Assembly (NCBI GenBank): GCA_027324805.1
Contig: DAHVRZ010000005.1
Coordinates: 1 to 50,077 of the forward strand
From: Candidatus Parcubacteria bacterium
GTDB lineage: Bacteria; Patescibacteriota; Minisyncoccia; UBA6257; 2-01-FULL-56-20
DNA length: 50,077 bases
Reading direction: 5' to 3'
Below, piece by piece: positions 1 to 50,077 of this stretch. The position numbers were made by a program, and so were the translations under genes. Under the pieces are notes generated by a model, which searched no databases, was not told the origin of the DNA, and saw only the letters and a list, made by a program, of their open reading frames with translations. Every line of letters begins with the position of its first letter. Position 1 is the stretch's first letter.

Positions 1-389
1 ACAACATCGTCCTTCCCACAACGGGCGCCTACGGGATCACCGTGAACGACGGCTCCGCCCTCGTCACTTCCACGGTCTTCATGGACCTCAATACTGTCGC
101 CACCACCACCATTCCGTTCAACACGTATACGACGGCATCGAACCAGTATCCCGGCCAAACGATACCTTTCACCTTCAACGGCACCGCGGGACAAGCGATC
201 AACCTCGTCTGGTCGAGCAACTGGACCAACGGGTGTCCGAACTTCAATCTCACGAACCCGTCCGGCACCACGATGCAGAACACGACCCAGTGCGGTACCG
301 GCTGGTCCTGGAACAACATCGTCCTTCCCACAACGGGCGCCTACGGGATCACCGTGAACGACGGCTCCGCCCTCGTCACTTCCACGGTC
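1..389 (+). repeat. Exact 77-bp direct repeat (1-77 = 313-389), period 312 bp
   Basis: acaacatcgtccttcccacaacgggcgcc...cacttccacggtc occurs at both positions; the period equals 104 codons. Confidence 0.95.
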
Positions 390-719
390 ATGCTGAGCGC
401 TTCGGCGAACCTCGGCACCTTATCGCCCAACACCAATACCACGTTCAGCAACAGTTATGCCGGCCAGTATATCTCCATGACTTTCAGCGCAAGCTCCGGG
501 CAGGTGGTGAACGTTTCGGGCTCCGGAATCGTGCGTTCCGGCGGTAATTGTCCGACGTATTATCTCCTCAACCCTTCGGGCGGCGTCGTACAGAACACCG
601 GCGTCTGCGGCAGTTCCTTCTCCCTCGGCAGTACCACGCTTTCGACCGCCGGAACGTACACCGTTTCCATGAACCCCGGCGTCGATCTCGTCACAACCAC
701 GCTTTATCTGGGGGAGTGA
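3..719 (+). CDS. C-terminal part of a secreted/surface protein with ~104-aa tandem beta-sandwich (PPC-like) repeats, 5'-truncated by the window edge
   Basis: Frame is open from position 3. Thr/Ser/Asn-rich; units resemble FTFNGTAGQAINL...L.NPSG...LPTTGAY.ITV with a Cys pair in each unit. Confidence 0.75.
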   Translation, partial: NIVLPTTGAYGITVNDGSALVTSTVFMDLNTVATTTIPFNTYTTASNQYPGQTIPFTFNGTAGQAINLVWSSNWTNGCPNFNLTNPSGTTMQNTTQCGTGWSWNNIVLPTTGAYGITVNDGSALVTSTVMLSASANLGTLSPNTNTTFSNSYAGQYISMTFSASSGQVVNVSGSGIVRSGGNCPTYYLLNPSGGVVQNTGVCGSSFSLGSTTLSTAGTYTVSMNPGVDLVTTTLYLGE

Positions 720-737
720 TTCCTGCCGCAGCATTGT

Positions 738-782
738 TTGACATCCGTTCCTTCCCGCGCTATAGTTCAATATATATTGAAC
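738..782 (+). promoter_or_regulatory. Sigma70 promoter with overlapping 18-bp palindromic operator (probable ArsR site)
   Basis: TTGACA (738-743), 17-bp spacer, TATAGT (761-766). Perfect palindrome GTTCAATATATATTGAAC at 765-782, just before the arsR ATG. Confidence 0.85.
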
Positions 783-783
783 C

Positions 784-1032
784 ATGAAAAACCTTTGGCT
801 TTTCGACGAAAAGAGGGTGGCGATCCTGCAAAAGCTCCTTTCCTGCGATGCGGCGACGGGCTGCGATCTTCGGGAGTGCCTGAAAATGAAGAAAGCCCTC
901 CTTTCCTATCACCTAAAGGTCCTACGAGATAAAGGGATCGTCGAGGAGACGAAAGAGGGGAGGGATAAATATTATAAGATCAGGAGCCGCAAAGTGCCGT
1001 TCGTAAAAACAGTTGTTTCGGTCGTTGATTGA
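784..1032 (+). CDS. ArsR/SmtB family transcriptional regulator
   Basis: Winged-helix signature R..IL..L...LSYHLKVLRDKGIV...KEGR..YY; three Cys in the helix-3 region. Confidence 0.85.
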   Translation: MKNLWLFDEKRVAILQKLLSCDAATGCDLRECLKMKKALLSYHLKVLRDKGIVEETKEGRDKYYKIRSRKVPFVKTVVSVVD

Positions 1033-1078
1033 AATCATAAAAGATCCGTAATACAAAAATAACAATTATATTAAAGCA

Positions 1079-1705
1079 ATGAACATCGCATATTTCCGTA
1101 AAACCAAAAAGACCAAAGAGGAGGCGCTTGCTTCACTGAAAGAGGGGTTTGCAAAACGGGGTATCGCCATTGCGGCGGAAAAGACACTTCCGTCGGGATC
1201 GGTGCTTGTACAATTCATGGATGAGGCGAAGACCGCCGCCATATTAAAGGAGGACCGCATGCTGCTCGGGCTCATCCCCATGGTTGCCATGATCGATATG
1301 GACGGCAAGCAGGTTTCCGTCGGGATCATGAATCCGCAGCTTATGCAGGGAACCGAACATCTCGATGCGCTTGAGGAAACGGTGGGGGATATGACGAATG
1401 ACCTGCGTTTGTTGGTGAATGAGGTTGCGGGTGTCGGCGAGCCGAAGATCTCAAAGGTGAAGCTTTATTCGACCGCCACATGCCCGTACTGCAAAATGGA
1501 AAAGGAATATCTCGAAAAAAACAATGTTGCGTTCGATCTTGTCATGGTGGACGCCGACCGCAAAGCGGCACAAGAAATGATCCAAAAGTCCGGAAGGACG
1601 GGTGTTCCTCAGACGGAGATCATCTATGATGACGGCGATTCGGAGATCGTCATGGGATTCGACCGGGAACAGCTCGCTCAGCTTTTAATGGTGGGGAAGG
1701 CTTGA
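1079..1705 (+). CDS. DUF302-like domain fused to a C-terminal glutaredoxin (NrdH/YruB-like)
   Basis: C-terminal VKLYSTATCPYC...SGRTGVPQ...GFD is a glutaredoxin. The N-terminal ~120 aa (EEALASLKEGF..RGI...VSVGIMNP) resemble DUF302. Confidence 0.75.
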   Translation: MNIAYFRKTKKTKEEALASLKEGFAKRGIAIAAEKTLPSGSVLVQFMDEAKTAAILKEDRMLLGLIPMVAMIDMDGKQVSVGIMNPQLMQGTEHLDALEETVGDMTNDLRLLVNEVAGVGEPKISKVKLYSTATCPYCKMEKEYLEKNNVAFDLVMVDADRKAAQEMIQKSGRTGVPQTEIIYDDGDSEIVMGFDREQLAQLLMVGKA

Positions 1706-1852
1706 TTTTTGGTGTGCGGGGCTAGTGGTATTATATTTTACGGTTTCCCCATAGAAAAGTTTTCCACAGTCTCTATGGTATAAATATGGCATTTCAGGTA
1801 CCATATTTGTACGGATGGGTTGTATATGGCCATCTTCACTCCAGAGACGTGT

Positions 1853-4800
1853 ATGAAGATTATTTATAAGGGAAATCGTAATTTGTTTATTGCGACCGGC
1901 ACAATTGTTGCCGCTGTTTTGATTTTTGGTGCGGTAGGTTTGCTGCCGAAAAAGACCTATGCTTCCACGATAGGAGCTCAGGCATCACTCTCGGGAGGCG
2001 TCTCCGGTTCATACGGGAATCTTCTTACGTATAACGGCAGTAATATATGGTCATTGAATTCGGACAGCAGTCTTACGAAATGGGGGCACTACGGCCCGAT
2101 CATTACCTATCCTTCTTCTACGGCCGGAATGTCGGTTACAACGACGGCCTCTATTTCAGCCATAGCGTCCGACTCGAGCGGTAATCTTTGGTTGGCGGAA
2201 CAGGTCAATGTGAGCGGAAGCTCTCACGGCCATATCGTCAAAGTTTCTCCTTCGGGAACCGTCTTGGCGGCCCTTGATCTTGGCGGAACCGAGACGCCTT
2301 ACGGAGCGGTTGTTGATAGCAGTGGGAACCTATGGACGGAAAATCGGGACAGTTACGTATCAGAGGTTTCGGCGACGGGAACGCTCATTGGGACGTATAA
2401 CGTTTCGGCCAGCCAGCTTCAAAATATTACATCCGACGGAACTCATGCATGGGTATCGGGTGGCAATACGATAGAAGAAGTCTCTTCCACCGGTACCGTT
2501 CTTGCAACGGTTACCCTTCCATCATCCTATTACGATATTTTTGGTATTGCTTTTGACGGAACCAATATCTGGGCGACCTATCAGAGCTTTCAGACATCCA
2601 CCGATAATGGCGTGGTGGTCATCTCTCCTTCTTCCGGCACGGTGATCGCGACCTACCCCGGAAGCGGCGGTATAACCAATATCACTTCTATTGGGTTCGA
2701 CGGCACCAATATGTGGATTTCATATGGCGCAGGCGTTGCGCGGATCTCTCCCACCGGCACCTACACTCTTTATCCCGGAGATAATGGCGGATCCACTCAA
2801 ACGAACAATAATCAAACTTTTGCTTATAATGCCGGCGATAAGACCATGTGGACGAGCGCGCGATACGGGGCGACGTATGTGATGCAAACCACCGCGACCG
2901 TACCGAGCGTTTCGTCTCTGAGCGCTCTTTCGGGAAGTTATCCCTTGTCGCCATCGTTCTCGAGCGCAACGACGAGCTATGCGATGTCCGTTCTTGAAAA
3001 TGCCTCGAGCGTTAATGTGGTTGCGACGACAACCGATCCACTTGCCGAATTATTCATCAATAGCAACACCACATCCACCCTGAATGGCGTGCCGACCACC
3101 ATTCCGTTCTCTCAGGGCGCTTTTGGTGCGGATGGAAGCACGTATTTCGTTAAGGTGCTTGCCCAGGATTATTCCTCGACACAGTACCCTATTGCCATTG
3201 CGGCAACAACCACCCCCGATTCGGCGCTCACCTTTACCTCCACGAATGATTCGATCGGTTGCCCCTCAACGACGCCCGTGCACTGTACGCTTACTGCGAC
3301 GAGCACCAAATTTTTAATTCCATTCGATTTCACCCCGACTCTTACGGTTCCCGGAGGGAGCATGACGATCAATGGGGCGCCATGGACGAGCGGTACGGAT
3401 TATACAAGCAGTACCGTGCAGGGAGGAACCTCTTTGACCATTAACGTTACGGGTGTGGATAGTTCTACCTCGACCTATCAAATCAGCGTCAGTGCAAATT
3501 ATCCTTATATTTCCGGGGAATCGGATTTCGGTTCATTCTCCCAGTTCAATATTCTTAACCTTACGACAATCGGCAGTAATGCCTGGGCCACTGACAATAG
3601 CGGAAATCTTTATGAAATAACGCCATCGGGAACCGTCACTGAGCATGTCTACGGCGGCACCGATCCAAACCCATCGCCTTTTGGCCTTGTCACTGATGGG
3701 ACTAATCTGTTTATGATCGGTAATGAATATCCGACGAGCGGCATCATAGAATATATGCCCGGCAGTAATACGTGGAAAACATACAACCCTCCTTATGCCA
3801 ACAATACGGATGGCTATTTCGGCGGGGCTGTCGATAAAAACGGCAATATATGGGCCATCAACTGGGATGATGACAGTATTATGGAGATGTCACCCACGGG
3901 GACATTCCTTGGCAATTTCCCCAATGCCACGACCACAAGCTATCTTGAAACGTATGGCGCAATGGCATATGACGGAACCAATATGTGGGCGTATAGCGGG
4001 AATAAATATCTTACCGAATTTTCGCCTACGGGCACCATCCTTACTTCAGTGAATCTCACGAGCGGTTGCTATCCATCAGGAGCAACGTTCGACGGAACCA
4101 ATATATGGGTGCTTGATATGTGCGGTACCGTAAATGAAATTTCTCCGAGCGGTACGATACTCAAAACCCTAAGCACTGCAGGAAGCAATGAGGGTGGCAT
4201 CGTATTCGACGGTTCCAATATTTGGGTTATGGGAAGAGGCTATGTTACGAAGATAGTTCCTTCTTCCGCTCAGGAATATGCGTATCAATACAAACAGACG
4301 AATGGATATGCCGCGGCATATGCGGCGGGAACAAGCATGCTATGGGCATCCGGGCATGGCGCAACGACCTTCTCACCAAACCAGCCTGGAAGCGGCCCCT
4401 CGACCTATTCCGTCACCGTAACGCAGGGGAGTAACGGCACTATCTCTCCGGGAACTCAGGCAAGCATTTCGAGCGGTTCCTCCCAAACATTCACCATTAC
4501 TCCTTCTTCCGGTTATGAGATTGCGACGCTTACCATTGATGGATCCTCTGTCGCCACATCGACCTCATATACGTTCTCGAATATAACCGCGAATCATACG
4601 ATCACCGCGAGCTTTTCCGCCATACCTTCTTCTTCCTCCGGCGGTGGTAGTTCCGCGCCGATCGTTGTTTCGGTAGCTTCGGGTGGTGGGGGAGGTGGTG
4701 GCTATATTCCTCCGACACAGCCTTCCAATCCGTCATCTCTCGCGCCGAGCACCTCGACCGCGCCCACGAATACAAACACGAACACCAATACGAATACCGC

Positions 4801-7432
4801 GACGAGCACCGCTTCGACGACCCCATCTACAATCCCGCCTCCAGCACCGTCTTCCACTCTGGCGAATCTCACCGGCATAACAACCTCGACAACCTCGACG
4901 CCGCCCCTTCCTCCCACACCGCACGTTCCCACTTCCACGAAGGGCAAGAGCGATGCCTATGTTTTTGCCGTCCTTAATGTCGTGAATGGATATGGTGGCG
5001 TCACGCTTCCATCCTCCTTTACTCTTTCCGTTAAGGGCAAGGGCGTTTCACCCTCATCATTCAAGGGTAATAATTCAGGGACCATGATTGCCCTTGTTCC
5101 CGGAAGCTATTCCGTTATTGCACATGCCTATGCCGGATATTCTTTTGCATATACCCCGGACTGCAAGGGTTTCGCGGCTTCCCATAATGTAGCGACCTGC
5201 GTTGTCACCGCGACCCAGCTTCAGCCCCCCGTACTCACCGTCATACAGAGCGTTGTGAATAATGCCTTCGGAACCGCCCTTTCATCGGCTTTCACTGTGA
5301 AGGTTGCGGGTACGCGGGTTTCTTCGTCGAGCTTCGCCGGCGATGCGGCTGGGACTATTGTTTCCCTCGCGCCTGGCCGTTATTCCGTTTCAGAGAAGAC
5401 GATTCCCGGATACACCCTTTCCTATTCCAAGAGCTGTTCCGGCAGTGTGACATACGGTGCCGCTCCCATCTGTACGATCACCGCAACAAATCCTGAGGTT
5501 GCCCATCTCTTTGTCCTTCAAAATGTCGTGAACGCATACGGCGGCACGAAGATCGCTTCAAATTTCAGCATCACCGTGAAAGGGAGGTCCCCGTCACCAT
5601 CCTTCTTTTCGGGAAACGCTTCCGGCACTCTCGTCACTCTCGCTCCCGGCGCGTACACTGTTTTCGAACGTGCCGTAGCGGGATATGGCATCACTCTCTC
5701 TCCTGAGTGTACGGGCGCTGCGATTGCCGGACAGACGATCATCTGTACGATCAATACCGCGGAACTCCCGCCACCCACGCTCACCGTGATCGGGAGCGTC
5801 GTGAACAGCTACTTCGGAACCGCTTCGTCCTCAAATCTCGCCCTCCGTGTCAGCGGCACCAGGGTAACCCCTTCCTCCTTTACGGGTAATGCATCGGGAA
5901 CGGTCATTTCTCTCGCCGCCGGTAGCTATGCGGTCGCGGCGACCGCTCCCAAGGGCTACACCCTCACCTATTCGTCCGCATGTAAGGGGAGTGTCACTTA
6001 CGGTAGCGCGCCTGTCTGTACTGTTGTTGCGAGCGATCCGCCCGTTGCACGCCTCATTGTCACCGAAGCCGTCCTTAATAACTATGGCGGGACGAAGACG
6101 GCCGGTAGCTTCTCGGTCTCCGTGCGCGGGGTTTCCGTTTCTCCCTCCTTCTTCTCCGGCAATGCCTCCGGTACTGTTGTCACCTTGAAGCCCGGCGACT
6201 ATTCGGTTTCCCAGCGTGCCGTCGCGGGCTACCAAACAACGCTTTCTCCGGGTTGCACGGGGACTATTGTTGCGGGCGAGGTCGTCCAGTGTACGATCGT
6301 CGCCGGTGATCTTCCGTCGCCCCTCCTTACTGTTTATGCGGGAACCGTTTCCGCATACGGCGGCAAGGCCGTTCCTTCCAATCTTACACTCACCGCCCAC
6401 GGAACGAATGTTGCGCCTTCGACCTTTTCGGGAAGCACGGCGGGCACCCTCGTCACCCTCGCCCCCGGTAGCTGGTCGGTCTCCGCGCGATCCCTCACGG
6501 GCTACACACTCCAGTATTCCGGTTGTTCCGGCCGCGTGACGTACGGGAGCAACCCCGTCTGCACTATCATCGCGACGCAGGTGAAGCCGCGGGGTTGGGT
6601 CCCACCGCCCGTCGTTCTGCCCCCCACGCCGACAAGCACCCCCACCTCGACACCTGTGATACCGAGCTCGACGACGCCCACGAGTACGCCGTCCACGCCG
6701 ACATCCAGCACTCCCATTACGCCGACATCCACCACTGCGGTTCCGACGAGCACGCCTTCGACGCCTACTACCACAACAACACAGCTTCCGATTTCAACCG
6801 CACCGCTTACACCTCCTTCGAACGGCGTTACCGTTGATAACGGCACTTCCACCGTCTCGACGACGACCGTCGTATTGAATCTTCCCTCCTCATACATCGC
6901 CCCCGGCACGGTGAGTATTGCGAACAATGGAGGCGCACCCGGACCGACGGTTTCCGTCCCCTCCGGTCCCTATCAATGGACTCTCACTCCGGGCGATGGC
7001 GTAAAAACAGTCACTGTTTTCTATACTGCCCCCGGTTCGTCCTCGGCGACGGCGAGCTCTACATTCCAGGTTTTCCTGGATACCGGAAGTGACATTATTC
7101 AGCAACCCCAACTCGATTGTACCGGCCTCTATCTTACCGGTTACGCTTTCGCGAACCAGCCGAGCGATCCCACCACTGTCATCCGCATTCAGCAGTTCCT
7201 CAATAAATATATGGGTGACGATCTTGCGGTGACCGGTATCTATGACAAAGCGACCCAGGATGCCGTCAACCAGTTCCAGCTCGAATACAACCAAGAGATT
7301 CTCGCTCCGTGGGTGCCCTACGGACTTCCGAATTCGACCACCCCCACTTCGAACATCTACAAGACGACCCAGCGTTGGATCAATGTCCTTGCCTGCCCGG
7401 GGATCAGTCTGCCGACGCCAAAACTGCCTTAG
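1853..7432 (+). CDS. Giant modular surface protein: two beta-propeller regions, cadherin-like and InlB-B-like domains, six Cys-paired Ig-like repeats, Pro/Thr linkers, C-terminal peptidoglycan-binding domain
   Basis: N-terminal hydrophobic segment; recurring FDGTNIW/DSSGNLW blade motifs; LSPSFSSATTSY; C-terminal VIRIQQFLN...TGIYDKATQDAVNQFQ (PG_binding_1-like). Start could be 1820-1853. Confidence 0.85.
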   Translation: MKIIYKGNRNLFIATGTIVAAVLIFGAVGLLPKKTYASTIGAQASLSGGVSGSYGNLLTYNGSNIWSLNSDSSLTKWGHYGPIITYPSSTAGMSVTTTASISAIASDSSGNLWLAEQVNVSGSSHGHIVKVSPSGTVLAALDLGGTETPYGAVVDSSGNLWTENRDSYVSEVSATGTLIGTYNVSASQLQNITSDGTHAWVSGGNTIEEVSSTGTVLATVTLPSSYYDIFGIAFDGTNIWATYQSFQTSTDNGVVVISPSSGTVIATYPGSGGITNITSIGFDGTNMWISYGAGVARISPTGTYTLYPGDNGGSTQTNNNQTFAYNAGDKTMWTSARYGATYVMQTTATVPSVSSLSALSGSYPLSPSFSSATTSYAMSVLENASSVNVVATTTDPLAELFINSNTTSTLNGVPTTIPFSQGAFGADGSTYFVKVLAQDYSSTQYPIAIAATTTPDSALTFTSTNDSIGCPSTTPVHCTLTATSTKFLIPFDFTPTLTVPGGSMTINGAPWTSGTDYTSSTVQGGTSLTINVTGVDSSTSTYQISVSANYPYISGESDFGSFSQFNILNLTTIGSNAWATDNSGNLYEITPSGTVTEHVYGGTDPNPSPFGLVTDGTNLFMIGNEYPTSGIIEYMPGSNTWKTYNPPYANNTDGYFGGAVDKNGNIWAINWDDDSIMEMSPTGTFLGNFPNATTTSYLETYGAMAYDGTNMWAYSGNKYLTEFSPTGTILTSVNLTSGCYPSGATFDGTNIWVLDMCGTVNEISPSGTILKTLSTAGSNEGGIVFDGSNIWVMGRGYVTKIVPSSAQEYAYQYKQTNGYAAAYAAGTSMLWASGHGATTFSPNQPGSGPSTYSVTVTQGSNGTISPGTQASISSGSSQTFTITPSSGYEIATLTIDGSSVATSTSYTFSNITANHTITASFSAIPSSSSGGGSSAPIVVSVASGGGGGGGYIPPTQPSNPSSLAPSTSTAPTNTNTNTNTNTATSTASTTPSTIPPPAPSSTLANLTGITTSTTSTPPLPPTPHVPTSTKGKSDAYVFAVLNVVNGYGGVTLPSSFTLSVKGKGVSPSSFKGNNSGTMIALVPGSYSVIAHAYAGYSFAYTPDCKGFAASHNVATCVVTATQLQPPVLTVIQSVVNNAFGTALSSAFTVKVAGTRVSSSSFAGDAAGTIVSLAPGRYSVSEKTIPGYTLSYSKSCSGSVTYGAAPICTITATNPEVAHLFVLQNVVNAYGGTKIASNFSITVKGRSPSPSFFSGNASGTLVTLAPGAYTVFERAVAGYGITLSPECTGAAIAGQTIICTINTAELPPPTLTVIGSVVNSYFGTASSSNLALRVSGTRVTPSSFTGNASGTVISLAAGSYAVAATAPKGYTLTYSSACKGSVTYGSAPVCTVVASDPPVARLIVTEAVLNNYGGTKTAGSFSVSVRGVSVSPSFFSGNASGTVVTLKPGDYSVSQRAVAGYQTTLSPGCTGTIVAGEVVQCTIVAGDLPSPLLTVYAGTVSAYGGKAVPSNLTLTAHGTNVAPSTFSGSTAGTLVTLAPGSWSVSARSLTGYTLQYSGCSGRVTYGSNPVCTIIATQVKPRGWVPPPVVLPPTPTSTPTSTPVIPSSTTPTSTPSTPTSSTPITPTSTTAVPTSTPSTPTTTTTQLPISTAPLTPPSNGVTVDNGTSTVSTTTVVLNLPSSYIAPGTVSIANNGGAPGPTVSVPSGPYQWTLTPGDGVKTVTVFYTAPGSSSATASSTFQVFLDTGSDIIQQPQLDCTGLYLTGYAFANQPSDPTTVIRIQQFLNKYMGDDLAVTGIYDKATQDAVNQFQLEYNQEILAPWVPYGLPNSTTPTSNIYKTTQRWINVLACPGISLPTPKLP
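4955..6590 (+). repeat. Six tandem ~91-aa protein repeats in an alternating (AB)3 pattern
   Basis: Each unit reads V...VVN.YGG...F...V.G...SPS.F.G...GT...L.PG.YSV...GY...C.G...C. Units 2, 4 and 6 share G(S/R)VTYG..P.CT. Confidence 0.9.
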
Positions 7433-7458
7433 GTATAAAAAAGAGCCGATCTTGTTTT

Positions 7459-7482
7459 CCGCCCGAAATTTCGGGCGGTTTT
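7459..7482 (+). terminator. Intrinsic terminator
   Basis: ccgcccga-aatt-tcgggcgg followed by tttt, downstream of the 7432 stop. Confidence 0.7.
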
Positions 7483-7531
7483 GGTGTATAAGTTGTGTAT
7501 AAATAGGGTAAAAATATAAGCCTTTTCGTGA

Positions 7532-7561
7532 TTGACAGACCCAATGGCATGCTCCTATGAT
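7532..7561 (+). promoter_or_regulatory. Putative sigma70 promoter of the second surface protein gene
   Basis: TTGACA, 18-bp spacer, TATGAT. Confidence 0.55.
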
Positions 7562-7691
7562 GGACGCATCGGGTTTAATATTGTAAAATACTGTAATTAT
7601 TAAGAGATTTATAGCTAAAGGGAGTCAGGCCGAAGCTCCATCGCTATCAAAAAGAACGCTTCCGGGACGATAAATAAATAACAATACAACC

Positions 7692-10600
7692 ATGAAAAAG
7701 ATCACCTTAGCGGGTCTTATTTTTGCATTTTCGCTTTTGGGAATAAATACGATGGCGCATGCGATAATCGCACCGGCTCCGTGCAGTACGGCCGGCACGC
7801 CGTTTGTGACGCTTACCCAGCACATCACGAACGATCCGGATTCCGGCACCTCCGGTAACTGGGCAACCGATGCATTCACGGAACACGTCGCCGTGTGGCT
7901 CGGCAGCGACAATGCGACCTATTGTGCGACCGCGAGCACGACGGACGGCACGTTCGTGACGAGCGGCGGCATTTCTCCGGAGAAAGGAACATACCTCGCG
8001 CCGGGTATCACCGGTACTTTTACCGGCGGCGAAAGTTATATCATCCCATCAACTGCGGCGCTTTCGGACCTGTACAGCACTTCGACGCCGACCTCGACCG
8101 TTTTGCCCGACAGCAATACCGCGGGATTCTCCTGGTGGGTAAATAATGTATTTCCCTCCATTTCCACGAGCAGCGGCTCGAGTCTCACCAATGCCTATTC
8201 GCTTACTTACGTAACCGATCACTATGGCACATGGACCGACGCGAATACCGGTGATGTCGGTGATCTTGGTCCTGCGGTCAATATGACCACCCATACGGGG
8301 TATGGAACCATCCAGGCGGCGGTGAACGCCGCATCGGCGGGCGATACGATCGCCGTCGCCTCCGGCACCTATAATGAGACCGTTTCGATCACGAAGCCGC
8401 TCACGCTTGAAGGTGCCCAGGCGGGCGTTCAGGGCGCGAATGCGAGTTCCACTCCGCGTAACGGCGACGAATCCACTGTGATGGCCATGAATATATCATC
8501 CGGCAATGTGACGGTAAATGGCTTTTCATTCGCAAATCCGGGCAACCAGATGAACATAGGGTCGTCTACAATCCTTTCGGGAGTTGTTATTGAAAACAAT
8601 ATCTTTTCTGGTTATTCGAGCGTCGGCATGCCGACCAATCTCGCCGGCAATCTTGTCATTAAAGGGAACTTGTTCGAGAATCCCAAGGCAAGTTCCGAGC
8701 CGATGCAGATCAAATCGGACGAAACGGCAGGCGGTTGCAGTGGAACGGCAGTTGAAAATAATACATTCATCAATGCCGCCAATAACGGTGGTGCCGATAT
8801 TAATTTCTCCTGTACGGGGAGCGCATCATCCAACGTGACCGTTTCCGGGAATACCGATACCGGCAATACGGGGGAAACGAGTTTTGTCGCGCTTGCCGGC
8901 ATTGAAGGCGGTCTTACGATCTCCGATAATACCGCGACCGGCATCAGTGGTTCCGCTCTCTTCTTTTGGGGCGGAATGAACGGTTCCGCGTCGATCACCG
9001 GTAATGCGATCACGAACGGGGGCGGCAGCGTGGTTTCCATCCACCACGACCTTGACGGCGTAAATATGGGAACGTTCACTATCGCAAGCAATACTTTCTC
9101 GGGAAACGTCCGTGGTATTTATATCGCTTCTGGAGCGGTCGCATCAGGCGCTCAAATAATAGCACAAGGAAACAATCTTTCCGGGAATAGTACTGCGGGC
9201 ATCGATAATGAAGCGACGGTATCTACAAGCACTGCGGTTATTGCCACGGGCAACTGGTGGGGATCGATGAGCGGTCCCCTTGATGCGGTTTCGGGCGATG
9301 GGAGTATTCCCGATACGAACGCGAGCGGCACCGGATCGGCTGCCGTCGGCGCGGTGAAATATTCGGGGTGGTGCGTGAACTCGGCTTGTGCAACTCCGAC
9401 ACTTACGATCACCGCTCCTGCGGCGAATGGTAATTATGCCACCGGAACGTACGACTTTACGGCTTCGTATATGAACGGCGTTACGACAAACCTCGCCTGG
9501 GCGATCCGCGCCGACACGGGTTGCAGTACTGGAACGGTGGCGGGTAATGTCGATGGCTTCAATAACTCGAGCACGTTTTCGGGTAGCGCGTTCAGTGCGT
9601 CACTCGATACCACCAAATGGGCGAACGGGGAATACTGCTTCGTCGTGAACGACATGAATGGTTTGCGGATAACCCGCCTCTTCAATGTTTCGAACGGCGG
9701 ACCTTCCGTCCCGACGCTCAAAAGCCCGGTGAACGGAGATATTGAGGCGACGAATAAATTCTATTTCGCATGGAACCCGTCAGTCGAATCGCCGTCCAGT
9801 ACGATTACATACGAGTTTCATTCTTCCATGAACCCCACGGAGACGAACGGTGTCCTTACGACGGGCCTCTGGGATTCCGGAACGTTGACGACGACCACTA
9901 TCTATTCGTCCGGCGCACCGGACGGAACGTGGTACTGGCAGGTGCGTGCCAAGGATGCCGCCGGCAACACGAGCGCTTGGAGCAATATCTGGTCCATGAC
10001 GATCAACACTGCTCCAATCCCATCGCTTGCGACCTGCTCCGTGGGCACGACGCCGATTTTCGTGGAGACCACTATCGTGAATTCTGCTTCATCCACTCCG
10101 ACGGTTGGCGCGAACGACCTGGTTGCCGGCCAAACCTATCTCCTGGTGGCTTCGGGAACCTGGAAGAACGCGAGCCTCAATGTGGATGATCCGGCATACG
10201 CAAGCGTTGATAATTGGGCGACCTATATGCATGGCTACAACATTGCCCCGTACTATGAAGGAACTAATGATCTTACGCTTCAGGTGGATAACGCGTTCGT
10301 CAACTGGGGTGCGTACCAACCGACACATGAATACTCGTACCTTTATACGGGCACGGGAAATCCGGTCAGTTTCCGGGTGTTCGATGGAGATGCAAACGCT
10401 TCATCCGCCACGCCAAATCCTTCCTGGTATGGAGATAATGCCGGAAACCTTCAGGTCTCGGTGTATGCCTGCCATGCACCAACCTATGTGACGACCGATG
10501 CGGCGACGGGCGTGACCGCATCCGATGCGACGCTGAACGGCACGAACGGCGATTACAGCGCGGACTATCATTCGTTCTGGGTTTCCACTTCGACCTTCAG

Positions 10601-11927
10601 CACTTCTACGCCGACCATTCCGGCAGGCGTCTATTCGACCCCTGGTTTCGGTTCGATCGCCTCGGGCACTCCGTTCTCCGCCTCGCTCTTGTCCCTGACG
10701 ACGAACGCCGTCGTTCATGGGCAGGGCACCGGAACCATGCCCGCGATCCGGCCCGATACGACCTACTACTATGTGGCGTGGTCATACGTCAACGGTGCGT
10801 GGCATGCGGGTGCGATGCAGTCCTTCACAACGGCATCGAACTATGTGACGACCGATGCGGCGACGAACGTCGCCCAGTACGGTGCGACGGTGAACGGAAC
10901 GAACGGGTCGTTCAATGCACAAGACACTTCATTCTGGTGGGGAACGACTCCCGCGGGTCCGTTCACGGCCGGAGGTAACGTCACGGAATTTCCGGCGACC
11001 GGCTGGCAGCACGACGCCGGTCTTGGATCGGCTTTGATTGGCGGCCCGTTCCATGAGGGTCTCACGGAACTTGCTCCGAGCACGACGTATTACTATGTCG
11101 CGTGGTCCGATGTGGGCGATATATGGTATCCGGGCGATGTCATGACCTTTACGACACCCGCTCTCGGCGGTGATGCCACATTGAGCGCTCTCGGCGTCTC
11201 CGACGGGATCCTTTCACCCTCGTTCACTCCCGGCACCACGGAATATAGCGACGTCTTGCCGTACAACGTGACCGTGGTGCCGACGGTGACCGCGACGTCG
11301 ACCGATCCGAACGCGACGACGGTCATCACGCAGGCGACCAGCACGACGGGAACGGCAACGGTCAAAGTGACGGCGCAGGACGGCGTGACCACGCAGGACT
11401 ACACCGTTGACTTCTCGCTTGCGGCGCCGACCTCGAGCATGCTGACGGTCAAAGTATTGGTGAATAATTTCCTGGGAGGCAGCGCAACCCCATCTGATTT
11501 CACGGTGAACGTGATAGGGAACGCCACCGAGGGGAGTTCGACGACCTTCCCCGGCAATGCGGGGGGAACGATGGTCACGCTTGTTCCTAACACCACTTAC
11601 TCCGCGAGCATCATCAAGTCGAATGCCATCCAATACGCCAACTATATTCAAGGCTTAAGCGGTGGTTGCCAGGATTCGAGTGGCCTCCCCAGCGGCAGCT
11701 TGGCGACCTGTACGTTTACGGAAACATACATTCCCTTTTCCCCCACCTTCAGCGTTACAGTCGGTGGCGGTCCCAACGCGTACGGCAGCAACGTTCGGGG
11801 CGCGGTTCTCGGTGAGAATGTCAGCGGCAATGCGGCGCTTGAAGCACAGATCCAGGCGCTCCAGCAGCAACTGGCGGCACTTCTCCAGCAGTATCTTGCC
11901 CTCCTCCAGTCGGAATTGCATCGCTAA
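7692..11927 (+). CDS. Large secreted/surface protein: pectin-lyase-like parallel beta-helix, FnIII/Ig-like domains, cadherin-like domain, C-terminal coiled coil
   Basis: Signal peptide MKKITLAG...AHA; beta-helix cap TIQAAVNAASAGDTIAVASGTYNE; ATGNWWG; FnIII-type WYWQVRAKDAAGNTSAWS; two YVTTDAAT...YYYVAWS...FTT repeats; LSPSFTPGTTEY. Confidence 0.85.
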   Translation: MKKITLAGLIFAFSLLGINTMAHAIIAPAPCSTAGTPFVTLTQHITNDPDSGTSGNWATDAFTEHVAVWLGSDNATYCATASTTDGTFVTSGGISPEKGTYLAPGITGTFTGGESYIIPSTAALSDLYSTSTPTSTVLPDSNTAGFSWWVNNVFPSISTSSGSSLTNAYSLTYVTDHYGTWTDANTGDVGDLGPAVNMTTHTGYGTIQAAVNAASAGDTIAVASGTYNETVSITKPLTLEGAQAGVQGANASSTPRNGDESTVMAMNISSGNVTVNGFSFANPGNQMNIGSSTILSGVVIENNIFSGYSSVGMPTNLAGNLVIKGNLFENPKASSEPMQIKSDETAGGCSGTAVENNTFINAANNGGADINFSCTGSASSNVTVSGNTDTGNTGETSFVALAGIEGGLTISDNTATGISGSALFFWGGMNGSASITGNAITNGGGSVVSIHHDLDGVNMGTFTIASNTFSGNVRGIYIASGAVASGAQIIAQGNNLSGNSTAGIDNEATVSTSTAVIATGNWWGSMSGPLDAVSGDGSIPDTNASGTGSAAVGAVKYSGWCVNSACATPTLTITAPAANGNYATGTYDFTASYMNGVTTNLAWAIRADTGCSTGTVAGNVDGFNNSSTFSGSAFSASLDTTKWANGEYCFVVNDMNGLRITRLFNVSNGGPSVPTLKSPVNGDIEATNKFYFAWNPSVESPSSTITYEFHSSMNPTETNGVLTTGLWDSGTLTTTTIYSSGAPDGTWYWQVRAKDAAGNTSAWSNIWSMTINTAPIPSLATCSVGTTPIFVETTIVNSASSTPTVGANDLVAGQTYLLVASGTWKNASLNVDDPAYASVDNWATYMHGYNIAPYYEGTNDLTLQVDNAFVNWGAYQPTHEYSYLYTGTGNPVSFRVFDGDANASSATPNPSWYGDNAGNLQVSVYACHAPTYVTTDAATGVTASDATLNGTNGDYSADYHSFWVSTSTFSTSTPTIPAGVYSTPGFGSIASGTPFSASLLSLTTNAVVHGQGTGTMPAIRPDTTYYYVAWSYVNGAWHAGAMQSFTTASNYVTTDAATNVAQYGATVNGTNGSFNAQDTSFWWGTTPAGPFTAGGNVTEFPATGWQHDAGLGSALIGGPFHEGLTELAPSTTYYYVAWSDVGDIWYPGDVMTFTTPALGGDATLSALGVSDGILSPSFTPGTTEYSDVLPYNVTVVPTVTATSTDPNATTVITQATSTTGTATVKVTAQDGVTTQDYTVDFSLAAPTSSMLTVKVLVNNFLGGSATPSDFTVNVIGNATEGSSTTFPGNAGGTMVTLVPNTTYSASIIKSNAIQYANYIQGLSGGCQDSSGLPSGSLATCTFTETYIPFSPTFSVTVGGGPNAYGSNVRGAVLGENVSGNAALEAQIQALQQQLAALLQQYLALLQSELHR

Positions 11928-11946
11928 AGAGGATTATTCCACGGAG

Positions 11947-11979
11947 AAAGGCGCATCCAATGAACGGATGCGCCTTTTT
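11947..11979 (+). terminator. Intrinsic terminator (probably bidirectional)
   Basis: aaaggcgcatcc-aatgaac-ggatgcgccttttt between convergent genes. Confidence 0.85.
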
Positions 11980-12037
11980 CATCAAAAAATACGATGATCC
12001 TTTACTGAATATCTGTCGGGCCGGACCGTCCGCGCCG

Positions 12038-12499
12038 CTATTCAGGCCTCTTTTTGCGGAAGGAGACGTGAACGATATTGTCGAAGCCGAGATAAGTCCC
12101 TGCATTCGCGAGGAATAAAACAACAAGGCAAAGAATGAGGATCACTTCGCCGTTTATGAATTGCATCAGGTTGAGCGCCGTGTAGCTCACGCTCGGAAGA
12201 AAGCTGAGGAGCGTGATGCCGATGCCGATGGCTGACACGAGCCGCACCGCGAGCCCGAGGATGAGGCATGCACCGATCACAAGAAACGCCCATTGGGCAA
12301 AGGGTTGGACCCATCCGCCTGCGGCGGGTGCCGAAAGCCATGCATAAAGATTATTGAATGATTGCGCGCGCACGCCTTTGCCGAGTGCCGGGTTGAACAG
12401 TACCGCAAACCCGAAATAGAAAAAATTGAGTCCGATCGCGAGCCGGAGGAGGAAGATCGCGCTGCGCAGGGGATGGGAAATCTTCGAAGGGTTGGCCAT
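12038..12499 (-). CDS. DoxX family membrane protein
   Basis: Motifs LLRLAIG..F...G, LVIGACLILGL..R and AG.YLGFD; four hydrophobic segments. Confidence 0.75.
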   Translation of the reverse strand: MANPSKISHPLRSAIFLLRLAIGLNFFYFGFAVLFNPALGKGVRAQSFNNLYAWLSAPAAGGWVQPFAQWAFLVIGACLILGLAVRLVSAIGIGITLLSFLPSVSYTALNLMQFINGEVILILCLVVLFLANAGTYLGFDNIVHVSFRKKRPE

Positions 12500-12521
12500 G
12501 GCTATCTGCTATAATTGAGGG

Positions 12522-13091
12522 ATGATGGAGGATCGCCAGGTGCATCGGCTCGGCCACCGCGCGTTCATGCTGTTCCTTTCGCGGCGGTGCAAGTTTGCCG
12601 TATTTCTCTTCCTGCTTACCGGGGCTGTTTGGTTCGGAACGATGCAATGGCTTCCGCAAGCGTATGCCTATTGGGGAAGTTATGCGACGGAACTGATCCT
12701 CCTTATAAGTATAGCGTATCTCCTTATGGTTCTGCTACGGACCTATATTGAATATCGCGCTTATACATATATGTTCACGCGGGACGCGTTCGTCGTGACG
12801 AAAGGGTATATGACGCGAACCGAGGCAGCGACGCTTTATCACCAGATCCAGAACGTGAACATCGAGCGGAGCATGGGGGACCGTATGACGGGCGTATCGA
12901 GCATCGTTATTTTTCTTGCGGGCGGCCAGCACGATTCCCCGCACAACCGGATCGTGCTTCCCGCGGTGGCGGCAAGAAAGGCGCGGACGGTGCAAAAGGA
13001 ACTTCTTGTCCGTGCGCGGAAACATGCGTCCGCCGGCGGTGGGATCGGAGATACCGCCGGAGACCGATCTCCACGAAGCACTGTTCGATAG
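12522..13091 (+). CDS. Membrane protein with bacterial PH domain (bPH_2/YdbS-like)
   Basis: Two TM helices, then Y..Y.Y.FT.D...V.KG...R......Y.QIQNVNIERS..DR..GV..I.I. Confidence 0.8.
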   Translation: MMEDRQVHRLGHRAFMLFLSRRCKFAVFLFLLTGAVWFGTMQWLPQAYAYWGSYATELILLISIAYLLMVLLRTYIEYRAYTYMFTRDAFVVTKGYMTRTEAATLYHQIQNVNIERSMGDRMTGVSSIVIFLAGGQHDSPHNRIVLPAVAARKARTVQKELLVRARKHASAGGGIGDTAGDRSPRSTVR

Positions 13092-13139
13092 ACGAGAGGG
13101 ACTGGAGGATTTTTATAATAGGTTCTATACTTTGAAATA

Positions 13140-13700
13140 ATGAGCACCACTACTATTGCTTTGCTTCTCCAGATGGCCGCCTCGCTCCTTGCGGGAGCGC
13201 AGAATAACCCTTCGCTTACTCCGTCAACGACGGCACGGATCGCCGCAATAGGTGAACATACGATCCAACTTGCGGCACAGGCCGAGGCGAATATCGGTTT
13301 TACAGTACCGCAGAATACGAGCATCTGGCCCACCATCGACGACCTTATGCATGCTGCATATCTGAACGCCGGTGGAGCTTATGTGCCGGAGGGTCCTTCC
13401 GCCGCACTTGAGCAATCCACCGTTTCCTTTGGCGACCTCAATAACGACGGCCTTGACGACGCTGCGGGAGTTGTGGACCTTAAGAACGCCAGCGGTGCGC
13501 CGGAACCGTATCTTGCCGTGTTCCTCAACCAGGGCGGCGTCATGTTCAATATCGCCGATCTTCCGCTTGCCGCGTCCACGACCCTCTATTCGCACGAGAT
13601 CATGAATGGTGTCCTTGTGATGGATATGCAGGTCGCCGGCGGCATGCGCGCAACATCCACCTATGAGCTTGTCGGAAACCGCATCGTGAAGATTGACTAA
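13140..13700 (+). CDS. Hypothetical exported protein with a DxNxDG (FG-GAP-like) motif
   Basis: Hydrophobic N-terminus; FGDLNNDGLDDAA motif; TATACT 8 nt upstream of the ATG. Confidence 0.6.
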   Translation: MSTTTIALLLQMAASLLAGAQNNPSLTPSTTARIAAIGEHTIQLAAQAEANIGFTVPQNTSIWPTIDDLMHAAYLNAGGAYVPEGPSAALEQSTVSFGDLNNDGLDDAAGVVDLKNASGAPEPYLAVFLNQGGVMFNIADLPLAASTTLYSHEIMNGVLVMDMQVAGGMRATSTYELVGNRIVKID

Positions 13701-13739
13701 GGCTGCGATCGGGCTGTCCCGGGCGCGATATCCAACCCT

Positions 13740-15098
13740 TTAATTCGGGAAATTGAATCGGATCAGCCGTTCGCCTTGGTCTATGAGATACAGGGCATTT
13801 TCCTGCATATCGTATGTAGGCGCGGTGTCCGTTGCCATCCCCGAGATGTTCGTGAAGTTGCGCACCGAAAGATCGGCGAGATCGAGGAAGTTCACATGCG
13901 TGGGATATGTCACAAAAAGGTGGGTTTCGTCGCGGTACCATGTGAGCGACTTTATCGATCGGATATCGGGAAGATTAAAACGGTAATATCCGCCCTGGTT
14001 TGCGGGGAGCGTGAGCGAAAACACTTCAATACTGTTGCTTTCGAGCGTGGCGATGGTCGAGCCGTCCGAGGTGGGATAGAACGACCTTACGTCATCCGCC
14101 ATTTTGGTCAGTGTTTCGGAGGGGATATCGTAGCGGTAAAATTCGCCGTCCGTACCGAGCACTCCGAGAAGCGTGCTTCGGATCCATTGGAGTGAAGCGA
14201 TGCGGCCGGGAAGGGTGAGCGACGAATCGATCGTGTCTCCCGAGAACGGATCATAAACGACGATCTGCGAGGTGCCCGAAGCGTTGCGATAATCGGCCCA
14301 TGCGAGCCATGACGACGACATCGCGAGCGGACGTTCGAGCGTCCGGCCGGGCCCGGCTGCGGCAAAGGAATTGATCGTGCCGCCCGGTGCCCCCGTGGCG
14401 AGGTCGATCGCATAGAAACGCGACGGTGTTTCCACGAATATATTTGCGCTATCGTTGGGATTCACCGTGATGGCGGTCACCGAGCTTTGCGGTATGGATT
14501 CTTTCCGCAAGAGTGCCGTGATACTCGTGCTTGTGCCGTTCACGAGATTGTATGCGGAATATATCCCCGATGCGGATCTCGTGACAATGGTCGTAAAATC
14601 GTTGCCGTAGCTCGCGATCATTCCGTGCGTTATCGTGCTTGTTCCCATTGCGATCACCCCCGCTGCATTTTCGGTGGCGACGTTTCCTCCCGCTTCGAAG
14701 AAATCGGTGATATTCGCCGCGGGAGATGCGCTTGATGCGTTCGTCGGGACGAGCACCGCGTACTTCATCTCGGTGACGAGCGTCGGCGCAACCATCGCGT
14801 TCTCGGTCCAACTGTCATATCCCGGCGCTGCGAGGGAAAGGATATAATTTTTGGGAAAAAGATTTGAAATGAGCGTACCACGACTCAGAAACCCATTTGT
14901 ATTCTGTACCGATTTCCCACTCAGGGTAATTTGGGCATTTGCGGGAAACGATTCCAGAAAAATAGCCCCGACTTTTTCAGTCTTGAATGTGGCGAGATCG
15001 ATCCGCCATCCTTGTGCATAGAGCGTTATGGCGGTTCCCAGAACCAAAAAAAGGGCGAAAAGCCCATAAAAAAGCATCCTGCGTGCTCGAAGTGTCAT
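13740..15098 (-). CDS. Membrane-anchored PEGA-like/beta-propeller protein
   Basis: N-terminal TM followed by YAQGWRID...GAIFLESFP..A.I.L.G...NLFPK.Y.L....GY..W (PEGA-like) and a beta-rich C-terminus. Confidence 0.7.
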   Translation of the reverse strand: MTLRARRMLFYGLFALFLVLGTAITLYAQGWRIDLATFKTEKVGAIFLESFPANAQITLSGKSVQNTNGFLSRGTLISNLFPKNYILSLAAPGYDSWTENAMVAPTLVTEMKYAVLVPTNASSASPAANITDFFEAGGNVATENAAGVIAMGTSTITHGMIASYGNDFTTIVTRSASGIYSAYNLVNGTSTSITALLRKESIPQSSVTAITVNPNDSANIFVETPSRFYAIDLATGAPGGTINSFAAAGPGRTLERPLAMSSSWLAWADYRNASGTSQIVVYDPFSGDTIDSSLTLPGRIASLQWIRSTLLGVLGTDGEFYRYDIPSETLTKMADDVRSFYPTSDGSTIATLESNSIEVFSLTLPANQGGYYRFNLPDIRSIKSLTWYRDETHLFVTYPTHVNFLDLADLSVRNFTNISGMATDTAPTYDMQENALYLIDQGERLIRFNFPN

Positions 15099-15163
15099 GC
15101 AAGGTCATTGTAGGACGGCGGGGAATTGTAGTAAAGCGTCGCAGGGGATTGTATACTTAAAGG

Positions 15164-15285
15164 AGGTCCAGCCTTAGATCTCGGATCAAACATTACTAAC
15201 AGGGAGGGCTACAGCACTGCAGTCCGTGGACCGCAGTTGGATGGCCCACCCACCTGGCTTTACGCCAGAGATCTTCGGTTGGATC
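15164..15285 (+). ncRNA. ssrS: 6S RNA (short form)
   Basis: Rod-like fold. Closing stem GGTCCAGCC..AGATCTC / GAGATCT..GGTTGGATC; unpaired AAACATTACTAACA; inner stem GGGAGGGC...GCCCACCC; then ACCTGGC-ttac-GCCAG-type hairpin. The AACATT..GGGAG...CACCCACCTG layout resembles Firmicutes-type 6S RNA. TATACT lies upstream (15152-15157) and a terminator downstream. Confidence 0.75.
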
Positions 15286-15286
15286 G

Positions 15287-15321
15287 ATGAAAAGCACCCC
15301 TTTCGGGGTGCTTTTCATTTC
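15287..15321 (+). terminator. Intrinsic terminator of the 6S-like RNA
   Basis: atgaaaagcacccc-tttc-ggggtgcttttcat followed by tt. Confidence 0.85.
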
Positions 15322-15342
15322 TATTCCATCCAATGGAATGTC

Positions 15343-15372
15343 TTGACCTGCGGAAGCATTTCGATATATAAT
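15343..15372 (+). promoter_or_regulatory. rpsP promoter (leaderless-type)
   Basis: TTGACC, 18-bp spacer, TATAAT; ATG 7 nt downstream. Confidence 0.7.
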
Positions 15373-15379
15373 GTCTTTC

Positions 15380-15721
15380 ATGTTGGCGATCAAATTACAG
15401 CGCATAGGAAAGAAGCATCAGCCGAGCTACCGGGTGGTCGTTGCGGAAAGCCGCTCGAAAATGGCGGCCCCTCCGGTGGAGGACCTCGGTTCTTACAATC
15501 CGTCCACGAAGACGGCGATCCTCAAGAAGGATCGTTTGGAATATTGGGTGAAGACGGGGGCAAAGCCTACCGTTACCGCGCACAACCTGCTTGTTAAGGA
15601 GGGTGTCATTTCGTCGGCCAAGAAGGCGGTGAAGATGCCGAAACCCGTAGCGAAGGAATCCGAAAAGAAGGAAGAGGCCGCGCCTGCGGCTGCCGCCGAA
15701 GCTCCCGCAGCCGAGGCATAG
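15380..15721 (+). CDS. rpsP: 30S ribosomal protein S16
   Basis: MLAIKLQRIGKKHQPSYRVVVAESR...EDLGSYNP...W...GAKPT. Confidence 0.97.
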   Translation: MLAIKLQRIGKKHQPSYRVVVAESRSKMAAPPVEDLGSYNPSTKTAILKKDRLEYWVKTGAKPTVTAHNLLVKEGVISSAKKAVKMPKPVAKESEKKEEAAPAAAAEAPAAEA

Positions 15722-15823
15722 TTTGACGTTTACCCGGTTCAGATTCAAAATTTATCCGTAATCGAAAGGAACGCACCGAAAGGTCGAACCGTATCATTCC
15801 CGTATCCGCAATACCGAACCGCA

Positions 15824-16132
15824 ATGACGAATGCAATTCCAGCAGACCAGGAATTTTTGGAATATCTCGTAAAGTCCCTCGTGGACCATCCGGATGACGT
15901 GAAGGTGGAGCGCAAAGTGGACGAAATGGGCGTGTTGCTCACCCTCCGCGTGAATCCGGTGGATATGGGCCAGGTGGTCGGCCGACAAGGCGCCACCGCG
16001 AAGTCCATCCGCTCGCTTCTTAAAATCGTCGGCGTCAAGAACAATGCCCGCGTGAATCTCAAGATCGAAGAGCCGGAAGGCGGCATGCGCCAACCCCGCA
16101 CCGACGGTCCCGACAAGCCGCAGGATTATTAG
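15824..16132 (+). CDS. khpA: KH-domain RNA-binding protein KhpA/YlqC
   Basis: LVDHPDDVKV...DMGQVVGRQGATAKSIR; usual position downstream of rpsP. Confidence 0.92.
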   Translation: MTNAIPADQEFLEYLVKSLVDHPDDVKVERKVDEMGVLLTLRVNPVDMGQVVGRQGATAKSIRSLLKIVGVKNNARVNLKIEEPEGGMRQPRTDGPDKPQDY

Positions 16133-16217
16133 AAATCGACAGATGTTCATAACTGGCCCGAAAGGGCCTTTTATGGTGCTTGCAAAGTAACTTATTTTTG
16201 TTATCATAACTAACGCT

Positions 16218-16781
16218 ATGGCACTTGCTTATACCGATCTTACCAAGGGAGTCCTTTTTATCATGGACGGTTCGCCGTACGAGGTTGTGGACATGCATTT
16301 TCTCCGCATGCAGCAGCGGAAGGCGGTCGTACAGACCAGGATCCGTAACCTTATAACAGGCAAGCTTTTGGATCGCAATTTCCAGGCGAGCGATTCGTTC
16401 GAGGAGGCGGAAGTCGAGCGGAAGATCGCGAATTTCATTTACGAGAGCCGCGGCGAATATTGGTTCCATGAGGACGGCAACCCAAAGGCCCGTTTTGCGC
16501 TGGACGGGGACGTCATGGGCGAACAGGGGCGCTTCCTCAAGCCGAACACGAAAGTGACCACCATGAATTTCCAGGGCAAGGTCATCAAGGCGGAGATTCC
16601 GGTGAAGATGGAATTCAAAGTGACCGAAGCGCCTCCGGCCATCAAGGGCAATACCGCGCAGGGCGGCAACAAGCAGGTGACGATCGAAGGCGGCGCCAAG
16701 GTCAATGTCCCGCTTTTTGTGAACGAAGGCGATACCATCCGCATCAATACGCAGACGGGGGAATACGTAGAACGCGTATAA
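16218..16781 (+). CDS. efp: Elongation factor P
   Basis: C-terminal PPAIKGNTAQGG.K...VPLFVNEGDTIRINTQTGEYVER. The tip loop reads RMQQRKA rather than KPGKG. Confidence 0.96.
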   Translation: MALAYTDLTKGVLFIMDGSPYEVVDMHFLRMQQRKAVVQTRIRNLITGKLLDRNFQASDSFEEAEVERKIANFIYESRGEYWFHEDGNPKARFALDGDVMGEQGRFLKPNTKVTTMNFQGKVIKAEIPVKMEFKVTEAPPAIKGNTAQGGNKQVTIEGGAKVNVPLFVNEGDTIRINTQTGEYVERV

Positions 16782-16801
16782 TGCTTTTGTTTACCGCTTG
16801 A

Positions 16802-16833
16802 ACGGGCTGCCGCTTCGGGCGGTGCCCGTTTTT
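16802..16833 (+). terminator. Intrinsic terminator after efp
   Basis: acgggc-tgcc..ggcggt-gcccgt followed by a T run. Confidence 0.7.
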
Positions 16834-16851
16834 GTTATCATTCAATAAAAG

Positions 16852-17958
16852 ATGGATTTTTCTGGGAAAACGGTTTTTGTCGGCATGTCCGGCGGCGTGG
16901 ACAGCTCCGTTGCGGCGCTTTTGCTCAAGCGGCATGGCTATCGCGCGGTCGGCATCTTTATGCGCTCCTATAACGTGGACGGTTGCGCCGAACGGGATGC
17001 CGAAGACGCCCGCCGCACAGCGGAGCATATCGGCATACCGTTCTACGTTTGGGATTTCGAGAAGGAATATAAACAGCGCGTGGTGCAGTATATGATCGAC
17101 GGATACCGCGACGGAATCACGCCGAACCCGGATGTGATGTGCAATCGCGAGATCAAGTTCGGTCTGTTCCTTGAGAAGGCGCTCGCCATGGGCGCAGATT
17201 TTGTGGCGACGGGCCATTATGTGAAAATAAAAAAAACCGGCACCGGTACAAAGGCCCGCTCCGCGCTTTTTGCGGCGAACGATCCAAACAAAGACCAGTC
17301 GTATTTCCTTTGGACGCTCACACAGAAACAGCTCGCGCATTGCCTGTTCCCGATCGGCGGATATGAGAAACCCGTGGTTCGAGAGATTGCGCGGAAGGCC
17401 GGTTTGCCGACCGCAGAGAAGAAGGATTCCCAGGGCATTTGCTTCCTTGGTCAAGTTTCCATTGAGGATTTCTTAAAGGAATATATTCCCGAACGGCGCG
17501 GTGCGGTCATCACGACCGGCGGGGTCAAAGTGGGCGAGCATCGCGGCGCGCAGTTCTATACCATCGGCCAGCGGCATATCGATGCCGATTTCACGTTTCC
17601 GAAGACGGGTCCTAAAAGCGTCGGGGGAATGCCGTTCGCGCGCAAGCCGTTCTATGTGGCTGCGAAAGACGCAGTGACGAACACGGTGACCGTTGCCGAA
17701 GGCGCCGACGATCCGGCACTCTACCGCGGCGCGGTGCGGCTCGTGCAAATGAATTTCATAAGCGGCACGGAGTACGAAGGGGCGGTCATGGCGCGCGTCC
17801 GGTACCGCCAACCGCTTTTCAAAGCCGTCCTTGCAAAAAGCGACGATGGCTCGTTCGCGCTTTCGTTCGCCGCACCCCAGAAGTTCGTTGCGGAGGGCCA
17901 ATCGGCGGTGTTCTATTCGCCGGATGGCGAGATGCTTGGCGGCGGCGTGATCGTATGA
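16852..17958 (+). CDS. mnmA: tRNA 2-thiouridine(34) synthase MnmA
   Basis: SGGVDS, TPNPDVMCNREIKF, ATGHY, KDQSYFL, DSQGICF, GQSAVFY. Confidence 0.97.
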   Translation: MDFSGKTVFVGMSGGVDSSVAALLLKRHGYRAVGIFMRSYNVDGCAERDAEDARRTAEHIGIPFYVWDFEKEYKQRVVQYMIDGYRDGITPNPDVMCNREIKFGLFLEKALAMGADFVATGHYVKIKKTGTGTKARSALFAANDPNKDQSYFLWTLTQKQLAHCLFPIGGYEKPVVREIARKAGLPTAEKKDSQGICFLGQVSIEDFLKEYIPERRGAVITTGGVKVGEHRGAQFYTIGQRHIDADFTFPKTGPKSVGGMPFARKPFYVAAKDAVTNTVTVAEGADDPALYRGAVRLVQMNFISGTEYEGAVMARVRYRQPLFKAVLAKSDDGSFALSFAAPQKFVAEGQSAVFYSPDGEMLGGGVIV

Positions 17959-17978
17959 GATGTGGTATGCTATGGCAT

Positions 17979-18605
17979 ATGAAGAAGGATGAGCTCCAGG
18001 CCATAGCACACTTCATTTACGAGGCGGGGATTCTCAGCAAGACCCCGCGGTCCGGACTGTGGTTCCTCGGCACGGGCGATCAGTCCGTGGCGGAGCATCT
18101 CCTTCGCACTACGTACATCGCATATGCATTGTGCCATCTTGCACCAAAGGCGGACCGCTCGAAAGTCATCCTTATGAGCATCTTTCATGATTTTGCCGAA
18201 GGGCGGACGTCGGATTTGAACTACGTCCACCAGCGCTATGGTCGCCTTGCCGAATCAGAGGCGTTCAAAGATATTGCAAACGTGGTCCCGTTCGGAGGGG
18301 AAATGGCCGCCTTCTATGCCGAGGAACAGGCCAAGCAGACGTTCGAAGCAAGGCTCGTGAAGGACGCCGACCAGATCGAATGGCTGGCCACTCTACGTGA
18401 AGAGGAATTGAAGGGGAATGCAAAAGCCAAAGCGTGGCAGAAGAGCGCCTACAAGCGCCTCAAGACGCCGCAGGGGAAGGCGGTCGGCAAGTATCTGCTC
18501 TCCACCCATTCCGATGCGTGGTGGTTCGATTCGAACGATAAATGGTTCGTGTCCCGCGATCCGAAGTTCATCAAGAGGAAAACCGCACGCGCAAAAAAGA
18601 AATGA
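17979..18605 (+). CDS. HD-domain phosphohydrolase (YfbR/HDDC2-like)
   Basis: PRSG...SVAEH...HDFAEGRTSD...EARLVKDADQ. Start chosen 7 nt after TGgTATGCT. Confidence 0.85.
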   Translation: MKKDELQAIAHFIYEAGILSKTPRSGLWFLGTGDQSVAEHLLRTTYIAYALCHLAPKADRSKVILMSIFHDFAEGRTSDLNYVHQRYGRLAESEAFKDIANVVPFGGEMAAFYAEEQAKQTFEARLVKDADQIEWLATLREEELKGNAKAKAWQKSAYKRLKTPQGKAVGKYLLSTHSDAWWFDSNDKWFVSRDPKFIKRKTARAKKK

Positions 18606-18886
18606 TCCTTCAATGGCTCGCGACGGCCACGGGCATCTTGATGTCGCTTGGATATTATCCGCAAGCGTGGAAGATTTTCCGCCAGAAATCGGCGCGCGAT
18701 ATTTCGATCCCCACGTTCGCCATATTTTCGTTCGGAACATTGTCGTGGCTGTGCTATGGATTGTATGAGCACGATTGGACGATCATCCTCGGCTTCGTCC
18801 TCGGCGTGATCGGCTCATGGACGGTGCTGGCCCTTACGCTTTGGTATCGCCGCGATCGCGGCGGGTCCCCGGAGGCGCTTCCGTAA
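18602..18886 (+). CDS. SemiSWEET (PQ-loop) transporter
   Basis: YPQAWKIFRQKSARDIS...WLCYGL; three TM helices; overlaps the upstream stop (ATGA). Confidence 0.88.
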   Translation: MILQWLATATGILMSLGYYPQAWKIFRQKSARDISIPTFAIFSFGTLSWLCYGLYEHDWTIILGFVLGVIGSWTVLALTLWYRRDRGGSPEALP

Positions 18887-18927
18887 GCGCTTTTTTTTCG
18901 CATAAAACTGTGCTATTATGGCGCTAT

Positions 18928-20154
18928 ATGCGCCAATCCCAGCTGTTTACAAAGACGCAGAAGACCGCCCCAAAGGACGAGACGGCGCAGAATGCCCAGC
19001 TCCTTACGCGCGGAGGGTTTATTTATAAGAATTCCGCGGGCGTGTATTCGTTCCTCCCGCTTGGCTGGCAGGTGATCAAGAATATTTCGCAGATCGTGCG
19101 CGAGGAAATGGATGCGATAGGCGGAACGGAGATGCTTATGTCCGCACTGCACGACAAGCATTATCTCCAGGCGACGGGGCGCTGGGATGTGGACGTGGTC
19201 TATAAAGTGATCGCGGGCGGCGATAAAGAGCCGGCGGCGAACATCAGCTGGACGCACGAGGAGATCCTCGCCGAGATCGCGACGAAATACGTGAACTCCT
19301 ATAAGGATCTTCCGTTCGCCGCATACCAGATCCAGACGAAGTTCCGCCACGAGCCGCGGGCAAAATCCGGTCTGCTCCGCGGACGCGAGTTCCTTATGAA
19401 GGACCTCTACAGCTTCCACGTTTCGGAAGACGATCTTTACCGCTATTACGCCAACGTCGCCGAAGCCTATAAAAAAGTGTTCGAACGGTGCGGGCTCAAA
19501 GCGTACTATACGCTTGCGGCGGGCGGCGATTTTACGGTGAGCAATACGCATGAGTTCCAGGTGGAATCTCCGGTCGGCGAGGATACGGTCTACGTATGCA
19601 CGAAGTGCGAATACGCCGAGAACAAGGAGGTTTCACAGGCGAAGGACGGTGGTGCGTGCCCGAAGTGCGGAGGCGCGATGCGCGAAATAAAATCGATCGA
19701 GGTGGGCAACATCTTCCCGCTCGGAACGAAATATTCGAAGGCATTCGGCCTTACCTTCACGAACGAGAAAGGCGAACGGCAGGACGTGGTCATGGGCTCC
19801 TATGGTATCGGTATTTCGCGGCTCATGGGGACGCTTGTCGAGGTGTATCATGACGAAAAGGGGATTCTATGGCCGGAGGCGATCGCGCCTTTCAATGCGC
19901 ACCTTTTGGCATTGAATGGGGCCGATGGAGCGCCCGTTTACGATGCTTTACAAACCGCAGGGGTCAAAGTACTCTATGACGATAGGGAAGCGACTCCCGG
20001 CGAGAAATTCGCGGATGCCGATCTTATGGGCATTCCGTGGCGTATCGTCGTGAGTCCGAAGGTCGGCGAAGGCAAGGTTGAATTGAAACGGCGCGCCGAA
20101 GCGGAATCGCGCATTGTGGATTTTGACGAAGCTCTCAGAATCATTAAACACTAA
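18928..20154 (+). CDS. proS: Proline--tRNA ligase (short form without INS editing domain)
   Basis: MRQSQLF, GVYSFLPLG, THEE, YQIQTKFRHEPRAKSGLLRGREFLMKD, IEVGNIF.LGTKYS, MGSYGIG. Confidence 0.96.
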   Translation: MRQSQLFTKTQKTAPKDETAQNAQLLTRGGFIYKNSAGVYSFLPLGWQVIKNISQIVREEMDAIGGTEMLMSALHDKHYLQATGRWDVDVVYKVIAGGDKEPAANISWTHEEILAEIATKYVNSYKDLPFAAYQIQTKFRHEPRAKSGLLRGREFLMKDLYSFHVSEDDLYRYYANVAEAYKKVFERCGLKAYYTLAAGGDFTVSNTHEFQVESPVGEDTVYVCTKCEYAENKEVSQAKDGGACPKCGGAMREIKSIEVGNIFPLGTKYSKAFGLTFTNEKGERQDVVMGSYGIGISRLMGTLVEVYHDEKGILWPEAIAPFNAHLLALNGADGAPVYDALQTAGVKVLYDDREATPGEKFADADLMGIPWRIVVSPKVGEGKVELKRRAEAESRIVDFDEALRIIKH

Positions 20155-20183
20155 ATAAAATTTCATTAATCAAGTTTTTCCCC

Positions 20184-21227
20184 ATGGCTCTCTTTGGTAA
20201 TGTCTTCAAGGACATCGGCATCGATCTCGGGACGGCGAATTCCCTCATCTATATAAAGGGACGCGGCATCGTGGTGAACGAACCTTCGGTCGCCGCCATC
20301 AATACAAAGACGAACCACGTACTTGCGGTGGGCGATGAGGCGAAGAAGATGCTCGGCCGCGTACCCCCGCACATCAGCGTGATCCGACCGCTCGTGAACG
20401 GAGTGATCTCCGATTTCGAGATGACCGAAGAGATGCTTCGACACCTTTTGAATCGTCCGAAGGCGCATCCCGTCATGTCGTATCGCCGCGCGCTTCTTGC
20501 CATTCCGAACAATCTCACCGAGGTCGAGCGGAAGTCCGTCGAGGATGCGGCGCTCAATGCCGGATGTGCGAAGGTGTATCTCGTGGAATCGCCGATTGCG
20601 GCAGCACTCGGTGCGGGACTGCCGATCACCGTACCCGAGGCGAGCCTTATCATCGATATCGGCGGCGGCACGACGGATATCGCCGTGATCTCCATGGGCG
20701 GCGTTGTCGTTTCGCGCACACTGAAGATCGCGGGCGACCGCTTCAACGAGGAGATCATTCATTTCGTCCGCGAAGAGTTCCATCTTGCGATCGGCGAACC
20801 GACGGCCGAGTATGCCAAAATCGCGGTCGGATCCGCGGTTCCGCTCGACGAACGCATCGAGGTTCCTATCCGGGGGCGTGATTTTGAAACGGGCCTTCCG
20901 CGCGAGATCGCAATGAAGAACAATCACGTGCGCATGGCGCTTTCGAAATCGCTCCGGGCGATCGTCGATGCGGTGCACGAGGTGATCGAGGAGACCCCGC
21001 CGGAACTCGCGGGTGACGTCCTGCGCCAAGGCATCGTGATGTGCGGCGGTGGCGCGCTCTTGCGCGGTCTCGATGAACTTATCGAAAAGGAAACCGGCGT
21101 CACCGTGACGGTGGCGGACGATCCACTGACGTGCGTTGCGCGCGGCCTCGGCCAGATGGTCGACGATTTCGATGCCCACCGGGAACTTCTCGACAATCCC
21201 TTGAAACCGCTTTCGATCAATCTCTAG
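20184..21227 (+). CDS. mreB: Rod shape-determining protein MreB
   Basis: IGIDLGTAN, NEPSV, DIGGGTTD, GGGALLRG, DPLTCVARG. Confidence 0.97.
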   Translation: MALFGNVFKDIGIDLGTANSLIYIKGRGIVVNEPSVAAINTKTNHVLAVGDEAKKMLGRVPPHISVIRPLVNGVISDFEMTEEMLRHLLNRPKAHPVMSYRRALLAIPNNLTEVERKSVEDAALNAGCAKVYLVESPIAAALGAGLPITVPEASLIIDIGGGTTDIAVISMGGVVVSRTLKIAGDRFNEEIIHFVREEFHLAIGEPTAEYAKIAVGSAVPLDERIEVPIRGRDFETGLPREIAMKNNHVRMALSKSLRAIVDAVHEVIEETPPELAGDVLRQGIVMCGGGALLRGLDELIEKETGVTVTVADDPLTCVARGLGQMVDDFDAHRELLDNPLKPLSINL

Positions 21228-21249
21228 TGCATTATGCGCCCGTAATACG

Positions 21250-21948
21250 ATGACATCGGAAAGGAAATCGAACATCCTCCTTTTAAGCGCTCTCATCGTC
21301 ATACTTCTCTTCTTTGTTGTTTTTGAACCCTCGTACGGTTGGAAGATTCGTTCATTTTTCACGCCAATAAGCGGGGCATCATCGTCCGTTACGGGCGGGA
21401 ACGCGATGGATGGGCTCATCGCGGAAAACGACCAGTTGAAGGCCCAGCTCGCCGAGCTACAGGGGGTCGCCGCGGAACTTCCGACCTCCACGCCGAACTA
21501 TCTCCGTGCGATGGTCTATTCGCGCTATCCGCTCAATTTCAAAAATGAACTTTTCGTGGATGCCGGTGCGGATGACGGCGTTGCGACGGGGAGTGCCGTG
21601 GTGTACCGGGGGCTGCTCGTCGGGCGAATCGTGGAAACATGGACTCATTACTCCGCGGTGCAGACGGTGTTCGATAATGATTTCCGGCTGCCGGTGCGCA
21701 TCGGATCAAGCGGGTATGACGGGCTCCTCACCGGCGGTTCATATCCGTTCGTCGCCTCGATCGCCAAAGGTTCGTCGGTGGCCGCAGGGGATATTGTTGC
21801 GAGCGCCGCGACGGGCGTTCCGTACGCGCTGCCGGTGGGCGAGATTCGGTCCACGAGCACATCGCCCGACAATCTTTTCGAGCAGGCGTCGATCGTCTTT
21901 CCATATGATATCAATCAGGTCGAGACGGTGCTGATCGCGAAACCATGA
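21250..21948 (+). CDS. mreC: Rod shape-determining protein MreC
   Basis: TM, coiled coil LIAENDQLKAQL, DAG..DGV..G..V...LVGRI; directly follows mreB. Confidence 0.88.
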   Translation: MTSERKSNILLLSALIVILLFFVVFEPSYGWKIRSFFTPISGASSSVTGGNAMDGLIAENDQLKAQLAELQGVAAELPTSTPNYLRAMVYSRYPLNFKNELFVDAGADDGVATGSAVVYRGLLVGRIVETWTHYSAVQTVFDNDFRLPVRIGSSGYDGLLTGGSYPFVASIAKGSSVAAGDIVASAATGVPYALPVGEIRSTSTSPDNLFEQASIVFPYDINQVETVLIAKP

Positions 21949-22379
21949 GCTTCCGCTCTTTTGTCGCGCTCCTTATCCTGTTCCTTTCCTGCGGATTTCA
22001 GTTTTTCCTTGGATCGGTCGGTATATTTGCGAATCTCATTCTCGCTGCGCTTATTGCGTTCGCTTTCTATTTTGACTGGCTCGAACTTGCGGTGTTCGTG
22101 CTGTTTGCCGTGTTCGTGCTGAACTGGGAGCCCGCAGTGAGTTCCGCTATCGTTATCTTCGCCGCGATCCCCTTTGTCGCATATGCGTTCCGCAGATTTT
22201 TTTCCTGGACGCCGTGGGCGGGGGTGCCTATCGTTATCATCTGCAGTTTCGTCGTATTCTATCTCGCGATTGCGCCACGAATGTTCGCGGTTGCCTTGCC
22301 GTCGGTCCTGCTCGACATTGCAGGAAGTCTTGTTTTCGGTGAACTCGTGATTGCGACGCTCGTGAGGGCGGAGCGCTGA
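21945..22379 (+). CDS. mreD: MreD-like membrane protein
   Basis: Highly hydrophobic 144-aa protein between mreC and pbp2; assignment is mainly by synteny. Confidence 0.6.
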   Translation: MSFRSFVALLILFLSCGFQFFLGSVGIFANLILAALIAFAFYFDWLELAVFVLFAVFVLNWEPAVSSAIVIFAAIPFVAYAFRRFFSWTPWAGVPIVIICSFVVFYLAIAPRMFAVALPSVLLDIAGSLVFGELVIATLVRAER

Positions 22380-22410
22380 CAAGGTCCTTTTTTATGGTAT
22401 AATCTGCGCA

Positions 22411-24390
22411 ATGAGGCGCCATAACGACATTCCATTCGAGGATTCATTGAACGACGATTGGAGCCGCGACCTTAATATGGTCGAGGTCCCTCTCGGCAAC
22501 CGGCCGCTTGCGGCGCTTGCGATCGTCGTGCTCGGCGTGGTCCTTGCGGTGTTCGGCAAGGTCGCCTATCTTAACGTCTTCAAAGGGGCATATTATGACG
22601 CGCGTGCCGCGGATAATGCGGCGCAGTCCGTGAGCGCTCCGGCGCCTCGCGGAATCATTTACGACGCCGAAGGTGATCCACTCGCCGAGAACAAGGCAGT
22701 GTTCACCGCCGAGCTGGATGCCGAGAAGTTCATCCGCGCCGACGCATCGCTCCAGAGTTCGACGCTCGGTGCCGTATCATCCATCCTTGGCGTGCCGACG
22801 TCCACGTTCTGGTCGCTCCTTGCTTCGAGCTCGGCCCAGGATTTTGCGACGCCGGTCGTTCTTTCCGAAAATCTCAGCCAGACCCAGCTCGTCAATCTGC
22901 AGGCGCTCGCCCTGCCAACGATCGCGATCGGCGGCAATTTCGAGCGCATCTATCCGGATGGGCAGATATTCTCATCGGTCGTCGGTTATACCGGGCGCGT
23001 GACACAAGCCGACCTTACGGCCGATCCGCTGCTCAACGCGTATGATTTTATCGGCAAGACGGGCATCGAGGCGGAATACGACACCGCGCTCCAGGGCAAG
23101 CCCGGCGTTGATATAACTTTCACGAATGCACAGGGGCACGTGCTTGGCGAAAAACAGCAATCGGCGCCCGCGATCGGCGATCCGGTGCATCTTACGATCG
23201 ACGGCGGTCTGCAGAAGGAACTTTACGGCGCCATCACGAACGAACTCGCCATCCTTGGACGGCAGGTCGGCATGGGACTTGCGATCGATCCGCAGACGGG
23301 TGCCGTGCTCGCGCTCGCGAATGTACCCGGGTATGACAATAACGTGTTCACCCAACCATCACCTTCGAGCTCGGCCGTGATCGGAAGCCTGCTCACTTCG
23401 CCGTTAAATCCGATGTTCGACCGCATCGTGTCGGGCAACTACAACCCCGGTTCGACGATAAAACCGCTTGATGGCGTTGCGATCATGAAAGAAGGGATCG
23501 TATCGCCGACGCGACAGATTTTTTCGCCGGGCTATCTGATGGTGCCGAACAAGTACGATCCTTCGCATCCAACAAAATATCTCGATTGGCAGTACCAAGG
23601 CAGTGTCGATCTTGCATCCGCACTCGCACAATCGTCGGATGTCTATTTCTATGTCACGGTCGGCGGATCGCCGGCCATGACGACGCCGCCCATCAATGAT
23701 GCAAGCGATTATGGCGTCGGCGGTCTTGGCGTGAGCAAACTGTTCGATTGGTGGACTACGTTCGGTCTCGGCAAGAAGACCGGTATCGACCTTCCGGGCG
23801 AGGCAAGCGGTTTCCTTCCGACACCGTCATGGAAAGAGAAGGTGCAGGGCACATCCTGGCTTCTTGGCGATACCTATAACGTCGCGATCGGACAGGGTTC
23901 TCTTACGGTGACGCCGCTTCAGCTTCTCAGCTACATCGATGCGATTGCGAACGGAGGGACGCTGTGGCGGCCATTCCTTAATGCCAGCTTGACGCCGTAT
24001 GTGAATGCCGACCTCACATATCTTGCGCCGCAAATCGAAGAGGTTCAGCAAGGATTGCTTGCGGGCGTGAATTCGCCGAAGGGCACGTCGCATATGCTCT
24101 CCGATCTTCCTATTCAGGCGTGCGCGAAGACGGGAAGCGCTCAGGTCAAGGATAACTCCCAGGAAAATGCTCTTTTTGTCGGATATCTTCCATGCAACCC
24201 GAACGCCCCGGATGATGGAACGCCGCAGATCGCACTCATCATCCTCATCGAGAACTCGAAACAGGGGAGTCTCAATGCGGTGCCTATCGCCAATCAGGTC
24301 TTTAATTGGTATTATGAAAACCGTATAAAGGGGCAGTCTTCGAGCACGCCTTCTCTTTCCTCTTCTTCCATTCCTTCCATAAAACAATGA
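22411..24390 (+). CDS. mrdA: Penicillin-binding protein 2 (class B transpeptidase)
   Basis: APRG.IYD, GKTGIE, LTID, PGSTIKP (SxxK), SSDVYFY, IGQG, KTGSAQ. Confidence 0.93.
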   Translation: MRRHNDIPFEDSLNDDWSRDLNMVEVPLGNRPLAALAIVVLGVVLAVFGKVAYLNVFKGAYYDARAADNAAQSVSAPAPRGIIYDAEGDPLAENKAVFTAELDAEKFIRADASLQSSTLGAVSSILGVPTSTFWSLLASSSAQDFATPVVLSENLSQTQLVNLQALALPTIAIGGNFERIYPDGQIFSSVVGYTGRVTQADLTADPLLNAYDFIGKTGIEAEYDTALQGKPGVDITFTNAQGHVLGEKQQSAPAIGDPVHLTIDGGLQKELYGAITNELAILGRQVGMGLAIDPQTGAVLALANVPGYDNNVFTQPSPSSSAVIGSLLTSPLNPMFDRIVSGNYNPGSTIKPLDGVAIMKEGIVSPTRQIFSPGYLMVPNKYDPSHPTKYLDWQYQGSVDLASALAQSSDVYFYVTVGGSPAMTTPPINDASDYGVGGLGVSKLFDWWTTFGLGKKTGIDLPGEASGFLPTPSWKEKVQGTSWLLGDTYNVAIGQGSLTVTPLQLLSYIDAIANGGTLWRPFLNASLTPYVNADLTYLAPQIEEVQQGLLAGVNSPKGTSHMLSDLPIQACAKTGSAQVKDNSQENALFVGYLPCNPNAPDDGTPQIALIILIENSKQGSLNAVPIANQVFNWYYENRIKGQSSSTPSLSSSSIPSIKQ

Positions 24391-25373
24391 GCGAACTTCG
24401 ACAAGATCTTGTTTCGGGCGATTGGATATTGCTTGCGCCCGGACGGGCAACCCGTCCGAGATTTTTGGATGCGAAGCGTAAGCTCCGCAAGCCACTCCCC
24501 AAAAGAAAATGTCCCTTTGAGGATCTTTCAACGGCGAGTTCAGAGCCGCCTCTCTTTCTTTCTCCCGAGGGAAAGAATTGGAACATTGCGGTAATCCGTA
24601 ATAAATATCCAGCCGTTACCGAGGATGGCGAACATTCCAAACCGTTCCATCACGGCATTTATCTCGGGCGCATGGCCATAGGTACGCATAATCTCCTTAT
24701 TACAAGGGATCATTATGCTCCGTTCGCCGCCCTTCCCGTTGCGGACGCCGTATCGGTATTCGCGACGATCAGGGAATTCCACCGCGCTGCGGCAAAGGAT
24801 GCGTGCGTGAGATATATTTCTTCATTTTATAATTATGGGACGCTTGCGGGTTCGTCCGTATGGCATCCCCATTATCAGATGCTCGCCCTTCCCATCACTC
24901 CCGACCACGTGGAGCATTCCCTTCGCGGAGCTTCGGACTATTTCCGGAAGCATAAGCGGTGCGTGCGGTGCGATATCATCCGCGCCGAACGGATGGAAAA
25001 AACGAGGGTCATTGCGGAAAACGCACATGCGGTCGCGATCGCACCCTACGCATCAAAAAAACCGTTCGAGATAAGCGTCCTTCCAAAACACCATTTTTCG
25101 TCGCTGCGCGATACGTCGCCCGCAGCGCTCCGCGGTGTCGCGCTCCTGACCCGCGAGATCGCGGGACGTTTCAAGCGTTACCTCAACGATCCGGATTTCA
25201 ATTTCTATATCCACGATACGCCATTCGGCAAACATGACCATCGGCACCACCATTGGCACGTCGAAATGGTGCCGAGAATGACCACAGATGCCGGGTTCGA
25301 GCTCTCGACAAGCATCATAATCAACATCGTTGATCCCGACCATGCCGCCGCGATCCTGCGTGGGGAGCGGTAG
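24387..25373 (+). CDS. galT: Galactose-1-phosphate uridylyltransferase-like (GalT branch of HIT family)
   Basis: MSELRQD.VSGDW...AP.R..RP, CPF, NKYPA, N.G..AGSS..HPH.Q, C..C, HWH.E..PR. Confidence 0.85.
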   Translation: MSELRQDLVSGDWILLAPGRATRPRFLDAKRKLRKPLPKRKCPFEDLSTASSEPPLFLSPEGKNWNIAVIRNKYPAVTEDGEHSKPFHHGIYLGRMAIGTHNLLITRDHYAPFAALPVADAVSVFATIREFHRAAAKDACVRYISSFYNYGTLAGSSVWHPHYQMLALPITPDHVEHSLRGASDYFRKHKRCVRCDIIRAERMEKTRVIAENAHAVAIAPYASKKPFEISVLPKHHFSSLRDTSPAALRGVALLTREIAGRFKRYLNDPDFNFYIHDTPFGKHDHRHHHWHVEMVPRMTTDAGFELSTSIIINIVDPDHAAAILRGER

Positions 25374-25403
25374 GCCGTGCATTTATATACCATCATCATT
25401 ACC

Positions 25404-25766
25404 ATGGCGGAATTGATCGGCGGCAAACATAGATCGATAGTTGCAATGGGCACCGCGGCGCTCGCATTCGCGGGAGGGGGGTTCATGTGGGCGCTCGCGG
25501 CGCTCGGGGAGAGGGGAAACGGCGGTGTCGCCGCGGGACCGTTCATCCTTCATTTCAACGACATTTCCGGCATCACGCAGGTTGGTTCCGTGGGGGAGCT
25601 TGCACGTGCGGGGATCTTTGCCGTGGTTGCGGTCATTGCGAGTTTCGCTGTGGCATTCGAGCTTGATCGGCGCGATCGCATACTCGGCAAACTCATGGCT
25701 GCCGTCACCCTTGCCGCGACGGTCTTGCTTTTTATCGCCTGTGCGGCTATACTGAACGTCAATTGA
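25404..25766 (+). CDS. Hypothetical membrane protein
   Basis: Three hydrophobic segments with an ILHF....GI loop; fills the gap before rplU. Confidence 0.65.
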   Translation: MAELIGGKHRSIVAMGTAALAFAGGGFMWALAALGERGNGGVAAGPFILHFNDISGITQVGSVGELARAGIFAVVAVIASFAVAFELDRRDRILGKLMAAVTLAATVLLFIACAAILNVN

Positions 25767-25777
25767 TACTAAACCCT

Positions 25778-26095
25778 ATGGCTAAGGATTTTGCGATTAT
25801 TTTGACCGGCGGCAAGCAATATAAGGTGTCCGCGGGCGACAAGCTCAAAGTGGAGAATATCGAAGGCGCCGAAGAGGGCGGAACGGTGGTCTTTGATGCC
25901 GTCCTTCTGCGCTCCTCCGACGGTTCGGTTGAAGTCGGCGCGCCTCACGTTGCCGGAGCCAAAGCCGAGGCAAAGGTTTTGCGTAATGCACGGGAGAAGA
26001 AAAAGATCATTTTCAAATATCATCCGAAGACCCGCAGCCGCCGAAAGAAGGGGCATCGTCAGGAGTTCACGGAAATCGAGATCACGAAGATCTAA
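25778..26095 (+). CDS. rplU: 50S ribosomal protein L21
   Basis: FAIILTGGKQYKV..GD...VG.P.V...KGHRQ.FT.I.I. Confidence 0.97.
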   Translation: MAKDFAIILTGGKQYKVSAGDKLKVENIEGAEEGGTVVFDAVLLRSSDGSVEVGAPHVAGAKAEAKVLRNAREKKKIIFKYHPKTRSRRKKGHRQEFTEIEITKI

Positions 26096-26103
26096 CGAAT
26101 CAG

Positions 26104-26129
26104 GAAAGCCGCCCGGGAGGGCGGCTTTC
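26104..26129. terminator. Bidirectional terminator
   Basis: gaaagccgccc-ggga-gggcggctttc between convergent genes. Confidence 0.8.
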
Positions 26130-27660
26130 AGTTTATGTAAAATATGTCAGCGGAAGGGGTGCCGACGGGCATGGTATCCATTCCCATCGTCGGACTTCCG
26201 GGAACTATATAGTGGATATTGCGTGCCGCGGCGTCCGCGCCGGTGAAAGAGTGTGTGACGAACATTACTGTTTCGGCAGGAATGGGCACGCCCCGTGCAA
26301 GTACGCCCCCTGCATTTACGACGACATATTTCGGCGTGCTTGAGGGGAGTGCATTTATTGCGTCGCCGACGAGCACGTAATTTTCATTGAACGCACCCGG
26401 AACATTCGGATTTTCCGCCCAGGTGAAGAAATATTCGGTGTAGCCAAAAATGGCGACAATGATGAGGAAAATGATGAGGATGGATCTTGTGATCTCGTTG
26501 CGCCAATGCAGGTGTTCTTCCGCAAAGCGCCAGAGCCACACGCCGCCGACCGTTGCGAAAACAAGTGCTGGTGCAAGTGCGAGGATCGAACGGAGTGCGT
26601 GCGGGATACCTTCATCCGATGCGGCGGCGGGCAGTATTCCGAGGGCAAACCATGCAAACGTAAGCAAAAGAGCGAATGGCGGGAACATGTCGGCCGAAGC
26701 ATCGCTCGCGATGGCGTTGCGTCGCGTGCGCCAGCTTTTTATCAACGAAATGATCGCAATGACGATGCCAAGGAGGAACAGAGTGCCGACGGGCGAAGGG
26801 AGTTCCGCGGCTCCGCTCACATTTTGTCGCCAGTTATAATCGCCGTGCCAATTGAACATGAGCAATTCTTTTGCGATATTCGTCGCGAATACTGCGGCGG
26901 GGTTTGAGCTGCTTGTTACGGCTATTTCGCTCGTGCGGCCGAAGAAACTTCCAGGATGGCTCGCAAAATACCAGCCGATGGGCGTCGCAACGATGATTGT
27001 CGCAATGAGGAATATCGCGGTCTTTTTCCAGAAGCCGGGCTTTCTCAGAAAGAAAGGTATGAACAAAAGGAAAAGTGCAGGTGTATCGCGATAAGCAATG
27101 TAGGTATAGAAACCGGTGCCGTAGATGATGCCGGCAACTGCCGCATACCACCAGCCGGATGCGGTTGTTTTACCATCGCGCTCCGCGCGCAGCGACTTCA
27201 CAAAGAGCCATAACGCCCAAGTAAGGAATAATGGGGCGAGGATCGCACGGAAGCCGATGCGAGAGAAAATGATACCCCAGAAGCTCGTTGCAAGAAGGAA
27301 TGCCGCGAAAAGTCCTGCGGCGTCGCCGAGGAGTTCCGCAATGAGCAGATAAAGCCCCCAGACGGTAAGCACGCCAGCGACCGCGGCGGGCAGGCGCACG
27401 ATCCATGGCTGCGTGGTTTCTGCGGAGGGCACTATTTTGAACGTAAGGGCGAGGATATTCACGTAGAGTCCCTCGCGTCCGTTATCTTCGACATAGAACG
27501 GCTGGAAGTGTCCGGTTTCCGCAACTTCGATCGCATTATTGCCATCCATTGCCTCGTCGGGATAGAGTCCCGAGGGAACGGTGGTTAAATGGTAGAAGCG
27601 GAGGAAGGTTGCTATAATGAGAATACCGACCAACAACGACCATCGAAGGCGTTTGGACAT
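26128..27660 (-). CDS. GT-C fold glycosyltransferase (ArnT/PMT-like)
   Basis: LRFYHL...P.GLYPDEA, RLPAAVAG.LTV, FLLATSFW.IIFSR; many TM helices. Confidence 0.85.
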   Translation of the reverse strand: MSKRLRWSLLVGILIIATFLRFYHLTTVPSGLYPDEAMDGNNAIEVAETGHFQPFYVEDNGREGLYVNILALTFKIVPSAETTQPWIVRLPAAVAGVLTVWGLYLLIAELLGDAAGLFAAFLLATSFWGIIFSRIGFRAILAPLFLTWALWLFVKSLRAERDGKTTASGWWYAAVAGIIYGTGFYTYIAYRDTPALFLLFIPFFLRKPGFWKKTAIFLIATIIVATPIGWYFASHPGSFFGRTSEIAVTSSSNPAAVFATNIAKELLMFNWHGDYNWRQNVSGAAELPSPVGTLFLLGIVIAIISLIKSWRTRRNAIASDASADMFPPFALLLTFAWFALGILPAAASDEGIPHALRSILALAPALVFATVGGVWLWRFAEEHLHWRNEITRSILIIFLIIVAIFGYTEYFFTWAENPNVPGAFNENYVLVGDAINALPSSTPKYVVVNAGGVLARGVPIPAETVMFVTHSFTGADAAARNIHYIVPGSPTMGMDTMPVGTPSADIFYIN

Positions 27661-27683
27661 ATATATCCAGTATAGCAAATCAT

Positions 27684-28127
27684 ATGGACCAACCATCACC
27701 ATCTTCCTTTGAAAAAGAGATCGAATCGGATATTGCGAAGCTTGCCGTAGAGATCAAGAATCGGCGCGAGGGTATTGCCGTCCAGAATTATAATGAACGG
27801 GAGCTTTTGAAGGAGGCGATCCGCGCGTTCCCCAACTTGGAGAAAACCCCCGCGACCGCTCCGATTTCCGCGCCTGCATCGGCTCCCGCCTCCGCTCCGG
27901 TTCCTGCTTCCGCGACGATGTCGAGCGTTCTTCCCGAATATGCGCAAAGCGCCCCGCCGGAGGTGAAGCTTGAGATCGAATACCTGCTTGATACCGCGTT
28001 CCGTCACGGCATCGGCAAGGCACTCGCCGAATCCGAACGATCATCATACTTCGTTCAGGATGCGTTCCATGATGCGCTCGCCGGGAGGCTCTATCCGGAA
28101 TTGCAGAAGCGCGGCATCGTGAAGTAA
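27684..28127 (+). CDS. Hypothetical protein upstream of the VirD4-like ATPase
   Basis: Helical protein with a Pro/Ala linker and C-terminal DAFHDALA..LY.EL..RG. Confidence 0.7.
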   Translation: MDQPSPSSFEKEIESDIAKLAVEIKNRREGIAVQNYNERELLKEAIRAFPNLEKTPATAPISAPASAPASAPVPASATMSSVLPEYAQSAPPEVKLEIEYLLDTAFRHGIGKALAESERSSYFVQDAFHDALAGRLYPELQKRGIVK

Positions 28128-28165
28128 GAGGCTGAGACGTTTTTCCTTGTGCTACAATTAAAGCA

Positions 28166-30559
28166 ATGGGTGCTTTTTACCTACTCCTTGCCGTTGTCGT
28201 GGGCGCCTTTGCGGGTGTCGCGGCGTTTTTTATTGTACGCGCTGCAGCCCGGCGGAGGGTGTTCGATTCGCTCCAGACAGCGATCTTTCTGGTGAGGGTT
28301 CCGAAGGGTTCGGCGGACGAAAAAGGAAACGGCACGGAGGGGAACGACTTCAAATCCGAACTTGCACATTTTGAGCAACTGCTCGGTTCGCTTGCGGCGA
28401 TCAGGAAGCCGTTCGCTTTCGAGGTCGCGGTGCCCCACGTGGGAGAAGAGATCCATTTTTACATGGTGGTGCCGAAGCTTTCCTCTGAGACCGCGGCGAA
28501 GCAGGTGCAGGGGTTGTGGAGCGGCGCAAGCGTGGAGCGCGTGGATGACGATTACACCGTCTTCAATGTGCACGGAGCAACGATGGCCGCTTACATTATC
28601 GAAAAAGAGAATTTCGCCTTGCCGGTCCGGACGTACGCGGAGCTCGGCGTCGATTCTTTCGAATCGATCGTGGGGGCGTTCGCGAGGATAAACGAGATCG
28701 GCGAAGGGGCTTCGCTCCAGATCATCGCCCGTCCGGCATTCCCAAGCGCGAAGAAAACGATCCATGGCTATATTGAGCTTCTGAAGCGCGGCGAGAAACT
28801 GGAGAAGGTATTCAAATCGGGCTTTGCGACCGGCCTTTCCGATGCGGCCAAGCTCCTCAATCCCGATTCAAAAGAACAACAGAAAAAGAAGGAGAAAGAG
28901 AAGGTGGTGGATGACGAGGCAGTGAAGGCACTCACCGCGAAAGCATCGAAGCCGCTTTTCGACGTGAATGTGCGGCTCGTCGCAAGCGCCGGATCGCAGT
29001 TCCAGGCTGACGACATCCTTGACGGCCTTGCCGCCGGCTTCAGCCAGTTCGCAAGCCCGATGCGCAACGAATTCAAAGTGGTGAAGCCACGCAATCCGAA
29101 GTCGCTCATTGAAAAGTTCATCTACCGCACCTTCGACGATTCCCAGAAGATGACCCTTTCCGCGGAGGAGATCGCGAGCTTTTATCATCTGCCCATCTCG
29201 TCCACGGAGACGCCGCATGTGAAATGGCTCAAGGCGAAAGAAGCGCCGCCACCGGAGAATATGCCGAAAGAAGGCCTTCTCCTTGGCGAGAGCGCATTTC
29301 ATGGGGCTACGCGGCCGATATTTCTTGCCGATGAAGATCGTCGCCGGCATATCTATATTGTCGGTCAGACGGGTACCGGCAAATCCACCCTGCTCAATAA
29401 TCTTCTTATAGAAGATATTGCGCGAGGAAAAGGTGTGGCAGTGATCGATCCGCACGGTGATCTTGTGGAAAAGGCCCTCGCATTCGTACCGAAGGAACGG
29501 CTTGATGACGTTATCTATTTCGATCCCGGCGACCTCACGCGGCCGATCGGGCTCAATATGCTCGATCACGATCCAAACAAGCCGGAGGAACGAACATTCA
29601 TAGTGAACGAGATGCAGAGCATCTTCGACAAGCTTTTCGATCAGGAGTCCATGGGGCCGATGTTCCAACAATACATGCGGAACGCACTCCTGCTTCTTAT
29701 GGAGGATATGCCGAACGAGCCGGCTACGCTCGTCGAAGTGCCGCGCGTCTTTACCGACAGCGCATACCGCATGCGCAAATTGGCGCGCATCCACAATCCG
29801 GTGGTCATGGATTTTTGGGAAAAGGAGGCGGTGAAAGCCGGTGGCGAGGCGTCGCTCGCAAACATGACGCCGTACATCACCTCGAAGTTCGGCGGATTCA
29901 TCACGAACGATTACATGCGGCCGATCATCGGTCAGGCGAAATCGGCGTTCAATTTCCGTGATGTGATGGATTCCGGAAAAATCCTCCTCGTCAACCTTTC
30001 AAAGGGTAAAATAGGGGACATCAATGCGAGCCTGCTCGGCATGGTCTTCACGGGCAAGATCCTGATGGCCGCCCTTTCGCGGACGGGAAGCGACGATGCC
30101 TCGCGCCGTGATTTCAACCTTTATATCGACGAATTCCAGAACTTCACGACCGATTCGATAGCGACCATTTTGAGCGAGGCGCGCAAATACCACCTTTCCC
30201 TCACGATGGCCCACCAGTTCATCGCCCAGCTCACCGATACGATCAAAGCTGCGGTGTTCGGCAACGTTGGCTCCGAGATCGTGATGCGCGTGGGCGTGGA
30301 AGATGCCGAATTTCTCGCCAAGCAGTTCGAGCCGGTCTTTAACGAGAACGATCTCATCAATATCGATAATTTCAACGCGTATGCGAAGATCCTCGTGAAC
30401 GGCCAGACTTCAAAGCCCTTCAATCTCAAAGTGGGAACGCAATCCTGGGCGCCGGGCAATGCGGATCTCGTGCCGAAGCTCAAGGAGTATTCGCGGCTCA
30501 AATACGGGATGGATCGGCAGCAGATCGAGGAAGAGATCTATAAGCGATTGCGGGGATAG
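28166..30559 (+). CDS. VirD4/TraD-like (type IV coupling protein / HerA-FtsK superfamily) membrane-anchored ATPase
   Basis: N-terminal TM; DRRRHIYIVGQTGTGKST (Walker A); IDPHGD; LYIDEFQNF (Walker B); SEARKY.L.L..AHQ; AVFGNVG. Confidence 0.9.
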   Translation: MGAFYLLLAVVVGAFAGVAAFFIVRAAARRRVFDSLQTAIFLVRVPKGSADEKGNGTEGNDFKSELAHFEQLLGSLAAIRKPFAFEVAVPHVGEEIHFYMVVPKLSSETAAKQVQGLWSGASVERVDDDYTVFNVHGATMAAYIIEKENFALPVRTYAELGVDSFESIVGAFARINEIGEGASLQIIARPAFPSAKKTIHGYIELLKRGEKLEKVFKSGFATGLSDAAKLLNPDSKEQQKKKEKEKVVDDEAVKALTAKASKPLFDVNVRLVASAGSQFQADDILDGLAAGFSQFASPMRNEFKVVKPRNPKSLIEKFIYRTFDDSQKMTLSAEEIASFYHLPISSTETPHVKWLKAKEAPPPENMPKEGLLLGESAFHGATRPIFLADEDRRRHIYIVGQTGTGKSTLLNNLLIEDIARGKGVAVIDPHGDLVEKALAFVPKERLDDVIYFDPGDLTRPIGLNMLDHDPNKPEERTFIVNEMQSIFDKLFDQESMGPMFQQYMRNALLLLMEDMPNEPATLVEVPRVFTDSAYRMRKLARIHNPVVMDFWEKEAVKAGGEASLANMTPYITSKFGGFITNDYMRPIIGQAKSAFNFRDVMDSGKILLVNLSKGKIGDINASLLGMVFTGKILMAALSRTGSDDASRRDFNLYIDEFQNFTTDSIATILSEARKYHLSLTMAHQFIAQLTDTIKAAVFGNVGSEIVMRVGVEDAEFLAKQFEPVFNENDLINIDNFNAYAKILVNGQTSKPFNLKVGTQSWAPGNADLVPKLKEYSRLKYGMDRQQIEEEIYKRLRG

Positions 30560-30598
30560 GACTGTCTGATTTCCCGGGATTCTGATAAAATTGGGTTA

Positions 30599-31771
30599 AT
30601 GATTCATTATCTCAGCAAGGCATCGCGGAAAGCGATCGCCGGCACGGCGCTTCTCAGGCTCGATTTCAATACGGAGGATGATTGGCGGATGCTTGCCGTC
30701 ATTCCGACGATACTGTTTTTATTAAAGAATGATTGCAGGATCGTCATCGTGAGCCATCGTGGGCGTCCGGAGGGCGGATCGCTCAATGACGGCGTCCCGG
30801 CGGGATTTCCTGCCGCTTTGCATCTCAAAAACGATGCGGCGGAACTTTCGAAACTTATAAAGAAACCCGTTATTTTTATTCGCCATTTCCGTTTCGCCGA
30901 GATAAAGAAGGAAGTCGCAACGTCGCCGAAGGGTTCTGTTTTTCTGCTCGATAATCTCCGTTTTCTGCCCGGCGAAGAGAAGAACGATCCCGCATTGGCG
31001 CGCCAGCTTGCCTCGCTTGCGGATTATTACGTGAACGACGCATTTGCCGTATCTCACCGTGCGAATGCATCGGTGGCCGCCGTCACGAAGTTCCTTGAAA
31101 GCTATGCCGGCCTTGAGCTTGAAAAGGAGATCGCGGGACTTTCCCGGGCGGTCGTTACGCCGAACCATCCGGTGGTTCTTATTTTGGGAGGGGCGAAGGC
31201 ATCGGATAAACTCGGCGTCATAAAGCATTTCCGTTCTTCCGGCAAGGCGGACCATTTTCTTCTGGGAGGAGGTTCGGCAAATAGCGTGCTCACGCTCAGG
31301 GGCTTTGATGTAAAAGATTCGCTTCGCGAGAGCGACCCTAAAACGCTTGCCGTGCTCACGCCGCTCGCCACGGACAAAAAAGTGGTCGTGCCCACGGACG
31401 TCGTATGGGGCGTCGGTTCGGACAAAAAGAAGATCCTTGATATTGGGCCGAAGGCGATACGCCGCTTTTCGGAGGCGATCGCCGCGGCGCGGACGATCAT
31501 CTGGAGCGGACCGCTTGGTTTCATCGAGAGAAAGGAATATACGAAGGGTAGTATTGCCGTTGCGCGGGCGATCGGCAGGAATCGAAAAGCCTTTTCACTT
31601 ACGGGCGGCGGAGAGACGGTGATGTTCCTCAAGAAATACAAACTCGACAAGCAATTCAGTTTTATCTCGACGGGCGGCGGAGCGATGCTCGACTTCCTCG
31701 CGGGGGAAAAATTACCCGGCATCGAGGCGCTGAAGCGGGTGAAGTCCAAACAAACAAAACCCAAACAATAA
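30599..31771 (+). CDS. pgk: Phosphoglycerate kinase
   Basis: RLDFN, SH.GRP, NLRF, YVNDAFAVSHR, GGAK, LDIGP, STGGGAMLDFLAGEKLPG. Confidence 0.95.
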   Translation: MIHYLSKASRKAIAGTALLRLDFNTEDDWRMLAVIPTILFLLKNDCRIVIVSHRGRPEGGSLNDGVPAGFPAALHLKNDAAELSKLIKKPVIFIRHFRFAEIKKEVATSPKGSVFLLDNLRFLPGEEKNDPALARQLASLADYYVNDAFAVSHRANASVAAVTKFLESYAGLELEKEIAGLSRAVVTPNHPVVLILGGAKASDKLGVIKHFRSSGKADHFLLGGGSANSVLTLRGFDVKDSLRESDPKTLAVLTPLATDKKVVVPTDVVWGVGSDKKKILDIGPKAIRRFSEAIAAARTIIWSGPLGFIERKEYTKGSIAVARAIGRNRKAFSLTGGGETVMFLKKYKLDKQFSFISTGGGAMLDFLAGEKLPGIEALKRVKSKQTKPKQ

Positions 31772-31785
31772 TTACGGTCACAACA

Positions 31786-32760
31786 ATGATCTACGACGCC
31801 TATTTCCATAATGATTTCGACGGGCGCGCGAGCGCGGCAGTGATGCTTGCGTTCCTGCGGAGCCGCGGAGACGACATCGAGCATTTTGTTCCGGTGGATT
31901 TCAATCTCACGAAACAGTGGCTCGATGAAAAATTCTTTGCCAAGCACAGGCTGTTCAAAGGGAGGCGGAATCCCGCAATCGTCCTCGATTTCCCATACCA
32001 TCCCGGCGCGGCGATATGGTTCGACCACCATCCTACCACTTTCAAAAAGGAGGCTTGGCAAAAGAAGTTCAAGCGTGATATGTTCCACCGGCTCGATCCC
32101 TCATATCTTTCAAACTGCCATCTTACCTATACCGCACTCAAGGAAAACTTCGGCTGGAAACCTCCCGCTCATTTCCGCGAGCTCGTGAAATGGCTTGATG
32201 TGATCGATGGCGCGCGCTACGCTTCGGCCGAGCAGACGATCGCGATTAAGGAGCCCGCACTCGAGGTTACGGCGTATGTGGATGGAACGGAAGACGACCT
32301 CCGAGCAACGGCGGCATTCGTGGAGCTGCTTGCCACGGAGCCTCTCGGCGAGATCGCGAAGATGCCTGCGGTGCGCACGATGGCGGCAGCCGCACGCAAA
32401 ACCAATCTCAAAGCACTCGCATTCTATCGCAATCATCTCAAGGTGGAAGGCGATGCGACGTTCGTGGACCTTACCGGTACGGATTTTGCGACGCTTCGCT
32501 TTGCACCGTATTATCTTCATCCGAAGGTTCTTTATGCGGTACGCGTCACGAAGCGAGGGAGATTCTATCATGTTGGTGTCGGCGCAAATCCGTGGATGAC
32601 GGCGGCGGCACGGAAGAAGCATGCGGACGTCCATATCGGTGAACTTATGCGGAAGTTCGGCGGAGGAGGGCACAAGAATGCCGGAGCCTGCGAGATCGCG
32701 ACGAAACGCAAAGCGATCGCTGTTGCAAAGGCGATTATCCCCGTACTGAACGGGGATTAG
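31786..32760 (+). CDS. DHH/DHHA1 family phosphoesterase
   Basis: H.DFDG, LDF, FDHH and C-terminal GGGH..AG motifs. Confidence 0.85.
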   Translation: MIYDAYFHNDFDGRASAAVMLAFLRSRGDDIEHFVPVDFNLTKQWLDEKFFAKHRLFKGRRNPAIVLDFPYHPGAAIWFDHHPTTFKKEAWQKKFKRDMFHRLDPSYLSNCHLTYTALKENFGWKPPAHFRELVKWLDVIDGARYASAEQTIAIKEPALEVTAYVDGTEDDLRATAAFVELLATEPLGEIAKMPAVRTMAAAARKTNLKALAFYRNHLKVEGDATFVDLTGTDFATLRFAPYYLHPKVLYAVRVTKRGRFYHVGVGANPWMTAAARKKHADVHIGELMRKFGGGGHKNAGACEIATKRKAIAVAKAIIPVLNGD

Positions 32761-32786
32761 GAGAGGCATTTAACCCATTTTTTTCA

Positions 32787-33437
32787 ATGACATCTTCGAA
32801 GAAGAAGAAATATTATGCGTACTTCGTGCCGCCGGTCGCTGCGGGCAAAGCGGAACGGACGGGGGTGACCGGCGAATGGAAGGTTTGCGAGTCCTTGGTG
32901 TCCGGCGTTCCGGACGCCCGATATAAAGCTTTTGAATCCCTGCGCGAGGCGGAGGCGTGGCTTGCGGGCGGCGCGATGTACGAGGCGCGTCCGCCGAAGG
33001 CAGTACGCAGGGCCGTACTCGAGCCGGGAATCTATTTTGACGCCGGAACCGGCCGGGGTGAGGGCGTGGAGGTGAGTGTGACGGACGAAAAAGGAAAAAA
33101 TCTTCTCCATAAAGCCGTTTCACGGGATGGGCTTAACCGTTTCGGCAAGCATCTTGTGGGCGATGCCGCGGCAACAAACAACTATGGCGAATTGCTGGCG
33201 CTCCGCTGGGCTCTCGAGATCGCCCGGAAAACCGGGAAAAAGAAAGTGTTCGGTGACAGCAAGCTCGTCATTGATTATTGGTCAAAGTGGAAGATAAAGC
33301 GCAAAGAGGTTGCAACAGAAACCGTTGCGCTTGCGGACGAGGTCGCGGCGCTCCGTGAAGCATTCGAAAGAGGCGGAGGCGCGGTGGCGCGCATTTCGGG
33401 CGACGATAATCCCGCAGATCTTGGATTTCACAAATAG
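32787..33437 (+). CDS. rnhA: Ribonuclease HI with N-terminal hybrid-binding (viroplasmin-like) domain
   Basis: KYYAY...W..C...V.G...RYKAF....EAEAWL, followed by YFDAG, TNNYGELLA, GDSKL, NPAD. Confidence 0.88.
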   Translation: MTSSKKKKYYAYFVPPVAAGKAERTGVTGEWKVCESLVSGVPDARYKAFESLREAEAWLAGGAMYEARPPKAVRRAVLEPGIYFDAGTGRGEGVEVSVTDEKGKNLLHKAVSRDGLNRFGKHLVGDAAATNNYGELLALRWALEIARKTGKKKVFGDSKLVIDYWSKWKIKRKEVATETVALADEVAALREAFERGGGAVARISGDDNPADLGFHK

Positions 33438-33457
33438 ACAAAGGAGATCCTCTCATA

Positions 33458-33509
33458 AAAAATAAAAGGCATCCCAGCGGCCGCAGTGAACGGGCGCGCA
33501 TGGGATGCC
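33458..33509 (-). terminator. Terminator-like hairpin between convergent genes
   Basis: ggcatccca...tgggatgcc stem preceded by an A run (U tail on the minus strand). Confidence 0.55.
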
Positions 33510-33537
33510 GTGTGATATTGATCGATGAGAACTGTTT

Positions 33538-33867
33538 TCAGGCGAGGGAAAACTGTGCTTTCGAGGCACGGGAAGGTTGCTGCGGCGGGGATGTGAGATC
33601 GCTCACCGTGCACCGGAATACCTTCGTGAGGCGTTCCATCTGGCCTTCGGTAAGGTAAACCTGGTCTCCGCTGATCACGATCTTGTAGAGGGCGTGATAC
33701 CGTACACCCGACGTATTCGCAAGGTCTTCGAGCGACAGGCCGAATTTCCTCATGAATGCGCAGAGGGATTCTTTGTTGGGCACCTTCGTGCGCATGCGGT
33801 TCGGGCGGGGAGTTGCATTCGGTGCGTTCTTCGCGCGCGGCGTTTTTTTCATCTCTTGTTCGGTCAC
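33538..33867 (-). CDS. XRE/Cro-type helix-turn-helix protein
   Basis: L..FMRKFGLSLEDLANTSGV....LYKI...MERLTKVFRCTVSDL. The ATG at 33852 is an alternative start. Upstream TTGACT-16-TATCAT on the minus strand. Confidence 0.65.
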   Translation of the reverse strand: MTEQEMKKTPRAKNAPNATPRPNRMRTKVPNKESLCAFMRKFGLSLEDLANTSGVRYHALYKIVISGDQVYLTEGQMERLTKVFRCTVSDLTSPPQQPSRASKAQFSLA

Positions 33868-33982
33868 CTCATTCTTCGATTTTTTTGCCTGGCAGTTCTG
33901 ATGAAACGAACTGCGTTCAATGATACGGCATCACGGCTACGAGTCAATAGTATTTTCCGGGGAAGCGTGTTATAATGTCGGA

Positions 33983-34413
33983 GCAGGGCAGAACGGACGA
34001 TCGCTCTTCGGGTGCAAACCAGGGGAGAGGAAAATCCGGACACCCTCCATGGATCGCTTTTGCTTCGGCGGAGCGGTGTATGGACAAAAAGGTACCCGGC
34101 GAAACGCCGGGCGTCCGTAAGGATAGAGGTGCGAGCAGTGACGTCCCGAGGCAAAAGCCGAGGGAGGGCCCGATCCCGACGTAGAAGGCCTAATTCCGCC
34201 ATAGGGACAACAAAGCGGAAGTGAAACGGCAAAATCCTTACCGGGTGCAAGGTCGTGCCTCTCGCCGTGATCCGAAAGGACCGCGTGCAAGGGGAGTGCC
34301 GCATGAGCCTGCGAGCAATCAAAGGCCAAGATGAATGATCGTCCCCGCATTTTGCGAACTGCTTATGCAGAGCGAAGGTGTGGCGACAGAATCCGGTTTA
34401 CAGTCTGCCCTGC
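33983..34413 (+). ncRNA. rnpB: RNase P RNA
   Basis: P1 GCAGGGCAGA/TCTGCCCTGC; CR-I GAGGAAAATCCGGAC (34027); CR-V ACAGAATCCGGTTTA (34386); GTGAAACGGC; GTGCAAG; upstream TGtTATAAT (33968-33976). Confidence 0.93.
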
Positions 34414-34419
34414 AATCCA

Positions 34420-34445
34420 GAACCCGGCGATGAGCCGGGTTTTTG
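34420..34445 (+). terminator. rnpB terminator
   Basis: aacccggc-gatga-gccgggttttt. Confidence 0.85.
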
Positions 34446-34510
34446 ATTGAGAAGCCAACGAATATTCCGCGATTGTTTTTATCTTCTGATGTCGCACCGG
34501 AGTCCGGTAT

Positions 34511-35203
34511 TCACGCCTGGAGGAGTCGCGCCTTTTCCTCCATCTCCTCTTTGATGTCCTCCGAGTAGGGGAGAATACGATTCCTTCCGCGGACGATTGT
34601 TCCATCCGGCAGTTCTCTGTCTTCCTTTGCTATGAAAAGAGCTTCGTCGGCGCGCGCGAATGCCGTTTCTACATCTTCTCCGGGCGTGACGACCGTGTAC
34701 CCGCCGCTAAATGTTATGGGCGTCGGTTCGCCGTCGAGTTCCACCATGAATCCGAGCTTGAGGCGCTCCATAAGGCCTGCGACATCCACCTCCTTAAGAA
34801 GTACGGCAAATTCCTCTCCGCCGTAACGCGCGACGACATCGTCGACGCGGAATTTTTCCCTGACGAGCGACATGAGATGTTCCGCGGCCGCCTTAAGCGC
34901 GCGGTCGCCGCCGACATGGCCTTCCCTGAATGCGTCGTTTACGATCTTGAAGTTATCGAGATCGAGGATCAGGAGCACGTCGGGGTTGCCCTCCGTCGCC
35001 GAGCTGCGTTTTTCGATATCGCCCTTCCGTCGCGCAAATTCTTCATTGAATTTGCGCCGGTTATCGAGTCCCGTAAGTTCATCGGTATAGGCCATTTTCA
35101 TAAGCTCTTCAATTTTCCGGTCACGCTTGTTAATGGCGTCCTTCAGCTCTGCAATCGTTTCTTCCGGAGCGGGGATGTATTCTTGAGGGGGCTGTTCTGT
35201 CAT
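34511..35203 (-). CDS. Diguanylate cyclase (coiled coil + GGDEF domain)
   Basis: AYTDELTGLDNRR, DLDNFKIVND, GHVGGD, ARYGGEEF, ADEALF.AK, GRNR. Confidence 0.92.
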   Translation of the reverse strand: MTEQPPQEYIPAPEETIAELKDAINKRDRKIEELMKMAYTDELTGLDNRRKFNEEFARRKGDIEKRSSATEGNPDVLLILDLDNFKIVNDAFREGHVGGDRALKAAAEHLMSLVREKFRVDDVVARYGGEEFAVLLKEVDVAGLMERLKLGFMVELDGEPTPITFSGGYTVVTPGEDVETAFARADEALFIAKEDRELPDGTIVRGRNRILPYSEDIKEEMEEKARLLQA

Positions 35204-35353
35204 GGTTATGGTGTTTCTCAAATTATGCTATTTTTTTCAGAAAGAGCAACATTCCATTTTTTCCAAGGGAGGAGTATGTTGTGATGACCAAATCGCCGTC
35301 GTTTCAAAAAAGCTACGCACAAGCCCCTATCTGTGATTTGTTATAATGAATGT

Positions 35354-36520
35354 ATGAAAAAAATAAACATAAGTCGATTCAGAGTGGTCGGATTGGCCCT
35401 TGCAGCGACGATTGCGTCGTTTGCCATGTATGCCGTTCCGGCGGCCCATGCGGCATATTTTAATGCCGGAAGGAATGTAACGGTCGAAAATGCGGCAACG
35501 GTCGCGCAGAACGTTTATGTGGCCGGCGCAAGCGTCGCGGTATCCTCGCCTGTGAATGGCGATGTGCTCGCGGCGGGTAGCACGCTTTATATTTCGAGCA
35601 AGGCAAGCGGTGACATCATGGCGATCGGCAGTAATGTGATCATTCAAGGCGCTTCGGCACAGGACGTCCGCGTGGCGGCTGCCAACCTTACGGTGGGCGG
35701 CACGTTCAGCGGCGAGCTTGCCGCTGCCGGTGCTTCGGTCACGGTTACGCCGGGCACGACGATCGCGAAAGATTCGTATATCGCCGGCGCCAGTATTTCG
35801 TTCGACGGCAGCGAGTCGGGTAGTTTATACCTTGCCGGCGGGGCGGTATATTTCGACGGCACGACGGGCGGCAATCTTGTCATCAAGAATGCGAAGCAGG
35901 TGACGATCGGACCGGATGCGGTGATCGGCGGAAATCTTGATTACACCGCGCAGGCTTCGGCGACGATAGAGCCGGGTGCGCATATTGCCGGCGCGACGAC
36001 GTTCCATCAGACGGTGGTGAAACAGAGTCCCGATGCCTGGATGGGTCCGTTTGCCGTATTGATCACGTTGTGGTGGTTCATCAAATTCCTTATGATGCTC
36101 ACGGCGGCATATCTTTTCTGGTATGTCCTTCGCAGGGATGCGACGGAGATCGTAACGCGCGCGACACACGGGTTCTGGAAGGAACTCCTTCGGGGTTTCG
36201 TTGTCGCGGTTGCTCTTCCTGTCGCCGCGATCATTGCACTCATCACGGTGATCGGTATGATTCCCGGTATTGCGGCATTCCTCGCGTACGGTCTGGTGCT
36301 TCTCGTTGCCTGTCCCATGGCGGGCATCGTCACTGCGGCAGTCATCTGGCGGAACCGGACCCCGAATCTCAGGTGGTATCATATCCTCCTTGGCGTATTG
36401 ATCCTCGACATCATCGGATTCATCCCGTTCATCGGATGGATCGTGGCGCTTGCCGTTTATCTTGCTTCGTTCGGTGCGCTTGTGATGGTGTTATGGCTCC
36501 GGATTATCAAGCGAGCATAA
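35354..36520 (+). CDS. Membrane protein with N-terminal beta-solenoid (bactofilin/polymer-forming-like) repeats and a C-terminal multi-TM domain
   Basis: Signal-like N-terminus; ~15-aa repeats V.GDV.AAG..V.I; C-terminal TM helices ending FIPFIGW. Confidence 0.8.
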   Translation: MKKINISRFRVVGLALAATIASFAMYAVPAAHAAYFNAGRNVTVENAATVAQNVYVAGASVAVSSPVNGDVLAAGSTLYISSKASGDIMAIGSNVIIQGASAQDVRVAAANLTVGGTFSGELAAAGASVTVTPGTTIAKDSYIAGASISFDGSESGSLYLAGGAVYFDGTTGGNLVIKNAKQVTIGPDAVIGGNLDYTAQASATIEPGAHIAGATTFHQTVVKQSPDAWMGPFAVLITLWWFIKFLMMLTAAYLFWYVLRRDATEIVTRATHGFWKELLRGFVVAVALPVAAIIALITVIGMIPGIAAFLAYGLVLLVACPMAGIVTAAVIWRNRTPNLRWYHILLGVLILDIIGFIPFIGWIVALAVYLASFGALVMVLWLRIIKRA

Positions 36521-36550
36521 ACCGGATTCGACAAAAATAAGCGACAACGG

Positions 36551-36582
36551 AAAACGGACGGCTTTGGCCGTCCGTTTTTTTT
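36551..36582 (+). terminator. Intrinsic terminator
   Basis: aaaacggacggc-tttg-gccgtccg followed by an 8-T run. Confidence 0.88.
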
Positions 36583-36653
36583 CCTTATATTTGTGCGATG
36601 CTCCGCTTTCTTTATATTTTTAATCCAAAGGGCGATAAGGTATACTCATAACT

Positions 36654-37217
36654 ATGAACGATCCTATGGCCGTTTACGGCATTATTATCGCGATCCTGTG
36701 GACCATTTTCATTCTTTATTGGATCATCTCCGCGGTATCGGTGAAAAAGGATGTGTATCGGCAAGGGGCCTGGTGGCAGAGAGCTTTCGTTTTTGCGATC
36801 GCCGCGTTCGTCCTTACGAATTTGGTGCCGGCGTGGCGCGAGCCACTTTTCCCGCAGAGTCCCGCTTTTGCGATCGCCGCGATCGTCCTCACTGCAATAG
36901 GTATTTTATTTGCCGTATGGGCGCGGATCCATCTCGGCGCGAACTGGAGTTCCCAGCCGGCGCTCAAAGAAGGGCACGAACTCGTTACCTCGGGGCCCTA
37001 CCGTTTTGTCCGGCACCCCATCTACACGGGGGTCATTCTTGCGTTCATCGGGACGGCGCTCGTTAATAACATGCTTTGGGACGTGGTGATCCTTCTTGTA
37101 GCTATTATGTTCGTTCGTCGCGTGTATGCGGAGGATCGGCTCATGGCGCGGCAATTTCCTGACCGATATCCGGAATATAAAAAAAGGACGAAGGCACTTA
37201 TTCCGTTCGTTTGGTAA
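36654..37217 (+). CDS. Isoprenylcysteine carboxyl methyltransferase family membrane protein
   Basis: LG.NWS...HELVTSGPYRFVRHPIYTG...ED..M...F...Y.EYKKRT..LIP. Confidence 0.9.
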   Translation: MNDPMAVYGIIIAILWTIFILYWIISAVSVKKDVYRQGAWWQRAFVFAIAAFVLTNLVPAWREPLFPQSPAFAIAAIVLTAIGILFAVWARIHLGANWSSQPALKEGHELVTSGPYRFVRHPIYTGVILAFIGTALVNNMLWDVVILLVAIMFVRRVYAEDRLMARQFPDRYPEYKKRTKALIPFVW

Positions 37218-37247
37218 TAAAAATTCAAGCCTATCCATAACAAATCC

Positions 37248-37823
37248 ATGAATGAACTCATTATCAATAAAGAAAAAACGGCGATCGTCGTGATAGATCT
37301 GCAGAAAGGGATCGTCGGTATGCCGGTGGAGCCTCATGCGGCGGCGGACGTCGTGGCGAATGCGGCGAAGCTTGCGCAGGCGTTCCGGAAAAACGGCATG
37401 CCGGTTTTCCTCGTGCATGTCACGCCATCCGCGGACGGCAAGGATGCGCTTCATCCCGTGAGCGATGCGGCGACGATGAGTGCCCCGCGCGCAGCGGACT
37501 GGGCGGAGTTTGTGCCGGAGATGGGACCGGAGCCAGGGGATTTTATCGTTACGAAGCGGCAATGGGGAGCGTTCTACGGTACCGAACTGGACCTCCAGTT
37601 GCGCCGGCGCGGCATCAATACGATCGTGCTTTGCGGCATTTCGACGAATATAGGAGTGGAAAGCACTGCCCGTTTCGCGTTCGAATACGGCTATGAACAG
37701 ATATTTGCAGAGGACGCGACCGCCGCGCGGTCAGCGGACGAACATGAGCATGCGATGAAAGGCACCTTCATGCGCATAGGGCGCGTTCGCACGACGGAAG
37801 ATATCCTGTCGGCGCTTGTATAG
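37248..37823 (+). CDS. Isochorismatase-family cysteine hydrolase (YecD-like)
   Basis: TAIVVIDLQKGI, TKRQWGAFYGTELDLQLRRRGI, GISTNIGVESTAR. Confidence 0.9.
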   Translation: MNELIINKEKTAIVVIDLQKGIVGMPVEPHAAADVVANAAKLAQAFRKNGMPVFLVHVTPSADGKDALHPVSDAATMSAPRAADWAEFVPEMGPEPGDFIVTKRQWGAFYGTELDLQLRRRGINTIVLCGISTNIGVESTARFAFEYGYEQIFAEDATAARSADEHEHAMKGTFMRIGRVRTTEDILSALV

Positions 37824-37862
37824 TTATCGCGCCGGACCGCCCCCGTGCGCTATAATGACAAT

Positions 37863-40424
37863 ATGGATGGCGCATCATATCCCGATGTTGCGGCGCTTGC
37901 GGCGTATGCCGACAACGATATTTTTCGATCGCTCGGCACGTCGGCGAAAGGCCTCGATCCGATGGAGGCCGCGCGTAGGTTCAAGGAATACGGGCCGAAC
38001 GAGTTCGGTGCCCACAAGAGGATCAGACCCGCACTCATTTTCCTTTCAAAGTTCCGGAACCCTCTTCAGATATTGCTGATCGCCGCGTCAGCTGTCACAT
38101 ATTCGCTCGGTTCGCATCTCGAGGCAATCATCATTCTTGCGATCGTGTTCGGCAGTGCCCTTATCGATTTCGTGAACAGCTACCGATCGGCGCAAGCGGC
38201 GGAGGCGCTCCAGAACAAAGTGCGTATCACTGCTGCGGTCATGCGCGGAGGTGAACTTGAGGAGAGAAACATGCGCGAAGTGGTTCCCGGGGATGTATTC
38301 AGCCTTGAAGCAGGTGACCTGGTCCCTGCGGATGGGTTACTGCTGGACGCAAAGGACCTTTTCCTCAACGAAAGTATGCTCACCGGCGAGTCGGTGCCGG
38401 TCGAGAAGTTTGCGGAGGTTCCTGCGGCAGGAGCCGACCGCGGTGCACGGACGGTACTTTTGGGCACGAGCGTGGTGAGCGGCAAGGGCCTTGCGGTGGC
38501 GTGCGAGACCGGCATCCATACGAAGGTTGGGGCGATCGCCGGCAAGCTCGCGAAGCCTGCCGAACCGACCGAGTTCGAACGGAATCTGAAGGATTTCAGC
38601 ATGTTCATCTTCCGTACGACCATCCTGCTTGTCCTCGCGGTCATTCTTCTTGATTATCTTTTTACCAAGCAGGATCCGCTCGAAATTTTTCTTTTCGCCG
38701 TTGCGATCGCGGTTGGAATCACGCCGGAACTCCTGCCTCTTATCGTGACGAGCAATCTTGCGAAAGGCGCCGTCCGCATGTCGGAAGGCGGCGTCATCGT
38801 GAAGCGGCTCGGTGCGATCCATAACTTCGGCGGAGTCGATGTGCTTTGTACCGACAAAACAGGAACGCTTACCGAGGACCGCATCACACTCGTCAAATGC
38901 CTCGATCCTTTCGGAAAGGAAAGCGAAGAAACGCTCTTTTGGGGCTACGTAAGCAGTACAAACCTCACCGGAATACGAGGCGTGCTCGATAAGGCTATCG
39001 AAGAGTTCAAGAAGGCCGAAGCCGAGGCCAAGGACGCTTCCTCGTGGAAGAAGGTGGATGAGATTCCTTTTGATGCGGAGCGACGGCTCGAGTCGGTCGT
39101 CGCACAAAAAGGGAACGAGGTTGTGCTTATCGCGAAGGGTGCTCCCGAGGGAATCCTTGGACATGCAACGCATTATGGCGGACTCGATCGTTCAAAGAAG
39201 CTCACTGCCGCGTCGCGTACGAAGATCGCCAAGCAATACGATGCGCTTTCGGCGGACGGATTCCGCGTACTTGCGGTCGGCATAAAGCGTGTTTCAAAGA
39301 GGAAGGCTTATGACAAGGATGACGAAGGAGGGCTTTCATTTCTCGGATTTCTTGCTTTTCTTGATCCGCCCAAGAAAAGCGTGAAAGATACGCTTACGCG
39401 GATGGCAGAGCATAACGTCAATATCAAGATCATCACGGGGGATAACTTCCTTGTGACGAAGCATATCGCCGAAGAAATTGGACTCGCCATCGTGAATCCG
39501 CTTACGGGCGACGATCTCTCGAAATTCGACGAACACCAATTGGCACGACGGGTCGAGGCGACGAATGTTTTCACGCGGGTCAATCCCGAACAGAAAGAGG
39601 CGATCATCCGGGCGCTCCGCTCAAACGGGCATGTCGTCGCCTATATGGGCGATGGCGTTAATGATGTGCTTTCCCTTAAGGAAGCGGATGTTGGCATTTC
39701 CGTGGACAATGCCGTGGATATCGCAAAGGAGACTGCCGACATCATCCTTTTGAAAAAAGGACTTGGCGAGATCATAGACGGCATCGTGGAGGGGCGGAAA
39801 ACGTTCGCCAACACGTTCAAATATCTCATGATGGCCCTTTCATCCAACTTCGGAAATATGTTCAGTATGCCTGTCGCATCACTATTCCTTCCGTTTCTTC
39901 CGATGACCGCGCCGCAGATTTTGCTCAATAATTTCCTCTACGATTCATCCCAGCTTGCGATTCCATTCGACAATGTCGACCCTGATTTTCTTGCGCGTCC
40001 GAAGAAATTCGATATTACATTCATGAAGAGGTTCATGATGATCTTCGGGCCCCTCTCGTCAGTGTTCGATTTTGCCACATTCGGCGTTCTCCTTATCGTG
40101 TTCCGCGCCTCGGGAGCGACATTTCAGACGGGCTGGTTCCTCGAATCGATCGCCACGCAGACGCTCGTTGTAAACATCATACGGAGCAAGTTCAATTTTT
40201 GGGCGAATGGTGGCCCAAGCAAGGCACTCCTCGGTGCGTCCATCGGTGCGGTTGTGCTGGCGTGGATCGTCGCTTATTCGCCGCTTGGTCCCGCATTCGG
40301 GTTCGCGCGCATCGGTGCTCCGGCTCTCGGTCTTATCCTTGTCATTGTGGCGGTCTACCTTGCGACCGTCGAAATAGCCAAGAAATATTTCTATCGGAGA
40401 TACGGGGCGCTTATTGAGAAATAG
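37863..40424 (+). CDS. mgtA: Magnesium-translocating P-type ATPase
   Basis: LTGES.PVEK, PELLPLIV..NLAKGA, DKTGTLT, DPPK, GDGVND, SSNFGNMFS, QILLNNFLYD, FQTGWFLES. Confidence 0.93.
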   Translation: MDGASYPDVAALAAYADNDIFRSLGTSAKGLDPMEAARRFKEYGPNEFGAHKRIRPALIFLSKFRNPLQILLIAASAVTYSLGSHLEAIIILAIVFGSALIDFVNSYRSAQAAEALQNKVRITAAVMRGGELEERNMREVVPGDVFSLEAGDLVPADGLLLDAKDLFLNESMLTGESVPVEKFAEVPAAGADRGARTVLLGTSVVSGKGLAVACETGIHTKVGAIAGKLAKPAEPTEFERNLKDFSMFIFRTTILLVLAVILLDYLFTKQDPLEIFLFAVAIAVGITPELLPLIVTSNLAKGAVRMSEGGVIVKRLGAIHNFGGVDVLCTDKTGTLTEDRITLVKCLDPFGKESEETLFWGYVSSTNLTGIRGVLDKAIEEFKKAEAEAKDASSWKKVDEIPFDAERRLESVVAQKGNEVVLIAKGAPEGILGHATHYGGLDRSKKLTAASRTKIAKQYDALSADGFRVLAVGIKRVSKRKAYDKDDEGGLSFLGFLAFLDPPKKSVKDTLTRMAEHNVNIKIITGDNFLVTKHIAEEIGLAIVNPLTGDDLSKFDEHQLARRVEATNVFTRVNPEQKEAIIRALRSNGHVVAYMGDGVNDVLSLKEADVGISVDNAVDIAKETADIILLKKGLGEIIDGIVEGRKTFANTFKYLMMALSSNFGNMFSMPVASLFLPFLPMTAPQILLNNFLYDSSQLAIPFDNVDPDFLARPKKFDITFMKRFMMIFGPLSSVFDFATFGVLLIVFRASGATFQTGWFLESIATQTLVVNIIRSKFNFWANGGPSKALLGASIGAVVLAWIVAYSPLGPAFGFARIGAPALGLILVIVAVYLATVEIAKKYFYRRYGALIEK

Positions 40425-40448
40425 CGAATAATATAATGCATAGTATGA

Positions 40449-40712
40449 TTTTTAAGAAGTATCGGAACCATACCACCCAATACTTGGATATTCGTCGCAT
40501 GCACATACGATGGCGCCATCCTCCGGATCTATTTCAATGGCGTGCTTGATTCTGCTCAGGCAATGTCTGCGCCGGACATTCCCATATTCATTAAAATCGG
40601 CGCTGAGTCATGGACCATCGGATATCTGGAAGGATCCCTCAATGATATGCGCATCTATGACCGGATATTTTCCGCTGCGGAAGTACAGGAGATATCCGAT
40701 GCCGAGAACTGA
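40449..40712 (+). pseudogene. LamG/concanavalin-A-like domain fragment (C-terminal half) with no in-frame 5' start
   Basis: Manual translation gives ...PPNTWIFVACTYDGAILRIYFNGVLD...IG.....YLEGSLNDMRIYDRIFSAAEVQEISDAEN*. An in-frame TGA at 40446-40448 precedes it. Not in the supplied ORF track. Confidence 0.75.
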
Positions 40713-40714
40713 TT

Positions 40715-41608
40715 TCAGCGGTTAATAAACCAAACGCCGGCAAGCACGAGGGCAAGCGAAACGAGTTTAAGGCTGAGCATGGAACGCGAGATATCTTCCT
40801 TCAGGATGCGCGGGAACCAGAGGGAGATGATCGTACCGTACAGAAAGACGAAAAGAGGGATGAGGCCGCCGATCACGGATACGAGGGAGACCGGGCCGAG
40901 GGCGATCGCGAAGAACCAGAACATCTGGCCGAGAAAATAGACGGCTTCGTTCGCGCCGACGGTCAGCCATGCTCCGGCACGCAATGCGCGGAACTGTACG
41001 ATACACCGGCGGTAATAGATCGCGAAAAGGATGAGCGCTCCGATCGCGATGCCCAGGAAGGTATATGCGGCAGTGCCCCAAAATCCCTGATCGAGTGTGA
41101 TGAATTTGAAGAGTACGGTGGGTGCCGCCCAAAGGACGCTTGTCAAAATGATCCACCCGAACGACTTTCGGATCCTGAACATTCGAATATCGAAGCGTTC
41201 CACTGCGAGAAGGAAGCTTCCCGCGAGGATGAGCATGAATGCGAACACCTGAAGGGCGGTGAGGGTTTCGCTCAGGAAAATAAACGAAAAAATAAGGACG
41301 AGCACCGGTACGAGCTGGAAAAAAGGCATGACCGTGGATGCATCATCGTATGAAAGCGCTTTGTAATACGGAACGAGCGCGATCTCGTCCATGATGCCTA
41401 CCGCAAGAAGGATGAGTACCTGCTCCGCGGAGAATGCGCCGAATCCCTTTATGGCGAAAATGATCGCGGCGCCGACGAGCACGATAATGCCCCCAAACGC
41501 ACTCAAAAAAATGGGATCCTTGATCCGTTTTTCAATGAGGAATTTATCGATAATGCTCGATGCGCCGAAAAGCGCCGGTGCCGCGAGAGCGAAAGCGAGC
41601 CAGGGCAT
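40715..41608 (-). CDS. EamA/DMT family transporter
   Basis: About 10 TM helices in two halves; P....F....FLSE.L and GPVSLVS motifs. Confidence 0.85.
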   Translation of the reverse strand: MPWLAFALAAPALFGASSIIDKFLIEKRIKDPIFLSAFGGIIVLVGAAIIFAIKGFGAFSAEQVLILLAVGIMDEIALVPYYKALSYDDASTVMPFFQLVPVLVLIFSFIFLSETLTALQVFAFMLILAGSFLLAVERFDIRMFRIRKSFGWIILTSVLWAAPTVLFKFITLDQGFWGTAAYTFLGIAIGALILFAIYYRRCIVQFRALRAGAWLTVGANEAVYFLGQMFWFFAIALGPVSLVSVIGGLIPLFVFLYGTIISLWFPRILKEDISRSMLSLKLVSLALVLAGVWFINR

Positions 41609-41620
41609 CGCGTACCTGCG

Positions 41621-42118
41621 TTACGCCTTTGATCTCTTTGCGACCGCCGATTTCTTTTCCACACTTTCGCTCACATTGAGCTTTCTGAGGAGATAGAGGA
41701 CGAAGGCGAGGATGATGGCCGTCGTGATCGCGAACGGGATGAGGCCGATACCCACAAGCGCGCCGATGCCGGCTGCCGCCCATACGAGCGCCGCGGTCGT
41801 CACGCCGCGTGGATGATCGTTCTGTTTGATGATGATGCCGGCGCCGAGGAATCCGATGCCGACCACGATGTTTGCGATTACGGCAAGGAAGCCGCTGTTG
41901 CGCGCAACGACGTCGCCGAGCGACGACCCCGTACCGGGGTAGACGATATAGGGCAACGAAATGCTTATCATTGAAAAGATAGCCGCACCTGTCGTCACGA
42001 GTCCCAGTGTCCGCACGCCCGCCTCTTCCTTTCCGACAAGTTCGCGTTCGAGGCCGAGAAGCGCCCCAAGGACGAGTGCGATAAGAAAACGTCCGAGCAT
42101 TTGTTCAAACGTCAACAT
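41621..42118 (-). CDS. mgtC: MgtC/SapB family protein
   Basis: LGALLGLERE...AGVRT, ANIVVGIGFLGAGII, GVTTAALVW.AAGIG. True start is probably the ATG at 42118. Confidence 0.9.
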   Translation of the reverse strand: MLTFEQMLGRFLIALVLGALLGLERELVGKEEAGVRTLGLVTTGAAIFSMISISLPYIVYPGTGSSLGDVVARNSGFLAVIANIVVGIGFLGAGIIIKQNDHPRGVTTAALVWAAAGIGALVGIGLIPFAITTAIILAFVLYLLRKLNVSESVEKKSAVAKRSKA

Positions 42119-42148
42119 TGTACTAATATTACCATATTGCTTACAGCT

Positions 42149-43552
42149 ATGAGAACAAACGTCATCGATATCGTTGCGAAGGAGGGGCAGGAAATCGAGG
42201 TATATGGCTGGGTCCATGCCCGGAGGGATCACGGAAAGCTTGTTTTCATCGACCTGCGGGACCGTAGCGGCCTCATGCAGGTGGTCTTCGGCCCCAAGAT
42301 CGCAGGCGCGTCGGACCTGCGTCTCGAATATGTCGTGAAGGTCACCGGTATGGTGAACAAACGTCCGGAGAACATGATCAATGACAAAATCCCGACCGGA
42401 AAGCACGAGATCTTCGCGAGCGGGCTTGAGATCCTGAATGTCTCCAATGAAATGCCGATCCCAGTGGATACGGACGGGTACGACATCAACGAGGAAAAAC
42501 GTTTGAAATACCGCTATCTCGATCTTCGCCGCGAGCGTCTTGCGAAGAACATCGCGTTCCGTCACGGGACGATCTCGTTCATCCGTAATTTCCTCAACGA
42601 GCAGGGATTCTATGAAGTCGAGACGCCGAACCTCACCCGTTCCACGCCGGAAGGAGCGCGTGATTATCTCGTACCTTCCCGCATCCAGAAGGGGAATTTT
42701 TACGCCCTTCCGCAGTCGCCCCAGCAGTACAAACAGCTTCTCATGGTGGCCGGCATCGAAAAATATTTCCAGATTGCGAGGTGCTTCCGCGACGAGGACA
42801 CGCGGGGCGACCGACAGCCGGAGTTCACTCAGCTCGATATGGAAATGAGCTTCGTCGAGGAGGAAGATGTTTTGAAACTCAACGAAGAACTTCTCATCGC
42901 ACTCGTCAAGAAGGTCTCTCCGGAAAAAAAGATTCAGGAGATCCCGTTCCCGCGCCTCACTTATAAGGAGTCAATGGAACGGTATGGTACCGACCGTCCG
43001 GATCTCCGTACCGACAAGAACGATCCGAACCTCCTTGCATTTTGCTGGGTGATCGACTTTCCGTTCTTCGAAAAAACGGATGAAGGCGGATGGACCTTCA
43101 CGCACAACCCATTCTCTGCGCCGAAGCCGGAATTCATGGACGACCTTCTCGCCAAGCGTAATATCGAGGGCATCCTCACCACGCAGTACGATGTGGCGAT
43201 GAACGGGCTTGAGATCGGGGGTGGAAGCATCCGTAATCATCGCCCCGAGGCGCTTGAGGCGGTGTTTGAAATAATGGGCTTCGAAAAAGAACGTATCCAC
43301 AAGAATTTCGGGCATATACTCGAGGCGCTCGGCTATGGCGCGCCGCCCCATGGCGGCATTGCCTGGGGTCTTGATCGGCTCATTTCGCTCCTGCGCGCGG
43401 AGCCGAACATCCGCGAGGTGATTGCCTTTCCGAAAACGGGCGATGGACGCGATCCGATGATGGGTTCGCCCGCGGAGGTGGATGATGCGCAACTCAAGGA
43501 GCTTGGGATCCTGATCGATGAAAAAGCGCAACCGAAAGAGGGTAAAAAATAA
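42149..43552 (+). CDS. aspS: Aspartate--tRNA ligase (bacterial type, lacking the GAD insertion domain)
   Basis: GWVHARRDHG, RLKYRYLDLRR, STPEGARDYLVP, ALPQSPQ, CFRDED.R.DRQPEFTQLD, GAPPHGGIAWGLDR. Confidence 0.96.
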   Translation: MRTNVIDIVAKEGQEIEVYGWVHARRDHGKLVFIDLRDRSGLMQVVFGPKIAGASDLRLEYVVKVTGMVNKRPENMINDKIPTGKHEIFASGLEILNVSNEMPIPVDTDGYDINEEKRLKYRYLDLRRERLAKNIAFRHGTISFIRNFLNEQGFYEVETPNLTRSTPEGARDYLVPSRIQKGNFYALPQSPQQYKQLLMVAGIEKYFQIARCFRDEDTRGDRQPEFTQLDMEMSFVEEEDVLKLNEELLIALVKKVSPEKKIQEIPFPRLTYKESMERYGTDRPDLRTDKNDPNLLAFCWVIDFPFFEKTDEGGWTFTHNPFSAPKPEFMDDLLAKRNIEGILTTQYDVAMNGLEIGGGSIRNHRPEALEAVFEIMGFEKERIHKNFGHILEALGYGAPPHGGIAWGLDRLISLLRAEPNIREVIAFPKTGDGRDPMMGSPAEVDDAQLKELGILIDEKAQPKEGKK

Positions 43553-43573
43553 ACCATAAAAAATAACAACATC

Positions 43574-44068
43574 ATGGAACGTTCGCTCGTATTGCTCAAG
43601 CCGGATGCATTGGATCGGGGTATCGTCGGAGAGGTTATTCATCGTTTCGAGCGTGCCGGCATCAAGATCGTCGGTATGAAGATGGTGGTTGCAAACGAAG
43701 AAACCGCCAAAAAGCATTACACGGAAGATCTGGCGCAGCGGCGCGGTGAGGCGGTCCGCAACCTCATGATCTCAATGATCTCCTCCGGCCCGATTGTCGC
43801 ACTGGCTCTCGAAGGCGTGGAAGTGGTCGAGGTCGTCCGCAAGATGGTCGGTACGACCGAACCGAAGTCCGCAGCACCGGGCACGATCCGCGGTGACTTT
43901 GCGCATGTGTCCTTCAAACACGCCGATGAACATAAGATGGGTGTGTTCAATCTCATTCACGCGTCGGGTTCCAAAGAAGAAGGTGAAACCGAAATTGCGG
44001 TGTGGTTCAAACCCGAGGAGCTTGTCGAGCATCACCCCTCCTATACCCATATCACCTTGAAGCAATAG
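43574..44068 (+). CDS. ndk: Nucleoside diphosphate kinase
   Basis: ERSLVLLKPDA, SGP.VA, R.MVG.T.P..A.PGTIRGDF, N.IHAS. Confidence 0.96.
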   Translation: MERSLVLLKPDALDRGIVGEVIHRFERAGIKIVGMKMVVANEETAKKHYTEDLAQRRGEAVRNLMISMISSGPIVALALEGVEVVEVVRKMVGTTEPKSAAPGTIRGDFAHVSFKHADEHKMGVFNLIHASGSKEEGETEIAVWFKPEELVEHHPSYTHITLKQ

Positions 44069-44083
44069 GCTTTATTTATCACC

Positions 44084-44461
44084 ATGGAATTCATTCATAC
44101 TGATCATCCCATAGAGAATGAATATCCAAAGTTGGTAAGGGATAATATACCCGCCATCATCGAAGCGCATACGGGTGCGGCACCGGAAACACGGATTGCG
44201 GCGGACGATGCCGAGTTCGAGCGTTTCCTGTTGAAGAAGGTTGTCGAAGAGGCGACGGAACTCCAGCATTCCGCGGAGCAAGACAATCTTGAAGAGGAGA
44301 TTGCGGACCTCAATGAGATCATTGCGTCGCTTTTGAAACTTCGGGACAGGAAGGAGGATGAGATCGCCGCCATTCAAATGGAGAAGCGCGAGAAGAACGG
44401 CGGATTCGACAAGCGCATCATCATGCTTTCGAAGATAGCGAAGCCCGAAAGCGGGAAATAA
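44084..44461 (+). CDS. All-alpha NTP pyrophosphohydrolase (MazG-like house-cleaning)
   Basis: KLVRDNIP..I, K..EEA.E, EEIADL.E, KREKNGGF. Confidence 0.85.
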   Translation: MEFIHTDHPIENEYPKLVRDNIPAIIEAHTGAAPETRIAADDAEFERFLLKKVVEEATELQHSAEQDNLEEEIADLNEIIASLLKLRDRKEDEIAAIQMEKREKNGGFDKRIIMLSKIAKPESGK

Positions 44462-44472
44462 CTCCAGCTTTT

Positions 44473-44940
44473 ATGAAACAAACGAACATCTGCTTTTTGG
44501 TCAAAGACGGGAACGTTCTTCTTGGTATGAAGAAGAGGGGTTTTGGTGTGGGAAAATGGAATGGGTTCGGGGGTAAGGTGGAGGCCGGCGAGGATCCGAA
44601 GAGCGCGATCATTCGCGAGCTCAAAGAGGAGGCCGGCGTGGATGTCGCACCGGACGATCTCCGGGACGCCGGCATCCTTACATTTACATTTAAGGATAAT
44701 TCCGATTGGGACAATTCCTGCCAGGTCTTTACGACCGAAACATGGACCGGCGATCCTGCGGAATCGGATGAGATGAGGCCGATGTGGTATCCCATTTCCG
44801 AACTTCCATTCGAATCGATGTGGGCGGACGATCCGCATTGGGTGCCGCTCGTGCTTCAAGGGAGGAAGATCAATGGAAGGTTTCTTTTTGACGATAAAGG
44901 GGGTGAGTTACTGAACTTCGCCGTTTCGACGAAACAATAA
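44473..44940 (+). CDS. Nudix hydrolase, 8-oxo-dGTP diphosphatase (MTH1/NUDT1-like)
   Basis: LLGMKKRGFGVGKWNGFGGKVE.GE......RELKEEAG; ESDEMRP.W; MWADD. Confidence 0.92.
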   Translation: MKQTNICFLVKDGNVLLGMKKRGFGVGKWNGFGGKVEAGEDPKSAIIRELKEEAGVDVAPDDLRDAGILTFTFKDNSDWDNSCQVFTTETWTGDPAESDEMRPMWYPISELPFESMWADDPHWVPLVLQGRKINGRFLFDDKGGELLNFAVSTKQ

Positions 44941-44965
44941 AAAAGCCCCATGAGGGGCTTTTTTT
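44939..44965. terminator. Bidirectional terminator
   Basis: aaaaaagcccc-atga-ggggcttttttt between convergent genes. Confidence 0.9.
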
Positions 44966-44983
44966 ATCGCTTCCGTCCATCCC

Positions 44984-45709
44984 TTATCCCTCTTTTTCAA
45001 ATGCCTTCACAATAGGATCAAAATCGCCTTCCATGATTTTTTCGATGTTGTGCCATTTCTTTCCGATGCGGTGGTCGGTGATACGGTCGTCCGGGAAATT
45101 GTAGGTGCGGATCTTTTCCGAGCGATCGCCGGTTCCGATCTGTTCGCGGCGCATGTCGGTGACGTTGCCGGTGGCTCTGATCTGCTCGATCTCATAAAGT
45201 TTGGCGCGGAGAACATCCATCGCCTTTTCGCGGTTCGCATATTGCGAGCGTTCCTCGCGCGATGCGACAACGATACCCGTTGGCTTGTGGAGGATCCGCA
45301 CCGCAGTTTCCACTTTATTGACGTTCTGGCCGCCGGGTCCGCCCGCGCGGGAAAAGGTCACTTCGAGATCGTTGTCCGCGATGCGGACCTCTTTCGCTTC
45401 GACGATCGGAAGGATTGCAACCGATGCGGTCGAGGTGTGGACGCGGCCCGACTTTTCGGTGACCGGGATCCGCTGGACGCGATGCACGCCCGATTCATGT
45501 TTGAACGCATCATAGCATCCTTCGCCCTTCACTTCGGCGACGAGGTGTTTGTAGCCCTGGCCGTTATCATTCGAATCGAGGACGGAAAAGGTCCAGCCCT
45601 GTTTGGCGCAATAACGCTGGTACATGCGTGCAAGATCTCCGGCGAAAATGGATGCTTCGTCGCCGCCGGCACCAGCCCGGATTTCCATGATGATTTTATT
45701 GGTGGTCAT
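44984..45709 (-). CDS. prfA: Peptide chain release factor 1, lacking N-terminal domain 1
   Basis: [25 protein letters not shown] (PxT motif), [22 protein letters not shown]; only 241 aa. Confidence 0.9.
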
Positions 45710-45748
45710 AACGGGACTATCCTATCACATCGGGCGGAATATGAAAAT

Positions 45749-45799
45749 AAAAAAAGGGCCTTTGCCGGAGGCCGTGGTTACGGTCGGCAAAGGTCCCTT
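45749..45799 (-). terminator. Terminator of the two-gene island
   Basis: Minus strand AAGGGACCTTTGCCG...CGGCAAAGGCCCTTTTTTT. Confidence 0.8.
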
Positions 45800-45825
45800 G
45801 AGTGATGATGTGTACTGACAAAGTG

Positions 45826-46659
45826 CTATTGCGGCGCCGGTGCGGGCACTGAAGCGTTTGCACCTGCCGATGCGCTTGAGCTCGAACCTGAGTTCGATTT
45901 GCTCTTGCTCGAGCTTGAACTGTTGCTCGCGCTCGAGCTTGAACTCGAGCTGTTGCCTCCGGTCGCCGAGGCGTTTCCGCCTTGACCCCCGGTGGCGCTT
46001 GCCGAGTTGTTGCCCGCGTTGGAGACGCTCGCTCCACCTCCGCTCTGGGACACGTTGATGCCTGCCACGTTCTGGTAGGCCATGCCCATGCTGAAGCCGG
46101 TTGCGTCCGTCATGTGATACAGGAGCTGCCACAAGTGATCGTGTTTCAGATACCCAGCCCTCATTGTTACGAGGTTGGTATCCGCCTGCATCGCCTTCTT
46201 GCGAAGGGGCAGGAGCTCATTGTCGTCTGTTGTCTGCTGAGCAACAAGCCCTGCGTCGGCGTGGATCTTCTCGATCTGCGCCTCTGCGAGCATCCTCTCG
46301 GTTTCTGCGCGGAACTGGTTCGTTCCTTGTGAGGGGATCTGGACTTGTTGGAGCCTCTGCTGATCCGTGTCGGCCTTTTCTTTTTCGGAGTCGGCCCAGG
46401 TCTGCAGGGGTTTCTCGAGACAGCATGGCATCATGAGCGGCAGGGTTGGAATCTCTGCCGCCGCCGGTGCGGGCTGCGGTTTCGGACTGGAAGCAATGTG
46501 CACGGTCTTTGGGGCCGGAGGGAGCACCGCATAGCAGTGCTTCACGTCCCCGCCGCACGGCGGGCAATTGCTCTTCGTGTTGGGCGGTTTCTGCGCACCC
46601 TGGGCAAGCAACCCCAGGGCAGAGAACAACATGGTGAGAACGACGAGGTGTTTCCTCAT
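45826..46659 (-). CDS. Hypothetical secreted protein (Cys-rich N-terminus, coiled coil, Ser/Gly/Ala-rich tail)
   Basis: Signal peptide MRKHLVVLTMLFSALGLLA; strong SD AAGGAGGAG upstream; 12 bp from the upstream gene. Confidence 0.75.
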   Translation of the reverse strand: MRKHLVVLTMLFSALGLLAQGAQKPPNTKSNCPPCGGDVKHCYAVLPPAPKTVHIASSPKPQPAPAAAEIPTLPLMMPCCLEKPLQTWADSEKEKADTDQQRLQQVQIPSQGTNQFRAETERMLAEAQIEKIHADAGLVAQQTTDDNELLPLRKKAMQADTNLVTMRAGYLKHDHLWQLLYHMTDATGFSMGMAYQNVAGINVSQSGGGASVSNAGNNSASATGGQGGNASATGGNSSSSSSSASNSSSSSKSKSNSGSSSSASAGANASVPAPAPQ

Positions 46660-46671
46660 CGCTCCTCCTTC

Positions 46672-47994
46672 CTAGGGGGCCTGGCCCCTGGATGTGGACA
46701 CGAGCGCGGCTTGCTGCTGCTGCTGCTGTTCGCCGCGTTCAAGGTCCAGGTTGGCGTTCACGGCCGCATCTTTCGCGGCGTCTTCGTTTGCGGCTACGAC
46801 TTTCTGGTGATGATCGCGCGCAAGGCGGATCAGGGATGTTACCGCGAATGCGCTTGCGCCCCCGATGGGCCCAAGTGCGAAGTAGGCGATGGTTCCGGCT
46901 CCTGCATCCTGCCCGGTCCCAAAAAGGAATTGGGTGAACCGGTGCGACGAAGCCGGGAAGTGCTTGTACACCGGCGTTGCGTGCCGGCGAACATACTCAC
47001 CGGCGACGGGACCGCTTAGTCCTGCGACGGCGAGGTTGAACTCCTGTGAGGGAAGTGGTTTGAGCGGTACATAGAGGACGAACTGTCCTTTTTGAACCTT
47101 CACTTCCGAATTTCCGATTCGGCGCTGGCTTGTGGCGACCCTTTCTTCTGGTTGGAAGAAATAGACGCGTGTTTCCAGTTGCCGATCGATCACCGAGGCC
47201 GTCATTCCCGGAGGAAGTACGACCGCATAGCCTTTCGGCGTACGGTGATCACGGACGGCTGCCTTTCCGGCTGCGGCATGCTGCGGCGCTGCAACGAGAG
47301 TGTTCGTGTCCGATATTGTGGCGTATTCCGCTTTCATCGCAGGCAGGTTGGCCATGGATGTGAGTGGCGGGTCATCAATTTCGGACGTGATCGGCGGCGC
47401 TGCGACAGCGAGCGTCACCGCTGCTGCGGCGGCGGACTGTTTCAGTGCGGTCAGACGGTCCGACATTGGCTGCGTTACCTTGTTTGGTTCGGCGGCCTTC
47501 GAGGGATCTTCTTTCTGCGGAACGGTCTTTGGTGCAGTGTCGCGGGTGGCTGTTGCTGTGCAGGGAACGCACGGAACTTTGCCGCGGGAGTACGGTGGAA
47601 TGTAGATCCACCATCCCGCCTGAACTGTCCGCAGATCCTGCGGAAGGCCCGGGTTGGCGTGCACAATCGGGAACCAGTCTGCGCGCTTGTAGGCGCGAAG
47701 GGCAAGCTCCGAAAGTATGTCGCCCTGCTGAAGCTGATACCAGCCCGGTTCGAATTGGATCGGCGCTTGCTTGTTCGTCTGCGATTTGTTGCTCGCGGGC
47801 GAAGCGTTTCCCGTCTTCACTCCTGCCGTTTTTGCGGCGGGTTTGTTTGGGTGATGATGGGAGGTTGCCCATTTCCAAGGAAAGAATCCGCCAAGCGTTA
47901 CAGCCGCTACGATCAGGGCTGTCGCGATCGGACGAACTGCCTTCCGGAAACTGAGTTCGGAATTCCAGTGATTTTGCAAATGCTCGAATGGCAT
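46672..47994 (-). CDS. Membrane-anchored LysM domain protein
   Basis: N-terminal TM; LysM-like YQLQQGDILSELALRAY....W..I..ANP.L......AG..IYIP; SD AAGGAG upstream. Confidence 0.8.
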   Translation of the reverse strand: MPFEHLQNHWNSELSFRKAVRPIATALIVAAVTLGGFFPWKWATSHHHPNKPAAKTAGVKTGNASPASNKSQTNKQAPIQFEPGWYQLQQGDILSELALRAYKRADWFPIVHANPGLPQDLRTVQAGWWIYIPPYSRGKVPCVPCTATATRDTAPKTVPQKEDPSKAAEPNKVTQPMSDRLTALKQSAAAAAVTLAVAAPPITSEIDDPPLTSMANLPAMKAEYATISDTNTLVAAPQHAAAGKAAVRDHRTPKGYAVVLPPGMTASVIDRQLETRVYFFQPEERVATSQRRIGNSEVKVQKGQFVLYVPLKPLPSQEFNLAVAGLSGPVAGEYVRRHATPVYKHFPASSHRFTQFLFGTGQDAGAGTIAYFALGPIGGASAFAVTSLIRLARDHHQKVVAANEDAAKDAAVNANLDLERGEQQQQQQAALVSTSRGQAP

Positions 47995-48440
47995 TGGCTT
48001 ACTCCTTTCTCCCGGGAGAGCGCCCGGGCAAGTCGTGCGGTTGCGGTTGACCTGCGCCTTGCGGTGCAGGAGAGCTGCGTTGCCGCTGTCATCGGTTCCT
48101 CAAAGCCATCATTATTCCCATCCGATAGGCCGTTCCCATACGTCGGGCAACGGGATCTCGCATGCAGGAATTTCGAATAGCGTCACTCCGTCACTGCGTG
48201 GCCGTGCTGTTCCGTCCCCATGTATCGGGCAACGGTAAGCGGCGGTCTAACGCAATGACGGACGCGAGTCTCCGATACTAGTATCAACGAGCACAATCGT
48301 TCGGAAAGGCATCCTTGGCGGAGACAGAGAGCCGCATCGATCATCCTTCAGAAGGCGACCATAGCGGTTCCTCGTCCTTTATTCCATACCGGTATGAAAT
48401 TGCCAAGGAACCCTCCCAAGTTCATGCGCTCGGGAGGTCT
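47995..48440 (-). ncRNA. Unassigned ~440-nt structured RNA / long 5' leader
   Basis: Multiple helices, most with G-U wobbles on the minus strand; two copies of a 24-nt bulged hairpin; upstream TTTACA-17-TAATAA promoter-like motif. Confidence 0.5.
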
Positions 48441-48509
48441 TATTATTAGCATATTTTTGATATTTTGTAAAGGTATGATCAAGATACCGTCTTCCTTTAT
48501 GAATATACG

Positions 48510-48535
48510 AAAAACCCCGCGATGGCGGGGTTTTT
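48510..48535 (-). terminator. rpmE terminator
   Basis: aaaaaccccgc-gatg-gcggggttttt. Confidence 0.88.
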
Positions 48536-48552
48536 GAAAAGGGACCAATCGA

Positions 48553-48801
48553 TTATTTCGCTTGTTTTTTGGCGCGCACTTTTTTGGGTTTTGTGGGAAC
48601 CGCAGCTGCGCGGCGCGTCTTGAACTTTTCGACGCGGCCCGCCGTGTCGATGAGCTTCTCTTCGCCGGTATAGAACGGGTGGCACTGTGCACAGATTTCG
48701 ACGTGGATCTCCGGTTCGGTTGCGCCAACAACGAACGAATTGCCACACGAACAGGTCACTTTTGCCTGGGAATAGTATGCGGGATGGATTTCCTTTTTCA
48801 T
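48553..48801 (-). CDS. rpmE: 50S ribosomal protein L31 (Zn-binding type)
   Basis: MKKEIHPAY...CSCG...EICAQCHPFYTG...DTAGRVEKF; promoter TTGACG-17-TAGAAT upstream. Confidence 0.97.
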   Translation of the reverse strand: MKKEIHPAYYSQAKVTCSCGNSFVVGATEPEIHVEICAQCHPFYTGEEKLIDTAGRVEKFKTRRAAAVPTKPKKVRAKKQAK

Positions 48802-48933
48802 AACGTTGTCTATTCTATAGTGTCGCCACGTTTTCGTCAAATATCGAATATCCGATCTGCTGCTCGGTTTCTATAAAAAGTCATGAGGCCGCCAAGCATT
48901 GTGCTGGGCGGCCTCGATTGGGGATGGGGGGAT

Positions 48934-49176
48934 TCACCGTCCCTTGATCTTCGTTGTTATTATCGTTGGTCCGATATACCTTGATTTTCTTTCTCCTCGT
49001 CTGAAGATGAGAAATCCGACAAAGATAACAATGAAACCGACCCCCACCTGTTCCATTATCCTGTGGAAGGGGACCACTTCCACCATGCTAACCGTCGTCT
49101 GGTAATCGCTGGTGCCGGCGGCACCTAGGATCGCCAGAATCCCGATACCCATGAGAATACCACCAAGGGTTTTCAT
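48934..49176 (-). CDS. Small hypothetical membrane protein (2 TM)
   Basis: Two hydrophobic helices; SD CAGGAGG; own promoter upstream; downstream hairpin gaggccgcc...ggcggcctc. Confidence 0.65.
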   Translation of the reverse strand: MKTLGGILMGIGILAILGAAGTSDYQTTVSMVEVVPFHRIMEQVGVGFIVIFVGFLIFRRGERKSRYIGPTIITTKIKGR

Positions 49177-49230
49177 TGCTCAGCCTCCTGTGCTGAAAGT
49201 ATGAAAACCGTTGGCCGGTTTTCTGAAATA

Positions 49231-49259
49231 ATACTAACATATATAAAATAGTTTGTCAA
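49231..49259 (-). promoter_or_regulatory. Sigma70 promoter of the small membrane protein gene
   Basis: TTGACA, 17-bp spacer ending in TG-n, TAGTAT on the minus strand. Confidence 0.7.
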
Positions 49260-49309
49260 ATATGCGGAACAGGCCTTTGGGGGAGGTTTCTGTAGGCTTT
49301 CGTATAGGG

Positions 49310-49383
49310 TTGACATGCATCCTCTTTCTGCTACACTACTACTCGTTGTGCGGCCCCGCGGCCGCGCATGCACTTTGATAATT
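49310..49383 (+). promoter_or_regulatory. rRNA promoter and boxA-like antitermination element
   Basis: TTGACA-16-TACACT (49310-49337); TGCACTTTGATAA near 49369. Confidence 0.75.
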
Positions 49384-49520
49384 CGTCTGGTAAAAATCAA
49401 CTAAAAGTTTAGAGAGCTTTTTAGTTGTCCCAATCTATATTCTTTTGGTGACGTTTGGAATTCACAAAATGTCACAACCAATAGATCTGTGATGGTTCCG
49501 CAAGGAATCGGAATAGATTT

Positions 49521-50077
49521 TTTTCAGAGGATTTGATCCTGGTCCAGGATGAACGCTGGCGGTGTGGATAAGGCATGCAAGTCGAGCGCTTCATATTTTG
49601 AAACTGTTTGCGATTACATCAAGAGCGGCGGATGTTTATGAGGAGCGGCGAACGAGTTAGTAACACCCTGGTACGTACCTCGAAGACGGGCACAGCTCGC
49701 CGAAAGGCGGGGTAATTCCCGATATTCCCGAAAGGGCAAAGTCGCAAGACGCTTCGAGATCGGCCTAGGTCCGATCAGCTAGTTGGTAGGGTAACGGCCT
49801 ACCAAGGCTATGACCGGTAGGGGAGGTGAGAGCCTGGCCCCCAACGACGAGACTGAGACACGGCTCGTACTCCTACGGGAGGCAGCAGTCGAGAATATTC
49901 GACAATGGGCGAAAGCCTGATCGAGCGACACCGCGTGCAGGATGAAGGCCTTCGGGTTGTAAACTGCGGTAGTATGGGAGGAATGTAAATGACTGTACCA
50001 TACGGAAAGAGGTGGGTAACTACGTGCCAGCACCAGCGGTAATACGTAGACCTCAAGCGTTATCCGGATTTATTGGG
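49521..50077 (+). rRNA. rrs: 16S rRNA, 5' part (runs off the window end)
   Basis: TTTGATCCTGG, GAACGCTGGCGG, CATGCAAGTCG, ACTCCTACGGGAGGCAGCAG, GTGCCAGC...GCGGTAATAC, TCCGGATTTATTGGG. Confidence 0.99.

Follow-up and report, generated by a model that had tools for sequence, protein, structure and literature searches.

The 446 nt between positions 47995 and 48440 on the minus strand of the window (the whole 50,077-nt stretch of DNA analysed) appear to constitute a functional cis-acting leader RNA upstream of a LysM-family gene, a reading to which we give a probability of roughly 0.55. The last quarter of this leader has been kept in a distant relative, which suggests that the region is probably a real regulatory element. 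The leader is probably lineage-restricted, belonging to a narrow and poorly sampled bacterial lineage. A novel large cis-regulatory RNA had been proposed at this position by an earlier interpretation made without database searches (the sequence-only reading), and part of that proposal stands: the region is non-coding as far as can be told, it has no Rfam match, it extends from a promoter-like site up to the LysM gene, and a relative shares its last ~100 nt. The claim for the full length of the RNA goes further than the conservation, which has been seen for 48092-47996 only.

Locus and flanking signals

The features of the locus are listed in Table 1. The gene for ribosomal protein L31, rpmE, is followed by a terminator hairpin, to which Rfam models also align with their terminator parts, and this terminator is the upstream limit of the LysM unit. 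Beyond it lies a sigma-70-like promoter that can by eye be read in another register as well (TTTACA-17-TAATAA, with a TG one base upstream). This is one of two promoter-like sites in 47800-48950, where shuffled sequences have 0.6 +/- 0.9, and transcription from it is predicted to start at about 48440-48436. Across the ~440 nt that follow, a scan of 47800-48950 showed neither another promoter-like site nor any terminator-like one on the minus strand. The leader ends at the ATG at 47994, which is the first in-frame start of the 440-aa open reading frame and is kept as the start codon in all four family members. From the order of rpmE terminator, promoter-like site, Shine-Dalgarno (SD) sequence and open reading frame it follows that 47995-48440 occupies the place of a 5' leader to a predicted two-gene operon. 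The promoter and terminator are consensus matches only. The second gene starts 12 nt past the first. The sequence-only reading had spoken of a 'LysM island', and this was an overstatement, as the unit comprises two genes (440 and 277 aa) and is closed at 45773-45757.

Table 1. Features at the leader and its two-gene unit, in order of transcription; leader, domains, hairpins and flanking signals are predicted elements
Feature	Position	Strand	Remarks
rpmE (L31)	ends 48553	-	Pfam Ribosomal_L31, E 4.6e-29
rpmE terminator hairpin	48510..48535	-	perfect inverted repeat of 11 bp, A/T runs on either side
Sigma-70-like promoter TTTACA-18-AATAAT	48442..48471	-	10/12 consensus matches
Leader RNA as a whole, ~440 nt	47995..48440	-	MFE and z in the text; Rfam and coding searches negative
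Domain 1	48288..48437	-	two mutually exclusive folds
Domain 2	48187..48262	-	13-bp helix around twin hairpin A
Twin hairpin A	48235-48212	-	loop GAUACAU
Domain 3	48105..48181	-	nested short helices around twin hairpin B
Twin hairpin B	48153-48130	-	loop GACGUAU
Domain 4, conserved block	47995..48092	-	back-translated P0004 extension aligns here
Upstream AUG	48092	-	in domain 4
GCAA-capped hairpin	48070-48051	-	in domain 4
C/A-rich single-stranded repeat	~48050-48037	-	in domain 4
CCCGGG hairpin	48028-48023 with 48016-48011	-	in domain 4, just before the SD
SD AAGGAG	48007-48002	-	read in the sequence; 7 nt before the start
First gene, 440 aa	46672..47994	-	divergent LysM; predicted model
Second gene, 277 aa	45826..46659	-	signal-peptide-like N-terminus, Ser-rich tail
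Terminator-like hairpin, then T run	45757..45773	-	closes the two-gene unit

Very short leaders are seen on other genes of the window. The neighbouring rpmE itself appears nearly leaderless: its promoter-like TTGACG-17-TAGAAT ends at 48812 and its ATG is at 48801, with no SD sequence between them (48801-48840, minus strand). The ATG lies ~10 nt past its -10 box, in contrast with the adjoining 440-nt leader.

Folding strength

Long G+C-rich intergenic regions are the usual place to hunt for structured RNAs, as set out in three papers (PMC6429828, PMC8632094, PMC11109978). Between hand-picked genes there are 17 gaps of 100 nt or more, and the one that contains the leader (47995-48552) exceeds all the others in length. 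It also has the most negative folding score of the 17 (z -5.19, with 40 shuffles for each gap) and, at 0.57, a G+C unsurpassed among them. The 446 nt of the sense strand have a minimum free energy (MFE) of -182.7 kcal/mol, compared with -157.8 +/- 6.3 for dinucleotide shuffles (z -3.94), and none of the 100 shuffles was equally stable. The antisense (plus) strand gives z -3.04. G-U pairs make up 20 of the 147 pairs in the minus-strand MFE structure and 12 of the 143 in that of the plus strand, an excess that supports the strand argument of the sequence-only reading. The leader ranks only 21st of 446, with a residual of -1.8 sd, when MFE is regressed on G+C over all 446 half-overlapping 446-nt windows that tile both strands of the 50 kb. 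It is surpassed by the strand antisense to the LysM gene, on which the segment 47277-47722 (+) is the best of the 446. All five helices that had been named earlier were recovered on the minus strand at their expected positions. However, 39 of 500 dinucleotide shuffles contain an unbroken helix of 13 bp or more, and the 12 helices of at least 8 bp in the leader compare with 10.5 +/- 3.2 in shuffles. Single helices are therefore at chance level and a list of helices proves little. Taken as a whole the thermodynamic signal of the leader is moderate.

Two observations on composition can be added. The sense strand of 47995-48440 has 16 copies of the trinucleotide GGA and the antisense strand nine, a rough expectation from composition being ~9; this could hint at a CsrA-like binder. 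On the plus strand an open frame of 362 codons (47092-48180) runs antisense to the LysM gene and reaches into the leader; it has no gene support and probably reflects strand composition.

Domains and twin hairpins

The predicted structure can be divided into four domains. The two folds of domain 1 share a 3' arm and exclude each other: one is a 5'-terminal hairpin in which 48437-48429 pair with 48420-48412, and the other a long irregular stem in which 48419-48402 pair with 48319-48301. The 5' hairpin is retained when the span of pairing is limited to 130 nt, whereas the global fold favours the long stem, with helices at P>=0.9. The pairing of UCCUUGGC with GCCAAGGA (48409-48402 with 48319-48312) is predicted at P>=0.91, and the 13-bp helix of domain 2 (48262-48250 with 48199-48187) at P>=0.90.

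Domains 2 and 3 each carry at their tip one of a pair of similar hairpins that were absent from the sequence-only reading. These twin hairpins, A and B, are 24 nt each, lie 82 nt apart and are identical at 20 of 24 bases. The best direct repeat in 500 shuffles matched at 18 of 24 and none of the 500 reached 20. The differences between the two are confined to the three middle bases of the loop and one change from U-G to U-A, by which the pair is preserved. Read by eye, loop A offers an AUAC and loop B a complementary GUAU. Outside these hairpins the likeness between domains 2 and 3 is weak, and a duplication of the whole domain was rejected for this reason. These two are the only copies in the 50-kb window. 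In 185,579 species genomes the hairpin pattern was found at 11 loci where we estimate that ~9 would be expected. Every one of them stands alone in an open frame, with frame lengths of 106 to 1121 codons (ten of them at least 236); the loci come from 11 unrelated taxa, and blastn finds in them no likeness to the leader beyond the pattern itself; they were rejected as chance occurrences. The many copies that would mark a dispersed repeat (REP- or MITE-like) were thus found neither in the 50-kb window nor in the 185,579 species genomes.

Searches for known RNA families, coding content and copies

The sequence-only reading had predicted that Rfam would return nothing for the leader, and no family reached its gathering score there; at the gathering threshold the whole window contains 16S rRNA only. 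None of the families of Rfam 15, including c-di-GMP-I/II, ydaO, T-box, cobalamin and the large ncRNAs, was found in the leader at gathering score, and none attained even half of it: the strongest matches within the leader at E<=10 scored 17.8 and 13.2 bits, where the gathering scores are 70 and 41.2 respectively. Domains 2-3 searched by themselves gave no Rfam match at E<=10, and no tRNA or tmRNA was found in the leader. A link to c-di-GMP had also been suggested. It has no support: its sole basis is a GGDEF gene (34511-35221) some 13 kb distant, and no c-di-GMP family was matched.

The leader is non-coding as far as can be told from such searches. None of its 12 stop-to-stop frames has a Pfam match at E<=1, and none of seven leader open reading frames was present in a collection of 15 billion proteins by exact look-up. 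The longest frame on the minus strand (89 aa) had eight candidate homologues, none at E<=1. In its distant mode blastn found no match to the leader in 72,556 plasmid and 50,697 phage records. There are no other copies or target-like matches of it in the window and no terminal repeats around it. A transcription attenuator was sought on the minus strand of 47800-48950, and no G+C-rich hairpin followed by a U run was found. The literature, which could not be searched by lineage name, yielded no description of this leader.

Conservation of the last ~100 nt

Evidence for selection on the leader came with the comparison of LysM proteins related to that encoded in the window. In the cluster of P0004, the proteins P0004 and P0007 (506 aa) correspond to P0006 and P0008 (444 aa) with 33 further N-terminal residues, while P0002, P0003, P0006 and P0008 start at a Met aligned with the start of the window protein. 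The relative with the extension is 42% identical to the window protein, and its BLASTP alignment runs on into the frame upstream of the ATG, with ALLHRKAQ in the window and AALHRKVQ in P0004. The 33 residues of the extension were back-translated to codon sets and then aligned to the DNA, so that what follows is a comparison with one relative and with a degenerate sequence. The back-translated extension fits 48092-47996, ending two bases before the ATG, with a score of 34 against -8.8 +/- 5.9 for shuffled residues (0 of 300 shuffles reach 34). When 304 chunks covering the whole window on both strands were scanned, this site scored 32, the next best 11 and the mean was -12 +/- 7.6. At positions fixed by the codon, 43 of 54 bases are identical. 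The leader block scores like conserved protein domains (31.5 to 66.5), and two coding blocks just past the start score -10.5 and -3. An ungapped codon comparison is weaker, with 59 of 102 against 50.4 +/- 4.0 and 110 of 5000 shuffles as good. The alignment contains single-base gaps that shift the frame, and the ACCGCAACCGCA repeat is read in different frames in the window and in the P0004 lineage. The constraint thus acts on the nucleotides and not on a peptide. The best reading of these data is that the last quarter of the leader is under purifying selection, while the extension could be a real N-terminal tail in the P0004 lineage. N-terminal family fragments that might carry more translated leader were also sought, and none of 53 candidates was found at E<=0.01.

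In the same kind of alignment P0004 residues 166-198, a linker rich in His, Asp and Ala, scored 18 on the leader at 48050-48139 (minus strand) and not on its own gene. We take this to be a composition artefact; since this linker is unrelated to the leader, scores near 18 are possible by chance in such alignments.

The relative can also be used to judge the predicted pairs of domain 4. None of the seven pairs of the GCAA hairpin is contradicted (two certain, four possible and one gapped), and read from the alignment the loop remains GNAA and the single A.C mismatch of the window becomes A-U. In the CCCGGG hairpin one pair is certain, four are possible and one is impossible in that alignment, although shifting the register by two bases might permit six. 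Over the 30 pairs of domain 4 nine are certain, 13 possible, seven contradicted and one gapped. Among those contradicted are two of three pairs predicted to cover the SD (48031-48006 and 48030-48007). In the window sequence the predicted probability of being unpaired is 0.05 to 0.76 across the SD and below 0.02 for the AUG, consistent with partial masking, but because pairs covering the SD are contradicted this predicted masking of SD and AUG has no comparative support and an output mechanism built upon it is weakly founded. A conserved hairpin covering the AUG was also considered; by eye it fits P0004 and P0002 in part and P0003 not at all, and it was dropped.

The downstream genes

In its AlphaFold model the protein encoded by the first gene begins with a membrane helix at the N-terminus; a divergent LysM domain, a disordered linker and a beta-rich domain follow, with a long helix at the C-terminus. 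The mean pLDDT of this model is 68.7, with residues 81-135, ~250-345 and the terminal helices being confidently predicted. A search of the PDB with the model gave no match at E<=0.001, and the weaker likenesses were limited to Ig-like sandwiches and to parts of baseplate proteins that resemble LysM. The LysM domain of the window protein itself falls below the Pfam cut-off of 20.9 bits, which is exceeded by three of 14 family members scanned (P0016 with 24.1 bits, P0021 with 31.4 and P0024 with 30.1). A profile search with the family found 234 proteins at E<=0.001, a few of them full-length relatives; in the others the similarity is confined to the LysM portion or to the C-terminal one. Among 5.8 billion proteins only three other 90% clusters were found, with 42-53% identity. 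In 185,579 species genomes a query built from a four-sequence alignment gave 91 pattern matches, none of which was confirmed as a relative. The Protein Atlas lists LysM clusters for the protein at 0.76 only, below its level for more than a lead. The protein encoded by the second gene matched no Pfam family; as a probably secreted, Ser-rich protein it would form a cell-envelope operon together with the LysM membrane protein. As the first gene encodes an envelope protein of unassigned activity, it gives no hint of the signal to which the leader might respond.

Nearest known systems

The nearest described RNAs are those found upstream of cell-wall genes. The lysM-TM7, lysM-Actino, lysM-Prevotella and M23 motifs are described as orphan motifs with no known ligand (PMC5737381). 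The three lysM motifs are likewise candidate cis-regulatory RNAs in the 5' UTR of LysM-domain genes and, like the leader, each is limited to one lineage with its effector unidentified (PMC5737381). The leader shares their location, in that it ends at the ATG of a gene assigned to the LysM family in Pfam through remote homologues. It was not matched at E<=10 by any lysM family of the Rfam library, in which we presume these models to be present. The M23 motif (RF03006), from the same paper (PMC5737381), was present in the library searched and is also found upstream of genes for cell-wall enzymes. Its 3' hairpin and purine-rich tail align weakly to the CCCGGG hairpin and AGAAAGG of the leader, with 22 central positions of the model replaced by 51 nt. 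Membership of this family was rejected, the score of 13.2 bits (E 3.5) being at chance level against a gathering score of 41.2.

Three other classes invite comparison. The ydaO/yuaA c-di-AMP riboswitch is a large leader with pseudo-two-fold symmetry that often precedes cell-wall or LysM-type genes. It gave no match to the leader at E<=10, and the symmetry of the leader is limited to two 24-nt hairpins. In the guanidine-II (mini-ykkC) RNAs and the targets of ANTAR antiterminators, two similar small hairpins act jointly. The leader differs from both in having loops of 7 nt in place of ACGR tetraloops or hexaloops, and in that its hairpins are 82 nt apart, each within its own domain and with no overlapping terminator. 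Finally, 5'-terminal stabilisers such as that of ompA consist of a stable hairpin a few bases from the 5' end of a long leader. An element of this type would account for the first ~30 nt of our leader only, and the position of that 5' end is itself a prediction.

Possible mechanism

The scheme that we propose has four parts, and as a whole it is possible but more doubtful than probable. Transcription would begin at the sigma-70-like promoter, at about 48440-48436, and the hairpin at the extreme 5' end may, by analogy, shield the mRNA from decay that depends on the 5' end. The twin hairpins presented by domains 2 and 3 would then form a two-part platform for an effector, for which a dimeric RNA-binding protein is favoured; alternatively the two loops might dock on each other through AUAC and GUAU. 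Domain 4, with its GNRA-capped hairpin, C/A-rich single strand, second hairpin and SD, would be the output module and would set the ease with which ribosomes start at the SD and AUG. Since there is no terminator inside the leader, control is expected at the level of translation or mRNA stability and not by intrinsic termination. Two elements of the scheme are observed, namely that the leader lacks a terminator and that domain 4 is conserved; the other steps we infer. It is unlikely that the leader is the founding case of a new class of multi-domain sensor RNA of ~440 nt, an orphan riboswitch-like element from an uncultured lineage and outside current families. In that event the twin hairpins would dock mutually or on one effector and so gate translation of the LysM operon.

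If the leader is indeed a regulatory RNA, it belongs with the structured leaders that recur before LysM and other cell-wall genes, where several lineages each have their own motif and the signals are unidentified. As an unusually large example from a poorly sampled lineage it could serve as a test case for sensing before envelope remodelling, and the twin hairpins and the conserved output module provide clear experimental handles.

Alternative explanations

The main rival to a cis-acting leader RNA is a mostly idle long UTR, of which only the last ~100 nt would be functional as a ribosome-binding region, standby site or translation enhancer; the remainder would be spacer, with a fold and a repeat arising from local duplication and high G+C. 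The system would then be an ordinary one, a long UTR with a conserved ribosome-loading region. This would agree with conservation that is limited to 48092-47996, with single helices at chance level and a GC-corrected rank of 21 of 446, and with a hairpin pattern that has no real copy elsewhere (11 loci for ~9 expected). It sits less well with a z of -3.94 that none of 100 shuffles equals, with the G-U strand bias and a G+C of 0.57 that tops the 17 gaps, with differences between the twin hairpins that spare the stem, and with the very short leaders of other genes here such as rpmE. On balance we consider an idle UTR rather improbable. A riboswitch for a small molecule or second messenger, with the twin hairpins as parts of a tandem or pseudo-symmetric aptamer, would be in keeping with a large, G+C-rich, multi-domain leader upstream of a LysM gene. 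The internal duplication is reminiscent of such aptamers, and c-di-AMP is the classical signal for cell-wall genes. However, no Rfam family reaches half its gathering score inside the leader, there is neither an intrinsic terminator nor a convincing SD-sequestering helix that is kept in the relative, and with one known lineage there is no core of conserved nucleotides to be recognised. The orphan lysM and M23 motifs share the position of the leader and a relation to c-di-AMP has been proposed for them, but they failed to bind c-di-AMP in the hands of the same authors, as reported in that paper (PMC5737381). A riboswitch is therefore unlikely.

The remaining explanations are less probable still. 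Control by an upstream open reading frame, or production of a small protein, would involve the frame that opens at AUG 48092, whose translation would govern initiation downstream; this frame has 59 codons and overlaps the LysM start by 82 nt. It has an SD-like GAGGA 5 nt upstream of its AUG, and the extension in the relative opens with an AUG aligned to 48092 as well. Yet in the relative this AUG shares the reading frame of the LysM gene and in the window it does not, from which it follows that no peptide is conserved, and a comparison of the window with P0004 accordingly found none. The 89-aa frame has no homologue (none of eight candidates at E<=1), no Pfam match was found and the protein collection lacks the open reading frame. 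Control by an upstream open reading frame, or a small protein, is very unlikely. Little more can be said for an independent or processed trans-acting ncRNA that merely happens to lie upstream of the LysM gene. Its size and domain structure would be like those of large ncRNAs, and the long stem of domain 1 could provide a site for RNase III. The minus strand has no terminator-like site before the gene, though, the conserved block abuts the SD, and neither another copy or target-like match in the window nor an Rfam match was found, so that we give such an RNA only a slight chance. A decayed coding sequence or mobile-element remnant is also unlikely, and to a still greater degree. The P0004 extension could mean that the ancestral start lay further upstream, but P0002, P0003, P0006 and P0008 start at the same Met as the window protein, none of 12 frames has a Pfam match, no plasmid or phage record was matched by blastn, and terminal repeats and other copies are lacking. 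A functional cis-acting leader, with its last quarter conserved, is thus the reading that we prefer.

Other observations in the window

Several further features of the window were noted. Upstream of the leader, both strands of 48838-49283 fold far above the expectation from G+C, ranking second and fourth of the 446 windows. An open reading frame for a membrane-like protein of 80 aa (48934-49176, minus strand) that is present in the protein collection lies here, and near it a G+C-rich hairpin at ~48886-48916 that looks like its terminator. Further along, 49521-50077 (plus strand) is the 5' part of a 16S rRNA according to Rfam. Around the site of the '515' primer it reads by eye GTGCCAGCACCAGCGG, to be set against what we take to be the usual universal sequence, and its first variable region presumably is long in comparison with the usual one.

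The second-longest gap (33976-34510) has 535 nt and a G+C of 0.57, with folding z scores of -3.6 (plus strand) and -2.8 (minus strand). Two convergent genes flank this gap, which is on the downstream side of the GGDEF gene and is overlapped by minus-strand open reading frames of 126 and 152 aa; it may hold an unrecognised gene.

The release-factor gene at 44984-45709 (minus strand) encodes 241 aa only. Its product matches Pfam PCRF from profile position 100 of 194 and RF-1 in full, and the partial PCRF match suggests a release factor without the N-terminal domain. The 116-nt gap upstream is too small for the missing domain. This short form has been kept elsewhere: its 90% cluster has eight members of 241-256 aa from several sources, two of which are named 'peptide chain release factor 1'.
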